NCBI GenBank assembly: GCA_964248365.1
Contig: CAXTYC010000015.1
Coordinates: forward strand, 1 to 64,000
Length of the DNA: 64,000 nucleotides
Direction of reading: 5' to 3'
Origin: an uncultured Chroococcidiopsis sp.
GTDB lineage: Bacteria > Cyanobacteriota > Cyanobacteriia > Cyanobacteriales > Chroococcidiopsidaceae
This document shows positions 1 through 64,000 of the stretch, one piece after another; the first letter of the stretch is position 1; every line of letters begins with the position of its first letter. Both the position numbers and the translations under genes were made by a program. Under the pieces are notes generated by a model, which was given only the letters and a program-made list of their open reading frames with translations, searched no databases and had not been told where the DNA came from.

Positions 1-46
1 ATTTCAGCCATCCATCTTAATTGACCAGTTCAGGTCGCGCGATTCA

Positions 47-80
47 AAACCGGACGTGAGCTTTTCAGTTCATCCGGCTT
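47..80 (-). ncRNA. Group II intron domain V (outer intron)
   Basis: Matches the catalytic DV hairpin pattern (AGC triad, GAAA-type loop, CACGT..GGTT). Confidence 0.85.
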
Positions 81-1092
81 CTCACCAACTTGGCGTGTAT
101 CTTGGGTGGTTTCTCACCCACGTACCTCTTTTGTTTTATTTTGTTTGCGATGTATTTTGTCGTGACAGTGTCGGTGAAGTACTGCCATGTTGTTTCTCCT
201 ATTATTGGAGTGATTTCCGTCAAGATGATGAATCTCTTTCAGGTCTTCTTTTAGGAGGTATCTGCCGCATAATTTGCATTTTCCTTGTTGTTTCTTCAAA
301 AGTCCTGCGACTTTTTTCGGAATTAGTGGGTGTCTTCCCATGCGGCTAGCCCAATAGATTACATTGCCATCGTACGGACTACAATCGCCTTTGACTTTAG
401 TGTAATATTCCACCGGAGTTCGGGCGTGATTGTAGAGGACTGATTTTAAGTCCTTGGTGGCAAACATCCAGTTATTGTTACCAATGGTTTGCCAGTATTT
501 CTTAGCCATCCATTTGGTGTTTTTCTTTGGATGCCTTCTTCTCGCCCAAGCTCTAAGCTTATTGAACAGTAGGTTATCCATTCTGCTCATCACATCTTTA
601 GAAACGAATGCGGCTATATAGTTACTCCATCCACGTATGATTGGATTTAACCTACAAATCATTTCAATTTGCGATGAACTTTTGTGGGTTTCTACTACCA
701 GAGCTAGATTCTTGTAGTGGCGCTTTTGGAGTTCTTTGCTCGGTTTGATGTTTGTCTTGAATCTTTGCTTTGACTTTTTGAGGTGTCTTTTACCCACCTT
801 GTATTGTCGGATTTCAAATCCGAGAAAGTTGAATCCGATTATCCCATCTACTGGGTTTAGTGTGTGGGCAATCCAAGTCTATTGCATCTTTTAGTTCAAG
901 ACCTATGTTTGATAGCCATTCGCTGATTATTTCTCGACATTTGAGTACTACTTCTAGGTCGTCGTGTAGGATTACAAAGTCGTCCGCGTACCTAATAAGG
1001 TGAGCAGGCGCGATGTATTTGGATTTCCCTTTTTCCCAAGTCCATTTCTTGGGGAAGGCTTGTTTTATCCTTTCTTCCATGCCATGTAGAGC

Positions 1093-1218
1093 TATAGCAA
1101 TCTTATTTGAGGTGTAAAAATTCCTTTTTTACGTAGACCCTTAGGAAGCTGTGCAGGCTAGCGCTAAGAACGTAGGGAAAGACATAGAATTTTTTACAAA
1201 TCATTTAGGATTACTATA
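1093..1218. mobile_element. MITE (~122 bp) with TA target duplication inside the outer RT gene
   Basis: Inverted ends TATAGCAATCTTATTTGA and TCATTTAGGATTACTATA. Removing it restores LLAN-IALHGMEERI. Confidence 0.8.
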
Positions 1219-1888
1219 TATTAGCTAGTAATGGCGAAAGAACTCCTCCGGCGTGGTGTACCTCTATCGGTTGGATTATAGCCTTTTTGTTCGGCGTTCT
1301 TTGTCCAATCAATAGTCCCTGCTTTTAGCCATCCTTTTATAATTTTTCGGCGGCTGGGGGAAGTGCCGATTTTATTTAACAAGGCGGTGTGGTCTATCTG
1401 GTCGAAGCATCTTGCTATATCAGCATCTAATACCCATCTAGGGCTTGTGTTGATACAGAGGAATATTTGTTCAACCGCATCATGTGCCGAACGTCCTGGT
1501 CTGAAACCATAGCTATTTGGCTCAAAACGAGCTTCCCATTCTGGTTCCATCACTAGTTTTATTAGTGCTTGATGCGCTCTATCGAATATGGTCGGTATTC
1601 CCAAAGGTCGCTTTTCATTGCTTCCTGGTTTTGGTATCCATACCCTTTTTACTGGGGCAGGTTTTGACTCTTGTTTAATTAAGCTATTGACAAGAATTAG
1701 CCTGAATTTGGGTGATAAAGACTTTAAGCCGTCTATGCCTGCTGTTTTCTGTTAACCTAAGCAGGCAGGTCGCCCTACCTGCTCGGTTCCAGAACCGAAC
1801 GTGAATATTGCTATTCATTCGGCTCCTGAGTGTGTGACTGTCACCTTTGCCTGTGACATCTGCAATTAGGGAAATCCCTCAACGTGGT

Positions 1889-3749
1889 TCAGTTTGAACA
1901 TTGCCCGTGAATTTGGTCGTGACAATGTAAGTGGACTAGAATCAGGTTTCTATCAACGTTATTTCCACCTTTAGCTCTAGGGTTCAGGTGGTGTTTTTCA
2001 ATTGATTCACCTGGGTTGAAGTTTAGCCCGCAGTGGGCGCATTTACCTTTCTGCCGCTTGAGCAGTCTTGCTTTGTGCGGTTCCAGATATTTGTAGTTTT
2101 CGCCCATTCTTACGCTCCAGTAAGTTGAGTCACCATCGTATGGGCTGCGCGTTCCTTGTATCTTTATCCATCTAGAACCCGCCGGAAACGACGAGTGAAG
2201 TAGGAGGAGGTAGGAATTTTGCTCTTTTCGAGAGCTTGCGAAGACCCAGTTATTGTTGCCAATGGTTCGCCAGTATCTTCTGACGACCCATTTTTTACCC
2301 TTGTTGGGGTGGCGACGTTTCCCCCATCGATACAGTCTTCTCCAGAGTAGGTGGTCGAGTTTATTGAACGTTTCCTTTGAGTTCCAAGGGGATTGGTAAT
2401 TGCTCCAACCTCGAATAATTGGATTAAGGAAACTAATCAAAGCAGCTTGACTGCTACTGTTATTCTCTTCCACATATTCATCGAGTGTTCTGTAATGAGC
2501 TAAAAGCTTCTCTTGAGAGGGCTTAATGATGGTTTATGAACCCCAGTTTCTTTCCTTTCGATGTCTCACCTGAATGGTGTTTTCCTACTCGGTATTGTCC
2601 GATAGTAAAGCCTAGAAAATTAAATCCAGGGTTTTCTCCATTATGTTCTTCTAGTGTGTGAACTAGACGAGTTTTTTCGGGTTTCAATTCTAGCCCTAAA
2701 TCTCCAATCCATTCTGATAGAATCTGTTGACATTGTTGTACCACAGTAAGTTCTTCGCATATTACAACTAGATCATCCGCATAGCGTACAAGCATTGGAG
2801 CTTTCACTTCTTTTCCGAATAACCTTTTGGTATTTCGGATTCTGTTTGCTTTATCGCTGGGAAATTGTTCTTCTATGCGTTGTTGCATACCGTGAAGGGC
2901 AATGTTCGTCAAAAGTGGTGAGATACTACCACCTTTGGGGAACACCTTCCAACGTCTTCTGAAATCCCTTCCTTTGTGCCCATCTGCTGAAGTCTATTAC
3001 TCCAGCTTTGAGCCACGCTTTAATCTGGCGTTCAAAGATTGGAAAGGTATTAAGTTTTCTTAACAGTTTGGCGTGGTTTAAGTACAAGGACATAAAAAAA
3101 TGGCAGACCGTGTATTGGCGGATCTGTTATGCGGCTAGGGTTATCTAGTTTGACGGTCTGCCATTTTTTTCAGATCTCCTCCATATTTTGTCAAAACATT
3201 TGCAAATGTCTGCGTCCAAAACGTACTTCGGTTTTTGGGCGATGTATGTTCTGATTACTTCGATTGCGTCATGACAAGATCTGCTGGGTCTGAAGCCGTA
3301 TGATTCTGATTCAAAACGAGCTTCCCATTCTGGCTCTAATGCCATTTTGAGTAGCGTTTGTTTGGCTCTTTCTTCAATTGTTGGGATTCCGAGTCCTCGT
3401 TTTTCCGGCTTTCCAGGTTTAGGAATCCAAACCGCAACGAGATCGGTGATGATTTCCCGTCTAATTTCAGGTTTTTAGCTAGCGCTAATCGTGCTGGAGG
3501 TGTTAAGGATTTTATCCCGTCTACTCCAGCCGTAGCACGACCTTTATTGTCCTGAGTCACCCGACGCACGGCGATTAATTTCGCAGACCAGGATTGGGCT
3601 AGACTCTTTTGGAGTCGTCGAACTGTTTGAGCATCTCCACGTTGTGAAGCGCGATAAATCCGATGCGCGGAGCTTGAAAATTGCTAACTCGGCTTTTCGC
3701 CAGTTCACGTCTTTCCATTCCACTTGTGATGTAATCTCGTTTTGGACAT
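1889..3749 (-). pseudogene. ltrA: Inner intron RT/maturase/HNH gene, frameshifted
   Basis: Fragments EWKDVNWRK, RRVTQDNKGRATAGVDG, SYGFRPSRSCHDAI, VRYADDLVV, LNPIIRGWSNY and CAHC...HH...HLHCHD are spread over different frames. Confidence 0.9.
3079..3185. mobile_element. MITE-like insertion (~103 bp, TA duplication) in the inner RT gene
   Basis: 18-bp inverted repeat AAAAAAATGGCAGACCGT (3094-3111) / ACGGTCTGCCATTTTTTT (3153-3170). Removing it restores CFDKI-NHAKLL. Confidence 0.8.
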
Positions 3750-5662
3750 ATTCACTCAAACTAAAGCGAACGTATCTTTCACACAGCAGTGAGTCTGTCG
3801 GCATATCCTCTCCATTACAGAGCGGCGTTGGCTTCAAACGAGATCCCTCCAAGGGCGGCTTACGCTAGCTACTGCTCCAGTGTGGAGAGCCGACCCCTTG
3901 GTTTAACTCGTTCCTAGTTTCCGTTGGTATTGGTTGTAGAACCTCTCAATCCGCCGGGTTTTAGTAGGTGTCAATAGTCAGAAGGACAAGCTGCTATCTA
4001 CCGTTTCCTTAAGCTTATGCAAGCTCCCTGCGTATTAGCCTCCCAGCCGCAAGTTGACAATGACGACGGTTTGTACGAGAGTTCGATGAGCGCTGTTCTG
4101 CCCCAGATGCTTATGGTTTCACTACATTTTGGGCTGGTAGCTTATCCGGTTTTCACCCCGCTTCAATTCTGGCGGTGCTACCCTCTCCATAGTTGGGGGC
4201 GATGCTGTCACCTGGACACTTCAGGGGGAGGACTTTCACCTCCACAGAAACTAAGTTATCTCGGTTTCGAGTGTTTCCACCCTTCCCTATTGACCTGCCA
4301 ACAGCAGGTGTGACGCTTTCGGATTTCTTCTCGGCACGTCAACGAGCCGCACTGCCTTGGTTATCTTGGGTTACTTTCCTTACTGCAAGGCATCTTGCTG
4401 ACCAGGAGTTCTCTAGTAGTCGTTGTAACCTACGGACTTTTTTGGCATCGCCTTGCTTTGAGGCTCGGTAGATTCTTTCCTGTAGCAAGCGCGACATTCC
4501 TCTCGATTTTACTGCTGGGGATATCTCGCCATTCATACATCGGTTTTTCCGTGTTCATAACTTATTTACTACTATGGTTTAGGTTCTACCTCCAAGTTGT
4601 TGTGTCTCTGGAGCGCGTATCCAAGACATTACTCAAGGCATTTGCTTTTGAGACAATCCTTTTCTCGCATACCATCTGGTTGGCGTTCCTACCAAGTAAT
4701 CTTGGAGATACGCGAGAGTTACTTCGTTCTCAATCACCGTTTTGCGCCACCTTACGGAACCTCACTATCCACCGGAATCCTTATGGATACAATTAGGTCA
4801 CACAACGAAGTGCCTAACTTTTTCGAGTCAAACTCAGATTTGCTCGACAAAGATTCTTGTGCATTTTGCACGAAGCCTATTAACCTGCGTTGGCTTGTTG
4901 CGAGTAACGATGGAGGGGGCGTGAGTTCGTTTTCCTGTCCGTGTTGTAGCTATGCTAAATGGAAGTCTTGGGTCAGGTTCCCAGTTATCCACCGTGATTC
5001 CCAGGGTTTTCCGTCTTAAACATAAAGTCAGCCTTGTATTAGGTTAATCTGTTGGCATCACGAGGGATCGTTTTTGAAGGCTGACTTTATTTTTAGAGGT
5101 TACATCGGATTCCCAGCTTTATTGATTAGGTCGCTACTCTCATCAATGTGGGACTTGCTGTTACCCCTGTATCTGGGGGGAGGGAATTGTCTCTGGTACT
5201 CTAGGTTTTCCTATTTACTCACCTCACAGTAATTAAGTTGTCAAGGTTTGACGTTTAGTCTTTCCCTTGCCCTCTTCCCCCGTGACTACTCATTTCGAGG
5301 AACGAATCGCAGCGGTATAATTCGTTTAATGTTGAAGCAAGTTGCGTGATTAAATTTAGCTCTTCAAAACTTTTCAGACATCCTCTAAATCCTCTTATAA
5401 TAGCCTTACAGTAAACTTAAACTTTCGAGTTTAAGTTTTTTGCTTTTTTTAGAGCCAGAAAATTTTTAATAAAAGCTATAAGCTAACAGCTAATAGCTTA
5501 GGAAATTATTCAGTAAATTTACGGTTTACTTTCATCATATATTTATAAGACAATTCCAGATAAATACTAGATTATACTGTAAATATTTTAACAAAATTTT
5601 ACATGATAAACTACCTAAATTTGCATCAACCTAGAATGCGTACTGTATGAGAAAGGCATTGT

Positions 5663-6889
5663 ATGGGTAATCACTTTGTCTTTGATACCACTGGCTTGCC
5701 AAGTGAACTCGAAGCACTTGACACTCTTAATTCAACTGGACAAATAGGCAGCATTGAAGAAGCACAAGAAATTATATACAGCTTCTTTATGGCCATTGTT
5801 AAGGAATTGCCTCCCCAGGCAGTTTTACAGGAGTTTAGGCATTTATTTATCGGGGATAATGACTCGGATATATCAAATCCTGTCCAAGCTATATATGAAA
5901 TTGTTTTTAATAATAAGCAATCAGAATTTCACTATACTATTAAACGTTGTTGCTATATATTACTTAATAATTGGCTCGCCAAAAGAAACAACAGTTATAT
6001 TCAAAAATTAATTGAAACATTTCATGACCCAATCATTAAGCGAAGATCATTATCTCCCATGATAACTCGCTTAAGAAATTGGACACAAATTTTTATTGAA
6101 AGCAAAGACTATCAAGAATTAGAATTATATGCTCAAACTCGAATTCAGACTCAAAAAGACTGGAGTAAGAAATATACTTCTATTTTATTATCTACTCAGT
6201 ATAATGATTTTAAAAATCCAATTGAACAACGAGAAGCCGCCAGAAATAAAGCGCTACAACTCAGATGTAGATTTAAGTTTGATCTGGCAATGTATATGGC
6301 TCGTTTTGAGTCTGCTACTACAAATTCCTCATTGCAAAATCCCACAGAAGTAGGTGATGACGTTCTAAGAATTATCAAAATAATAGTAGCAAAGCGAGAT
6401 ACTTCTGTTTATACAAATCAGGCTAATACATTGATTGAACAAGTACGGGGAAAACAATATAAAGAGTTTAAGTCCAAGTTGCAAAATTACTTATTATCTA
6501 GTGGAGATCAAATATTTGTTGAGATTTTAAAGGGCAGTTTAGGATTAAAACTAAATTCTTTGTACGAGGTACATCATGATAAAACATTAACTGATAAACT
6601 GACGCTGAAAACTTGTAATAAATTAATTGAATATTTAACAACAGAAAATCGCTGCCAACCTTCTCAAATTTTATTAAGATTAATGAAGACGGGGCATCCC
6701 TTAGCCGTTGTTGTATTCCTGCTTAAAATCGTTCTGATTTGTAGACCTGCTCGTACTCATTTAGAGTCTTGTATTGCTGATTTAATTAAGTATTATGACA
6801 AGTTACCAGAAAAATCGGTTTGGATGAGTAACTTTATAGAAATATTTAATATTATGTTTGCTATTTATGCAGACAATATGGTAATTTAA
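5663..6889 (+). CDS. Hypothetical protein (408 aa, helical, cyanobacterial-type)
   Basis: Long uninterrupted ORF; no catalytic motif recognised. Confidence 0.7.
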   Translation: MGNHFVFDTTGLPSELEALDTLNSTGQIGSIEEAQEIIYSFFMAIVKELPPQAVLQEFRHLFIGDNDSDISNPVQAIYEIVFNNKQSEFHYTIKRCCYILLNNWLAKRNNSYIQKLIETFHDPIIKRRSLSPMITRLRNWTQIFIESKDYQELELYAQTRIQTQKDWSKKYTSILLSTQYNDFKNPIEQREAARNKALQLRCRFKFDLAMYMARFESATTNSSLQNPTEVGDDVLRIIKIIVAKRDTSVYTNQANTLIEQVRGKQYKEFKSKLQNYLLSSGDQIFVEILKGSLGLKLNSLYEVHHDKTLTDKLTLKTCNKLIEYLTTENRCQPSQILLRLMKTGHPLAVVVFLLKIVLICRPARTHLESCIADLIKYYDKLPEKSVWMSNFIEIFNIMFAIYADNMVI

Positions 6890-7815
6890 GAACGCAGCCC
6901 ACTTAACAGGGCTAATCCTGCCCCAGTGGTTTCAGCAAGAATGCTGACTAAGCGGTACAAAGCGATCGCACTAACCACCAAACCAGGAGAAAAGCTGTGT
7001 TGCAAAAGAGCAAGCGCTGTGACTTCAAATACACCCAAACCACCAGGCGCACCTGGAATTACCAAACCGAACAACCAAGCTAAACTAAAAGCCCCTGTTA
7101 GTAAAGGAATTTGACTGAACTCCACAGATTTGAGGGCGAATATAGTTAACAAAAATCCTAAAGCGCGTAGTCCAATAAAACCTAATTCTCCTAATAAAGG
7201 TCGCCAGGGATAGCGTTTGACTTGGAAAGTATTAACGTTAACTGTATTAGCAGTTGATTTTAGCTTTAAACGGCTAAAAAAACGAATTGCTAAATTCAAA
7301 AACAGAGGATGAACTGCTATCAATACAGTAGCCAGAACAAGTATGAGTAATCCTCGTAGGTTGTTTTGAACGTTAATTGCTATAAACTGGATACTAAGTA
7401 AGGCAACTATTAAAGCTGAGGTTGCCATTAGTAGGGGTTCCAACAACACGCTCAAAGTTGCTGCGTTTGCTGTTACTCCAGCATTTTTAGCAGCTCTTAT
7501 TCGACCGTAGTAATGCCAAACATTTCCTGGTAAGTATTTGGCAATGTTGGTTTTTAGATAAACTTGAATAAATTGAGAACGGGACACAGGTTGATTTAGT
7601 TCATCAAGTATCCAAGTCCATACCCATCCCGACCAAATATGTGCAAGTAGGGTGACACCTAAAGCGATCGCAATCTGCGCCCATCCTAAAGCTTCGATGC
7701 GGATAGCTGCAACTTCGTGCCAATTATCCTTAAAGGTATCAGCCAAAAAAAATAGCGTCCCGCCCAATATTAACCAGCGGCTACAAGGTTTGAGGCACGA
7801 CAAAATTTGCTGCAT
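6886..7815 (-). CDS. Lysylphosphatidylglycerol synthase TM-domain / UPF0104 (YbhN-like) membrane protein
   Basis: Multi-TM protein with KYLPGNVW, PGAPGGLGVFE and ALYRLVS motifs. Confidence 0.8.
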   Translation of the reverse strand: MQQILSCLKPCSRWLILGGTLFFLADTFKDNWHEVAAIRIEALGWAQIAIALGVTLLAHIWSGWVWTWILDELNQPVSRSQFIQVYLKTNIAKYLPGNVWHYYGRIRAAKNAGVTANAATLSVLLEPLLMATSALIVALLSIQFIAINVQNNLRGLLILVLATVLIAVHPLFLNLAIRFFSRLKLKSTANTVNVNTFQVKRYPWRPLLGELGFIGLRALGFLLTIFALKSVEFSQIPLLTGAFSLAWLFGLVIPGAPGGLGVFEVTALALLQHSFSPGLVVSAIALYRLVSILAETTGAGLALLSGLRS

Positions 7816-8101
7816 TGAGCTTGCGTTTGTAGAATCTCTCTAGAGTTAGAAAATGCTCTAATTGGTAGTGAGAGTAAATGTGACCTTTGCTAGATGTAGC
7901 GATCGTAGATAACTACGTAACATCAACAATCGGTGGTAAAATTACTACCAGTTTAAAGAATACCGCCAATCTGCTCTTTCGTCCAAATCTTGTTCTGATT
8001 GGAGCTGAAGATCCACCTCGAAATTAATATTTACAGAACACAGATAAAAGTCGTAAATTTTAGCAAAAATTTGGCTGGTTTGAAGTAAAAAGGAGGATTT
8101 T

Positions 8102-8674
8102 GTGAACAAATTGATAGCTTTCTTTAAAAAACTACAACTGCGTCAAACGTTGACAATTTTTTTTGCTGGTGCATTGTTGATTATTAGCACAGCTTGTAGT
8201 AGTGCAACTAATGCCCAAGGCGCAAATCCAGACAATCCTGCTGTACAAGCTGGTGGGATGAATAATCCTTATAAGGCTGGTGGAGATAGTTACACCAATC
8301 TTAAGATGTCCACCGACCCTAAAGTAAATAAAACAGCAGCAACTGATCGCGATCATGCTTACTTGCAGCTATCACCGCAGCTAATTGCGGCAAATAGAGA
8401 AGATAAAAAATCTGAAATGCTTTATCCTGCTGCTGATGAACCAGCAGGGAGAGCGGCAAAAGAGGCAGAACTGCCTATTATCACCAATAAAGACTTTATG
8501 CAACCTGAAGAAGGTGGACTAAATCAGCGCAATCCAGATTTAGGAGAGCGAGTTGAAAATCGAGTTGAGAAAGCGCAAGAGGCTTTTAAAGAAGCTGGAA
8601 GCTTCTTGAAAAGAAAGGCAGATGAAGCTGGTGAAAGACCTGAAGCACAAAGCAATCCTGCTTTACGTAAATAG
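8102..8674 (+). CDS. Putative lipoprotein with LEA-like C-terminus
   Basis: AGGAGG RBS before the GTG start, signal peptide with STAC lipobox, hydrophilic tail. Confidence 0.7.
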   Translation: MNKLIAFFKKLQLRQTLTIFFAGALLIISTACSSATNAQGANPDNPAVQAGGMNNPYKAGGDSYTNLKMSTDPKVNKTAATDRDHAYLQLSPQLIAANREDKKSEMLYPAADEPAGRAAKEAELPIITNKDFMQPEEGGLNQRNPDLGERVENRVEKAQEAFKEAGSFLKRKADEAGERPEAQSNPALRK

Positions 8675-8730
8675 AAATCATTCTTGCTCCAAGTATTCAA
8701 ATTTACTTTGGATTTCCAAAGTAACAAAAA

Positions 8731-8870
8731 TATAGCAATTCGATTTGAATCATGAAATACTTAGGTATTGATCGTTATTCGTCTGTCAATAGTCATTTGT
8801 AAATACTTTGGACAAAGGACACTCGTACAACCATCAAGAAAGATTTCATGATCATCAGTGGGTTGCAATA
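8731..8870. mobile_element. Degenerate MITE
   Basis: Left end TATAGCAATTCGATTTGAATCATGAAAT resembles the end of the MITE at 1093. An imperfect inverted copy ATTTCATGATCATCAGTGGGTTGCAATA lies at the right. Confidence 0.45.
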
Positions 8871-8973
8871 GCCAGTTCACGGCTGCTTAAATTCAATTTC
8901 ACAACCAAAGCAGAATACTAGGAGCAGTTTTTGATTTACGCCTAAATCAGTCAAAACAAAATGGAGTATTGGT

Positions 8974-9744
8974 ATGAACAAACTGATAGCTGCAATTAAA
9001 AAGATTCGCCTAGGACAAATTTTAACGACTTTTATGGCGGGGATCTTGTTGTTTGTTAGTACGGCTTGCAATTCAGTACAAGCAAAAACTCCCGAAGGAG
9101 CAGTTAGAGGAGAAAGGCAGGAAGTCCCAGCCGGAGGGCTAGCAGTGCCTGGGAAGCCTAAGAACCCCAGACCGGAAGTTCCTGGGGGTACGGCGACTTC
9201 TCCCGACCCTGCTGTGATAAATACCTTCAAGGGTGGACCTACAATGAATGAGTTTTCTGATGTAGATCCTAGAGCCGAAGGTTTACAAGAAGCTGCTGGA
9301 CAAAAAGCTCAAGCTTTGAAGGAAAATGCTGAGCGGAACGTGATCGATCAAACAGGCAGCCTGGGAGAAAACACCAAACGTATCCTTGATAAGAAGGGTG
9401 AGAACGTTGAGGAGGCAGGAAGAAATCTTCAGCGCAGTGCTGAACGTGCAGTAGACAAAGCTCAAGGAACCGCTGAAGATTTGTCAAAAGGGACAAAGCG
9501 TGGCACTGAAAATATCAAGGACAATACTTTGGATGCCACTAAAGGCGTAAATAGAAGTGCTAGCCAAGCAGCTGATGCCGTCAAGGGTTCAGCTAAAGAT
9601 CTAACTAAAGATCTAAATAACAGTGCAAAAGGAACCCTCGATGACACTTCTGGTTATCTACAATCAAAGGTTAATCAAGCCGCTGAGAGTACACAGCGCG
9701 GTTTGAACAAAGCAGCTAATAGTGTCAGGGACGCGGTTGATTAA
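8974..9744 (+). CDS. Putative lipoprotein with LEA-like amphipathic repeats; paralog of the upstream gene
   Basis: Same N-terminus pattern (MNKLIA..KK..L.Q.LT.F.AG.LL..STAC), followed by K/A/D/T-rich helical repeats. Confidence 0.75.
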   Translation: MNKLIAAIKKIRLGQILTTFMAGILLFVSTACNSVQAKTPEGAVRGERQEVPAGGLAVPGKPKNPRPEVPGGTATSPDPAVINTFKGGPTMNEFSDVDPRAEGLQEAAGQKAQALKENAERNVIDQTGSLGENTKRILDKKGENVEEAGRNLQRSAERAVDKAQGTAEDLSKGTKRGTENIKDNTLDATKGVNRSASQAADAVKGSAKDLTKDLNNSAKGTLDDTSGYLQSKVNQAAESTQRGLNKAANSVRDAVD

Positions 9745-9853
9745 TCGCCTATAGCCGTTTTCTTGATCAGGTGGGCATTGGCCACATATCGGAGGTTCGC
9801 TCCTCCCTTCCTAGCTCCTACGCTCTTGCCTGGGAGCTAGAATTATGTTACAA

Positions 9854-11272
9854 TTAAGAAAGATTTTTATACCAAGTGTGCAGCACTAGCCGATGGACTT
9901 CCAGCCAAGAAAGGTTATGTTGCTGTGCTATTTGAACACAATCTTCATATTCTGGCTGCACATTGGCGATCGCCTTTGAGGTTGCTGTTCCCGTCCAAGC
10001 AACTTTTAAGCGCACTGCACCATATTCAGTTTCAACTTGTTGAATTTCCCGTTGGAGAATGGCGCGTTCCCAGGTCTGGCGGCGTATTCCCAAGGTAGTG
10101 GTTTCTCGAAAGAGGACGGCTTCACAAGTGGGCAATTGCTCAGGATAGCAAATTACACTGATTAAAATGCCTGGACGGGACTTTTTCATGCCAATTGATT
10201 GGGTGAAGACATCTAATGCTCCAGCAGCAAATAGAGCATCAAACACATATCCAATCGCTTGTCCACTCAAATCATCGATTTGGGTTTCTAATACACAAAT
10301 AGTTTCTAGATAAGGGCTTTGTGTAGGCGAGAGGCTAGAGGCTAGGGGCGCTCTGCTGGATTTCTCGTTAGTTTCAGACTCTTTATGACTAGCAGATAAT
10401 TCTCCCTCTTGCCTCGTACCTCGGGCAACTTGCCTTTTGCCATGAGTAGCAGATAATTCTCCCTCTTGCCTCGTACCTCGGGCAACTTGCCTTTTGCCTA
10501 CAGTTTCACCCAGCCAGAGGCGTAGAATATTGGGAATTGGTAAATCACGAGAACCCGCTCCCAATCCTACCCGCTCGATGGTCATGGCTGGCGGGGAACC
10601 AAAATCGGTAGCTAGGGTAGTGGCGATCGCAGCCCCAGTTGGTGTTACCAGTTCTTTTTCAATACCATTACTATAAACAGGACAACCGCGCATTTCCCAT
10701 AACTTTAATACAGCTGGTACTGGTACTGCCATTTGACCATGTGCCGCCCGTACTGTTCCCCCACCCGTTGGTAGGGCTGAGCAATAAAGTAAAGGTAATC
10801 CTTCGTTGTTACTGTCTATACCCAGCCAATCGAACCCCAAGCAAGTACCGACGATATCGACGATTGCATCAACAGCACCCACTTCATGGAAATGTACTTT
10901 GTCGGGCGAAATGCCATGTACCTGCCCTTCTGCTAGTGCTAGCTGGCGAAATACTGCTAAACTCCAAGCTTCGGCTCGTGGTGGTAAATCAGCTTTGGTA
11001 ATTAAACTTTCTATTTCTGGTAAGTGCCGTCCATGATGGTGAGAATGATGCTCGTGGTGGTGAGACTGGGATAATAGATCTACATGAACTTTTGTTGCCA
11101 CTTGACCACTGCGGTTAATGGTGTGAGCGCTTAACTGGTATTCTTGCTCAATTGGCAATCCTTTGAGTTGTTCAGTCAGGTACTCTAGGGGAACACCAGC
11201 ATTTATCAGCGCTCCCAGGCACATATCACCTGCGATACCAGTGGGACATTCTAGATAAGCTAGCTTGGTCAT
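9854..11272 (-). CDS. larC: Nickel pincer cofactor biosynthesis protein LarC
   Basis: GIAGDMCLGAL, His-rich stretch, VHFHEVGAVDAIVD, ELVTPTGAA, LETQIDD, MKKSRPG, ETTTLGIR and PEYEDC motifs. Confidence 0.92.
   Translation of the reverse strand: MTKLAYLECPTGIAGDMCLGALINAGVPLEYLTEQLKGLPIEQEYQLSAHTINRSGQVATKVHVDLLSQSHHHEHHSHHHGRHLPEIESLITKADLPPRAEAWSLAVFRQLALAEGQVHGISPDKVHFHEVGAVDAIVDIVGTCLGFDWLGIDSNNEGLPLLYCSALPTGGGTVRAAHGQMAVPVPAVLKLWEMRGCPVYSNGIEKELVTPTGAAIATTLATDFGSPPAMTIERVGLGAGSRDLPIPNILRLWLGETVGKRQVARGTRQEGELSATHGKRQVARGTRQEGELSASHKESETNEKSSRAPLASSLSPTQSPYLETICVLETQIDDLSGQAIGYVFDALFAAGALDVFTQSIGMKKSRPGILISVICYPEQLPTCEAVLFRETTTLGIRRQTWERAILQREIQQVETEYGAVRLKVAWTGTATSKAIANVQPEYEDCVQIAQQHNLSWLEVHRLVLHTWYKNLS
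10391..10498. repeat. 57-bp-period tandem duplication inside larC
   Basis: AGCAGATAATTCTCCCTCTTGCCTCGTACCTCGGGCAACTTGCCTTTTGCC at 10391 and 10448; encodes GKRQVARGTRQEGELSA twice. Confidence 0.9.
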
Positions 11273-11581
11273 AATATTTAGTGGAACCAGTGACTAGTGG
11301 AACCAGTGGCTAGAGGAAGTATGAAGGATGAAAGATCAAGGATGCTCGATCAAGGATGAAGAATGTAGGAGCGAAGGATGAAGGATGCTCGATCAAGGAT
11401 GAAGTCGGAAAACATTAGCCGGAGAGTGGAATAGCGGAATATTTAATTCCCCTTTCGGGCAATACCTCTTTAACGCAATACCTCTTCAACCTACCCGTGG
11501 GGAACGCGAAGCGTACAACCTTTTACCTTTACCGCAATACCTCTTTACCCTTTTTCCTTTCACTTTTACCCTACATTCAAT

Positions 11582-12253
11582 ATGGCGAGAATTTACCAAG
11601 TTCACCCAGATAACCCCCAAGTCCGTACGATAGAGCAGATTAGGGACATCCTGCGCTCTGGTGCAGTGATGCTTTACCCTACGGATACAGTGTATGCGAT
11701 CGGTTGTGATTTGAATGTAAAGTCGGCGATCGAACGAGTGCGCTTTCTTAAGCAGCTAGCGAACGATAAGCCACTAACTTTTCTGTGTCCTTCTCTTTCC
11801 AATGTGGCAACTTATGCCAGGGTGAGTGATACAGCATATCGGATTATGAAACATCTCATTCCAGGCTCCTATACTTTCGTCCTCCCAGCAACAAAGTTAG
11901 TGCCGCGATTAGTACAAAACCCCAAGCGCAAAACTACCGGAATTAGAGTGCCAGATCATCCTGTATGCATGGCTTTGATGAATGCTTTAGGCAATCCAAT
12001 TATTTCTACCTCCGCTCACCTACCGGAGGATGAGCAAGCATTGTCACCCCTTGCGGGAATACAAAGCAACTTTGTCTCACGGGTGGAACTGTTCGACCGT
12101 TTAGACAAGTTGGTAGATGTGATTGTAGATGATGGCTCAGAACCAGGATATGAAGTTTCTACCATTATCGACTTAACGGCAGAAAAGGCAATTATTACTC
12201 GGCAGGGTAAAGGCTGGGAAGAAGCAGCAACTTGGGCGCTAGGTAGGGGCTAG
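11582..12253 (+). CDS. Sua5/YciO/YrdC family protein (YciO-like)
   Basis: YPTDTVYAIGC, KPLT, GIRVPDH, ISTSA and STIIDL motifs. Confidence 0.9.
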   Translation: MARIYQVHPDNPQVRTIEQIRDILRSGAVMLYPTDTVYAIGCDLNVKSAIERVRFLKQLANDKPLTFLCPSLSNVATYARVSDTAYRIMKHLIPGSYTFVLPATKLVPRLVQNPKRKTTGIRVPDHPVCMALMNALGNPIISTSAHLPEDEQALSPLAGIQSNFVSRVELFDRLDKLVDVIVDDGSEPGYEVSTIIDLTAEKAIITRQGKGWEEAATWALGRG

Positions 12254-12556
12254 AAGAGGACAACCCGACAAGGCGACAAGGTGACAAGGGGAGAATTCAC
12301 CTCCCTCTCGCACGAGCGCACGAGCGCCCCTATCCCCTGACTCGGATTTATCTAACATTCTGATAACAGATACTGATGATCATTAATGTTGTGTTTTGCT
12401 AAGGTAGTCTTAATATAATGAAAAAAATTTGCCTCATACGCCAGTCAATGGTAATGACTTAAGTCGAGAAGAGATTTGTAGTCAGTGCGATCGCAGTGTA
12501 TTAGAGGCAATATGTGTAAAGCAACTAGATGAACGTATATTCGTTCAGAGGCGGTT

Positions 12557-13252
12557 ATGACGGTCGATTTTGCCCGAACTATTACACCTGCAAGTGTGCA
12601 ATTGCAGCGAGTTTTTCAGCATATAGATGCAAAAAGTTGTCCCCTAGCTTTCAACTTCCATATGCATACTGTCATTTCCGATGGCAAGTTGCAGCCGGAA
12701 GAATTAATCGAGCAGGCGATCGCTATTGGTCTAAAGGGGCTTGCTATCACCGATCACCACACAATAGCTGGCTTCCAGATTGCCCAACGGTGGCTAGAAG
12801 ATTGGCGCTGGCGTAATCCAGGGCAAGCAAACCGCACTCCCCAGCTATGGATTGGGGTGGAAATTAATGCTCAGTTGCTTGAAACCGATGTACATATTCT
12901 AGGTTATGCCTTTGATCCGGCTCACCTGGGCATTCAACCCTATCTTCAAAGACACACTACTAGCGGTGAAGACTATCGTGCAGCTAACGTGATTGCTGCT
13001 ATTCATCAAGCTGGAGGATTGGCAATATTAGCTCACCCAGCGCGTTATAAGCGATCGCACTTTGACTTAATTCCAGCTGCGGCACAATTAGGGATCGACG
13101 GTATAGAAACATACTACGCCTACAATAACCCTCGCCCCTGGCAACCCAGTCCAAAAGAAACCAACCAAATACAACAGCTAGCCGCAACTCACGGCTTGTT
13201 AAGCACCTGCGGCACAGATACTCACGGTCGTAGCCTACTCCAGCGCCTTTAA
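12557..13252 (+). CDS. PHP-domain metal-dependent phosphoesterase
   Basis: HMHT..SDG, AITDH, GVEI, HILGY, LAHP and GTDTHG motifs. Confidence 0.9.
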   Translation: MTVDFARTITPASVQLQRVFQHIDAKSCPLAFNFHMHTVISDGKLQPEELIEQAIAIGLKGLAITDHHTIAGFQIAQRWLEDWRWRNPGQANRTPQLWIGVEINAQLLETDVHILGYAFDPAHLGIQPYLQRHTTSGEDYRAANVIAAIHQAGGLAILAHPARYKRSHFDLIPAAAQLGIDGIETYYAYNNPRPWQPSPKETNQIQQLAATHGLLSTCGTDTHGRSLLQRL

Positions 13253-13356
13253 TGAGGGGCGCTGGGGCGCTGGGGCTAGAGACTAGGGGAGTCAATTATC
13301 AATTATCAATTGTTTATTGTTCATGGAGAATATTTCCCGAGTCCCGAGTCCCCTTT

Positions 13357-14301
13357 CTAGCCACTAGCCACTAGCGAAAAGGATTCCCAGCCAGTTCCCT
13401 TGTATCCGTATTCGAATATTTCTGGATGCAAAATTTCTGCCAAAATTTCTTGGGAATCTATAAGTCGTGGTCCAGGGCGGTTGAAGTAAGCATTACCATC
13501 AGTAATGTAAACTCTTTGAGTTCTGACAGCACGTAGGTTTTCCCACTCTGGACGCTCGGTTAATGTTAGAGCTTCCGAGCGAGTGCGGTTTAAATCTAAG
13601 CCACAAGGCATGAAAATAATTACATCTGGATTAGTCGCTACTAGTGTCTCCCATGTGATTCGACCGGAGGGTTGACCCACAACGCTAAATAATGGCTGTC
13701 CACCCGCTAAAGTCACTAATTCGGGAATCCAATTGCTAGCAGTCATTAGCGGATCAATCCACTCGATACAAGCAACAGTAGGCAATTCAGTAACAGACAG
13801 CCCTGTGATTTTTTGCTGACAAATTTTGACACGACATTGTAAATCTTCTACTAATCGTCTCGATTCAACTCCTACAGCGTCAGCAACTGTTTCTATATCT
13901 GTGAATACGTCAGCTAAAACGTTAGGTTTTAAGGAAATAATTTCTGGGTGAATATGGGTGAGGCTCGGTAGCGCCTCTTCAACGTCTTTAAGACTGACAG
14001 CGCAAACATCACATTGATCTTGGGTAATAATGTGGGTTGGTTGTAACTGCTCCAAAACATCGGTTTTGATCTGATAAATACTTAGTGCCGATTGCAATAA
14101 ATTATTAACATCCCGATCAATTTGGGCGCTACTTGCCCCAGAATTTAATCGCGCACAGGTGCAAACTGGACGGTCTTGAATTTCTGTAGGATAGTCGCAT
14201 TCATGCGATCGCCCTACAATCGCGTCGCTTAACCCCAAGGCGGCTAAAATCTCGGTAGCCCCTGGAAGCAGAGAAACAATTCTTAGATTTTGTGCATTCA
14301 T
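13357..14301 (-). CDS. Cobalamin/Fe-siderophore-binding protein family (BtuF-like; no obvious signal peptide)
   Basis: RIVSLLPGATE, VGRSHECDYP and YFNRPGPRL motifs. Confidence 0.8.
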   Translation of the reverse strand: MNAQNLRIVSLLPGATEILAALGLSDAIVGRSHECDYPTEIQDRPVCTCARLNSGASSAQIDRDVNNLLQSALSIYQIKTDVLEQLQPTHIITQDQCDVCAVSLKDVEEALPSLTHIHPEIISLKPNVLADVFTDIETVADAVGVESRRLVEDLQCRVKICQQKITGLSVTELPTVACIEWIDPLMTASNWIPELVTLAGGQPLFSVVGQPSGRITWETLVATNPDVIIFMPCGLDLNRTRSEALTLTERPEWENLRAVRTQRVYITDGNAYFNRPGPRLIDSQEILAEILHPEIFEYGYKGTGWESFSLVASG

Positions 14302-14343
14302 TAATTTGTTTTCTGTTTAGTTGCTGATTGTCAAAATTCTTTG

Positions 14344-14383
14344 AAATTCTTATTAAATATATATATATATTTAATAAGAATTT
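14344..14383. repeat. Perfect 40-bp AT-rich palindrome
   Basis: AAATTCTTATTAA-(AT)7-TTAATAAGAATTT. Confidence 0.9.
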
Positions 14384-14699
14384 ATATTGATAATTTAATA
14401 AATTAAACCTGTTCTAGAAAGAGTTTATTTGAGGTTGGGTGACAAAGAATCAGCCTTTAGTATTACCTATACTCCTAACAATCAGTTACCAGTTAGCGGC
14501 AATTTTCGACCCTACTCCAACCTTTTGCGTCATCTTCAAGCAAGTGCAAAAAAGTGGGGTATATTGGTAAGTGTTGAAGTGTTTGTTTTTGCTCAACGGG
14601 ATGATTTGGGCAAGCCTATCTCCTAGATCAGCATCGGGCAATATCTGACACAGTACCATCCGGCACAAGCAAATCTGAAAGAACGCGATCGCCTACAAA

Positions 14700-15320
14700 G
14701 CAAGTGTGGCGGCTGCTATGAAACTTGCCCTTTCAACTTTGGGCAATGCTTGCCGTGTTGACCAAGTTTACATCTTTTTCAAAGATGTCATCCCGCTACA
14801 GGTAGACTCTTGATGAGTCAGCGCTTTGAGTGGGTAAATTCTAGTATCACCGCTCAAATAAACAATCCTGAATTGCAAAATCTGCCCTACAAGGTGGGTG
14901 AAGGTAGTGAATTTACGCTTTTACTGCCAGACTCTTCGCCCGAGCGATTGTGTTATGTGTCAACAAACAGGCGATCGCTCGAACAAGAAACCTCGCCTGA
15001 ACAAACAACCCTAAGCAAACCCATTTTGATGATCGAAGATGACGAGCCTGGGGCTAGGCTGCTGCATAATTATCTAGAGACAATTGGCTACCAGGTTAAG
15101 CACATTAAACAGCTAAATAGTTTGGACACGGTGCTATCCTTTAAACCAGATTTGATTTTATTGAATGTGCAGTTACAAAATAGTATTACCCGATTGGATA
15201 TGTTGCGATCGCCCAGGCAAGAACCAGAAGGGCAACATTTGCCAGTAGTAATAGTAACATAAACAACAAAGGCAGGCGAATGCGATCGTTTTATTGCAGC
15301 TGGTGCTAATAACTACCTGT
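14700..15320 (+). pseudogene. Remnant of a GAF-containing hybrid histidine kinase with a large internal deletion
   Basis: A frameshifted GAF start (LGNACRVDQVYIF / HPATGRLLMSQRFEW...NPELQNLPY) is fused directly to the HATPase end (VGEGSEFTLLLP). A degenerate REC domain with an in-frame stop follows (VIVT*TTKAGECDRFIAAGANNYL). Confidence 0.75.
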
Positions 15321-15411
15321 ATCAATTATCAATTAACTTTTCTGTGTTAGTAAGATATCCATTGATCGTGGATCATTGTTCATTGTTTCCCTTCATGCTT
15401 CGCTAGTCTCC

Positions 15412-18078
15412 TCACCGCCTTAGATGTGAGAGATCGTGCCATGCTTTGATTAAGTTACCTTGCATGAGGGCAGCAATGCCGTCGAGTACTTGTAGTTCTG
15501 GTATATTGGGGTTTAGTGTCAAAGCTGGCTTGAGGGCAATTGATGCGGCTGCGCCATTCCAGTTGTATAAATGGACAAAAGCAAGGTAGGCGTAGGCGTA
15601 GGGGTTTTGTGAGTCTAGGCGGGTGACTCTTTCAAAGGCTGCGATCGCACCCAAAACTTTTTGTTGCAACACGTTTGCTAAAGCCAAACTATATGCCCAC
15701 TGGAGATTTTGTGGTTCCCTTTGCAGTCGGTATTCCATTGCTAGCTGTGTCTGAACTAGGTAGTCTTGAATTGGATCATATTGATTAATCCGACCAATTT
15801 CGGCAAAGACTTGCTCTAGTGCCTTTATACCTTGAGGTAAAGCCGCTGCTAAATTTCGCTGTTGGGTGAGTAAATCCAATTCTGGTGCAGGCGTTGCAGC
15901 AACATTTGGGTCAATTTTCAGTGTGACTGGCGGGACGGAAATTGGGTAAGTTTCCCCACTCTTGCGGTTGAGATATCTAGCCTCCAAAGTATAAATTCCC
16001 GCTGGCAAATCCGCTGGAGGTAGCATTGCCATACGTTCAGTTACGTGGTATAAGGCGTGAGGCGTGAGGCGAGGGGCGAGGGGCGAGGGGCGAGGGGTGA
16101 GAGGTTTTTCTCCCTCAGCTCCCTCAGCTTCCCCAGCTCCCCCTGCTCTCTTCTCCCTAGCTAAACTTCCCATAGCGATACCGTGATCGTGCAACCAGCG
16201 ATGTTGAGGATTAGAGGCTTGATTCCAAGTTAGTAACACCAACCCCTTTTGCAATTGCTCCCAACTACCACACCATTGATAGGTAACTGGCACTGGTTTC
16301 CCCGACGGCGCGGATGGTGGTACTATAACCTTCGATAGGGTAACTTTCTCCCCTTTGCTCCCCAGTTCTCCATCAGGCTGCACCTGCACTAGCGGCGTAC
16401 GCAGATGATACAGCTTCAGGATACTACGATCAGGTAAGTCCCAAGTTTTGTGCAGATAAAAAGCTGGGGATTGCTCTACCATTTGAACAATTTCAGACTG
16501 AGCTGGTGGAACTGAACCTTGATCGCCAGTTTTGGTTAGGAACCAACCGAGACTTCGCGCATCTTGATAAATCTGCTTTTTTTGCGTTCCCACTTGCCGC
16601 CCATAAACCTGGAAGTTTTGCAGGGCCCCGTAATAATTCAAGTTATGTTGGTTAATTTCTGGTGTAGAAGGTAATACCCCCAGTGTTGAGTTAAGATAAG
16701 GCGCTGTCTGAATAATTTCCTCAATTACCTGAGCGTGGGGAAACTCTTGTCCTAAGTAAGCATAGTGCTGGGCATTAGGGCTGAGTGTTTGAGTGATGCT
16801 ATTGGGTAAGACGGGAAACAGGTTGACAAACATCAGCCCAAGTGCTATAGAAATAGTCCCCCAACGAATCCGCCCCGCCCAACGCCCGTACCAACAAGTC
16901 ATCCCATATGCCAAAAACAGCGACACAACGGGTAAATAAGGCAAGACATAGCGATAATCTTTATTGATGTTGAGTGAACAAAGCAAATAAGCGCCAATCC
17001 AGAAGATCAACAAAGTGGCTAGTGGCTGGTGGCTAGTGGCTAGAAATGCTCCCCTGCTAAAGTGCTCCCCTGCCCCTCTGCCCCTCTGCCAAAGTGGCCC
17101 TCTACCTCGCCCCTTCCAATAAAGTAGCATCCCCACAATTGGCACTAGCAATAATATCCAAGAAACTTGCTCTGGCAACTCTTGCCAGTAGTAAGTCCAA
17201 GCAGCTAATGTGTTTAGGGCTGGATCTCCCTCCTTGATTGCTGAATCTATCGTCGCCCGCTTCCCGCTAGTTAGGATCACTAGCCAATTTGTTCGATACC
17301 AGGGATAAATCACCCACACAGTCAGCAACAACCCCACAACCCATTGAGATATCCGCCAACCGTCGCGCCTACGAACAACCTCCACCCCAACCCATAAAAC
17401 TGGCGTTAACAGAAAAAACAACGCCGTCTGCTTCACCAACAGCGCCAACCCAAAAGAAATACCAAAAGCAACTGCCCAAAACCAACCAATGCCCAATTGG
17501 TAATTGGTAATTGGTAATTTTATCCTTTTGTCTGTCTGGGGTGGGGCGGTTTGTCCAATATCCCGCCAAACTGTCAGACACCAAAAACTTAAGGTAACAA
17601 CCGCTGTAAGGGGATAATCTAGTAAATAATCCAAGCGTATTCGATACAAACCAGGTAATAGTTGACATATTGCAGCCGCCCATAAACCCACAGACGGGCT
17701 AAAAAGCTGTACCCCTAAGCCATAGACTGCAGCTAGTAAAATTGCACTGAAAAAAAGGTTTACCAGTGTGGCAGAGTCTATTCCTGTACCAAAAATTTGC
17801 TCTACAATCGCTGTGGCAATGAAAGTTAAAGGAGGGAATTTAGTAGACAACTGCCAAAAGCTCGTCCACCATTGTCTGTCTAACCAGTGAGGCTGTTGTA
17901 AAGCCTGCCAGTAATTCAACGAACTATTTAAATGCTGTGCCTGATCCCAGGCGGGAACTGAGTGATCGAGGGCAAACCAAAGGCGATCGCTCACACTCCC
18001 TACTAGCCAAATCAGCCCCAGTACGATTAAATTTGAGATTTGAGTAGATTTTTTAGACAGGAAACTTGCGCGTATCAT
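15412..18078 (-). CDS. GT39/PMT-like membrane glycosyltransferase with C-terminal TPR
   Basis: PAWDQA.HL, KFPPL, LLDYPL, LLVKQ and KDYRY motifs; TPR-like tail; several in-frame repeat insertions. Confidence 0.8.
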   Translation of the reverse strand: MIRASFLSKKSTQISNLIVLGLIWLVGSVSDRLWFALDHSVPAWDQAQHLNSSLNYWQALQQPHWLDRQWWTSFWQLSTKFPPLTFIATAIVEQIFGTGIDSATLVNLFFSAILLAAVYGLGVQLFSPSVGLWAAAICQLLPGLYRIRLDYLLDYPLTAVVTLSFWCLTVWRDIGQTAPPQTDKRIKLPITNYQLGIGWFWAVAFGISFGLALLVKQTALFFLLTPVLWVGVEVVRRRDGWRISQWVVGLLLTVWVIYPWYRTNWLVILTSGKRATIDSAIKEGDPALNTLAAWTYYWQELPEQVSWILLLVPIVGMLLYWKGRGRGPLWQRGRGAGEHFSRGAFLATSHQPLATLLIFWIGAYLLCSLNINKDYRYVLPYLPVVSLFLAYGMTCWYGRWAGRIRWGTISIALGLMFVNLFPVLPNSITQTLSPNAQHYAYLGQEFPHAQVIEEIIQTAPYLNSTLGVLPSTPEINQHNLNYYGALQNFQVYGRQVGTQKKQIYQDARSLGWFLTKTGDQGSVPPAQSEIVQMVEQSPAFYLHKTWDLPDRSILKLYHLRTPLVQVQPDGELGSKGEKVTLSKVIVPPSAPSGKPVPVTYQWCGSWEQLQKGLVLLTWNQASNPQHRWLHDHGIAMGSLAREKRAGGAGEAEGAEGEKPLTPRPSPLAPRLTPHALYHVTERMAMLPPADLPAGIYTLEARYLNRKSGETYPISVPPVTLKIDPNVAATPAPELDLLTQQRNLAAALPQGIKALEQVFAEIGRINQYDPIQDYLVQTQLAMEYRLQREPQNLQWAYSLALANVLQQKVLGAIAAFERVTRLDSQNPYAYAYLAFVHLYNWNGAAASIALKPALTLNPNIPELQVLDGIAALMQGNLIKAWHDLSHLRR

Positions 18079-18515
18079 CTTAATTTTTTCCTCATTTTGA
18101 CATGAGGAATACCAGCTTCCTCAAATACTTCTCCCTCTGGTTCAAATCCTAATTTTTGATGCAAACCCATAATATATTGTTGGGCATGAATCACCACTTC
18201 TTCAATATTCTTTTTAGCAACTATATCTAAAGCGAGTTGCATAATCTGCTTGCCAACTCCTTTGCCTCTAGCTGTAGGCAAGACAGCAAGCCTTTCTATT
18301 TTTGCTGTTTTCTCATCCAAGTATCTAATTCTTGCCGTACCCACAGGCTGAGTATCTAAATAAGCAATGATATGCTCAGATATTTCATCTTGTCCGTCAA
18401 ATTCTAATGCTGGCGAGACTCCCTGTTCTTGTTGAAAAACTAATTCTCTAATTGTCTGCGCCTGGGGAAATTCTGCTAAGGTAATCTTTTTAACAGTTAG
18501 TATCATCAAATACAC
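18075..18515 (-). CDS. GNAT N-acetyltransferase (ElaA/YjcF-like)
   Basis: IRELVFQQEQGV, IERLAVLPTARGKGVG and FEEAGIPHVKM motifs. Confidence 0.88.
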   Translation of the reverse strand: MYLMILTVKKITLAEFPQAQTIRELVFQQEQGVSPALEFDGQDEISEHIIAYLDTQPVGTARIRYLDEKTAKIERLAVLPTARGKGVGKQIMQLALDIVAKKNIEEVVIHAQQYIMGLHQKLGFEPEGEVFEEAGIPHVKMRKKLR

Positions 18516-18589
18516 ACCTCAATTTCTCATTGATTTGCTATTTTCCACAGGTGTAGCTTTTCGGGGTATGTAGTTTTTTCAAGTTTTAA

Positions 18590-20206
18590 CTATTTTTCAA
18601 GCTTCCATAACTGAATATCTCCGTAATTATTACGATAAATCGGTTTGATTTTGTAGCTTTGCTCAATTTGAGCTTTCAATCTTTTTGATGGCTTTTGTAC
18701 TAAAAACACATCACTGAAGCTATCAGGAATTTTGGGTAGGTTTGGTTCTCCTACCAAAGCCTTAACTTTTGGCTCAAGTAGATAGCTAATAGACATTAAC
18801 GTACCTAACTTATTAAAATTGATCAAACCTGCCTGATCCTTCGTATCAGCTAACACAAGAGGTTGAGCAGCCGAGTTAATAATACGAGCAATCTGTGGAT
18901 TGTCGTAATTGGTATACTTGGTGTACCACGTCTGTGCTTGTGAACTGATTACACAGGATATAACTCCGAATGATAATAGCGTAATTGTGACAAGCCGCCA
19001 CAGCCAATTTTGGTTTTTAAGTGATGTGGAAGCGATTTTAGTAGCTAAAAGATGGGCAACTGCTAGCTCAATACCCAGATAGAAGGGAACTAGATACCGA
19101 GTTACTGTAGATCTAAGTCCTCCTGAAATTAAATCTGGTAAAACGAGGAATAGCGCTGTAGGAAATGTTAGAGTTAATATAAATATCCAAACTCGTTTTG
19201 GAGTATTACGGCAAATAAAATAAATTGAATATCCTAGCAATATAAGTAGTATTAAATTACTAGCTCTTAGCACAAGAGCTAGTATTTTTGGCAAATCTTC
19301 CACTAACCCAAAATCAATAAAAACACGGCTGAGGTTACTAATCCAAAATCTCGCTAAAACTGAAATAGGCTGTGGTACTTCTGGATTCTGCCACGCCGTT
19401 TTATTAGAAACATTGCCCCAGTTAGTAATTAAAGCTATTATCCAAGGTGAGAAAGGGATAAATCCGGCAATGGAAGCAAGCAAATAAGCTTTTATCTTCT
19501 TTAGTCGTAAACCTTCTATCGCCAAAACATAAATTCCATGTCCAATTGCAATCAAGGCAAAATACAGATAAGAATAAAGTCCTAGTACTATTGTTGCTGT
19601 ATAAATAGCCCAACTGCGCCAGGTGTTTAGCCGCATTGCCCTAAGCAGTGACGCACTTGAGAGTAAAATAGTTACGGCAAATAAGCTATATGGTCTTGCT
19701 TCTTGAGCATACAGCACCTGGAACGGGGAAACTGCAAATATAGCGATCGCTACCCATCCCGTTAGCGATGATTCAAATAATTCTAAGCACAGCCACATGA
19801 TGTATGGAAATGCTAGCAAGTTAATCACGGCAGGTAAACTTCGCATCACTGCTACAGAATTACCCCATGTCTGCGCCCAAAATCGCGCCATGATGAAATA
19901 TAGTGGTGGTAGCTGCGGTTCTTCTTGCGCCAAGCCTTTAATAGTATCGATGACGCTTTTTTCAGCATCGATTTGCTGATACTTCTGTAAATCTTTAATC
20001 CCAAATGTCTGTTGGTTTGAAATCTGCTGCACTACTTCTGTCTCTGTGTAGCCAGAAACCCGTAGGGAGGTATATGTTTCGTCAATCCAGTAAACTTTTC
20101 TATCGAGATTGACCAAGCGAAAAAATATACCCAGTATCAATACAACGATGAAGAAAAACCGCAATTCCTTCCCTAGCGCCCAGTTCTGGGTTAATCTATT
20201 TTTCAC
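18590..20206 (-). CDS. Glycosyltransferase family 39 membrane protein
   Basis: YWIDETYT, QLPPLYF and YAQEARPYSL motifs; many TM helices. Confidence 0.85.
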   Translation of the reverse strand: MKNRLTQNWALGKELRFFFIVVLILGIFFRLVNLDRKVYWIDETYTSLRVSGYTETEVVQQISNQQTFGIKDLQKYQQIDAEKSVIDTIKGLAQEEPQLPPLYFIMARFWAQTWGNSVAVMRSLPAVINLLAFPYIMWLCLELFESSLTGWVAIAIFAVSPFQVLYAQEARPYSLFAVTILLSSASLLRAMRLNTWRSWAIYTATIVLGLYSYLYFALIAIGHGIYVLAIEGLRLKKIKAYLLASIAGFIPFSPWIIALITNWGNVSNKTAWQNPEVPQPISVLARFWISNLSRVFIDFGLVEDLPKILALVLRASNLILLILLGYSIYFICRNTPKRVWIFILTLTFPTALFLVLPDLISGGLRSTVTRYLVPFYLGIELAVAHLLATKIASTSLKNQNWLWRLVTITLLSFGVISCVISSQAQTWYTKYTNYDNPQIARIINSAAQPLVLADTKDQAGLINFNKLGTLMSISYLLEPKVKALVGEPNLPKIPDSFSDVFLVQKPSKRLKAQIEQSYKIKPIYRNNYGDIQLWKLEK

Positions 20207-20250
20207 AAATAAACCTGTATAATTTAGAACTGAGCGCTATAGTAACATTA

Positions 20251-23200
20251 CTAATCTGCTCCTTCAATTGGGGCAAAACCTTGGCGTTGGATATTTTCTG
20301 TTATTGTGCGCGGTTCTAGGAATTGTAGCAAGTAGTCTGGACCACCTGCTTTAGAACCAACCCCAGAAAGCTTAAATCCGCCAAAGGGTTGTCTAGCAAC
20401 GATCGCTCCCGTAGTAGTACGATTTATATACAAGTTGCCGACTTCAAACTCATCTTGTGCCATCTGAATATGGGATGGTGTGCGAGAGTAAATTCCACCA
20501 GTCAAAGCATAGTTGGTGTTGTTAGCAACTGCGATCGCTTCTTTGAAATCCTTCACCCGAATCACAGCCACAACAGGACCAAAAATTTCCTCTTGGGCAA
20601 TTGTCGCATTGGGCGGTACATCAGTAAAGATTGTTGGACTGACAAAGTACCCGTGAAGGGGTACTGGTATTTCCAATGCTACTTGTGCTTCTTTTCGTCC
20701 TGTTTCAATATATTCCCGAATTCGATTTCTAGCATTATCATCAATTACGGGACCTACTTGAGTACCAGGTAAATGAGTTTCACCAATGTTAAGCGATCGC
20801 GTTGCTTCTACCAAGCGGTGGACAAAAGCATCATAAATCGGTTCCAACACAATCACCCTGGATGCAGCAGAACACTTTTGACCGCTGTAACCAAAAGCTG
20901 ATTGTACTACGCCAACTACAGCTTGATCTAAATCAGCACTCTCATCCACAATAATCGCATTCTTGCCGCCCATTTCAGCAATTACTCGCTTGAGGTGCTT
21001 TTGTCCTGGTTGTACAATGGCTGCATCTGCATAAATACGACAACCCACTTCTTGCGAACCTGTAAAAGCAATTAGGTGAGTATCGGGATGATTCACCATG
21101 TATGCACCGACTTTTGAACCTCTCCCTGGTACATATTGAAATACACCTTTGGGAATTCCTGCATCTACCAGAATTTCAGTCAATTTCGCCGCAATTACCG
21201 AAGATGATTCCGCTGGCTTGAGAAGAGTACAGTTACCCGCCACCAGTGCTGCTACAGTCATACCAGTAGCGATCGCTAGGGGAAAATTCCAGGGAGAAAT
21301 TACGATAGCAATTCCTCTTGGCTGGTAGTGATAACGATTCGTTTCCCCAGCGACATCATAGTTATACCCTTGATCCAGCCGTTCCATCTCCGATGCGTAG
21401 TAGCGACAGAAATCAATCGCTTCTGATACCTCTGCATCTGCTTCCCGCACAGGCTTACCGACTTCTAGCACAATCCAGGCTGATAATTCGGCACGACGTT
21501 GTTCCATCAAATCAGCCGCTTTTCGCAGTATCCCAGCTCTTTCTTTTGCTGGTGTGCGTCGCCAAGCTGGAAAGGCAGCTTTTGCTGCTTGCATCGCTTG
21601 TTGCGCTTGTTCGACACTCAAAAGCCCGACTTTACCAACTACTTCGCTGAAATTTGAGGGGTTGACAGAATCAACAATTTCTGCTGTGTTAACGTACTCA
21701 CCATTAATTAGCGGTAGATAAGTTTTACCAAGTTGTGCGCGAACATTTTGGAAAGCTCGTTTTGATTCCTCTCTTTCCTCTATTTCGGCATAATCTGTAT
21801 CCGCAGCATTGTGAAATGGGTGCGGGGTATTGTGTAGGGGAGGGTTTTTCAAGTTTGCTTGTTTTCCCATAGGTTTGTCTATTGAACCCGCCCCTACTTC
21901 TCCCACAACAGGGGGTGCTAACAATTCCTCAATCGGGCGTTCTTCTAAACTTTGCCGTAGGAAGGAACTATTAGCTGTATTTTCCAGCAAGCGGCGAATT
22001 AGATAAGCCATACCAGGCAATAGATCGCCGTAAGGACAGTAAACTCGTACTCGGTAGCCACGATCTACCAAAGCTTTTGCTAGTTTATCCCCCATGCCGT
22101 AGAGGACTTGCATTTCAAACCGACGGCGAGGTATATTGAGAGTCTGGGCGATCGCGATCCCATGAGCTTGCGATCGCACGTTATGACTACCGATTGCTGA
22201 GTATACATACTCGTGATTTTCTAGCAATAACTGGGTTATTGCCTCAAAATTAGCATCTGTTGCTGCTTTATCATTAAATACTGGTTGCTGCCAATCTTTC
22301 TGGGCTGCTTTAATAGTCTCTTGATCCCAATATGCACCCTTGACTAAACGTATCGTCAAGGGATAACCCCGCTGTTTTGCCCAGGCGATCAAATCTTTGG
22401 TATCTTGTTCGCTGTCGCGTAAGTAAGCTTGGATCGTTATACCTATATCTGTGCGGCTACGAAATTCCTCTTCCATCAATAGTTTTTTCAGGATGGAGAG
22501 AGTGATATCTTTGTAGGCGTATTGTTCCATATCGAAGTGAACAGCTACCCCTAGCTCTCCAGCGCGACGCAAGAGAGTGCGGATGCGTGAGCTTACTTTT
22601 TCCTCACTGCCTTGTGCATCTAGTGGATCAAATTGCGAGTAAAATGCTGTTAACTTGACCGATACTTGCACTGACGGCAAAGATTCACCACCAGCCTCAT
22701 CAATTTGCGCTACTGGTTTCCAAGTTTTTGACGCTTGAGTCAGCTGCGCCATCAATTCCAGGTAGTGATCTAAATACGACTGCGCCTCGGCTTCTGTGAT
22801 GACAGCTTCACCCAAAAGATCGATGCTGAAAGTCATCTTTTCCTTCCGCAGCCGCTCAATTGTCTTGATCACCTGTTGAATGTTTTCCCCAGCTATATAT
22901 TTATGTGCTAGGGTTTCCACAGCTGTACCTACTGTTGTAGCAGCCACTTGTCCAGGCATAGAATCTGGAGAGGCAAAGTTGAGCATTCCCTTTAAAGCTG
23001 CGGGGAGTTCAACTGACTCATCACTTAGATATTCTTGTAAGTGAGCAGCAATTTCTGGTTTGCTGTGTAGAGCAGGCAAACAGTCAATGAAGCGAAATAG
23101 CTGCACCCGTAGCCCTGGATTAGCCATTGCCCAAGCAAGTAGTTTATCATCCCAGCGCATAGTGTCACGCAGGGAAGCAAAAAATGATCTACTCTCCCGC

Positions 23201-23283
23201 GTCGCGGCTAAGAGTTGTTTTGCGATTTCCTGAGTTTTAGCTTCGTAGGTGCTTGTTTCTATTTGTAATACCACTGATGCCAC
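20251..23283 (-). CDS. putA: Bifunctional proline dehydrogenase / P5C dehydrogenase
   Basis: DLLGEA, RLVKGAYWD, YLIRRLLEN, ISPWNFP, EMGGKN, GQKCSA and EEIFGP motifs. Confidence 0.96.
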   Translation of the reverse strand: MASVVLQIETSTYEAKTQEIAKQLLAATRESRSFFASLRDTMRWDDKLLAWAMANPGLRVQLFRFIDCLPALHSKPEIAAHLQEYLSDESVELPAALKGMLNFASPDSMPGQVAATTVGTAVETLAHKYIAGENIQQVIKTIERLRKEKMTFSIDLLGEAVITEAEAQSYLDHYLELMAQLTQASKTWKPVAQIDEAGGESLPSVQVSVKLTAFYSQFDPLDAQGSEEKVSSRIRTLLRRAGELGVAVHFDMEQYAYKDITLSILKKLLMEEEFRSRTDIGITIQAYLRDSEQDTKDLIAWAKQRGYPLTIRLVKGAYWDQETIKAAQKDWQQPVFNDKAATDANFEAITQLLLENHEYVYSAIGSHNVRSQAHGIAIAQTLNIPRRRFEMQVLYGMGDKLAKALVDRGYRVRVYCPYGDLLPGMAYLIRRLLENTANSSFLRQSLEERPIEELLAPPVVGEVGAGSIDKPMGKQANLKNPPLHNTPHPFHNAADTDYAEIEEREESKRAFQNVRAQLGKTYLPLINGEYVNTAEIVDSVNPSNFSEVVGKVGLLSVEQAQQAMQAAKAAFPAWRRTPAKERAGILRKAADLMEQRRAELSAWIVLEVGKPVREADAEVSEAIDFCRYYASEMERLDQGYNYDVAGETNRYHYQPRGIAIVISPWNFPLAIATGMTVAALVAGNCTLLKPAESSSVIAAKLTEILVDAGIPKGVFQYVPGRGSKVGAYMVNHPDTHLIAFTGSQEVGCRIYADAAIVQPGQKHLKRVIAEMGGKNAIIVDESADLDQAVVGVVQSAFGYSGQKCSAASRVIVLEPIYDAFVHRLVEATRSLNIGETHLPGTQVGPVIDDNARNRIREYIETGRKEAQVALEIPVPLHGYFVSPTIFTDVPPNATIAQEEIFGPVVAVIRVKDFKEAIAVANNTNYALTGGIYSRTPSHIQMAQDEFEVGNLYINRTTTGAIVARQPFGGFKLSGVGSKAGGPDYLLQFLEPRTITENIQRQGFAPIEGAD

Positions 23284-23445
23284 ACTCCCAATTGTAGGCG
23301 CTTTAGTTTAAAACCCTCTATACTTATTTTCGCTTTAGATGGCGCTATTAACGCTCCTTTTGTTGAGTATTGTTAAACGTATATAAAATATTTTTTTAAA
23401 TTGTAGACTTCCTAACATTACTGCTTAGGAACAGGCAGTATTGTA

Positions 23446-24084
23446 CTAAAGTTTACAGATTGCTTTTAGTACTTGTAGTAATTGGAGCGATCGCTCAGTA
23501 TCAATCAAGTTTAGTTCTGGCAATAATTGATACGTTGGGGGATTTCCTAGCTAAAGATACACAAATCAATAACCCAATCCATTAGTAGTCAATCCCCAAA
23601 CTGACTCTTGATGCTCCAAGCTAGAGTAAGCCAATGTGAGTAGTTGCGGTAAACCCACTAAAGCTTCAGCAGTAATGTTTTTAGCTTCAACCACCAATAT
23701 CCAAAATGGTGTAGCTGTTATTTTTCCTTCAGTCCTATTAACAGCTAAAATATCAATCCTTCCTTTGATGCTTGTATCTTCATCTTCAATGGAAATTTCA
23801 GCGATATTCTCTTCTAGAGTTATTTTAATATTCTGCTGATAGAAGCCTGCTAACCACATTAAGGGAGCGAAAAACAAGAATTTAACCCCACCTTCGGAGA
23901 TTTTACCCTCACAGTAGTAGTTATCAAAGTTAGCGCGTATTTTTTCTAATTCTTGTATATCAATTTCTGTCAGTAGTTCCAGGGACACTAAGGATGTAAA
24001 TGAGTTATTAAGCCGTCTCTCTAATTCTAAAAGACGATGAACTTCTTTTAGAGTTAAATTTTTAGAGTCTATAGTTGTTGTCAT
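23446..24084 (-). pseudogene. PD-(D/E)XK / type I restriction enzyme R N-terminal-like protein with two premature stops
   Basis: GRIDILAV, VVEAK, GLPQLL and WGLTTNG motifs. The frame continues Y*FVYL*LGNPPTYQLLPELNLID...VLKAICKL* to 23446. Confidence 0.75.
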
Positions 24085-24407
24085 TGATTTTCAGGTAATG
24101 ACCGAACTATCTATGCTCTCATAAAGCTGTAGTTGATCGAGGAACTAGTAAAACAAAAAACTGCTATTTCTAATTAAGCAAAATATTTTATACTTTTGTG
24201 TTTTAAGCATAAGATACAATGATTTCAAAACTTGTTAAAAAATACTGCATGAAGCTTATATTTTCTAATATATAATAACGGATGTCTAAATTTAGTGAAA
24301 AGCATTACGAATTAGATTTTAATTTTTTGGAGTTATTAATTCATTTTTTTACTTAGCATTTATGAAACTTAAGATATGTTTTATTTGAGTTTAAATCAGG
24401 CATTAAT

Positions 24408-25139
24408 TTAATATGGATGGGCTTGGAGCCAAACTGCAATCTCCGGTATTCTACTTACAGTCTTTTTCAATACATCAAGTTTTGGATATGACTTTAAAAG
24501 ATTTTTTGAAGGTTGATAAGGTCCAAAAGGTTCTGGTATGTAGAAAAATGTAGATGGAGTTTTCCACAAATTTGCAGCTTCATCTAACGTACATAAAATG
24601 TCAAATACTGCCAGATCAGCCCAAGTTGGTGAAGAGCCGATGAGAAATGAAGAGCCTGAATTGTGTGCAATCATCTGCTCAAACCTTTCTAAATGCATGG
24701 ATACAGGCACGTTAAAGTATTCTTCGATCTGCTTTACTCTAACTGATGGCTCTTTCATTTTCATTTTTAGTCGACCATTTTCTACAACTCGGTCAACATA
24801 ACAGCCGTATAACAAGTCCAACAAATCTCTCCATGCGTCAACCACCATATCTGACATAGCTGCCTGTACGCTATCTGATGGGTACAGCCCTGCTTGTCGC
24901 GCAGCATACCGTGCAATTGCACATGATTGACTGAGCGTAGTGCCACCAACTTTAAGAGCAGGGAGTTGGTCGAAGGGAAGCTCTTTACTATTAAGCATTC
25001 GCGCGTATTCTTGAAAAGATAATGCTTTATCTTCAAATGCAACATTCCCAAAAATGAAAATAAGGCGTGGAAGCTCTGCTCTGCCCTTGCCGTCACTGAA
25101 GTACCATAAAGCTGGACGCGAAATTGTCATTGTAGGCAA
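24408..25139 (-). CDS. Glutathione S-transferase, sigma-class-like
   Basis: LWYF..GKGRAELPRLIF, FED, LPFDQLPAL, SQSCAIARY and GSSPTWADLAVF motifs. Confidence 0.88.
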   Translation of the reverse strand: MPTMTISRPALWYFSDGKGRAELPRLIFIFGNVAFEDKALSFQEYARMLNSKELPFDQLPALKVGGTTLSQSCAIARYAARQAGLYPSDSVQAAMSDMVVDAWRDLLDLLYGCYVDRVVENGRLKMKMKEPSVRVKQIEEYFNVPVSMHLERFEQMIAHNSGSSFLIGSSPTWADLAVFDILCTLDEAANLWKTPSTFFYIPEPFGPYQPSKNLLKSYPKLDVLKKTVSRIPEIAVWLQAHPY

Positions 25140-25175
25140 GAATGTTAAAAACCGACTATTAGTTCATCCTACATC

Positions 25176-25290
25176 ATGATAGAATTAGATATAAAAGTTA
25201 GAGTGGCTAATATTGACGATATAGACTTAATTCTTAGCTTTATCGCTCAAAAAGCTGAATTTGATGGGTGTCCTCATGCAGTAGGTGTGC
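25176..25290 (+). pseudogene. Probable N-terminal fragment of a GNAT acetyltransferase
   Basis: IKVRVANIDDIDLILSFIAQKAEFD resembles a GNAT N-terminus; the similarity stops abruptly. Confidence 0.45.
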
Positions 25291-25438
25291 AAATATTAGA
25301 ACGCACAAGACTTTGTAGAGTTAATCGAGCGACAATTAATAAACTAGCGCGATCGCACAAGTCTTGCAAATAAAAATTTAGTATAGTAGTCAGGATTTAT
25401 AAGGCGATCGCTATTCGCAAAAAAAATAGTTATTACCA

Positions 25439-25804
25439 CTACTGGGGCAGTGGTAAATTAATAATCTGGTCTTGATATTCATCATCAAAAGAATCCTGGG
25501 CAATTAAAATTAATTCCTCAATGGTCTGACCGATAGTTAGATTACGATTGAGAATTAAAATTCCTGGTATATGACGACCTTGTGCAATATGATCAGCCAA
25601 ATGTACAGGCATAGATTTGCGGTTATTTGTGACTAATACGAAATTATGCTCTTCACACCAACACAAAATTTCTGGATCTAGTGTACTTTTAGGAGGAGTA
25701 GCAGGTTCTCCGACTACCCAGACAACTAAATCAGGTTTTTGCCGTCGGAGTTGAACCTGATACAGAGGAGCAACATTTTCATCCAGCAGGTATTTGAGCG
25801 TCAT
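25439..25804 (-). CDS. DUF5615/PIN-like toxin
   Basis: YLLDENV, LDPEIL.WC, VLVTNN and HIPGILIL motifs. The real start may be the ATG overlapping the antitoxin 3' end. Confidence 0.8.
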   Translation of the reverse strand: MTLKYLLDENVAPLYQVQLRRQKPDLVVWVVGEPATPPKSTLDPEILCWCEEHNFVLVTNNRKSMPVHLADHIAQGRHIPGILILNRNLTIGQTIEELILIAQDSFDDEYQDQIINLPLPQ

Positions 25805-26132
25805 TTACTTTCTTCATTGCTTCTCGTTCAGCTTTCAGTTTCATCAGTTTGACTACAACTGGTGGGGGATTACGACGCTGTTCTTCCTGCATTTTGTGAC
25901 TCCACTCCAACCAATTTGTTATATAAGCGCTTACCGCTTCTTTATTGTGCAAATAATAAAGAATCGTTGCATAAACTTGTTCCAACGTTAGTGATGTGTA
26001 GATATTGGCAATTTCCTCTGGAGTCCGAGCGCGATAGATGTACTCATAAAGGATAGTTTCAATTCCTACCCTTGTACCTTTCACCCGAATATCATCAGGA
26101 CGTTGAAAATCAAAATAATCTTCTAGTTGCAT
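25779..26132 (-). CDS. DUF433 antitoxin
   Basis: IRVKGTRVGIETIL, TPEEIA..Y.SLTLEQVYATILYY; overlaps the PIN gene. Confidence 0.85.
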   Translation of the reverse strand: MQLEDYFDFQRPDDIRVKGTRVGIETILYEYIYRARTPEEIANIYTSLTLEQVYATILYYLHNKEAVSAYITNWLEWSHKMQEEQRRNPPPVVVKLMKLKAEREAMKKVNDAQIPAG

Positions 26133-26655
26133 TTTTCGCCTTTTTATCTATTGATGAAACTATCTTATATCTTGGCAAAATACTCTTGCAGCAAAATGAG
26201 GCGATTATATACTTGCTTGTTGCTGGATTTGTTGTAGGTGAGGCAGAAGTTGTCTGGTTCCACTTCCAATCACCCCCGAAGAGAACAAAAGTATGCAGTT
26301 TTACTCACTTTGCTTTTGCTTTTCTCTTCCTTCTATCACTTACGAATGTCCATTGTAAATTCTTGAACATCAAACTTATATCGTTGACCTGGTTGTTCGT
26401 CTGCTCTACCTAATCTTTTTGAAATCCTGTCAATGCAATACCCCATTTTTTAATTTTAGATTTTGGATTAGTGTCGCGCGCTCGTCGCAAAGGCGCTAAG
26501 ATAAAAAGTCTGTGCTATAGTCCCTCTGCTTTCTTCCCCAAACCCCCAGCCCCTCCCCGTTTAAATAATCTGCCATATCTACATTTCCCGTGCTAACCTG
26601 TTGGGCATCATTCCTCTGATACACTTGTTCTTCAAACTCCAACTGACCAGCACTC

Positions 26656-29600
26656 ATGGTCTATATCAAGCGCGTCGAACTATCCAACTTCAAATCTTTC
26701 GGTGGTACAACAAAAATACCACTGCTGCCAGGATTTACTGTCGTGTCGGGACCAAATGGTTCTGGTAAATCCAATATTCTAGATGCTCTACTATTTGCCC
26801 TTGGTCTTGCTAGCTCTAGGGGAATGCGAGCAGAACGCCTACCCGACTTAGTTAACCACGACCAGAGCAACCGAGGACGCTCTACGGTAGAAGCTAGCGT
26901 CAGCGTTACGTTTGATTTGGAGGAGGAGCAGGAAAGCAGGGGGAGAGAGGAGAAAATTCAATCCAATAACCAAAATTCCCTAGCCCCTCAAGAATGGACT
27001 GTCACTCGCAAGCTACGAGTTAGCCATCAAGGTACTTACACCTCGACGTATTACATCAATGGCTCATCCTGCACTCAGACGGAACTCCATGAGCAGCTAA
27101 ATCGGCTAAGGATTTATCCCGAAGGTTACAACGTCGTGCTGCAAGGGGATGTGACTAGTATCATTTCTATGCATTCGCGTGAACGGCGGGAAATTATTGA
27201 TGAATTGGCTGGGGTGGCGACATACGATCGCAAGATTTCCCAAGCAAGACTTACATTAGATGAAGTTAAAGAGCGGGAAGACCGCTGTCGCATTATCGAA
27301 ACAGAACTCATCCGCGAACGCGATCGCCTCTCTCACGATCGCATTCAAGCTGAAAAATATCGCCTTCTTCGCACCGAATACCAACAAAAGCAACAGTGGG
27401 AAGCGGTTTTAGTGTGGCGAAGTCTTCAACAACAACAAGAAAATCTGATTGCCCAAATTCAAGCAGGCGATCGCACCCAGACACAATTAACTACCCAGAT
27501 CTCTGCTCTTAATTCAGACATTCAACAGCTTACAGACGAGTTAAATCAACTCAATGCACAAGTTAAATCTCTGGGAGAAGAAGAACTTCTGACTTTACAA
27601 TCTACCCTTGCGACTGAGGAAGCCGAACGACGACAACTACAGCGCCAGCAGCAAGAACTATTCCAGCAGGAGTGTACTACTCACAATAGCATAAAACAAA
27701 AAAAATTAGAAATTCAACAACACGAACTTTCCCTAGAACAACTAAAGCAACAAAAACAGCAAGTAGAAACGATTCTGCTTGACACGTTAAAACAACAACG
27801 AGATGAAGCCCAACAAGCTTTAGATCAAAGTCGCATAGAAGCAAGTGCGATCGCCGATGCTAGCTCAGCTTGGGCGGAGCAACATACAGCCCTCAGCCGC
27901 CAAATCGAAAGCCTTTTGCAAACCGTAGAACCTCAGCGCACAGAACAAGCGAAGCTAAAAGAGCGCTATAACCAATTAGAACGGCTTATTCAAGAGCAAA
28001 CACTTTTAATTCAAACTCTAGAGCCAGAAATTGCCGAAAAACAAACTCAATTGGCTAATTTAGAAACTCTTTTAATCGCTCAGGCAACCCAAATTGAATC
28101 TATCTCGCAATCTTTAACAGCTACAGAAACAGAACTGCAAATCGGTCAGCAAACCCAAAATCGCTTACTGCAAGAGCAAAGAGAAAAACAACGCGCTTTA
28201 GATAAATTGGAAGCTCAATCCCAAGCATTGCAAGAAACCCAAGGAACGTATGCAACCAAACTCATCCTACAATCAGGGCTGGGTGGTGTGTGTGGATTGG
28301 TGGCACAGCTAGGAAAAGTAGAACCCCGATATCAATTAGCTTTGGAAATATCAGCAGGGGCGCGGTTGGGACATTTAGTGGTCGAAGATGACAGTATTGC
28401 CGCCGCCGGAATTGAACTACTCAAACAAAAACGGGCTGGTAGGGCGACTTTTTTACCCTTGAATAAAATTCAAGCGCCTCGATTTTCTCCCTCCGCGTCT
28501 TTGCGCTATGCGAATGGATTTATAGACTATGCAATTAATCTAATTGAGTGCGAATGCCGCTATCAAGATGTGTTTGCCTACGTTTTTGGCAGTACAGTCG
28601 TATTTGCCGATTTGGACGCAGCTAGGCGCTATCTAGGACAACATCGGATCGTTACTTTGGCAGGGGAATTACTTGAAGCTAGTGGGGCGATGACAGGTGG
28701 TAGTAGCAGCCATTCTGGGATGCATTTTGGTACAAGTGAGGCGACAGAATCAGACGAAATTGCTCTTTTGCGCGATCGCCTGCAAGAAATTGAGCGAATT
28801 CTAGTTCGTTGTGGAGAAAAAATTAATTCCCAAGCTGGCAAGGTAAAACATTTATCTCAAGAACTGACAGAGGCAAAGGCGGGGTACAGGGAAAATCAGC
28901 TTTATAAGGAACAGTTACACAAAGAAATTAGAAATTTGACGCAGCAAGTCGAAATCGGGCGATCGCAACACAGCCAAACTACTCAACAACTAGCTACCGC
29001 CTCTTCTCGCCTACAAGTCTTAGACCAAAATTTACCATCTGGGGAGGCGCAATTACAACAACTGCGACTTGCCTTGAGTGAATTAGAACAATCTCAAACT
29101 AATAGCCAGTGGCAACAAATCGGGGCGACAATTAGAAATCAAGAGCAACAATTGCAAGAATGTACTGAAGCGCTAGGAAATGCCCAGCAACAGCTAAAAG
29201 ATCTAGAAAATCAATGCCAGCGGAGGCAAGAGAAAATTCAGGAATGTCTAGAGCGATCGCAAGATTATCAGCAACAGCAAATAGATTTACAGGATAAGCT
29301 GGCAATTGTCAATACCCAAATGGAAGAAAATAGCAAACATATAGAGCTGATTGGAGCTGATTTGAAATTGCTCGAACAGCGGATGCAAACCCAAAGACAA
29401 GAACGTGATCGCACTGAACAGAAACTGCGCGAAATGGAGCGAAATGGGCAACAGCTAGAATGGCAACAGCAAAAACTCCAAGAAACTCACAATCAAAGGC
29501 GCGAGGAACTAGGTTGCTTGCTTCCTCAGATCCAAGCCCAGGCGGCGGAATTACCCTCACCAGTGCCAGAAGTACCAGAAGGGGTAAATTTAGAACAACT

Positions 29601-30228
29601 GCAAAAAGAGATCCGAAGTCTTGCCAAACGCCTCGAAGCAATGGAACCAGTCAATATGCTGGCTTTGGAAGAATACGAACGTACTAATAACCGCCTGAAT
29701 GAACTGAGTCAAAAATTAGTAACATTAGAAGCCGAACGTACCGAATTACTATTGCGGATTGAAAATTTTACTACACTCAGGCAACGTGCATTTAGCGAAG
29801 CCTTCGATGCTGTGAATCAAAACTTTCAGACAATATTTGCCACCCTATCAGAAGGTGATGGCTATCTGCAACTAGACGATCTCGAAGATCCATTTAACAG
29901 CGGACTGAACTTAGTTGCACACCCGAAAGGCAAACCTGTACAACGGCTAGCTTCCATGTCTGGAGGTGAAAAATCTTTGACTGCACTGAGCTTTATCTTT
30001 GCCTTGCAACGCTATCGCCCCTCACCTTTTTATGCTTTTGATGAAGTTGATATGTTTCTAGACGGGGCAAACGTAGAACGATTAGCTACAATGATCGAAC
30101 AGCAGGCTAAACAAGCACAGTTTATTGTAGTGAGTCTGCGCCGACCCATGATAGAATCTGCCGAACGTACCATAGGCGTTACACAAGCACGAGGAGCTTA
30201 TACCCAAGTTTTAGGACTAAAATTGTAG
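26656..30228 (+). CDS. smc: Chromosome segregation protein SMC
   Basis: Walker A GPNGSGKSN, hinge GRATFLPL, signature MSGGEKS, Walker B/D-loop FDEVD. Confidence 0.97.
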   Translation: MVYIKRVELSNFKSFGGTTKIPLLPGFTVVSGPNGSGKSNILDALLFALGLASSRGMRAERLPDLVNHDQSNRGRSTVEASVSVTFDLEEEQESRGREEKIQSNNQNSLAPQEWTVTRKLRVSHQGTYTSTYYINGSSCTQTELHEQLNRLRIYPEGYNVVLQGDVTSIISMHSRERREIIDELAGVATYDRKISQARLTLDEVKEREDRCRIIETELIRERDRLSHDRIQAEKYRLLRTEYQQKQQWEAVLVWRSLQQQQENLIAQIQAGDRTQTQLTTQISALNSDIQQLTDELNQLNAQVKSLGEEELLTLQSTLATEEAERRQLQRQQQELFQQECTTHNSIKQKKLEIQQHELSLEQLKQQKQQVETILLDTLKQQRDEAQQALDQSRIEASAIADASSAWAEQHTALSRQIESLLQTVEPQRTEQAKLKERYNQLERLIQEQTLLIQTLEPEIAEKQTQLANLETLLIAQATQIESISQSLTATETELQIGQQTQNRLLQEQREKQRALDKLEAQSQALQETQGTYATKLILQSGLGGVCGLVAQLGKVEPRYQLALEISAGARLGHLVVEDDSIAAAGIELLKQKRAGRATFLPLNKIQAPRFSPSASLRYANGFIDYAINLIECECRYQDVFAYVFGSTVVFADLDAARRYLGQHRIVTLAGELLEASGAMTGGSSSHSGMHFGTSEATESDEIALLRDRLQEIERILVRCGEKINSQAGKVKHLSQELTEAKAGYRENQLYKEQLHKEIRNLTQQVEIGRSQHSQTTQQLATASSRLQVLDQNLPSGEAQLQQLRLALSELEQSQTNSQWQQIGATIRNQEQQLQECTEALGNAQQQLKDLENQCQRRQEKIQECLERSQDYQQQQIDLQDKLAIVNTQMEENSKHIELIGADLKLLEQRMQTQRQERDRTEQKLREMERNGQQLEWQQQKLQETHNQRREELGCLLPQIQAQAAELPSPVPEVPEGVNLEQLQKEIRSLAKRLEAMEPVNMLALEEYERTNNRLNELSQKLVTLEAERTELLLRIENFTTLRQRAFSEAFDAVNQNFQTIFATLSEGDGYLQLDDLEDPFNSGLNLVAHPKGKPVQRLASMSGGEKSLTALSFIFALQRYRPSPFYAFDEVDMFLDGANVERLATMIEQQAKQAQFIVVSLRRPMIESAERTIGVTQARGAYTQVLGLKL

Positions 30229-30320
30229 CCCTCTTACAACTACGTTTAGGGTTTTGTTAATAATAGTATTGTTAGTTATTTGATTATAAACCGGATTCGA
30301 GATCAGGACTCCGCATAGCA

Positions 30321-31304
30321 ATGACCTCTGAAAACATTATTAAACGCTCCGACATCTTGAACACCAAGGTGATTACAGATGACAACGCCAAAGTACTAGG
30401 GTTAGTCAGTCAATTATGGGTGGACATTGATCGACGAGAGGTTGTAGCTCTTGGTTTGCGAGACAACCTGATCGCATTCGCCAGTGTTCCCCGATATATG
30501 TTCCTCAGTAGCATACGTAAGATCGGCGATGTCGTCCTGGTAGATAACGAGGATGTAATTGAAGACATCGACGTTGAGGCTTACAGTAGCTTAGTCAACT
30601 GTGAAGTAATTACAGAAACAGGTCAACTGTTGGGTCGGGTGCGCGGCTTTACCTTCAACGGTGAAACTGGTAAGATTTACTCGTTAATTATTGCTTCTTT
30701 TGGTTATCCCCAAATTCCCGATCAAGTTCTGAGTACCTACGAGTTGCCAATTGAAGAAATTGTTAGCAGTGGTCCAAATCGACTAATTGTATTTGAGGGA
30801 GCAGAAGAGCGAGTAAACCAGTTAACCGTAGGGTTACTAGAACGCCTTGGTATTGGTAAAGCACCTTGGGAGCGAGATGAAGAATATTATACTCCCTCTA
30901 CAATTAAACCGGAAAATCAGCTAAGCAGTGGTGTACCGTTACAAGCACCAAAAGCGCAACCGATGCGTGTTCCTCAAACCGTAGTTCAGGAAACTTGGGA
31001 TGAGGATGATTACGAATACGAGCCAGTGCAACCCGCTGTTCAGCCTCAGCCATTGCGTCAACGCCAGTACGAAGCAATACAGTACGAGGAGGATTTAGAG
31101 GAAGAGGAAAATTGGAGTGAAGCAACAGCAAGCGATCGCACACCACCAGCACGGGGATATTCCGAACCAAAACCCTATCAGCCGAAGCAATACGAAGAAG
31201 ACTACGATGAATTAGAAGAAAATCCTTGGGATGACGAGCCAAAACCGCTCAATATTCCCAAGAAAACTAAACAGCCAGAATACGAAGAAGAAAGCGGATA
31301 TTAA
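30321..31304 (+). CDS. PRC-barrel domain protein with acidic tail
   Basis: Two PRC-barrel-like repeats (VITETGQLLGRV) and a long D/E/P-rich C-terminus. Confidence 0.85.
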   Translation: MTSENIIKRSDILNTKVITDDNAKVLGLVSQLWVDIDRREVVALGLRDNLIAFASVPRYMFLSSIRKIGDVVLVDNEDVIEDIDVEAYSSLVNCEVITETGQLLGRVRGFTFNGETGKIYSLIIASFGYPQIPDQVLSTYELPIEEIVSSGPNRLIVFEGAEERVNQLTVGLLERLGIGKAPWERDEEYYTPSTIKPENQLSSGVPLQAPKAQPMRVPQTVVQETWDEDDYEYEPVQPAVQPQPLRQRQYEAIQYEEDLEEEENWSEATASDRTPPARGYSEPKPYQPKQYEEDYDELEENPWDDEPKPLNIPKKTKQPEYEEESGY

Positions 31305-31322
31305 TTCACCTCTCCCCTCATT

Positions 31323-31352
31323 GTAGAGACGTAGCAGTAACTACGTCTCTAC
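31323..31352. repeat. GTAG-type REP-like palindrome; related copies at 34957-34986 and ~63100-63142
   Basis: GTAGAGACGTAG-N6-CTACGTCTCTAC. Confidence 0.7.
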
Positions 31353-31401
31353 ATGAGTATTCATACCTCAATTCAGCAACGCCCTCTTAAAGCGTACCTG
31401 G

Positions 31402-32443
31402 TTAATTTTCTCGCCTAACTTCTTCAATTTGACCGACTTCAAAAATTCAGGTAAACTTTTGACCCATTTCTTTTTCGATAAATTCTTCTAAAAGCTTCAC
31501 CTGATACGGTGTCAACTTTCCTTTAGCGCGAACATTTAGGCGAACTTCAGGTGGAGTAGCTAACCAATTTACATCACTTTTAAGCAGTACCACTCGTTGA
31601 AACGTAATCGTTCGATTCAGCAACGCTTGCTTTAGGCTAGCTTCGAGTTGGGCTTGCTTGATCAATTGCACAAAGCTACCACCTAGAGGAAGCAGGAGGA
31701 TAGCTGTAAAACCTAACGTCCAACCAAGGGCTTTACTAGCACGGCGCAGCGAGGTGTAGCCTGTGAGCAAAAAGACTAACATACACCAGAGAGTAATTCC
31801 CAGCAAATTAGTTAGGTACAATATTGTTGCACCTTGACTTAGTGGCCAATCTGCTTGAGATAAACCCAAACCAACGACACAAACTGGCGGCATCAGAGCA
31901 ACAGCGTAGGACGCAAGTCCTTGCCGCAGGCATCGCCGTTCCTGCTAGAGTAGAAGAAATTTTGGGTTCAACTTTGGCAAAACCACTAATCGCCCCAGCA
32001 GCGACTGCAATTCCCAAGTCTAGTAAATTTGGTCGAGAACGGGCTACAACTTCGCTACCAAATTCTGGTAGTCTCACCAAAGAACCCAGAAGCAGGGCTA
32101 AAAAAATTGCTGCCAGTGTTCCTACTACTATTGCAGTTAAACCTCTACGGAACAGCAAAACATTACCTTCTAAAGCTCCAAATGCTAACCCTCGAATTGG
32201 TAACATCAAAGGAGCAACGAGCATAGCACCGATAATTACAGCCGCACTGTTGGAGAGTAACCCCAAAGTAGCGAACCTCCGTAGGAGGCGCTTCGCTAAC
32301 GCACACGAACCGATAATCAATACAATATAGTTGCGATCTAAAGTTGATTCTTCTAACAGATCGACTTGTATTTTCTCTAGATTCTCCGAGCTAACTTTTC
32401 TATTTTTGAGATTGTTAAAACGCTGCCTAATATTATTTGCCAT
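31402..32443 (-). pseudogene. DUF389 membrane protein, disrupted
   Basis: VIIGAMLVAPLMLPI and RSRPNLLDLGIA motifs. The expected GTAIAVALMPP is broken by a 25-bp insertion in a HIP1 site, and a late TGA precedes IFEVGQIEEVRREN*. Confidence 0.85.
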
Positions 32444-32546
32444 CCTCTCCCTCCATCAGCAAAATGCATTATACGCACCAAAGTTGATTTCAGTCTGCTT
32501 ATGTTGTTGTACTGTAGGGAACTGATGAATTTCATTTTAGTTCCCT

Positions 32547-34112
32547 ATGGCTTTAGATGCTGCTAAATCTGCAATTGAGCAAAATATAGAGCAATTTCTG
32601 CTGGTGCTTTCCGTCTCCCTCAGTGTCGCCACCCTCTCGCGCGTTTTCACTTGGTTTCGCCAAATCCCTTACACCTTACTACTGGTGATTGTCGGCTTGG
32701 TTTTAGCCTTCGTAGATGTGCGACTAGTTAGCCTCTCACCAGAATTGATTCTAGAGATTTTTTTGCCGCCGTTGCTGTTTGAAGCCGCCTGGAATTTGAA
32801 ATGGCGGGATTTGCTGCGAGAGCTAGTACCAGTCACTCTTTATGCGGTTGTCGGTGTAATCATTTCTGTTGTGGGTATTGGTTTTGCCCTAAATCAAATA
32901 GCTGGTATGACGTTACCTATAGCCCTGTTGGTGGGGGCGAGTCTAGCTGCTACAGATCCAGTTTCCGTAATTGCGCTGTTTCGGGAACTAGGGGCGGGAA
33001 AACGTCTTAACACTCTGATGGAGGGAGAGAGTTTATTCAATGACGGCGTGGCGGTTGTTGCTTTCGGTTTGTTGGTAGGAATTCCATTAGGGCTGGAGGA
33101 GTTCAATATTCCCACAACGATCGCTCGTTTCTTTGTGGTTGTTGGAGTCGGTATTGGTGTAGGTAGTATGATCGGTTTTGGTATTTCCTACCTCACCCAA
33201 AGGTTTGATTTACCCCTAGTGGAACAATCCCTTACTCTGGTTTCAGCTTATGGCACTTATATTGTTACTGAGAAATTGGGTGGTTCGGGTGTAATTGGTG
33301 TAGTTACCGTCAGTCTGATTTTAGGTAACTTTGGCTCTCGAATTGGTATGAATCCCCGTACCAGGCTCGTAGTGACTGAATTTTGGGAGTTTTTAGCCTT
33401 TTTTGTCAATTCAATCGTCTTTCTGCTAATTGGCGATCAAATCCACTATGCCAGTTTGGGCGAAAATCTAGGTTTGATTGCAATTACGATCGCAGCGATG
33501 ATTTTAACACGAGCGATCGCCATTTATGGACTGGGAGGCTTGAGCAATTGGTTAGCCAAGTCAGAAATTGGATTACGAAAGCAAACAGTACTGTGGTGGG
33601 GTGGCTTGCGCGGTTCTGTAGCGATCGCTCTAGCTTTAAGTGTGCCAGAATCCATCAGCGATCGCAAGGCGATTATTGACATTGTATTTGGAGTAGTTTT
33701 ATTTACACTGCTAGTCCAAGGTTTGACAATTAAAATATTGCTAGAAAAGCTAGGACTTATTAGCCAACAGCAGCCACTACGTCAAAAATATCTAGAAGCC
33801 GTTGCCCGTCGCATTGCCCTAAATCGGGTATTAAATTATCTATCTGCGGCAAGCCAATATCAAGAAATTGAGCCAGAATATTGCCGTTACCAAGCAGAAC
33901 TTATAGAAGGACAACTCAAAAGTATAGAAGAAGAAATTACTCAAATACAAAAGCAGTATCCTGATTTACGTACCTTGGTATTAGAACAACTTCAAGACAA
34001 ACTGTTAAACATTGAAGCTGATACTTATGCAGAATTAATCAGAGCAGGGCGACTTGATAATAAACTTTCTCCTCTACTTACAGAAATTATCGCAGTTGGA
34101 GAGGAAAACTAA
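32547..34112 (+). CDS. Na+/H+ antiporter, CPA1/NhaP family
   Basis: FLPPLLFEAA, ATDPVSV, EGESLFNDG and GGLRGSV motifs. Confidence 0.93.
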   Translation: MALDAAKSAIEQNIEQFLLVLSVSLSVATLSRVFTWFRQIPYTLLLVIVGLVLAFVDVRLVSLSPELILEIFLPPLLFEAAWNLKWRDLLRELVPVTLYAVVGVIISVVGIGFALNQIAGMTLPIALLVGASLAATDPVSVIALFRELGAGKRLNTLMEGESLFNDGVAVVAFGLLVGIPLGLEEFNIPTTIARFFVVVGVGIGVGSMIGFGISYLTQRFDLPLVEQSLTLVSAYGTYIVTEKLGGSGVIGVVTVSLILGNFGSRIGMNPRTRLVVTEFWEFLAFFVNSIVFLLIGDQIHYASLGENLGLIAITIAAMILTRAIAIYGLGGLSNWLAKSEIGLRKQTVLWWGGLRGSVAIALALSVPESISDRKAIIDIVFGVVLFTLLVQGLTIKILLEKLGLISQQQPLRQKYLEAVARRIALNRVLNYLSAASQYQEIEPEYCRYQAELIEGQLKSIEEEITQIQKQYPDLRTLVLEQLQDKLLNIEADTYAELIRAGRLDNKLSPLLTEIIAVGEEN

Positions 34113-34296
34113 ATAATTCGTAATTCGTAATTCGTAATTCGTAATTCGTAATTAACGGTTATAAGTGAAATTTATAGTAGGGTGGGCATTGCCCACCATT
34201 ATCTAAATAATTCGTAATTCGTAATTCGTAATTCGTAATTAACGGTTATAAGCATTGCCCACCATTCTCAGATTTGGTGGGCATTGCCCACCCTAC
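34110..34296. repeat. Composite repeat: duplicated (AATTCGT)n STRR blocks alternating with GGTGGGCATTGCCCACC REP-like palindromes
   Basis: TAAATAATTCG(TAATTCG)nTAATTAACGGTTATAAG occurs twice. Palindromes at 34181-34197, ~34252-34263 (partial) and 34276-34292, between convergent genes. Confidence 0.85.
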
Positions 34297-34313
34297 TAAA
34301 ATCTAAAATAGTA

Positions 34314-34934
34314 TTACCTTAACAAATTCTCTGGAATCTTCTCAGGTACAACCCAGTAGTAAATCAATTTGCCGTTTACCAGTTCCTTGCGCTGTGGTTT
34401 CCACTCTCCCATATCGAAAGCGTGGGACACTATGCGAGTACCAGGCTTGAGTTCTTTTAACAACTTCGGTCGCAACTTGATATTAATATCCGGTAGCAGG
34501 TAAAGAGTTACTACCGTAGCCTTACTCAAATCAGTCTCAAACAAGTCTTGTTGACGAAATTCTACCAGATTAGTGACACCAGCTTTTTGGGCATTTGCAT
34601 TCGCCTCCTCAATCCGCCTGGGGTTAATGTCTAGGCCCACACCGCGCGTACCGTACTTTTGTGCTGCGGTAATTACGATCCGCCCATCACCACTACCCAG
34701 ATCATAAAGAATATCATTTTTGTTGACTTTGGCGATCGCCAGCATTCGGTCTACAATTGCTCCAGGTGTTGGTACGTAGGGAACATCAGGCTGACGTTGG
34801 GGTTGAGTAGTAGGCGCACTTACTTGGGCTAGTACCAACGTATCGAACTGGTGTTTTTGAGTATACGCCACAAACATCAAGCTACCAACACTCACACCTG
34901 TAATCAGTAGCTGCGTTATTTGTTGTAACTGCAT
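34314..34934 (-). CDS. Class I SAM-dependent methyltransferase with N-terminal signal/anchor
   Basis: DVPYVPTP, YDLGSGDGRI, VVTLYL and GTRIVSH motifs. Confidence 0.9.
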   Translation of the reverse strand: MQLQQITQLLITGVSVGSLMFVAYTQKHQFDTLVLAQVSAPTTQPQRQPDVPYVPTPGAIVDRMLAIAKVNKNDILYDLGSGDGRIVITAAQKYGTRGVGLDINPRRIEEANANAQKAGVTNLVEFRQQDLFETDLSKATVVTLYLLPDINIKLRPKLLKELKPGTRIVSHAFDMGEWKPQRKELVNGKLIYYWVVPEKIPENLLR

Positions 34935-35020
34935 AGTACTTGTCTTTGTTTGAGTTGTAGAGACGCGACAGGTAGCGCGTCTCTACAAAATCATGCTTCA
35001 CAATCAGGAAAAGAAAGAGT

Positions 35021-35995
35021 TTAAAACCCGTTAAAGTTGTAGCCAACTCCGATTGCCAGCCCGACACTAGTGCTGTCAAAAAAGCCTGCATTGACCGCAG
35101 CTGTTGCGGTAAATTGGCGAGTTAAAGGAACGTCTACACCAGCAGTTACCATTGGTGCGACATCGCTGTTGTCACCAGTCGCAATGCCTATGCCAGCTCC
35201 TAAGTATGGAGCGAAAGAAGATAATGCTTCTTCGTCAATACCTGTTGATCTTAAGTTAAAGTCGTAGGTAATAGGAATCAAAACAGTCGTATTATCCCCA
35301 ATTATCGCCGACGGACGCACAGATATAGAATTTGTGAGTCCAATTTTGCTGATGATCGTAAAGTTACCCAAGCCCAATGCTGTTCCACCACCACCTAAAC
35401 CAATGTTACCAGCCACCCCAACATAGCTAGATCCAGAACGGGTAGCTCTACCAGGTCTAACATCACTACCAAAACTTGGCTGGGTAGGTGTGCTTTCTTG
35501 TGAAGGTGCAGTTTCCTGTGAAGGTGTGGTGGGTGTTGTTTCTGGGGTAGTAGTAGGTGGCATTTGCGTACCTGGGGTAGTAGGTGTAACAGTACCATCT
35601 GTACCTGGGGTAGTAGGTGTAACAGTACCATCTGTACCTGGGGTAGTAGTAGGTGGCACAGTTTGCGTACCTGGGGTAGTAGGTGTGACAGTACTATCTG
35701 TACCTGGGGTAGTAGGTGTGACAGTACCATCTGTACCTGGGGTAGTAGGTGTGACACTACCACCTGTACCTGGGGTAGTAGGTGTGGTGTTATCTGGAGC
35801 AGTAGGATCTACTTGTGCCACCCTAGTATCTATGGGTTCACTCCTTAGCACAGAAGCAGAAGTTAAAACCTTATTGTCTTTTCTCTCAACATTTGAGTTA
35901 ATAGTTTGAGCTTGAACTGAAAGTCCACTTGCAAGCACTGTCACACTAGTGAGACTAAGTAACAAAGAAGCCCGCTTGAAAAAAACGTTATTCAT
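35021..35995 (-). CDS. Secreted/outer-membrane beta-barrel protein with a Thr/Pro-rich repeat linker
   Basis: Signal peptide, 11-aa TVTPTTPGTDG repeats, APYLGAG strand and terminal GVGYNFNGF. Confidence 0.8.
   Translation of the reverse strand: MNNVFFKRASLLLSLTSVTVLASGLSVQAQTINSNVERKDNKVLTSASVLRSEPIDTRVAQVDPTAPDNTTPTTPGTGGSVTPTTPGTDGTVTPTTPGTDSTVTPTTPGTQTVPPTTTPGTDGTVTPTTPGTDGTVTPTTPGTQMPPTTTPETTPTTPSQETAPSQESTPTQPSFGSDVRPGRATRSGSSYVGVAGNIGLGGGGTALGLGNFTIISKIGLTNSISVRPSAIIGDNTTVLIPITYDFNLRSTGIDEEALSSFAPYLGAGIGIATGDNSDVAPMVTAGVDVPLTRQFTATAAVNAGFFDSTSVGLAIGVGYNFNGF
35560..35790 (-). repeat. ~33-bp tandem coding repeats
   Basis: GTACCTGGGGTAGTAGGTGT unit repeated about 7 times. Confidence 0.9.
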
Positions 35996-36384
35996 TAGTT
36001 ATTCCCTCATGAACTCTGTGTCGAGAAATACCTAATAAATAACTTAGCTAAAGCAATGCTATTTAAAAATATTCAATGTGATGGATAATTGACTGACACA
36101 CTTGGATGTTCTTGTTTAGCAATAATCATACCATTTTAGATTTTAGATTTTAGATTTAAAGATTGTGAAAGCCTTATAATAGTGGGAGTTTCAGCATTCC
36201 AAGTCTTGCTGCAATAAAATAAAATGGTATCAGCAATTTCTTACCTAAGAAAGAGGTAATATTATCAATAAGTTTTAAGATATAGCGCTTTTTTATTTTA
36301 TCATGATAAAATAAAATATCAGCCCCTTTGCAAAGAGGCTTTTTGCCAACTATAAGCCGCGATCGCGTCTATAAAATTTCTGTC

Positions 36385-37833
36385 CTAATCCCTAGAATAT
36401 ATTCGCTTGAGCAAATCATAAAAAGGTTGCCAATTATCTTCGTTGGCGATCGGTTCCCAAATTGACTCAATCACTGGTCTAAGTAATGCAGTCTTAGGAT
36501 TACTCTGCTTCAATCGAGGAGCAACATTATCCATCTCATCCAAGGTCAACTGAGTTAAAATTTCGTGGTATAGATTACGCCAGTTATTTAAATATTGTGC
36601 TGGGATATCGGCTAATTCGAGTATAGAATTAGCATCAGAGCGCCAAAAGGGTGAAAAACTTTGTGCCAACTGTGAAAAGAAATCGTGGTAGCCGATTTGA
36701 GTATCTCTTAAAAGCAGAATTGTAAATTCAAAAAGCTGATTTGACTGGGGTAATTCAATCTGAGAAAAACCTAACTTTTTCAGCATTAAATTCTTATATT
36801 CAGCTTGATAATATTCACCAAAAAGAGCTAAACTATTTTCCATATCGGTAGGGTCAATCACAACCCCTAACGGTTCTTGCAGTGCTGCTAAATTAAGTTG
36901 ACAAATAGCAGGTTGCCTGCCATAACTATAGCGGCGGGAATAGTCAAAATATGCGGCAGTAAATTGGAGATCATAGCTAGGGATAAAAGCATAAGGACCA
37001 TAGTCAAAACTTTCACCCGTAATTGACATATTATCAGTATTTAGTACTCCATGACAAAAGCCAGCCGCCATCCATTGCGCTGTTAATTGTGCTACCCGTT
37101 TGACTAATTCTGCATAAAACAGAACATAAGAATCTGGTTTACCCTGGAAAGAAGGGTAGTAATACTCAATTACATGATCTAACAGCTTTTTGATTAAATC
37201 TGGACGCTCGATGCAATATAATCGCTCAAACGTGCCAAATCGAATATGCGATCGGCTAAAGCGCACCATTACAGACGATCGCGTTGGCGAAGGTTCATCG
37301 CCTCGCCAAAGTTGTTCACCTGTTTCAAGCATGGACAGACAGCGAGAGGTACGCACACCCATCTGATGTAGTGCTTCCGCTGCTAAGACTTCCCTCACAC
37401 CTCCCTTGAGTGTTAACCTACCATCACCACCACGAGAGTAGGGAGTTTTGCCCGAACCTTTCGTCCCAAAGTCATAAAGTTCGCCATCCACACCCCGCAC
37501 TTGACCATATAGAAAGCCTCTACCATCACCCAGAAAGGGGTTATATTCACCAAATTGATAGCCATGATAGCGTAGAGCTAAAAAAGGTTTTACTTGCTGA
37601 AATTTGCCAAACGCTTCAATAAAATCTTCGTCACTTACAGCTTGGGGATCTAATCCTAGCTTGGGTAGTAGGCGATCGTTGCGAAAGCGCAAAATGTGCT
37701 GGGGAAATTCAGCCGCTTCGACTTCATCGAAAAAGTCACCCCCCAAAGATTCCATCGCGCTTTCGTAGTTGAGGGTAAGGAAGGGGTTGGAAGAATTGGA
37801 GTTATTTGGAGTTGTAGCTATCATGAGGAGCAA
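36385..37833 (-). CDS. selO: Protein adenylyltransferase SelO (YdiU family)
   Basis: YHGYQFG...[35 protein letters not shown] and FDYGP motifs. Confidence 0.93.
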
Positions 37834-38036
37834 AATTTAATTCATTCTGCTCTCGATCCTAGCTAAGTATGATCGTAGTATACCACCCATGCCCACCTAA
37901 ATATAAATTAATCAAAAAAGCGAAATTTAATCTATGGCGACACAATATGTTTAATATATTGCAAATAAAATCTAAATTAAATTCCTGTGGTGGGCAATGC
38001 CCACCCTACTGACAAATTTAATTCCAGCGGCACAAG

Positions 38037-38694
38037 ATGATTAATATATTAGTATTAAAATCTAAATTGAATCAATTAGCTAGTATAGATAAAAAAATCA
38101 CTATTTTTGCTTCCCAATTCCATCAATATAAACTAAATACTTGCTTAGCAGCGGCAGAAATCCAAGCATTTGAGCGAGAATACAAAATTACACTTCCACA
38201 AGATTATCGCAACTTTTTGCGCTTAAGTTGGTAATGGGGGTGCAGGTCCTGGGTATGGTTTACTTGGGATAGGATATGAAAGTGAAATGACTGAAACATT
38301 GAATGAAGAAAGCGATAAATTTTTGGCTCAGCCATTTCTACTAAAGGAAGCATGGAATGATTTAGATTTAATGATTGAAAATGAACAGGAAGAAGAATAT
38401 GCCTACTTTGATAACAAATTCATCCAAGGCACTATCACAATTGCACACTATGGTTGTGGAATGTTTGCACGGTTAGTTATTACAGGGGAGCAGCGCGGAA
38501 ATATTTGGATGGACGATCGCAGTAATGATGGTGGTATATATCCTTTTTCTCGCAATGTTTGCTATTTTCTTCATGAAAGCAAAGCAGATAATTGCCATGA
38601 AGATGAAGATATGCAGCAGCCTTTGAGTTTTTATAACTGGTATGACGACTGGCTGAATAGGAGTTTGTCTGCAAGTCACAACTACTATCGGTAG
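38037..38694 (+). pseudogene. SMI1/KNR4 (SUKH) family protein, frameshifted
   Basis: EIQAFEREYKITLPQDYRNFL, then a frameshift near 38220 into VGNGGAGPGYGL...HYGCG...LVITGEQRGNIWMDDR...FYNWYDDWL. Confidence 0.8.
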
Positions 38695-38784
38695 ACATCC
38701 GCAAACTGCTTTACCGCCGTTTGCAGCAAGCAGGAGTGGGTACGGGCGCTTTGATTGATAAACCCGCCCCTACTACTTTTCGCT

Positions 38785-41082
38785 TTATTCCTCAACTTCA
38801 CCAACGCGGCGCATATCAATAATGTCACTCATTTTCTTAATCTGAGTAAAAACGTGTTCGAGTTGGTTGCGATCGCGCACATCTATTCCCAATTCAATCA
38901 CCGCTGGCTGACCATAAGCAGTTTTCACTTGGGCATTACGCACATTGATCCCCACGTCAGTCAATCTTGACAGGATATCTCTAAGTACCCCTACTCGGTC
39001 AATTGCTTCGATTTGAATATTAACCGGATAAGTTTGGGGACGCATTCTTTGTGAGTCGGTTGAATTCCAACTCGTTGGTACTAGGCGATCGCACTGCACA
39101 TTTTCTACATTCTGGCATCCTTGGCGATGAATCGAAATTCCCCGATTGCTGCGTGTCGTCACCACACCGATAATTGATTCCCCAGGAATTGGACTACAAC
39201 ACTTTGCCAAATGATAAAGTAGCCCTTCTACTCCGGCTATAGGCGATTCACTTGCACGGGTTGGGGGTGAAACAGCGGCTTCTCGCAGCGATTTTGTATT
39301 ATTAGAAGGCAAGCTGGGGGGAACTTCCGAGTTAGTAACAAGTGGTTGCTGTGCTTTAACTACTTCTCGCCAACGATTTAGCACCAAGTTCAAAGTAACT
39401 TCGCCATAACCTAAAGCGGCGAGTAAATCTTCAACGCTGTGATAATTACATCGCTCTGCTACAGTTTGCATTGGTTCTGACTTTAACAAAGCTTCAAAGC
39501 CAGTTTTACCCATTTCCTTTTCTAACAATCCACGACCACGAGCGACGTTTTCTTCTCGACGCGATCGCTTGTACCACTGCCGAATTCTGTTTTTCGCTGC
39601 TGACGTTGTGACAAAATTCAACCAATCCAAACTCGGATGACTGTTCTTCTGAGTGATAATTTCTACAATATCCCCATTCTTCAGCGTTGTGTCCAGAGTC
39701 ATCATCCGCCCGTTGACTTTCGCCCCAGCACAACGATTTCCTACTTCGGTGTGAATTCGATAGGCAAAATCCACTGGCGTTGAACCTGGACTTAGGGGAA
39801 CCACATCTCCTTTAGGAGTGAAGACATAAACTTCATCTTCAAATAAGTTGTCTTTGATGCTTTCTAGATATTCCTGGGCATCTTTGAGGTCATTTTGCCA
39901 TTCCAATAGCTGCCTTAGCCAAGTAAACTTCTCGTCTACAGGTGTGAGCTTGGCATTACTAGAACCACCTGTTTCCTTATACTTCCAATGAGCGGCAATT
40001 CCATACTCTGCTACTTGGTGCATCTCCACCGTCCGAATCTGCACCTCTAGGGGACGACCTGTAAAACCGACGACAGCAGTATGCAAAGACTGATAGCGGT
40101 TCGGCTTGGGCAAACCGATATAGTCCTTAAATCGTCCAGGGATCGGTTTAAAGGCATCATGCACCACTGCCAAAGCACGGTAGCATTCCTCATTCGTTTT
40201 CACAATGATCCGAATTGCTGCCAGATCGTAAATTTCATGAAATTCTTTTTGCTGCCGCTGCATCTTTTGGTAGATTCCATAAAGGTGCTTAGGACGACCA
40301 CTGATGTCAAATACCTGAATGCCAGAGTGCGCCAACCCCTGCTGCAAAGTTTCTGTAACTTTTGTGAGTCTTTCCTCCCTAGCTGCTCGTTTTTCAGCTA
40401 CTAATTCCTGAATTTGACGATAAGCTTCGGGTTCGAGATACTTAAATGCTAAATCTTCCAATTCCCACTTAAACCGCCCGATCCCCAACCGATTAGCCAA
40501 GGGAGCAAATATTTCTCGTGTTTCCAGAGCGATGCGACGGCGTTTGTCATCTGGCAAATGTTCGAGTGTACGCATATTGTGCAGCCGATCCGCTAGCTTG
40601 ACTACAATTACGCGAATATCTTGAGCCATTGCTAAGAACATCCGCCGGAAGTTCTCGGCTTGGCGCTCAGTCTTGCTGGAGAAATTTTCCGAAAACTTTG
40701 ATAGCTTAGTTACACCTTCGACTAGATGCCGGACTTCTGCACCAAAGCGTTGTTCTATCTCTTCTGGCGTGACTGGCGTATCCTCAACCACGTCGTGCAA
40801 AAAACCAGCAGCAATCATAGCGCTGCCACCTCCTAAGTCCCGCAACAACCCAGAAACGGCGATAGGATGACAAATGTAAGGTTCTCCTGATTTGCGGTAT
40901 TGCTCTTTATGCAGGTTGTAGGCAAATTCAAAGGCTCGACAAATCAGGCTATTGTCTTGCTGCGATCGCTCTGAGTTTGCATGGCTATCTGGCGCTGCTA
41001 TTAAACAGTTTTGTAGCCAATCAGGAATAGCAACATCAAAGGGGGTAATGGGAGCCAGGGTGTTCATAGGGACGGGCTTCAA
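38785..41082 (-). CDS. spoT: Bifunctional (p)ppGpp synthetase/hydrolase (RelA/SpoT)
   Basis: RKSGEPY, LHDVVED, KLADRLHN, GRPKH, YQSLHT, EVQIRT, TGS and ACT domains. Confidence 0.95.
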   Translation of the reverse strand: MKPVPMNTLAPITPFDVAIPDWLQNCLIAAPDSHANSERSQQDNSLICRAFEFAYNLHKEQYRKSGEPYICHPIAVSGLLRDLGGGSAMIAAGFLHDVVEDTPVTPEEIEQRFGAEVRHLVEGVTKLSKFSENFSSKTERQAENFRRMFLAMAQDIRVIVVKLADRLHNMRTLEHLPDDKRRRIALETREIFAPLANRLGIGRFKWELEDLAFKYLEPEAYRQIQELVAEKRAAREERLTKVTETLQQGLAHSGIQVFDISGRPKHLYGIYQKMQRQQKEFHEIYDLAAIRIIVKTNEECYRALAVVHDAFKPIPGRFKDYIGLPKPNRYQSLHTAVVGFTGRPLEVQIRTVEMHQVAEYGIAAHWKYKETGGSSNAKLTPVDEKFTWLRQLLEWQNDLKDAQEYLESIKDNLFEDEVYVFTPKGDVVPLSPGSTPVDFAYRIHTEVGNRCAGAKVNGRMMTLDTTLKNGDIVEIITQKNSHPSLDWLNFVTTSAAKNRIRQWYKRSRREENVARGRGLLEKEMGKTGFEALLKSEPMQTVAERCNYHSVEDLLAALGYGEVTLNLVLNRWREVVKAQQPLVTNSEVPPSLPSNNTKSLREAAVSPPTRASESPIAGVEGLLYHLAKCCSPIPGESIIGVVTTRSNRGISIHRQGCQNVENVQCDRLVPTSWNSTDSQRMRPQTYPVNIQIEAIDRVGVLRDILSRLTDVGINVRNAQVKTAYGQPAVIELGIDVRDRNQLEHVFTQIKKMSDIIDMRRVGEVEE

Positions 41083-41110
41083 ACACTCTTATATGTAGAT
41101 TTAGGGAAAC

Positions 41111-41124
41111 GTAACATAAACTAC
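41111..41124. promoter_or_regulatory. Candidate NtcA box in the rel/patD divergent region
   Basis: GTAACATAAACTAC fits GTA-N8-TAC. Confidence 0.4.
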
Positions 41125-41364
41125 AATGCTTCAGGATTGAGGTATTCAAAAATCGGCTATTACTACATTTTTAGTCTGAAGAGTAATAGCTTTGCCTTTG
41201 CTGTGTGCCTCAAGCGCGGCTATCGAAAGATTTTGACGGACGATTTGACTTTAGACTGAAAAAACCTCAAGCTTGCTTAAACTTTGTAGCTATCCTCAGT
41301 GTTGAATAGGGTTTATTCTATAACCAAAATTCTTTACATTAATACTATCCTAAGAATGGGATGT

Positions 41365-41736
41365 ATGTTGCCACATATTTATATTCAGCGCTATAACGAC
41401 TTTGCCATGATGCTTTTGCAGTTGCAACAAGCGGCAGCAGCTGGGGCGAGGATAGATGCACCTACCCTTCAAGAGAGTTTTTTGAAAGCACAACAATTTT
41501 TTCAGCAGCAGATAGTAAGTTTGGACAATAGTGACTTAGAGCCAGCTGATGAACCTAGAGTACGATCATATCAAACGGAGATCAGTAAACAACTACAGTT
41601 GTTAAGCATAGATGTGATGTTTTTGCAAGCGGCGCGCCAGCAACAAACGGCTACAATTAGACAAAACCAAATTCATTTGCGCCTGCAAACTTTGATTAGC
41701 TACTGTAATGCAATCATGGAAGGGGCTAGGGGCTAG
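41365..41736 (+). CDS. patD: PatD-family protein (heterocyst frequency control)
   Basis: QQFFQQQI...RVRSYQTEISKQLQLLSIDVMFLQAARQ...RLQTLISYC; divergent from the rel gene. Confidence 0.75.
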   Translation: MLPHIYIQRYNDFAMMLLQLQQAAAAGARIDAPTLQESFLKAQQFFQQQIVSLDNSDLEPADEPRVRSYQTEISKQLQLLSIDVMFLQAARQQQTATIRQNQIHLRLQTLISYCNAIMEGARG

Positions 41737-41992
41737 GGGTTAGGGGCTAGAAGGAAGCCAAAGGAAGCCAAAGGGAGAATTGCGAATTGTTCTGTCTGTT
41801 GGAAGTAGCCGCCAGATGGTGCATATTTCCTACTTTTTACGATCCGATTGTGTGTAAATCCTGATTATTCTTGACTTGGGAAAAACAACTGTAATAAATC
41901 TAGTAGGGTAGCGATCGCTTGCAATACCAGATAAATCAGTTACGACGCGATCGCCCAAGCCAAACAAATAGATTCAGCAAGGGTACAGCCTT

Positions 41993-42442
41993 ATGACATT
42001 CTTTCAATTCGAGGCAGATTTTGTAGATAGTCTACGTTGTATTCCTATGCAGGTGCGATTGAAGCTTGACACTTGCGGCATCAAGTTGCAACTGTCTGAT
42101 TGGAACCATTTTAATGCAACACAAAGGCAAGCTTTGGTTGAGATGCCTTGTCACACTGAAACTGAAATTCAAACTTACCGAGAATTTCTTCAACAATTGG
42201 TGCAGCAATACAATGGCGCACCACCAGCAGAACTACCAGTCGAGTCACATCCAGCGTGGATGGATTATACCACTATTCCAACTTTTGTGCAAGAAAAAGC
42301 TCAGGAAGTCGGAGGGGCGATCGCCTTACCACAATGGGCTTCCCTTACTCCTTTACAACGCTTTGCCTTAATTAAACTTAGCCGTCCCAGCCATGAAAAC
42401 AAAAATTTTTTACCAGCACTTCAAGAATTCAACCTACTCTAA
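41993..42442 (+). CDS. narM: Nitrate reductase-associated protein NarM
   Basis: FFQFEADFVDSLRCIPMQVRLKLDTCGIKL...LQRFALIKLSRPSHENKNF. Confidence 0.88.
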   Translation: MTFFQFEADFVDSLRCIPMQVRLKLDTCGIKLQLSDWNHFNATQRQALVEMPCHTETEIQTYREFLQQLVQQYNGAPPAELPVESHPAWMDYTTIPTFVQEKAQEVGGAIALPQWASLTPLQRFALIKLSRPSHENKNFLPALQEFNLL

Positions 42443-42753
42443 CCAAAATAGCTATTAGCTATTAGCTAAATGTTCATTGTTTATTGGTTTTTGACATAGA
42501 CGCTATTGATCCTGCTAAGCTAAAGCGCATTTAAATTGCATATGATTAACTAGAACAAAAACGGTCAAACCTTCTCCCACTCTCCCACTCTCCCCCTCTC
42601 CCCCTCAATCTATACGAGTAAATTGAATGCCTAACAGCTTAGGACGCGCAGACACTCGTACAAATAACACTCGTACAGCGAGCTAAAAGATTCGTGAAAC
42701 TTTTAGGGTTGCTATATTTGAAGTGAGCTTGTTTCATTTTGTCAACCCCTGGC

Positions 42754-45165
42754 TTAAGCTGACAGGATTTTTGAAGAAGTTGGTGATGGGATGATATGCT
42801 TACTTAGCAAAAGTGTTGTAGCAGCCTGGCTATCTACAGGTTTAGAGAATAAATATCCCTGTCCAAATTGACAATTTAGATCTTTAAGTTGAGCCAGATG
42901 TTTCACTGTTTCCACCCCTTCAGCAACTACACTCATTCCTAAGTTACTGGCAAGTGCCATAATAGCCCGAACAATCTCCAATTGTTCGATATCAGTATCG
43001 ATTTTGTTAATAAAAGAACGATCAATTTTTAATGTATGGGTAGGCAAACGGTACAAATAAGCTAAGGATGAATAACCTGTACCAAAGTCATCAATGGAAA
43101 ATTGAATGCCTAGAGCCTGAAGTTGCAAAAGCATAGCAGTTGCAGACTCGGTATTTTCCATAATTACACTTTCGGTAATTTCTAACTTTAAACTACTAGG
43201 CTCTAATTCTGTTTCCAGCAGAATTTGTTTAATTTGTGCTATCAAATTTGGTTGAGCAAATTGCTTAGCAGAAAGATTTATGCTCATTACTAAAGATGAA
43301 TATTCGGTAAATTGCAAATGCCAGAGGCGCAGCTGACGGCAAGCTTCTCTGAATACCCACCACCCAATTGGTACAATCAAACCAGTTTCTTCTGCTAAGG
43401 GAATAAACTCTGCTGGAGAAACTAAACCCCGTTGGGGGTGCTGCCAGCGAATTAATGCTTCAAATCCTGTAATTTTACCATTTTGTAATGAAACAATTGG
43501 CTGATAATATAGCTGAAATTCCCCGCGCTCAATTCCGCGTCGTAGGTCAGTTTCTAATTGTAAAAGCACAACTGCTCGCGTGTGCATAGTGGTGTCAAAT
43601 ACCTCATAGCGAGCTTTTCCTAATGTTTTTGCACGATACATCGCTATGTCAGCATCACGCAGCAGGTCTTCCGCGCACTCATAACCAATAGTACTAGAAG
43701 CAATACCAATGCTGGCTGAGGTGAATACTTCATGTCCATCTAGATAGAAGGGCATTGTTAATTCTTCTTGCAGCCGATCAGCAATATTGGTTGTAACACT
43801 AACGTCTTTAATATCTTCTAGCAGAATTGTGAACTCATCTCCCCCCAGACGGGCGACTGTATCACCAATCCGTAGGTGCTTCTCTAGTCGGCGGGCGATC
43901 GCAATTAACAACTGATCACCAACTGCATGACCAAGACTATCATTAATCAGCTTAAAGCGATCAAGATCCAAGAAAAGTACTGCAAATGAATAATTCCTAC
44001 GCCGCTTTCCCAGAGAAAGTGCATGGCTCAACCGCTCCATGAATAAGATTCGGTTAGGCAACCCTGTCAAGGCATCGTGTAAGGCATCATGCAATAATTT
44101 TTCTTCGGTATATTTTCGAGCGCTAATATCCGTCTGTAACCCAACTATGCGATAGGCTTTTCCTGATGCATCCCTCACTACAACGGCGCGGCTGAGCATC
44201 CAACGATAGGTTCTGCCTTTACATAGAATGCGGTATTCACTTTCAAATTGCACGCTTAGCTCAGCCAGATGGTTCAGAATTTCCATCTTTATTCGTTCAA
44301 CATCTCCCGGATGGATGCGACTGAACCAATCATCTAAAGTATTCCCAATCTCGCTTTCCTGATAGTCCAGCATTGATTTCCATCGCGGCGAAAAGTAAAC
44401 CTCGTTAGTTCTCAGGTTCCAGTCCCACAGCCCATCATTGATCCCTTGCATGGCAAGGGCATAGCGCTCTTCACTCTCTTGCAGTGCTGCTTCTATCTGC
44501 TTGCGCTGGGTTATATCAATTTCTATAAAAACTGCGGCTTGCTCCTGTGTGTATTTCTGAGCAATAATCAGGTGGCTACGACAATTAGCTTTATTTTGAG
44601 TATTAATTTCTAAAGAGCTTCTTGTTGCTGGTTTAGCAAAAAAATCTTTGACAAATTCGATCCTTTCTGGGCTGCTGTTGAGAAAGTCAATAGGCTGACC
44701 AATAAAATCTTCAGGACATAAATCGAAAGCTCTAGCTAGCTGGTGGTTGACTCCAAGATATTTTAAGTTTGAACTCACCCAATAAATCTGTGCAGGAACT
44801 GCATCCAGAACAGCTTTAAATTGCTCTGTTGCTTGTTCTTGAGTATCAACAGCGCCAACTTGAGGCATAGACCAGCAGGCGATCGCAAATCCAACAAAAG
44901 TTAAAGTAATTAACACTATTACAAATAACTGGGTGCTGGAATGACCAGAGACGCTATTTAGCCCAGTACTCAGATAACTAACAACAATAGTACTGCACAG
45001 CAAAAGCAGTAGGCTCAATACTTGAGGGTTTACAAAGTTAAAGGCAATGCTTGTCGCAGATCTAGTGTAATGCTGCCACCACCATTGAGGATGAAAGGAG
45101 GCAAAAAAATACTGATTGCAGGTTAGGCGTGCAGACGAAGGCTGATTTAGACCCAGATTCTCCAT
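42754..45165 (-). CDS. Membrane-anchored PAS-PAS-GGDEF-EAL protein
   Basis: Two TM helices, PAS (DGLWDWNL...YFSPRW), DALTGLPNR, RIGD I-site, GGDEF, FEALIRW and DDFGTGYSSL. Confidence 0.93.
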   Translation of the reverse strand: MENLGLNQPSSARLTCNQYFFASFHPQWWWQHYTRSATSIAFNFVNPQVLSLLLLLCSTIVVSYLSTGLNSVSGHSSTQLFVIVLITLTFVGFAIACWSMPQVGAVDTQEQATEQFKAVLDAVPAQIYWVSSNLKYLGVNHQLARAFDLCPEDFIGQPIDFLNSSPERIEFVKDFFAKPATRSSLEINTQNKANCRSHLIIAQKYTQEQAAVFIEIDITQRKQIEAALQESEERYALAMQGINDGLWDWNLRTNEVYFSPRWKSMLDYQESEIGNTLDDWFSRIHPGDVERIKMEILNHLAELSVQFESEYRILCKGRTYRWMLSRAVVVRDASGKAYRIVGLQTDISARKYTEEKLLHDALHDALTGLPNRILFMERLSHALSLGKRRRNYSFAVLFLDLDRFKLINDSLGHAVGDQLLIAIARRLEKHLRIGDTVARLGGDEFTILLEDIKDVSVTTNIADRLQEELTMPFYLDGHEVFTSASIGIASSTIGYECAEDLLRDADIAMYRAKTLGKARYEVFDTTMHTRAVVLLQLETDLRRGIERGEFQLYYQPIVSLQNGKITGFEALIRWQHPQRGLVSPAEFIPLAEETGLIVPIGWWVFREACRQLRLWHLQFTEYSSLVMSINLSAKQFAQPNLIAQIKQILLETELEPSSLKLEITESVIMENTESATAMLLQLQALGIQFSIDDFGTGYSSLAYLYRLPTHTLKIDRSFINKIDTDIEQLEIVRAIMALASNLGMSVVAEGVETVKHLAQLKDLNCQFGQGYLFSKPVDSQAATTLLLSKHIIPSPTSSKILSA

Positions 45166-45902
45166 ATCAATTAGCTATACATCCTGAACTAAAAATTTTT
45201 GCTAAGTATTCCTGCTGGTATCAAATCTCTAAAGCTTTTAAAGCAGATATATTTGTATCCAAAACTTAATTAACTCTCTAAAATATGAATATGACTAAGT
45301 TTTACTTAATAAAAACCATTATTTTTTTTATTCACTGAATCTTTATTAAGATATTGCTCTAATTATTTTTTACTTAAATTTAAGTATTTTCTCCCAGTTT
45401 TTATTTCCAAAGCTATATTCAAGCAAAATTATTTTGTTGATTAGCTTGCTAAAATATCGAATCATATTTCTGTTGCTATAGCCTACTCTAGCAAAGTCCT
45501 CTACCAGTCTCTTGTCAACTCTTTCATTAGTTTTTTAGAAACTATCAATGTTACCTTACTGCTCCAGGGGCTTAGGTAATGCTACTCTACGAATTACATT
45601 AACATAACAATTTATATTAAATATATATCTCACCCTAAAAACAACCGAAAAAATACTTAAATTAAAACTTAAACTTCAAATCTTCAATTGCTAACGGTTT
45701 AAATGATAATTTAATAAAATAGCTTGTTTATTGCAGGTACTTAATGGAATATTAGTAACATACGACAGATAAGTTTAATCGTGTTTTTCACGTCTTTAAC
45801 CTGTAACAATACTGCTTAGTTATTGCAATTAATATAATAAAAACTAAATAAAACTTATTAACTGAAGCATTATATTTTTGAAATTCTTGAAAGAAGAAGC
45901 AG

Positions 45903-47678
45903 ATGATTGAAATTAATCTCAAGAAAATTGTCAGCAAGAAAGAAGTAATTGCCGTTTTGAATTACCTTGCCGAGGAAACAGGGGCTGCCATTCAGATTGA
46001 GGATGCAGCAGGTAAAAAACTAATCGGAGCGAACAGCGAGAATTTTACCCATAAATACCCGATAGAACTTTCAGACAAAGTGATTGGTTGGGTGCTTGGC
46101 GAGGAAAAAGTTGTCGTTGCTGCTAGCCTTATTTCCTACCTGGTAAAACAGGAGTTTGAGAAGAAGGCACTTACCAACGAATTACTAGATAAGTACCGAG
46201 AGATCACCCTACTTCATAATATTGCTACTCAAATTACTGGCAGTTTGGACTTGAAAGAGGTTGCCCAATTAGTAATTGAGGGGGTGGGGAAACTGATTGA
46301 GTCAACGGGAGGTTCAATTTTACTACTCAATCAAAAAACAAATCAGCTGGAGCCACTCTCGACATTTGGGCAAGCTTTTCCTTCCCAGGAACCTCTGAAA
46401 TTGGGAGAGGGAATTATTGGCAGCATTGCTCAAACAGGCAAGGGTGAGATTGTCAATGATGTTTTCTCTGATCTCAGGTTTACTCATTATCAAGAACTAG
46501 TCAACTCTTTCATTTGTGTACCGCTAAAGACGAAGGAGCAAATGATTGGGGTGATATTCCTTTGGAGCCATTGTACAAATGACAATAATAGTCAAAGCTC
46601 GATTACCTACACTTCCGAAGATCTGAAAATTTTGACCATGTTTGCGTTCCATGCGGCGGTAGCAATTGAAAATGCTCTGCTTTATGAGCAAACTTGTGCC
46701 GCAGCTACGGTTGCACAGGCTCAGGCACAGCAACTACAGCAAGCCCTATACGAGTTGCAACACACTCAAGCTCACCTAATTCAGAGTGAGAAGATGTCTA
46801 GCTTGGGAGAGCTTGTGGCAGGAATTGCCAATGAAATCAATAATCCAATCAACTTTATTCATGGAAATCTTACCTACGTTAGTCACTATGCCCAGAATCT
46901 GTTGACTTTGGTTAACCACTACCAGCAGTGCCACTCTACGGGTGATCCCAAAGTTAAGTCATTGTTGCAAGACATAGACATTGAATTTCTCACCGAGGAT
47001 TTACCTAAGACTTTAACTTCTATGAAAGTTGACGTAGAGCGCATTCGCAAGATCGTGCTTTCGCTGCGAAACCTCTCTCGCTCTGATGAGGTTGAGATGA
47101 AACCTGTCAATATCCACGAGGGTATCGATAGCACCCTGCTAATCTTGGAGAGCCGCCTGAAGCCAATGGGCAAGCATTCTGGCATTCGGATAGTGAAAAA
47201 TTACAGCAAACTGCCTCTGGTGGAATGCTATGCCAGTCAAATAAATCAGGTGTTTATGAATATCCTTGCTAATGCGATCGATGCCCTAGAGAATCAGACA
47301 GAACCAGGCATCATCACGATCCATACAGAAGTGAGGGAAGAATTGTCTCCTGACTTGCTACTTCCTACTACCTATGTAGTAATACGTATTCAAGACAACG
47401 GTTCTGGAATCAATCAAGAGATGCTTGCCCGCCTGTTTGATCCCTTCTTTACCACGAAGGCGCAAGGCAAGGGCGCGGGGCTAGGGCTTTCTATTAGTCA
47501 TCAGATTATCGAGAAGCATGGTGGGGCTCTAAAATGCCTATCCCAACCTGGGCAAGGGGCTATCTTTTCGATTCATATTCCAGTCAAGCCAACAATTATG
47601 TTGCAACCTATATTTCATTCTTCTACTGGCACAACAGGAATTTTTAACTCAAAGCGATCGCTTGCCCAGGTTGCCTGA
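45903..47678 (+). CDS. GAF-domain histidine kinase-like protein with the H-box His replaced by Asn
   Basis: GAF (GEGIIG, CVPL, AVAIENA); SEKMSSLGELVAGIANEINNP; N box NAIDA; DNGSG, FDPFFTTK and GKGAGLGL. Confidence 0.88.
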   Translation: MIEINLKKIVSKKEVIAVLNYLAEETGAAIQIEDAAGKKLIGANSENFTHKYPIELSDKVIGWVLGEEKVVVAASLISYLVKQEFEKKALTNELLDKYREITLLHNIATQITGSLDLKEVAQLVIEGVGKLIESTGGSILLLNQKTNQLEPLSTFGQAFPSQEPLKLGEGIIGSIAQTGKGEIVNDVFSDLRFTHYQELVNSFICVPLKTKEQMIGVIFLWSHCTNDNNSQSSITYTSEDLKILTMFAFHAAVAIENALLYEQTCAAATVAQAQAQQLQQALYELQHTQAHLIQSEKMSSLGELVAGIANEINNPINFIHGNLTYVSHYAQNLLTLVNHYQQCHSTGDPKVKSLLQDIDIEFLTEDLPKTLTSMKVDVERIRKIVLSLRNLSRSDEVEMKPVNIHEGIDSTLLILESRLKPMGKHSGIRIVKNYSKLPLVECYASQINQVFMNILANAIDALENQTEPGIITIHTEVREELSPDLLLPTTYVVIRIQDNGSGINQEMLARLFDPFFTTKAQGKGAGLGLSISHQIIEKHGGALKCLSQPGQGAIFSIHIPVKPTIMLQPIFHSSTGTTGIFNSKRSLAQVA

Positions 47679-47761
47679 AGCAAAAATCGTAGGTTTTCAG
47701 TAGAAGAGCGCTTTGTGCTGATTGTGATTGCTTATTCCCGATTCAAATAAGGTAAAAAATA

Positions 47762-50700
47762 ATGCTGAACAATTTAGAATCTACATCTATTCATCAATTG
47801 GTAGAGTCCCAAGCTTTACAAACCCCTGATGCTGTAGCGGTGATCTTTGGTCAGGAGCAACTGACCTACCGCGAACTCAACCAAAAAGCTAATCAATTAG
47901 CGCATTATCTACAAACTCTAAATGTAGGACCTGAAGTGCTAGTTGGAGTTTGTCTAGAGCGAAGTCTCTCAATGTTGATTGGGCTGTTAGGGGTTCTCAA
48001 AGCAGGTGGAGCTTATGTACCGCTAGATCCCTCCTTTCCCCAAGAAAGGTTAGCTTTCATGCTGGAGGACTCAGAAGTTCCAGTTCTGCTAACCCAACAA
48101 CATTTGCTTGAGATTTTGCCAGAGCGTGAAGGATTAAAAATTGTATGCATAGATACAGACTGGCAGGCAATAACTCAGCACACAGAAGAGAATCTTGACA
48201 GCCCAGTTAGCCCCGAAAACCTAGCCTACACTATTTATACTTCAGGCTCAACTGGCAAACCGAAAGGTGTGCAGATCGTCCATCGTGCTGTTGTTAACCT
48301 GCTTAAGTCTATGCAACAAGAGCCAGGACTCACCCAGTCAGATATTTTCCTGGGAATTACTACGATTTCCTTTGATATGTCAGTCCCAGAACTCTACTTA
48401 CCCCTGATAGTAGGTGCGCGAATTGTTCTAGTTAGACGAGAAGCGGGGAGCGATCCTGCCCAATTATCCAAGATTTTATCTGAATCTGGCGCTACCGTCA
48501 TGCAAGCTACGCCAGCAACTTGGCAACTTTTGCTCAGCGCAGGCTGGAAAGGAAATAAACAGCTAAAAATGCTGTGCGGCGGGGAAGCAATGACGCGATC
48601 GCTAGCCGATCAACTGCTCGAAAAAGGTGGCTCTGTTTGGCAGATGTACGGACCTACTGAAACGACTGTCTGGTCAGCAGTCTATCAAGTAAAGCCTGGA
48701 ATCAATCCTGTACCAATTGGTTATCCGATTGCAAATACGCAAATCTATCTCATACATGGACCAGCACGTAGGAAAGATGACTTATTACAACCTGTTCGGG
48801 TGGGAGAGCCTGGAGAAGTCTACATTGGTGGGGTAGGACTTGCTCGCGGTTATCTAAACCGTCCTGAACTCACGAGCGAAAGATTCATTCACGACCCCTT
48901 CAGTGACGATCCTGACGCACGCCTTTACAAGACTGGGGATTTAGCTCGTTACTTACCAGATGGCAGCATTGAGTTCATCGGTCGTATTGACTATCAAGTT
49001 AAAATTCGTGGTTTCCGAGTTGAGTTGGGAGACATTGAGGCAGCGCTGAGTCAATATCCAGTAGTCACAGAGGCTGCTGTTGTTGCCAAAGAAGATGCTT
49101 CTGGTAGTAAATGTCTAGTTGCATATATTGTTCCAAAGCTAGAGCCATCTGAGAAAAAAAACCTGGTTCCACAGCTGCGCGTATTTCTGAAGGAAAAACT
49201 CCCCAACTACATGGTTCCTTCAGTATTTGTTGTGATGGAATCCTTGCCCCTAACTCCTAGTGGTAAGATTGATCGGCGATCGCTCCCCGATCCGAAAAAC
49301 AGCAGAAAGAGTTTAGCAGAGGTATTTATTGCACCTTCTACCCCAATGGAGAAGCAATTAGCCCAGATTTGGTCGCAGGTTTTAGGCATTGAGGAAATAG
49401 GTATCTATGACAATTTCTTTGAGCTTGGAGGACATTCGCTCTTATCGGTTCAATTACTTTCTCAGGTAAGAGAAGCGTTTCAGGTAGATGTGCCTCTGTT
49501 TTACCTTCTTAAGGAACCAACCATAGCAGGACTGATCGAAGCGATTAATGTAGTTCAGAACTTAAGTTCTGCGGCTGTAGACAAGGAAACTGAGATAGAC
49601 TTACAAGCCGATGTTGTCCTCGACCCCACGATTAGTCCTAAGACTCCTGACGTTCAGCCTACAACAGAGCCAAAGCATATCTTTTTGACTGGAGCAACTG
49701 GTTTTCTCGGTGCTTTCTTACTACACGAGCTTCTAGAGAAAACTGGGGCAACCATCCACTGTCTAGTTCGTTCCAGAAGCCTTGAGGAAGCGGGGCAGAG
49801 AATTCAAAGTAATCTAGAACGCTACTTACTTTGGAATGAACAGTTAAGTTCCAGAATCATTCCAGTATTAGGGGATCTAACGCAACCCTTGTTAGGACTT
49901 AGTGACCAAGAGTTTTCTAAGTTGGCACTGAAGCTCGATTCAATCTATCACAATGGTGCATTCGTTAATATGGTTTATCCATACTCTGAACTTCGAGCAG
50001 CTAATGTACTGGGTACTGGGGAAGTTTTAAAATTAGCCAGTCTTGTCAAAGTTACTCCCGTCCATTTCATCTCTACTCTTGATATCTTCCAATCATCTTT
50101 CTACTCTAAGATGGATGTCATTCCTGAAAATGTTGACCTCGTCTATAGTGAAGATTATTACAATGGATACGCTCCAAGTAAATGGGTAGCTGAAAAGTTG
50201 ATGACGGCTGCACGAGAGAGGGGGATTCCTGTCTGTATTTATCGGTTAGGAATGGTGACAGGTCATAGCTATACAGGGGTTTCTCAAACAAATGATTTAA
50301 TGTGCAGATTGATCAAGGGCATGATTCAAATGGAAAGTGCGCCCCAGTTGGATCGTATGATTAACATGACTCCAGTAGACTACGTGAGCGGGGCGATCGT
50401 TCACTTATCGATGCAGCCAGAATCAATAGGGAAAGCTTTTCACCTGAACAATTCCCATCCCTTACACTTGAGCGAATTTGTTAGTGAGATCCGCGCTCTG
50501 GGCTATCCCATTGAGCAGATTCCTTACGATGAGTGGCTTTCACAGCTACTACAGCCTGATTTTTCGCGGGAAAATGTTTTGCGTCCGCTGTCTTTTCTAC
50601 TAACTAAGAGGTTTGAACAACAACTGTCCTATCTAGAGATATCCTTGCTAGCATCCCAGACATTCGATTGCCAGAACACAATCGACGGGCTTATAGGGAC

Positions 50701-50875
50701 ATCTATTGTTTGTCCACCAGTCGATGCCCAACTGTTGAATGTTTACTTTTCCTATTTCAGTCGTAGTGGTTTTCTACAACCTCCTTTAGTGGATGTTAAG
50801 GAAAGCTTCGTATTCGACCAGATACTAGAAGCTAAGACTAAGTTACAGCTACTAGTAGGCAGCGGGCAAAAATAA
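47762..50875 (+). CDS. Stand-alone NRPS-like A-T-R (adenylation-thiolation-thioester reductase) enzyme
   Basis: YTSGSTGKPKG, YGPTETT, YKTGD and PSGKIDR; carrier FFELGGHSL; reductase TGATGFLG and GYAPSKWVAE. Confidence 0.93.
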   Translation: MLNNLESTSIHQLVESQALQTPDAVAVIFGQEQLTYRELNQKANQLAHYLQTLNVGPEVLVGVCLERSLSMLIGLLGVLKAGGAYVPLDPSFPQERLAFMLEDSEVPVLLTQQHLLEILPEREGLKIVCIDTDWQAITQHTEENLDSPVSPENLAYTIYTSGSTGKPKGVQIVHRAVVNLLKSMQQEPGLTQSDIFLGITTISFDMSVPELYLPLIVGARIVLVRREAGSDPAQLSKILSESGATVMQATPATWQLLLSAGWKGNKQLKMLCGGEAMTRSLADQLLEKGGSVWQMYGPTETTVWSAVYQVKPGINPVPIGYPIANTQIYLIHGPARRKDDLLQPVRVGEPGEVYIGGVGLARGYLNRPELTSERFIHDPFSDDPDARLYKTGDLARYLPDGSIEFIGRIDYQVKIRGFRVELGDIEAALSQYPVVTEAAVVAKEDASGSKCLVAYIVPKLEPSEKKNLVPQLRVFLKEKLPNYMVPSVFVVMESLPLTPSGKIDRRSLPDPKNSRKSLAEVFIAPSTPMEKQLAQIWSQVLGIEEIGIYDNFFELGGHSLLSVQLLSQVREAFQVDVPLFYLLKEPTIAGLIEAINVVQNLSSAAVDKETEIDLQADVVLDPTISPKTPDVQPTTEPKHIFLTGATGFLGAFLLHELLEKTGATIHCLVRSRSLEEAGQRIQSNLERYLLWNEQLSSRIIPVLGDLTQPLLGLSDQEFSKLALKLDSIYHNGAFVNMVYPYSELRAANVLGTGEVLKLASLVKVTPVHFISTLDIFQSSFYSKMDVIPENVDLVYSEDYYNGYAPSKWVAEKLMTAARERGIPVCIYRLGMVTGHSYTGVSQTNDLMCRLIKGMIQMESAPQLDRMINMTPVDYVSGAIVHLSMQPESIGKAFHLNNSHPLHLSEFVSEIRALGYPIEQIPYDEWLSQLLQPDFSRENVLRPLSFLLTKRFEQQLSYLEISLLASQTFDCQNTIDGLIGTSIVCPPVDAQLLNVYFSYFSRSGFLQPPLVDVKESFVFDQILEAKTKLQLLVGSGQK

Positions 50876-51001
50876 CTTGAACAATTTCACATTCATCTAA
50901 AAGGGCTAGCCTAACTGAAGTTCCAAAACTAAAGGGATTTAGTTATAAAGAGAGTTAGCTAAATTTTTTGGGAATTCTAGGTACTAGTAGTCTAATTATT
51001 A

Positions 51002-54000
51002 GTGCCAAATATGAAGAGTACTCAGGCAGGCGTAACTTCAGCGCCCCATCTTCCTCGCACTCTCAACCCTTTGGAAACCTATGGCTTTGGACTAGCAGGA
51101 CCTCCTGGCTGGACAGGTGTAGTTGGGCTAATCCATGCGGCGCTAGCTTCACAAGCTATTTTTGTCTGGATTCCAGTGACATTGATTGGGGTGTTAATCA
51201 ACTACCAAGTGAAGCGTCTGGGGATGTCTCAGGTAGACGTAGCTGGGGGTACACCTAACTACATTTCCAGGTTGCTCAATCGTTACCCAATTGTTGCTCG
51301 CTATGCTGCAATTGGGTATCTGCTCAATTGGGTTTCAAGTATATCACTAAATGCCATTATCCTCACCGACTTGGTTCAGGGCAATCTTGAGGTATTTGGC
51401 ATTACGCTGCCCACAATGTTCGTGCGCGTCGGTTTTATGCTGTTGCCCTTTATATTGGCACTTAGTGGCACCCGTGCCTTAAGCATCCTGCTCTTATTTT
51501 TTATTCTTCCATCTATTGGGCTGCTCGTGGTATTCAGTCTACAGGGGCTGGGCTGGCTAGCACTGTCTCCAGATAGTCCTGGCTTTTTTCCCACGAGTTG
51601 GGGTGAGTTTAACTTTGCTTCCTGGGCAAAGTGGTTCTTTTTCGCAACCTTTGTTACCTACAGTAGTGAAACCGCCTCATCGTTTGTTGCCGATAGTCGC
51701 CGCCCTGTTGAAACCCTTCGCTTCCTAGACTTTGCTGCCTGGACGGGTGCAATCATCTTTATTGGTGGGGCTTGGGTAGTAATGCGATTAGCTCCTGGTG
51801 CAGCTTTAGGTTCAAGTAATTCAGACGATCCGTTTCTAAATCTAGTGGCTGCTTCCAAACCCTTTTGGGGTCAATCTGCATCACTGATTGTCACCTTCTT
51901 ACTAGGATCTTCTTGCCTGCTTACTATTGCAACGGCTGTTTCCAACTGTCCCCGAATCTTGTATCAGCTTGCCCTGGATAAGCATCTCGCACCAGTTTTT
52001 AGCGTTGTGTCACGGCAGGGAGTATTTGGTCCCGCATTAACCTTAGTTTTCGGGCTGGCAATGTTCTTTCTCCTTTGGGGAGATGTTGCCCATATTGTGG
52101 TTGTCGGTAATGTAAGCTGGTTCGTGTCCTTCACACTGCTGCATTTATCTGTCTGGTTACAACGAGGTAGAGCGGAGGTTCTGGCTCCGCGATTATCCTT
52201 GGGCATTTTTCTATTGGAAGTAATTGTCCTGTTCGTGGGTGGAATAGCTTGGGAGTGGCAATACTTTTTGATTGGGTTGCTTGCTCCGGTTGGGATTTTG
52301 ACGATTGATGCTGCCATCCGACGTATTCGATTTGCTCCCTTTCGCCCAACTTGGTGGATACAGCGATATAAAGCAAATACTTCGATCAGGATCAAAGACC
52401 TACTAATTTTCCAAGTCACTGTCCTGATCGTTTTGATCTGTGGAGCAGTTTTGATTGGTTGGGGGTTTAGATCGCTTTTAAATTCAGGTACAGCTGAGCA
52501 ATCTAACAACCTCATTCTTGTACTGATGATGATCGTTGCATTTATAGGAGTGGCGATCGCCTGCTGGACTACTTTGCCCCAGGTATTTGAGCTAGAACTC
52601 CGAGTCGAGGAGCGTACTGCCTATTTAAGTGCCATCATTGATAACTTAGCAGACGGTCTACTGGTGGTTGACCTAAATGGCAAGATTGTTCGCACGAATC
52701 CGGTTCTATTCACACTATTTGGTTTTGAAAACACCGAGTTGAGCGATCACAATTTTGAGATTGTGTTCAATCGCAAAGTTGTAGAACTAGTGGAACAGAC
52801 CCGCAAATCTCCAGAAAAAGTCTTTGTTGCGGAAATTGCCCTGACAGGTGAAAAAACGGGTAAGGCAGTGGCAACTGCCATTATGAGAAATTCGAGTTTT
52901 GCAAATGACAAAAATCAACACAATCAGTCTATTGGTTCAGTGCTGCTAATTCGAGATATCACATCTGATAAAGAAGTGGATCAGATGAAGACTGATTTTA
53001 TCTCCACAGTCTCGCACGAATTGAGAACGCCGCTAACTTCCGTACTAGGTTTTGCCAAGATTATTAAGAAAAAACTGGATGAGACAATATTTCCACTACT
53101 AAGCCCTGATGATAAGAAAGTTCAGCGCAATATACGGCAAGTAGGAGACAATATCAACATTATCTTATCAGAAGGCATCAGGCTGACCGATTTGATCAAC
53201 GATGTTCTAGACATCGCTAAGATGGAGGCAGGCAAGATTGAATGGAAAATGGAACCGCTGCAGATAACTGAGGTTGTAGAACGGGCGATCGCTGCTACCT
53301 CTGCTCTATTCCAACAGAAAGACCTAAAATTGATTCAGGAAATCGAACCAGGGTTGCCCTCTGTTATGGGCGATCGCGATCGATTGATCCAAGTAGTCAT
53401 TAACCTGATCTCCAATGCGGTGAAGTTTACTGACAATGGCTCAGTTACTTGCACAGTGGGTAAAGATGACAACACAATTACCGTTAGCATAATTGACGCG
53501 GGTATAGGTATTGCCTCGTCTGACCTAGACAAGGTATTTGAGAAATTCAAGCAGGTTGGTGATACACTCACTGACAAACCCAAAGGCACTGGTTTAGGGC
53601 TACCTATCTGTAAACAAATTGTGGAACATCATGGGGGTAGAATTTGGGTTGAAAGCGAACTGGGCAAGGGTAGTAATTTCTCCTTTACCTTACCGATAAG
53701 TACTGCTTGCGAAATGAAGATCAAGACCTTAGATATGGATACTTTGGTCAAGCAGCTGCGGGAACACGTAGTCATAAACTCATCTGTTTCGGCAGCCCGT
53801 CAGAAAAATATTTTAGTGGTGGATGACGATGCCAATATCCGGCAACTGCTGCGGCAACAACTAGAAGCTGAAGGCTACATAATCAGAGAAGCAAAGGACG
53901 GGATAGAGGCGATCGCACAGGTTAAAAAATCCGTCCCCGATTTGATTATTCTAGATGTGATGATGCCTGAAATGAGCGGCTTTGATGTTGCTGCTGTACT

Positions 54001-54445
54001 AAAAAATGATCCTAAAACTATGGGAATTCCGATTATTATCTTGTCTATTGTCGAAGACAAAGAACGGGGCTATCGTCTGGGAATCGAACGCTATTTAATG
54101 AAACCAATTGAAACCGAAACACTGTTACATGAAATTGGCACATTGATTTCTCAAGGCAATTCCTGCAAAAAAGTTTTAGTGGTAGATGAAGATTTGTCAA
54201 CTGTTAAAACCTTGTCTGAGGTATTACAGGCAAAAGGATACAGCGTGGTTGAGGTAACTAACGCCGAGGAACTGCGCGAAAAGGCAATGTCAGTTGTACC
54301 CTATATGATTGTTGCCAATGCCAACCTTTGGCAATCTGAAGTCATTAAAACCTTACAGTTTGAAAAAGGGTTGGAAAATGTCTTCTTTATCTTATTAGCA
54401 GACAATCTAGCTAGTAGTAAAAAAAATGAATTTTTATTACTTTAA
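51002..54445 (+). CDS. APC amino-acid-permease-like sensor fused to PAS-HisKA-HATPase-REC-(pseudo)REC
   Basis: Multi-TM N-terminus ([45 protein letters not shown]); [14 protein letters not shown] and GTGLGL; REC LDVMMP. The second REC lacks the acceptor Asp. Confidence 0.88.
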
Positions 54446-54560
54446 ACCAATTATTACTAATAAAGAAATAGCTTGGTTAACCTTAGTACGAGTCTTGTCA
54501 AATATTGAGAGAATATTTGTAAACTTCTGAAAGTTATATTTTGATATTCAAAGGTGTTGC

Positions 54561-54938
54561 ATGAATCAGAAAATCTTGATTGTAGATGATGAACCCCATG
54601 TCAGGCTACTAATAGAGCAAACGTTGGAAGAGTTAGAAGATGAAGGAGTAGAGCTGTTATTTGCGGAAAATGGAGAATTAGCGCTAGAAATAATTAAAAA
54701 CGAAAAACCTCAACTCGTTTTTTTGGATGTGATGATGCCCAAAATGAACGGTTTTGACGTGTGCAATTGGGTTAAGCATAAATTGGGTCTTGAAGATATT
54801 TACATCGTTATGCTAACTGCTAAAGGTCAGGAATTTGATAGGCAAAAAAGCATTGAAGTTGGAGCTGATATGTATACTACCAAGCCATTTGATCCTGATG
54901 AAATTCTTAAGAAGTCCCAAGAAGTGCTGGGTATCTAA
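54561..54938 (+). CDS. Single-domain response regulator
   Basis: LIVDDE, FLDVMMPKMNG, MLTAKG and KPF motifs. Confidence 0.93.
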   Translation: MNQKILIVDDEPHVRLLIEQTLEELEDEGVELLFAENGELALEIIKNEKPQLVFLDVMMPKMNGFDVCNWVKHKLGLEDIYIVMLTAKGQEFDRQKSIEVGADMYTTKPFDPDEILKKSQEVLGI

Positions 54939-55055
54939 TAGGATTCCAGATTTTAGATTTCAAGATTGTAGAAGTATTTCCATTGGGGAATTTCAAAAAT
55001 ATTGTTTTTGCAACAATAAAAATAAATGGTGTAAAGTAATATTTTTACATATAGT

Positions 55056-55805
55056 GTGTTAAATAGTCATGGGATGTGGCATCCACCACCCATAGAATTA
55101 ACATTATCCAAGAGTGATGTTCATGTTTGGCGTGCTAGTCTCGACCAACCAGCAGGACGTATTCAACAGCTAGCACAAACTCTTTCTGCTGACGAACATC
55201 TTCGGGCGGAACGTTTCTACTTTGATCTCGATAGAGCGCGTTTTATCGTCGGTCGAGGGCTACTTAGAGCAATCCTGAGTCGTTACTTGGGTATGGCTGC
55301 CAATCAATTACAGTTTTGTTATAGCTCTCGTGGTAAACCGGATTTGACAAAAACGTCAGGTGGAGATAGGCTGCGGTTTAACTTATCTCATTCCCAAGGA
55401 CTCGTTTTGTATGCAGTGAGTTGGGATCGCTCTATTGGCATCGATCTTGAACACATTCGTCCAATTGCCGATATTGAGCAGATCGTCAAAAGCTTTTTTT
55501 CAGACTATGAAAAGACTGTCTTTGAACACCTTCCTCCACACCAAAAACAAGTAGCATTTTTTAATTGCTGGACTCGTAAGGAAGCTTTCATCAAAGCCGT
55601 TGGTGAGGGGTTGGCTTTACCCCTCGATTCTTTTGATGTCTCACTTGCTCCTGGTGAACCAGCCAGACTACTAAGAATCAAAAGCGAAAGAGCAATATCA
55701 AAGCGCTGGACACTTCAAGACTTGACGCCAGCGCCAAATTATGCTGCTGCCTTAGCTGTCGAAGGAAAAGGATGGAATTTTGCCTGTTGGGAATGGGCTG
55801 AGTGA
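55056..55805 (+). CDS. Sfp-type 4'-phosphopantetheinyl transferase (HetI-like)
   Basis: GKP, FNLSHS, IGIDLE and WTRKEAFIKAVGEGL motifs. Confidence 0.93.
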   Translation: MLNSHGMWHPPPIELTLSKSDVHVWRASLDQPAGRIQQLAQTLSADEHLRAERFYFDLDRARFIVGRGLLRAILSRYLGMAANQLQFCYSSRGKPDLTKTSGGDRLRFNLSHSQGLVLYAVSWDRSIGIDLEHIRPIADIEQIVKSFFSDYEKTVFEHLPPHQKQVAFFNCWTRKEAFIKAVGEGLALPLDSFDVSLAPGEPARLLRIKSERAISKRWTLQDLTPAPNYAAALAVEGKGWNFACWEWAE

Positions 55806-55959
55806 GGGGCTAGAGACTAGGGATTAGGGGCTAGGGAGATGGGGAGAGGGGGAGCAAAAGGGAGCAAAAGGAAGCAAAAGGGAGCAAAAGGAAGATTCTT
55901 CTTTTCAAAATTCAAGGCTCCAAAATCCTCTAGTCCCTAGCCCCTAGCCCCTAGTCCCT

Positions 55960-56718
55960 CTAAAACCATCCTTCTTGTTCCAAGGTTTCAATCAGCTGGA
56001 GTCCTCTAGGATCGCCCACTCCTAGCAGGGAAGCTTTGGCATCTTCCCTCACTCCCAGGTCTTCATCTTCGGCAAAGGCTTGAATCAGAGCATCGATCGC
56101 AGTGGCATAAACAACGTTGGAAGGTAGTTCGCGGCATAACTGTCCAATCGACCAAGCACAGTTACTACGCACAGCAGGCACGGGATCTTGGATCAAAGCT
56201 TCAATTAGGGGTGGCATGGCTGCCAAAACAGCTTCATAACCCACCTGTGCCATTTGCGCTAAAGCACTAGCTGCCCACAGACGAACGGCAGAAATATCAG
56301 ATTTTAAAGCGGACGCTAGCGGTGCAAGGGAACGGCGATCGCGGCAGTTGCCCAAAGCCCAAACTACACCCTTACGCACATATCCATTCCAATCTCGGTT
56401 GAGTTGATTAATCAAAGGCTCCACAGCCTCTGGACTAGGATTGCGTCCAATAGCATAAGCCGCACTGACTCGTATTAATGGGCAGGCATCAGTTAGCAGG
56501 CGAATCAATTGGGGAGTTGCCCGTTTATCTTCTAGCTCACAAAAAGCTCGCGCCGCCAGCATCCTTTGTTGTGGTTCAGGGTTCTCTAGCAGGGCAAGCA
56601 TTGCCTCTGGATTAGGTTTTTCCGCCTCTGCATCGGCACTGTGAGGTTCTAGATGATCCAAGGGACTGTCTAGCTCTATTGCCGCATCGAGTAAGCTTAA
56701 GTCGTCTTCGTCATACAT
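55960..56718 (-). CDS. HEAT-repeat (PBS lyase-like) protein
   Basis: Repeated D...VR..AA.ALG units. Confidence 0.85.
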   Translation of the reverse strand: MYDEDDLSLLDAAIELDSPLDHLEPHSADAEAEKPNPEAMLALLENPEPQQRMLAARAFCELEDKRATPQLIRLLTDACPLIRVSAAYAIGRNPSPEAVEPLINQLNRDWNGYVRKGVVWALGNCRDRRSLAPLASALKSDISAVRLWAASALAQMAQVGYEAVLAAMPPLIEALIQDPVPAVRSNCAWSIGQLCRELPSNVVYATAIDALIQAFAEDEDLGVREDAKASLLGVGDPRGLQLIETLEQEGWF

Positions 56719-56891
56719 GAGTGATCAGTATTCTACACCCATTCACCATTTTGGCTTCAGTGGGTACATTTAAACTAGCTACAATGATTTTACTTTGCCA
56801 TTACCTAACCAATAACTTTTATCCGAATCGGTTGAAACATATCTTCTTTGTTCCTTCTGACTCGATATAATTAAATAATCGCCCCGAATGC

Positions 56892-57422
56892 TCACGATCG
56901 CACTTGCTTGACCATCCAAAGGGACACAGTTTGATAACCGAGTTGGTGGTAAAGATTTAATGCTGCTGCGTTGGATTGAAAGACTTGCAAACCAATAGAG
57001 CGATCCCCCCTAGCACTTGCCCAGTGTTCTACCCTATGCATCAAACCCGTGCCTATACCTCGTCGCCGATGTGACGGTTTGACGTAGAGTAGGAAGATGT
57101 GAGCATGGCGATCGCCTCGTACTTGATCTATAGCATTACCCACCCAGAGGCATCCAATTGGGGCAGGCGTTGCCCCGCAAGCTGAGGGGGTAGATTCTTC
57201 CTCTTGCCCCTCGCCTCTTGCCCCTTGCCCCTTGCCTAAAGATTCTACCCACCAAAGGGGTGTTTCTTTGGAGAAGAATTGTTCGACTGTTTGGGCTAGG
57301 TGGGAAAAATCTTGCTCTGGAAACAACTCTTGATAAGTCAACTGCATAAACTTTACTAGCAGCGCCCGATCAAGGCTAGAGCCAGCGTGTATGGTGTAAC
57401 CAGGTAGCAGTTGTTCAGACAC
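56892..57422 (-). CDS. GNAT N-acetyltransferase
   Basis: LYVKPSHRRRGIG and NAAALNLYHQLGY motifs; contains an in-frame repeat insertion. Confidence 0.88.
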   Translation of the reverse strand: MSEQLLPGYTIHAGSSLDRALLVKFMQLTYQELFPEQDFSHLAQTVEQFFSKETPLWWVESLGKGQGARGEGQEEESTPSACGATPAPIGCLWVGNAIDQVRGDRHAHIFLLYVKPSHRRRGIGTGLMHRVEHWASARGDRSIGLQVFQSNAAALNLYHQLGYQTVSLWMVKQVRS

Positions 57423-57436
57423 TAAAACTAATACGT

Positions 57437-57643
57437 TTAAGCTTGGTTATTTTCAAGTTGCACTAATGCCACAGCCCCTGAAAACTCAGCTTGGGCATTT
57501 TTAGGATTGGGATTGATTGTTTCTGTTGGTGCTGGGGCTGCCATATCTGTGGGTAGAAAGATTCTGGCGCTGACTGCAATTAGTGCCACCAAAAATACCA
57601 GTATTACGAGTAACGGAGCAATATACTGTCGAATGATAGCCAT
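57437..57643 (-). CDS. Small membrane protein
   Basis: MAIIRQYIAPLLVILVFLVALIAVSARIFLPTDMAAPAP; ATG at 57643. Confidence 0.65.
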   Translation of the reverse strand: MAIIRQYIAPLLVILVFLVALIAVSARIFLPTDMAAPAPTETINPNPKNAQAEFSGAVALVQLENNQA

Positions 57644-57726
57644 GTTTATAGCTGTAAGAGGTAGCTGAAGATTTGTTAATTTATCTGTTTCTATCCTACA
57701 ACTGATGAAAGTCTTCTTCTTCCAGT

Positions 57727-58989
57727 TCAGGGCTTGGCGATGGGATTTGGTTGGGGATTCCAAGGAGCAAAAAACGGCAGCAGCATTAATCCTGGCAAAG
57801 CCCCTGCGGCTGTAATCAGGAAGAACAAAGACCAACCAGTAGCTTCTGCCCATGCGCCAGCTGGTGCTGTCAGAATATCTCGGCTAAAAGCTTGCAAACT
57901 TGAAAGCAAAGCATACTGAGTGGCTGAAAAAGCCGGATTACACAGACTCATCAAAAACGCTACGAAAGCAGCAGATTCTAAACCAGCACAAAAATTTTCA
58001 ATATTAATTGCTGCCACCATCAAAGGGTAATTTTTACCCACCACTGCCAAAGCAAAGTAGGCAAGGTTGCCAACAGCTTGCAAAATAGCAAAGATCCACA
58101 AAGAGCGATTAATGCCAATTTTAGTCATCAATGCTCCCCCTGCCAAAGTGCCGACAATAACAGCGAAAATCCCCAAAGCGTTGGGAAATGCTAATTCGGG
58201 TTCGGTAAAATTTAAACCTTTGGCTAACAAAAATGGAGTGGCTACATTCTTGAGTAAAGAATCTCCCAACTTATAGATGACAATGAACAGCAAAATGAAA
58301 ACTGCTTGCAAAGAGCCATTACGCTGGAAAAATTCAATAAAAGGTAATGTGACAGCATCATATAAACTAGCAGGAGGGCGATCGCGTCCTATTGGCTCAG
58401 GAGCGAATATACTACTTACCAAGCCCACAAGCATCAATAACGACATCAACAAGTAAACAGCTTGCCAGGGCATAAAACCTGCCAAAAACAGAGTTAAAGA
58501 ACTCGTAATCAAAACAGCAATACGATAGCCCAGAAGGAACATTGACGCTCCTGCACCTCGTTCTGGTTCCTCTAATACATCAGTGCGGTAGGCATCAACC
58601 GAAATATCTTGACTTGCACTTAAAAAAGCAACTATTATAGCACTAATTCCCAACAATTGCAAACCCTGCTCTGGTTTTTGTAAAGCCATCGCAGCGATCG
58701 CCACGAGCAAAGCTCCTTGTGTCAAAACCAGCCAACCCCGCCGCCGCCCCAAAAACGGCGGTACATATCGATCCAGTAAAGGAGACCACAAGAATTTTAA
58801 CGAATAGGGCAACGCCACCAGACTAAAAGCACCAATCGCAGTCAAACTAACCCCTTCTTTCGTCAACCAAGCCTGGATAGGTGTCTTACTAGTTAGATAA
58901 AACGGCAAACCTGACGAAAAACCCAAAAACAACAAAGCCGCCATTTTGCGACTTTGAAAAACGTGCAGCAGCGATTTAACTGTTCTCAC
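57727..58989 (-). CDS. ampG: AmpG family muropeptide MFS transporter
   Basis: LGFSSGLP, KFLWSPLLDR, GRRRGW, SASQDISVDAY and ATQYALLSS motifs. Confidence 0.92.
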   Translation of the reverse strand: MRTVKSLLHVFQSRKMAALLFLGFSSGLPFYLTSKTPIQAWLTKEGVSLTAIGAFSLVALPYSLKFLWSPLLDRYVPPFLGRRRGWLVLTQGALLVAIAAMALQKPEQGLQLLGISAIIVAFLSASQDISVDAYRTDVLEEPERGAGASMFLLGYRIAVLITSSLTLFLAGFMPWQAVYLLMSLLMLVGLVSSIFAPEPIGRDRPPASLYDAVTLPFIEFFQRNGSLQAVFILLFIVIYKLGDSLLKNVATPFLLAKGLNFTEPELAFPNALGIFAVIVGTLAGGALMTKIGINRSLWIFAILQAVGNLAYFALAVVGKNYPLMVAAINIENFCAGLESAAFVAFLMSLCNPAFSATQYALLSSLQAFSRDILTAPAGAWAEATGWSLFFLITAAGALPGLMLLPFFAPWNPQPNPIAKP

Positions 58990-59090
58990 CCTTCAAAAAC
59001 TCCAACGTGCATCACTCCTGTTCTCACTCAAAAGCTGCTCCGAAAAACTCACCCCCAGCTTGGCAAATAATTTCGGGTATCTTTCTCGCA

Positions 59091-60626
59091 CTAACTTGTT
59101 ATACTCTCTTCGCAACTCTCCCCTTCCTCTCTCTGCGTCCTCTGCGCCTTTGCGGTTCGTTTTAAAGATATCACTCGCTCCCCCCTAATCTCCACCTGAC
59201 GCTCTTCCAACCATTTTTGCCAACCATCACGAGTACCAATCGAACGAGAATTTTTCAGCAAGCCTAACTTCTCTTCGAGGCGAGTCAGATTAGCAAATCG
59301 CTCATACAAAGGATAGCTAGGAGTAACAAAAGTTTCCTTGCGGTGCAAAATGGGCGGATTAGCTGTATTCTCGTAATTGCGATAAGTTACCGTCAAATCG
59401 CGCAAGTTAACTTGCATACTAGTATGCAAAGCTGGATGGGGATCGGTATCGAATTCGGGGTAAAACAGATACGATATTTTAGGTTTATTGGTATAAAACT
59501 TAACTAAAGTAGCCAATTCTAATCGCCCAATTGCGCGGCTAGCACAGCCTTCGTATATTCGCAGGAGGGGATCGAGTGAGGCGATCGCGCTCACATGAAC
59601 GTACAAAGCAGTAGGTAAGTGCTTACCAATCTTACTCTTGAGGCAGCTTTTAGCAACCACACCAGGCTTACCCAAACTAAAAAGCATTTTGTCAGCTACT
59701 TCACAAGCTTCTTGATAATCACCAAAAAAGGCTTTGATGTCGTGGCGAATTTCTGGTGCTAACTGCAACGGTGTAGGGCGTTGACCCAAAGAGCTAAGAG
59801 CTAGATATACTAATATATCAAGTGAGTGACGATAGGCGATCGCATCCCAATCAGCTTCATCTGTGGCTTGCAAAATCACTTTAAAGGCACGGCGAAGGCT
59901 ACCAAATTCGCTCACCAGTTGTGGTTCATCTGGCAACTCACCTTTGACAGGTAATCTTCCCCGTTCAGTCACAAAAGCCATCAGCGGTGCTAGCTGTTCT
60001 TGATAGTCCTCAAAGCGTTTACTGGGAATACGCACTCTAGGTGTTGTAGTTCCAGAGCGAAAGCGCAAAGCGCGAAAACTTTCTCGCTCTTGCTCAGAGC
60101 GAAAGACAAAATAGATGCCTAGTGCCACTGGCACTGCATCTACATTTAACACTTCATCAATGTAATTTTTCAGTTCTTCTTGGTCGTAATATTTTTGGAA
60201 CGTGTTACGGCGAGTAATGATGCCGTCTGCGTAAGCTATTTGATTGCTACTGCGGTCATTAATCAGTACTTGGGCAGAGACAATTAAAACTTTGCGGGTA
60301 AGTTCCCAAGCATTTATTAAGGCTTGACGGCGCTCATCTAAATCTTCAATCACGTTGAGGACGTAGCCCAGATTAACTATGTCAGATGGTATGCGTGGGG
60401 CTTGGGGACGGTAATACGGGTCCCAACCAGCGCAGGTGTAGTTTAGCTTAGCTATTCGTTCAAGATCGCCACCATGACCACATCCATAATCAAAAAATGT
60501 GGTATCGTTATTTAAGATTGCCGATTCTATTGCTAATCGCACAGGACGAGAAAGTTCAGGGCGAAACATAGCGGCTCGATGGCGTTCGATCTCTAGTGGT
60601 TCTGATTGGTAGCTAGACTCGACCAT
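59091..60626 (-). CDS. DNA phosphorothioation-associated putative methyltransferase
   Basis: IERHRAAM.R..LSRPV, FDYGCGHG, GWDPYY, VNLGYVLNVIE, TFQKYY and PPILHRKETF motifs; overlaps the dndE stop. Confidence 0.85.
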   Translation of the reverse strand: MVESSYQSEPLEIERHRAAMFRPELSRPVRLAIESAILNNDTTFFDYGCGHGGDLERIAKLNYTCAGWDPYYRPQAPRIPSDIVNLGYVLNVIEDLDERRQALINAWELTRKVLIVSAQVLINDRSSNQIAYADGIITRRNTFQKYYDQEELKNYIDEVLNVDAVPVALGIYFVFRSEQERESFRALRFRSGTTTPRVRIPSKRFEDYQEQLAPLMAFVTERGRLPVKGELPDEPQLVSEFGSLRRAFKVILQATDEADWDAIAYRHSLDILVYLALSSLGQRPTPLQLAPEIRHDIKAFFGDYQEACEVADKMLFSLGKPGVVAKSCLKSKIGKHLPTALYVHVSAIASLDPLLRIYEGCASRAIGRLELATLVKFYTNKPKISYLFYPEFDTDPHPALHTSMQVNLRDLTVTYRNYENTANPPILHRKETFVTPSYPLYERFANLTRLEEKLGLLKNSRSIGTRDGWQKWLEERQVEIRGERVISLKRTAKAQRTQREEGESCEESITS

Positions 60627-61011
60627 GAGAGTGTAAAGCAATTGCGATTAAGTCTTCGATTTTTTTGATGTTAGGATCGCCCGCCAAATAGCCAATACCG
60701 CGATGCAGGTGCAGGCGAAATTGCATGGCGAGGGTTTCCTTGTCAGTGCCTAAGTTGTCATTGTAGCAGCGTTGTTTGAGGGCAAGTAGAAGGATATCTG
60801 ACATTTCTCCCCCAAAGACACGCCAAGTCATCTCGACGTTGCTATCTGTTGGAATTGGCACGGGTGAGGGTATAGTTGGTTCTGCCAGGGAACGACAGAA
60901 CGCCCAGCGACACAATATGTTCCATTGGTCGATTTTCGTGCTGCGTTTGAGTTTGGTAAGTTGATCTTTGGCTGTTTGGGAAAGGCGAATTCTTTCAATA
61001 GGTGATTCCAT
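60613..61011 (-). CDS. dndE: DNA sulfur modification protein DndE
   Basis: IRLSQTAKDQL.KLKR.T.I.QWNILCRWAFCRSL, VEMTW.VFGG and LHLHRGIGYL. Likely start is MESPIE at 61011. Confidence 0.9.
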   Translation of the reverse strand: MESPIERIRLSQTAKDQLTKLKRSTKIDQWNILCRWAFCRSLAEPTIPSPVPIPTDSNVEMTWRVFGGEMSDILLLALKQRCYNDNLGTDKETLAMQFRLHLHRGIGYLAGDPNIKKIEDLIAIALHSHGRV

Positions 61012-61063
61012 AATATTGGTAGTTGGTAGTTGGTAATTGGTATAACTCATTACCCATTACCCA

Positions 61064-63070
61064 TTACCAAAAATATCCAGGTTGTATGGTTGTTTGACGG
61101 TTGGATGAGTCGTATTTTAGAAGATATTCGCGGGCGATCGCTTCGTTTGAGCGTAGTTTTTTGACTTCGTTTTCTCCTATTTCGGTGTCCGTAGAAAGTA
61201 GGATTACTTGATGGCTGGCGGATGGGAAATATCTTTCAACTAGGTTTTGGCGGTGGGAGGAGTCAAGCCGACCTAGTGGAGTATCAATTGCTACTGGTAA
61301 TCTTCTTCCTGAGACACGGGCTAATCCCCAGAGAAAGGCGATCGCCAGGAGTTGTTTTTCTCCTGCTGAGAGGCGATGTTTGGGTACTGGTTTCGAGTGC
61401 AAGTCGTAGAGGGAAAGGCTGAAGGTATGGGTGTCAATGGCGACACGATGCACTAAGTCAGATTTGTGCAGCAGGTAGCGGAAGCATTCGGTTACTTCCA
61501 ACTCTAGTTTATTCAGTTTTCTGAGTGTTAATCGTTCTCGGAAAAGTTTGAGTGTTTCTTGAACTTTAGCAGAGGCGGTGATAATATGCTCGTTATTTTT
61601 GCGAGCAATGTTTTTTTCTGTATATTGTTCTAAGTCTTTTTTTGTTTTGTTAATATTAGCGGTTAATTCATCTAAACGGCGTTTTGCTGTTTCGTAGTTA
61701 GCCTTAGCTTCAACAACTTCGGTTTGTGCTTGTTCAAGCACGTCTACTAGCTTTTGATAAGCTTCTGGTGATGCAGCAGTAAGTACTTGTCTTTCAATTG
61801 TTATAATTTCTTCTTCCTTATTTTTGAGCAAGTTTATTTTTTCTTGGGCAGCATCTTTGACAGAGCGCAAGTAGTAATTTAGAATATTAGATAGTTGATT
61901 TAAAGTTTCAGTATCAGGTAATAACCAGAAATTTTCAGTTTCGGTTGTTTCTTGCTCAAGCACTTGATTTTCTTGATTGAGAAAATATTTGATTTTGTCA
62001 ATCTGTTCATCTGATATAGCTAATTGACTAATCCAATTGATTAGGCGTTGATCTCGCTCAAGTAATATATCTCGTGCTATATGTGCTTGTTGACGGCGAA
62101 ATTCTTGTTCTGCTTGAGATAGAGTTTTAGTAAGTAGTGGTTCAATTAACGCCAGAGGTAAAATATCAGCGGCTAATTCACACATAGCCATCCGCGCTTG
62201 TTCTGCTTGGGCAGTTATTTCCCATTGCTGTTTTTCTAGGGTGGGGCGATCGCCTGCAATTTTACCACCTTCTGAAACGAATTTATCAAATGCGAGTTGC
62301 TGCTGTTTTTCTGCTATTTCTAACTTCTTTTGTAAAGTCTCTAAATTTCGCGTTTCTACATTGTATTCTTCTTGTTGATGTTTCAGCTTTTGTTCGATTT
62401 CCTCTAAGTTCGCCAACTCTTGTGTATCAGCAAGCGCTTTTCGTTTACGGTTGACTAAAATTTCTAAATCAACTGCCAAACGTTCAGCCAGTTCTAGCCC
62501 TAACAGTCCGCGAATTGCATCTACTACAACTGGTGGCGGTACTTCTGCTTGAGCGAGTTCTTTAACTTGTTCACCATCAAAGAGAAACAAGTTAGAAATT
62601 CCTACTGGCAGTAAATTTTCAATATACTCATCCCAGATATTAGCTAAGGCTGATTCGATCCATTCCGTACTACCCAAAATGCCTAAGCTGTCTTTACCAT
62701 CTTTAGGGTTTTTTTCCCAAGTTCGTACAATGCGGTATTGTACAGGCTTATCGTTTTCAATGTGTTCAAAAACCAATTCAATTCGAGTTTTACCTGCTGG
62801 TGGAGTATGGCTATTAACGCATTGGGTAAGAAAGTCACTATAACTCAAGTTGCCCCTCGTAGAACATTCGGCACGATGTCCATAAAGAGCAAGGCGAATA
62901 GCATCCAAAAGTGTTGTTTTTCCTCCACCATTCATCCCACCTAATAGGATGATTGGGCGAGAATTTTTATTATCGTTCTCAGGATCAGCCTGGGAATGGG
63001 GAGAGAGATTGATGACTTGTCGCCCACAGTAGGGACCAAAGTTTTGTAGTACAAGTTCGAGAAATATCAC
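61064..63070 (-). CDS. dndD: DNA sulfur modification protein DndD (SMC-like ATPase)
   Basis: GGMNGGGKTT, LFLFDGEQ, LSAGEKQ, IDTPLGRLDSSHR and QVILLSTDTEI motifs. Confidence 0.93.
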   Translation of the reverse strand: MIFLELVLQNFGPYCGRQVINLSPHSQADPENDNKNSRPIILLGGMNGGGKTTLLDAIRLALYGHRAECSTRGNLSYSDFLTQCVNSHTPPAGKTRIELVFEHIENDKPVQYRIVRTWEKNPKDGKDSLGILGSTEWIESALANIWDEYIENLLPVGISNLFLFDGEQVKELAQAEVPPPVVVDAIRGLLGLELAERLAVDLEILVNRKRKALADTQELANLEEIEQKLKHQQEEYNVETRNLETLQKKLEIAEKQQQLAFDKFVSEGGKIAGDRPTLEKQQWEITAQAEQARMAMCELAADILPLALIEPLLTKTLSQAEQEFRRQQAHIARDILLERDQRLINWISQLAISDEQIDKIKYFLNQENQVLEQETTETENFWLLPDTETLNQLSNILNYYLRSVKDAAQEKINLLKNKEEEIITIERQVLTAASPEAYQKLVDVLEQAQTEVVEAKANYETAKRRLDELTANINKTKKDLEQYTEKNIARKNNEHIITASAKVQETLKLFRERLTLRKLNKLELEVTECFRYLLHKSDLVHRVAIDTHTFSLSLYDLHSKPVPKHRLSAGEKQLLAIAFLWGLARVSGRRLPVAIDTPLGRLDSSHRQNLVERYFPSASHQVILLSTDTEIGENEVKKLRSNEAIAREYLLKYDSSNRQTTIQPGYFW

Positions 63071-63151
63071 AGTGAGTAGTGGGTAGAGAAGTAGAGAAGT
63101 AGAGACGTAGAGAAGTAAAGAAGTAGCAATGCTACGTCTCTACTTCTCTAC

Positions 63152-64000
63152 TCACTCTTTTACTTGAAACTTTATACTTGCCCAACTTTGAGGTTTTTCA
63201 GGTTCGACATTATTTTCAGTAACAACATCCCCCAAAGTTAGCTGCTTTACTTTTTCAATATCACCTTGGGTAACTGCTGCTTTCAAATCGCGTTTAAAAT
63301 GAGCATTCTTAATTGCTTCTGCTTGAGAACGGGAACTGGTGGCAAAACATTTCTCTAAAGTGTCGTATATTCCCACGCGACGAGCCATCTTGCGATACTG
63401 ACGTTCTGTGTCCAATAGCTTTGCCATGAGTTCTAAATGCATAGCATCACCCTCACAGATTTCTTCTAGCACAGCCCATTCATCGCTACCTAATAGACTA
63501 TAGCCAGCATCAGGACGCGGATCTATAAAAGGTACGCCCGTGACTTCTTGATAGATTCGAGGTAAACTATCATCAAATTCGTGTTTTTCTTCTAACCAAA
63601 TACGCCGTATTTCGCTCATTTCTTCTAGGGTAATTAGGGTGATGTCGCACATATTTTCTGGTGCTGTGCGACGGATTTTTGTCTGTGCTTCTAAGACTCG
63701 TCTTAACCAATGTTCTCGCCAATATTTGGTATATGGACCAGGAATGGGTTCAACAGAAATGTCGCCATCTAAATTGCGTTCAAATAGTTGGACTTCACCC
63801 CAGATTCTTCGGAAGTCTCTCTTGTCGCGATCGTTTTCAATATCTAATTCATTGCGAATATCGAGTAGAGGTTGCATCCATTCTTTATCCTCGTCATTCT
63901 GGATCATTGCCTCCATTGATTTATCCTTACTCACCATTGTGCAAACCCAGCAGCCAAAGCGAGAATCACCACAACTGGGAGTAGAAGTATCGACAACTAA
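63152..64000 (-). CDS. dndC: DNA phosphorothioation sulfurtransferase DndC (3' part; start is beyond the window)
   Basis: The frame is open to the window edge: VVDTSTPSCGDSRFGCWVCTMVSKDKSM...RDFRR...IPGPY...EIRRIW. Confidence 0.9.
   Translation of the reverse strand, partial: LVVDTSTPSCGDSRFGCWVCTMVSKDKSMEAMIQNDEDKEWMQPLLDIRNELDIENDRDKRDFRRIWGEVQLFERNLDGDISVEPIPGPYTKYWREHWLRRVLEAQTKIRRTAPENMCDITLITLEEMSEIRRIWLEEKHEFDDSLPRIYQEVTGVPFIDPRPDAGYSLLGSDEWAVLEEICEGDAMHLELMAKLLDTERQYRKMARRVGIYDTLEKCFATSSRSQAEAIKNAHFKRDLKAAVTQGDIEKVKQLTLGDVVTENNVEPEKPQSWASIKFQVKE

Follow-up and report, generated by a model that had tools for sequence, protein, structure and literature searches.

Why does a c-di-GMP enzyme that carries no transporter begin with homologues of the two predicted membrane helices that end the sensor of a hybrid kinase encoded a few genes away, and what do those helices do there? 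The question arises from a stretch of 64,000 nucleotides from an uncultured Chroococcidiopsis sp. (the window), where the enzyme gene is divergent from a cluster comprising two histidine kinases, a response regulator, an NRPS-like enzyme and a phosphopantetheinyl transferase (PPTase). The shared unit of about 85 residues is named MOD here, and the features discussed below are collected in Table 1. Our analysis points to an old, permease-less offshoot of a family of transporter-like sensors, in which the hairpin probably persists as a membrane anchor.

Table 1. Positions and strands of the enzyme gene, the neighbouring cluster and their parts in the window
Feature	Positions	Strand
Clade A MOD-PAS-PAS-GGDEF-EAL gene, permease-less, 803 aa	42754..45165	-
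GGDEF (43615-44085) and EAL (42838-43548)	42838..44085	-
PAS_3 domain	44116..44490	-
PAS1; belongs to a mobile PAS family widespread in cyanobacteria, unlike the usual PAS of the permease family	44500..44826	-
Linker from conserved Trp to first PAS, 2 residues short of the permease-bearing spacing	44803..44874	-
MOD, eroded copy: W-rich helix, hydrophobic helix 1, short loop, hydrophobic helix 2 with ACW..PQ end	44857..45105	-
Divergent intergenic region, AT-rich (26% GC), no permease remnant	45166..45902	.
GAF histidine kinase of the cluster	45903..47678	+
NRPS-like adenylation-carrier-reductase enzyme, single module	47762..50875	+
Hybrid kinase permease-MOD-PAS-HisKA-HATPase-REC, 1147 aa	51002..54445	+
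Permease-like domain, 12 helices, APC fold; predicted fold similar to LAT1, AdiC, ApcT	51032..52324	+
Intact MOD; predicted helix 449-461, TM13 465-493, TM14 498-548 into PAS; sensor-swap junction just after PQV	52331..52585	+
Single-domain response regulator	54561..54938	+
4'-phosphopantetheinyl transferase	55056..55805	+

The shared unit in the enzyme and the hybrid kinase

The preliminary description proposed that the N-terminus of the enzyme is homologous to the last two transmembrane helices of the permease-kinase, and the peptides it quoted were verified at both MOD positions of Table 1. A BLASTP comparison of the two whole proteins gave 65 bits with an E-value of 1e-14 and 41 identities in 131 positions; the alignment joins residues 21-147 of the enzyme to 444-573 of the kinase and extends into the PAS domains of both. 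The local alignment score of the two copies is 140, compared with a maximum of 64 among 3000 full shuffles and of 92 among 3000 shuffles within 10-residue windows, which preserve the hydrophobic pattern; none of the latter reached the real score. The homology is thus confirmed. Two hydrophobic helices are found in each copy, and a tblastn search of the whole genome returned these two copies only, the next match having an E-value of 0.049. As described earlier, a PAS domain comes next in both proteins: that of the kinase passes Pfam, while the first PAS of the enzyme has no Pfam match and is 43-50% identical to a PAS family widespread in cyanobacteria. This PAS1-type subfamily (LxAVLDAVPG...YLGVN, also seen in L120-L135) is very common, and 214 of 401 genomes in the order had matches to a profile that contained it.

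The unit itself corresponds to no named family in the resources searched. Nothing better than E 0.012 was obtained with it from Pfam, and nothing better than E 0.0055 with the kinase copy from NCBIfam; the best 60 matches of a PDB sequence search were to kinase and PAS regions only, and the ESM Atlas gave nothing usable for the unit apart from one lead, at 0.75, to APC permeases. The absence of a permease core from the enzyme, also part of the preliminary description, was upheld for the reading frame and for the upstream DNA, where 737 nt contain no significant tblastn match to the permease.

The enzyme has its GGDEF motif at residue 441 and an RxxD I-site at 432. Its sequence contains the GGDEF and EAL catalytic motifs GGDEF, FEAL, EITES, DDFGTG, AEGVE and QGY, so that both putative catalytic sets are present. 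Its MOD motif (FxPxWW...QV...AIACWTxLPQ) is eroded: against a profile of 89 full-length units built without the enzyme, it scores 70 bits, intact copies scoring 109-126. The enzyme shares the GGDEF-EAL core and both motif sets with membrane-anchored PAS-PAS-GGDEF-EAL hybrids, the best NCBIfam profiles being the Tlr1612 family and DibA. However, its scores lie far under the family cut-offs (544 vs 1600 and 515 vs 980, respectively), and its N-terminal hairpin, unlike theirs, comes from a permease cassette.

Permease and hairpin as a proposed sensory cassette

A MOD profile built from 26 copies matched 52 of 401 genomes sampled from the phylum and 15 of 28 in the family of the window; all named matches are cyanobacterial. 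We classified 123 proteins, namely three plus the listed 120 of 159 matches. Among the matches listed, a full permease precedes MOD in 92 of the 123 (83 with kinase, seven with GGDEF and two with other outputs), while 24 are permease-less GGDEF-EAL proteins (four of the window type and 20 of a second type, many of them near-identical) and seven are partial kinases. The domain-architecture listing proposed with the preliminary description therefore shows permease-MOD to be the norm, with transporter and output on one chain in the window kinase and these 92 homologues but not in the window enzyme. The genome loci that we fetched, which cover only part of the profile matches in the phylum sample, show 62 full-length genes among 80 distinct ORFs, the others being 11 permease-less GGDEF-EAL genes, one gene at a contig edge and six partial or broken ones. 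A search for stand-alone MOD among proteins of 48-158 aa, in which the top 8000 candidates were scored, gave two matches, both fragment-like.

In an AlphaFold2 model of kinase residues 1-660 (pLDDT 88, pTM 0.83), the 12-helix core is confident, mostly with pLDDT above 90, while the MOD part reaches 67-83 and consists of the short W-rich helix, TM13 and TM14, the last being one long helix that runs into the PAS domain. Foldseek aligned the first 441 residues to LAT1, AdiC and ApcT with E-values of 1e-9 to 3e-8, probability 1.00 and TM-scores by target of about 0.7; the matches listed are APC and cation-chloride cotransporter structures. The permease domain also matches AA_permease of Pfam (E 5e-5). 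The N-terminus of the kinase is thus predicted to have a LeuT-type 12-helix APC fold like that of LAT1, AdiC, ApcT and KimA; unlike these transporters, to which identity is 13-18%, it is followed by two additional helices and a catalytic signalling output. A model of the unit alone was of low confidence (pTM 0.38) and was left out of the fold search.

The passage from hairpin to output is strictly spaced. In all 57 permease-bearing members matched by the pattern, the PAS domain directly follows MOD, with D, N or Y exactly 25 residues past the conserved Trp. The pattern recognised 57 of the 92 full proteins; most of the other 35 have no direct PAS, and four are similar by eye. The window kinase satisfies this spacing, whereas the enzyme falls two residues short. 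We infer from these regularities that permease and MOD form a swappable input cassette in which the last MOD helix acts as transmitter. In intact members, a ligand or a conformational change in the APC-fold domain would move the hairpin, with the last MOD helix extending into PAS, DHp or GGDEF in the form of a coiled coil. Swaps among outputs would involve the cassette up to its end at PQV. Of the earlier notion of an unnamed transducer or docking module, the first half stands: MOD is a conserved two-helix element without a family name, and it sits between a transporter-like domain and outputs of various kinds. The docking half is poorly supported.

Several other members bear on the plasticity of the family. 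P0099 has a permease-MOD region 82% identical to that of the window kinase fused to PAS-GGDEF-EAL, a further sign of cassette swapping. In some kinases the permease core is deleted or broken (L039, L077, L078, L088); in L039, an internal deletion has produced TM12-MOD-PAS-kinase in one frame, and P0111, with 452 aa, is perhaps a truncated kinase. Permease-MOD genes also stand in tandem about 3 kb apart, with three matches in G172:C1 (1184777-1191388) and two in G030:C1 (831621-835078).

The closest known system is that of the SLC5-STAC transceptors, which include CbrA, CrbS and RpuS (PMC13022988, PMC5715377, PMC4834066, PMC9100948, as far as the available portions of these reports describe them). 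There, STAC links SLC5 to kinases or GGDEF and also occurs alone (PMC5715377, available text), and its structure has been described (PMC4834066, available text). Both systems, as those portions present SLC5-STAC, combine a LeuT-fold-type transporter, a dedicated linker module as the candidate coupling element and PAS-kinase or GGDEF outputs. They differ in that the transporter here has the predicted APC amino-acid-permease fold and no SLC5 symporter domain is present; the linker is a predicted membrane hairpin with a short helix, while STAC is described as a soluble four-helix bundle; and the named MOD matches are all cyanobacterial, with no convincing stand-alone MOD found. A second parallel is offered by CbrX, a two-helix peptide reported together with the structure of CbrA (PMC13022988, in part). 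Like MOD, CbrX is a two-helix membrane element, and the accessible part of that source has it packing with the transporter and, in a model, lying at the interface of the dimer. Whereas CbrX is a peptide of its own, MOD is fused and runs on into the output; the likeness drawn here is one of description. The available text of another source states that few prokaryotic transceptors are known and holds no occurrence of 'APC' or 'cyanobacteri' (PMC11109136). Our literature search, mostly in open texts, found no description of a cyanobacterial APC-permease sensor fusion, though supplementary domain tables could mention one; an APC-fold sensor cassette with a membrane hairpin is apparently undescribed so far.

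History of the permease-less enzymes

In a quick tree of the GGDEF-EAL domains (38 rows), the window gene belongs to clade A (12 rows, SH-aLRT 100), every member of which is permease-less. Clade B, with four helices (TM11-12 and MOD), is nested among full-length genes (support 99) and represents a separate loss; L079 may be a third. The hairpin has thus probably been retained through at least two, and probably three, independent losses of the permease. Members of clade B (L080, L089-L092; P0078, P0104, P0098) adjoin a HEAT-repeat gene where another genus has a full-length gene, and some of them also lack the first PAS.

The preliminary description allowed that the enzyme might be just a 5'-truncated copy if its orthologues all carried a full permease; all 13 sampled orthologues are without one. 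A fresh 5' truncation or frameshift was rejected, since no upstream remnant exists and the architecture is common to these 13, the window enzyme lying within an old, wholly permease-less clade. Recent duplication from the neighbouring kinase is likewise unlikely at 33% identity, that kinase being the 59th of 92 matches; a short MOD tree, however, did not reject a joint clade of the two (p-AU 0.105).

The PAS domains point to a chimeric origin. PAS1 of clade A member P0100 is 43-50% identical over about 113 aa to the widespread PAS family, while the best PAS of the permease family reaches 38% over 58 aa; PAS1 is thus foreign to the permease family, and MOD appears fused to a foreign PAS-PAS-GGDEF-EAL body, in P0100 and P0005 in register. 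Among the homologues and loci analysed, none was a permease-bearing protein with PAS1 of the clade A type, so a full-length ancestor is a conjecture and the hairpin could have been grafted alone. In an order-wide search of 401 genomes, the best 150 matches included none to full-length clade A from beyond the genus, and pattern scans found only loci of the dCache type (at least two in metagenomes, one in genomes). Taken together, the window gene is probably an old sensor-less offshoot of the APC-fold cassette family.

The enzyme gene has kept its place beside the cluster through changes of sensor. The divergent place of the enzyme gene beside the GAF kinase, NRPS-like gene and hybrid kinase is maintained in L082-L085, L102 and L103, and in another genus (L093, L094) a full permease-MOD-PAS-PAS-GGDEF-EAL gene directly precedes NRPS-like and PPTase genes. 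The window hybrid kinase is a chimera: its PAS-kinase-REC core is 76-79% identical to dCache-HAMP kinases, and the junction lies right after PQV with the +25 spacing retained. Between the window and L082-L085, L102 and L103, the entire input of the cluster kinase has been exchanged, permease-MOD against dCache-HAMP, at a single junction before ELELRV(E/Q)ERT; the dCache region of L084 is unlike that of the other dCache loci. Parsimony on the kinase tree makes the permease-type sensor ancestral in the cluster.

An adenylation-carrier-reductase enzyme with a PPTase recurs beside these sensors (window 47762-50875; L082:2731-7176, L093:2098-6639, L095:9989-13240), and in L082 and L093 a methyltransferase interrupts its adenylation domain. 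Its product could be the small molecule read by the sensors. The PPTase gene ends the operon opposite to the GGDEF-EAL gene in the window, unlike in L082-L085, L102 and L103, where it lies directly downstream of that gene on the same strand. In G003 (L085:12758-19999), stops or frameshifts break both the NRPS-like gene and the gene of the dCache kinase, and the GGDEF-EAL orthologue is intact.

What the hairpin may do without its permease

We consider it probable that the hairpin, under relaxed selection, now serves the enzyme as an anchor in the membrane or a scaffold for dimerisation, the permease having been lost in a distant ancestor and the permease relay with it. In that ancestor, the cassette would likely have been fused in register to a protein of PAS-PAS-GGDEF-EAL architecture, with loss of the 12-helix core following later; the present enzyme would be regulated through its PAS domains and the I-site. 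Rates of substitution were estimated by the Nei-Gojobori method, summed over non-independent pairs, with a codon bootstrap. In the lineage with a dCache kinase, MOD has a dN/dS of 0.46 (95% CI 0.27-0.78), followed by 0.26 for PAS1, 0.13 for PAS3 and 0.035 for GGDEF-EAL. Values for MOD in the full-length sets are 0.19, 0.22, 0.40 and 0.44, two of which overlap the clade A value, and its excess over the rest of the gene is about 13-fold in clade A; for three full-length sets, the excess relative to the kinase domain is 1.4- to 2.3-fold. Both helices are hydrophobic in all 12 clade A proteins tested, and the frame is open in every clade A member at a near-saturated catalytic-core dS of 1.6-2.2. 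At the level of sequence, the evolution of the hairpin is thus relaxed yet non-neutral, a pattern that fits a membrane hairpin kept as such rather than a specific interface. The linkers of clade A (n=13) take five lengths relative to the ancestral one, 0, -2 (window), -4, +3 and -9, and further in-frame insertions, of 3 and 6 nt, occur there in low-depth contigs from close relatives. Two observations count against the anchor: P0100 and P0126 are permease-less yet have a near-intact motif (100-104 bits) at the ancestral spacing, and motif decay is strongest in the dCache lineage.

The latter contrast is what recommends the alternative put forward in the preliminary description, that the enzyme docks onto the permease-kinase of the cluster through the hairpin and borrows its sensor, coupling c-di-GMP to the phosphorelay. 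The window genome has both the permease-kinase and the motif, which has decayed in all six loci with a dCache kinase (14-27 bits in five of the six, with L083 similar in a separate scoring, against 61-104 in other clade A members). The fusion of a foreign PAS in register in P0100 and P0005, the ancestral permease-type sensor of the cluster and the structural precedent of CbrX on the CbrA transporter (PMC13022988, available part) point the same way. If docking were true, phosphorelay and c-di-GMP turnover would both be driven by one transporter-like receptor, and decay of the motif would be expected only after its partner had exchanged the permease for dCache. We nevertheless regard it as unlikely. 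The decay amounts to one contrast in the phylogeny, and the dCache lineage also shows faster PAS1 and PAS3 (1.0 and 0.30 for P0100 vs L082; 0.28 and 0.11 for P0100 vs P0005). Clade B keeps its motif (94-99 bits, with a dN/dS of 0.19) in G001-G004, in which searches for a permease core were negative. The window copy is eroded and its spacing shifted, and among the 92 ranked matches to this copy the neighbouring kinase comes no higher than 59th. Moreover, kinases and GGDEF-EAL enzymes both act as homodimers, so that a hairpin-to-hairpin heterodimer would be unproductive.

Genomes with a dCache-HAMP cluster kinase also weigh against borrowing. In G001-G004 (99-100% complete), the window permease query found no match in any of the four, and what a second permease query returned was confined to the TM11-12 remnant of clade B (G001, G003, G004, G006) and one short piece in G013. 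Each of G001-G004 nevertheless has an intact clade A orthologue (65% identity). The enzyme-type gene therefore occurs where no permease-bearing partner was found, which counts against the proposed borrowing. The divergent gene adjoins the cluster whether or not a permease is present, and its position can be accounted for without pairing.

That the hairpin is instead a useless, near-neutral relic, persisting only as the in-frame start of a needed gene, seems less likely still. Erosion across clade A is graded, from 104 to 14 bits, in-frame indels are many, the dN/dS interval of the TM11-12 remnant in clade B includes 1, and kinase genes show permease deletions too (L039, L077). Yet the dN/dS of MOD remains below 1 with an upper bound of 0.78, the hydrophobicity and open frame have survived near-saturation of synonymous sites in every member, and the hairpin has apparently outlived each permease loss. 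More improbable again is a minimal membrane-state sensor that reads fluidity, hydration or thickness and controls the enzyme via the linker, for which DesK, itself a minimal sensor, offers an analogy: a W-rich helix is predicted ahead of the hairpin, and motif and spacing are conserved without a fused permease in clade B and P0100/P0126, but linker length varies within the window's own subclade.

For the family as a whole, a probable anchor left behind by a lost permease is one outcome of a wider architecture. In Cyanobacteria, an APC-fold permease with a conserved hairpin would form a swappable input for kinases and c-di-GMP enzymes, a parallel to SLC5-STAC in which both the transporter family and the linker differ. 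The lineages with permease-kinases and dCache-kinases provide a ready natural experiment on docking, and the fixed helix spacing together with the natural chimeras makes the coupling of transporter to enzyme directly testable.
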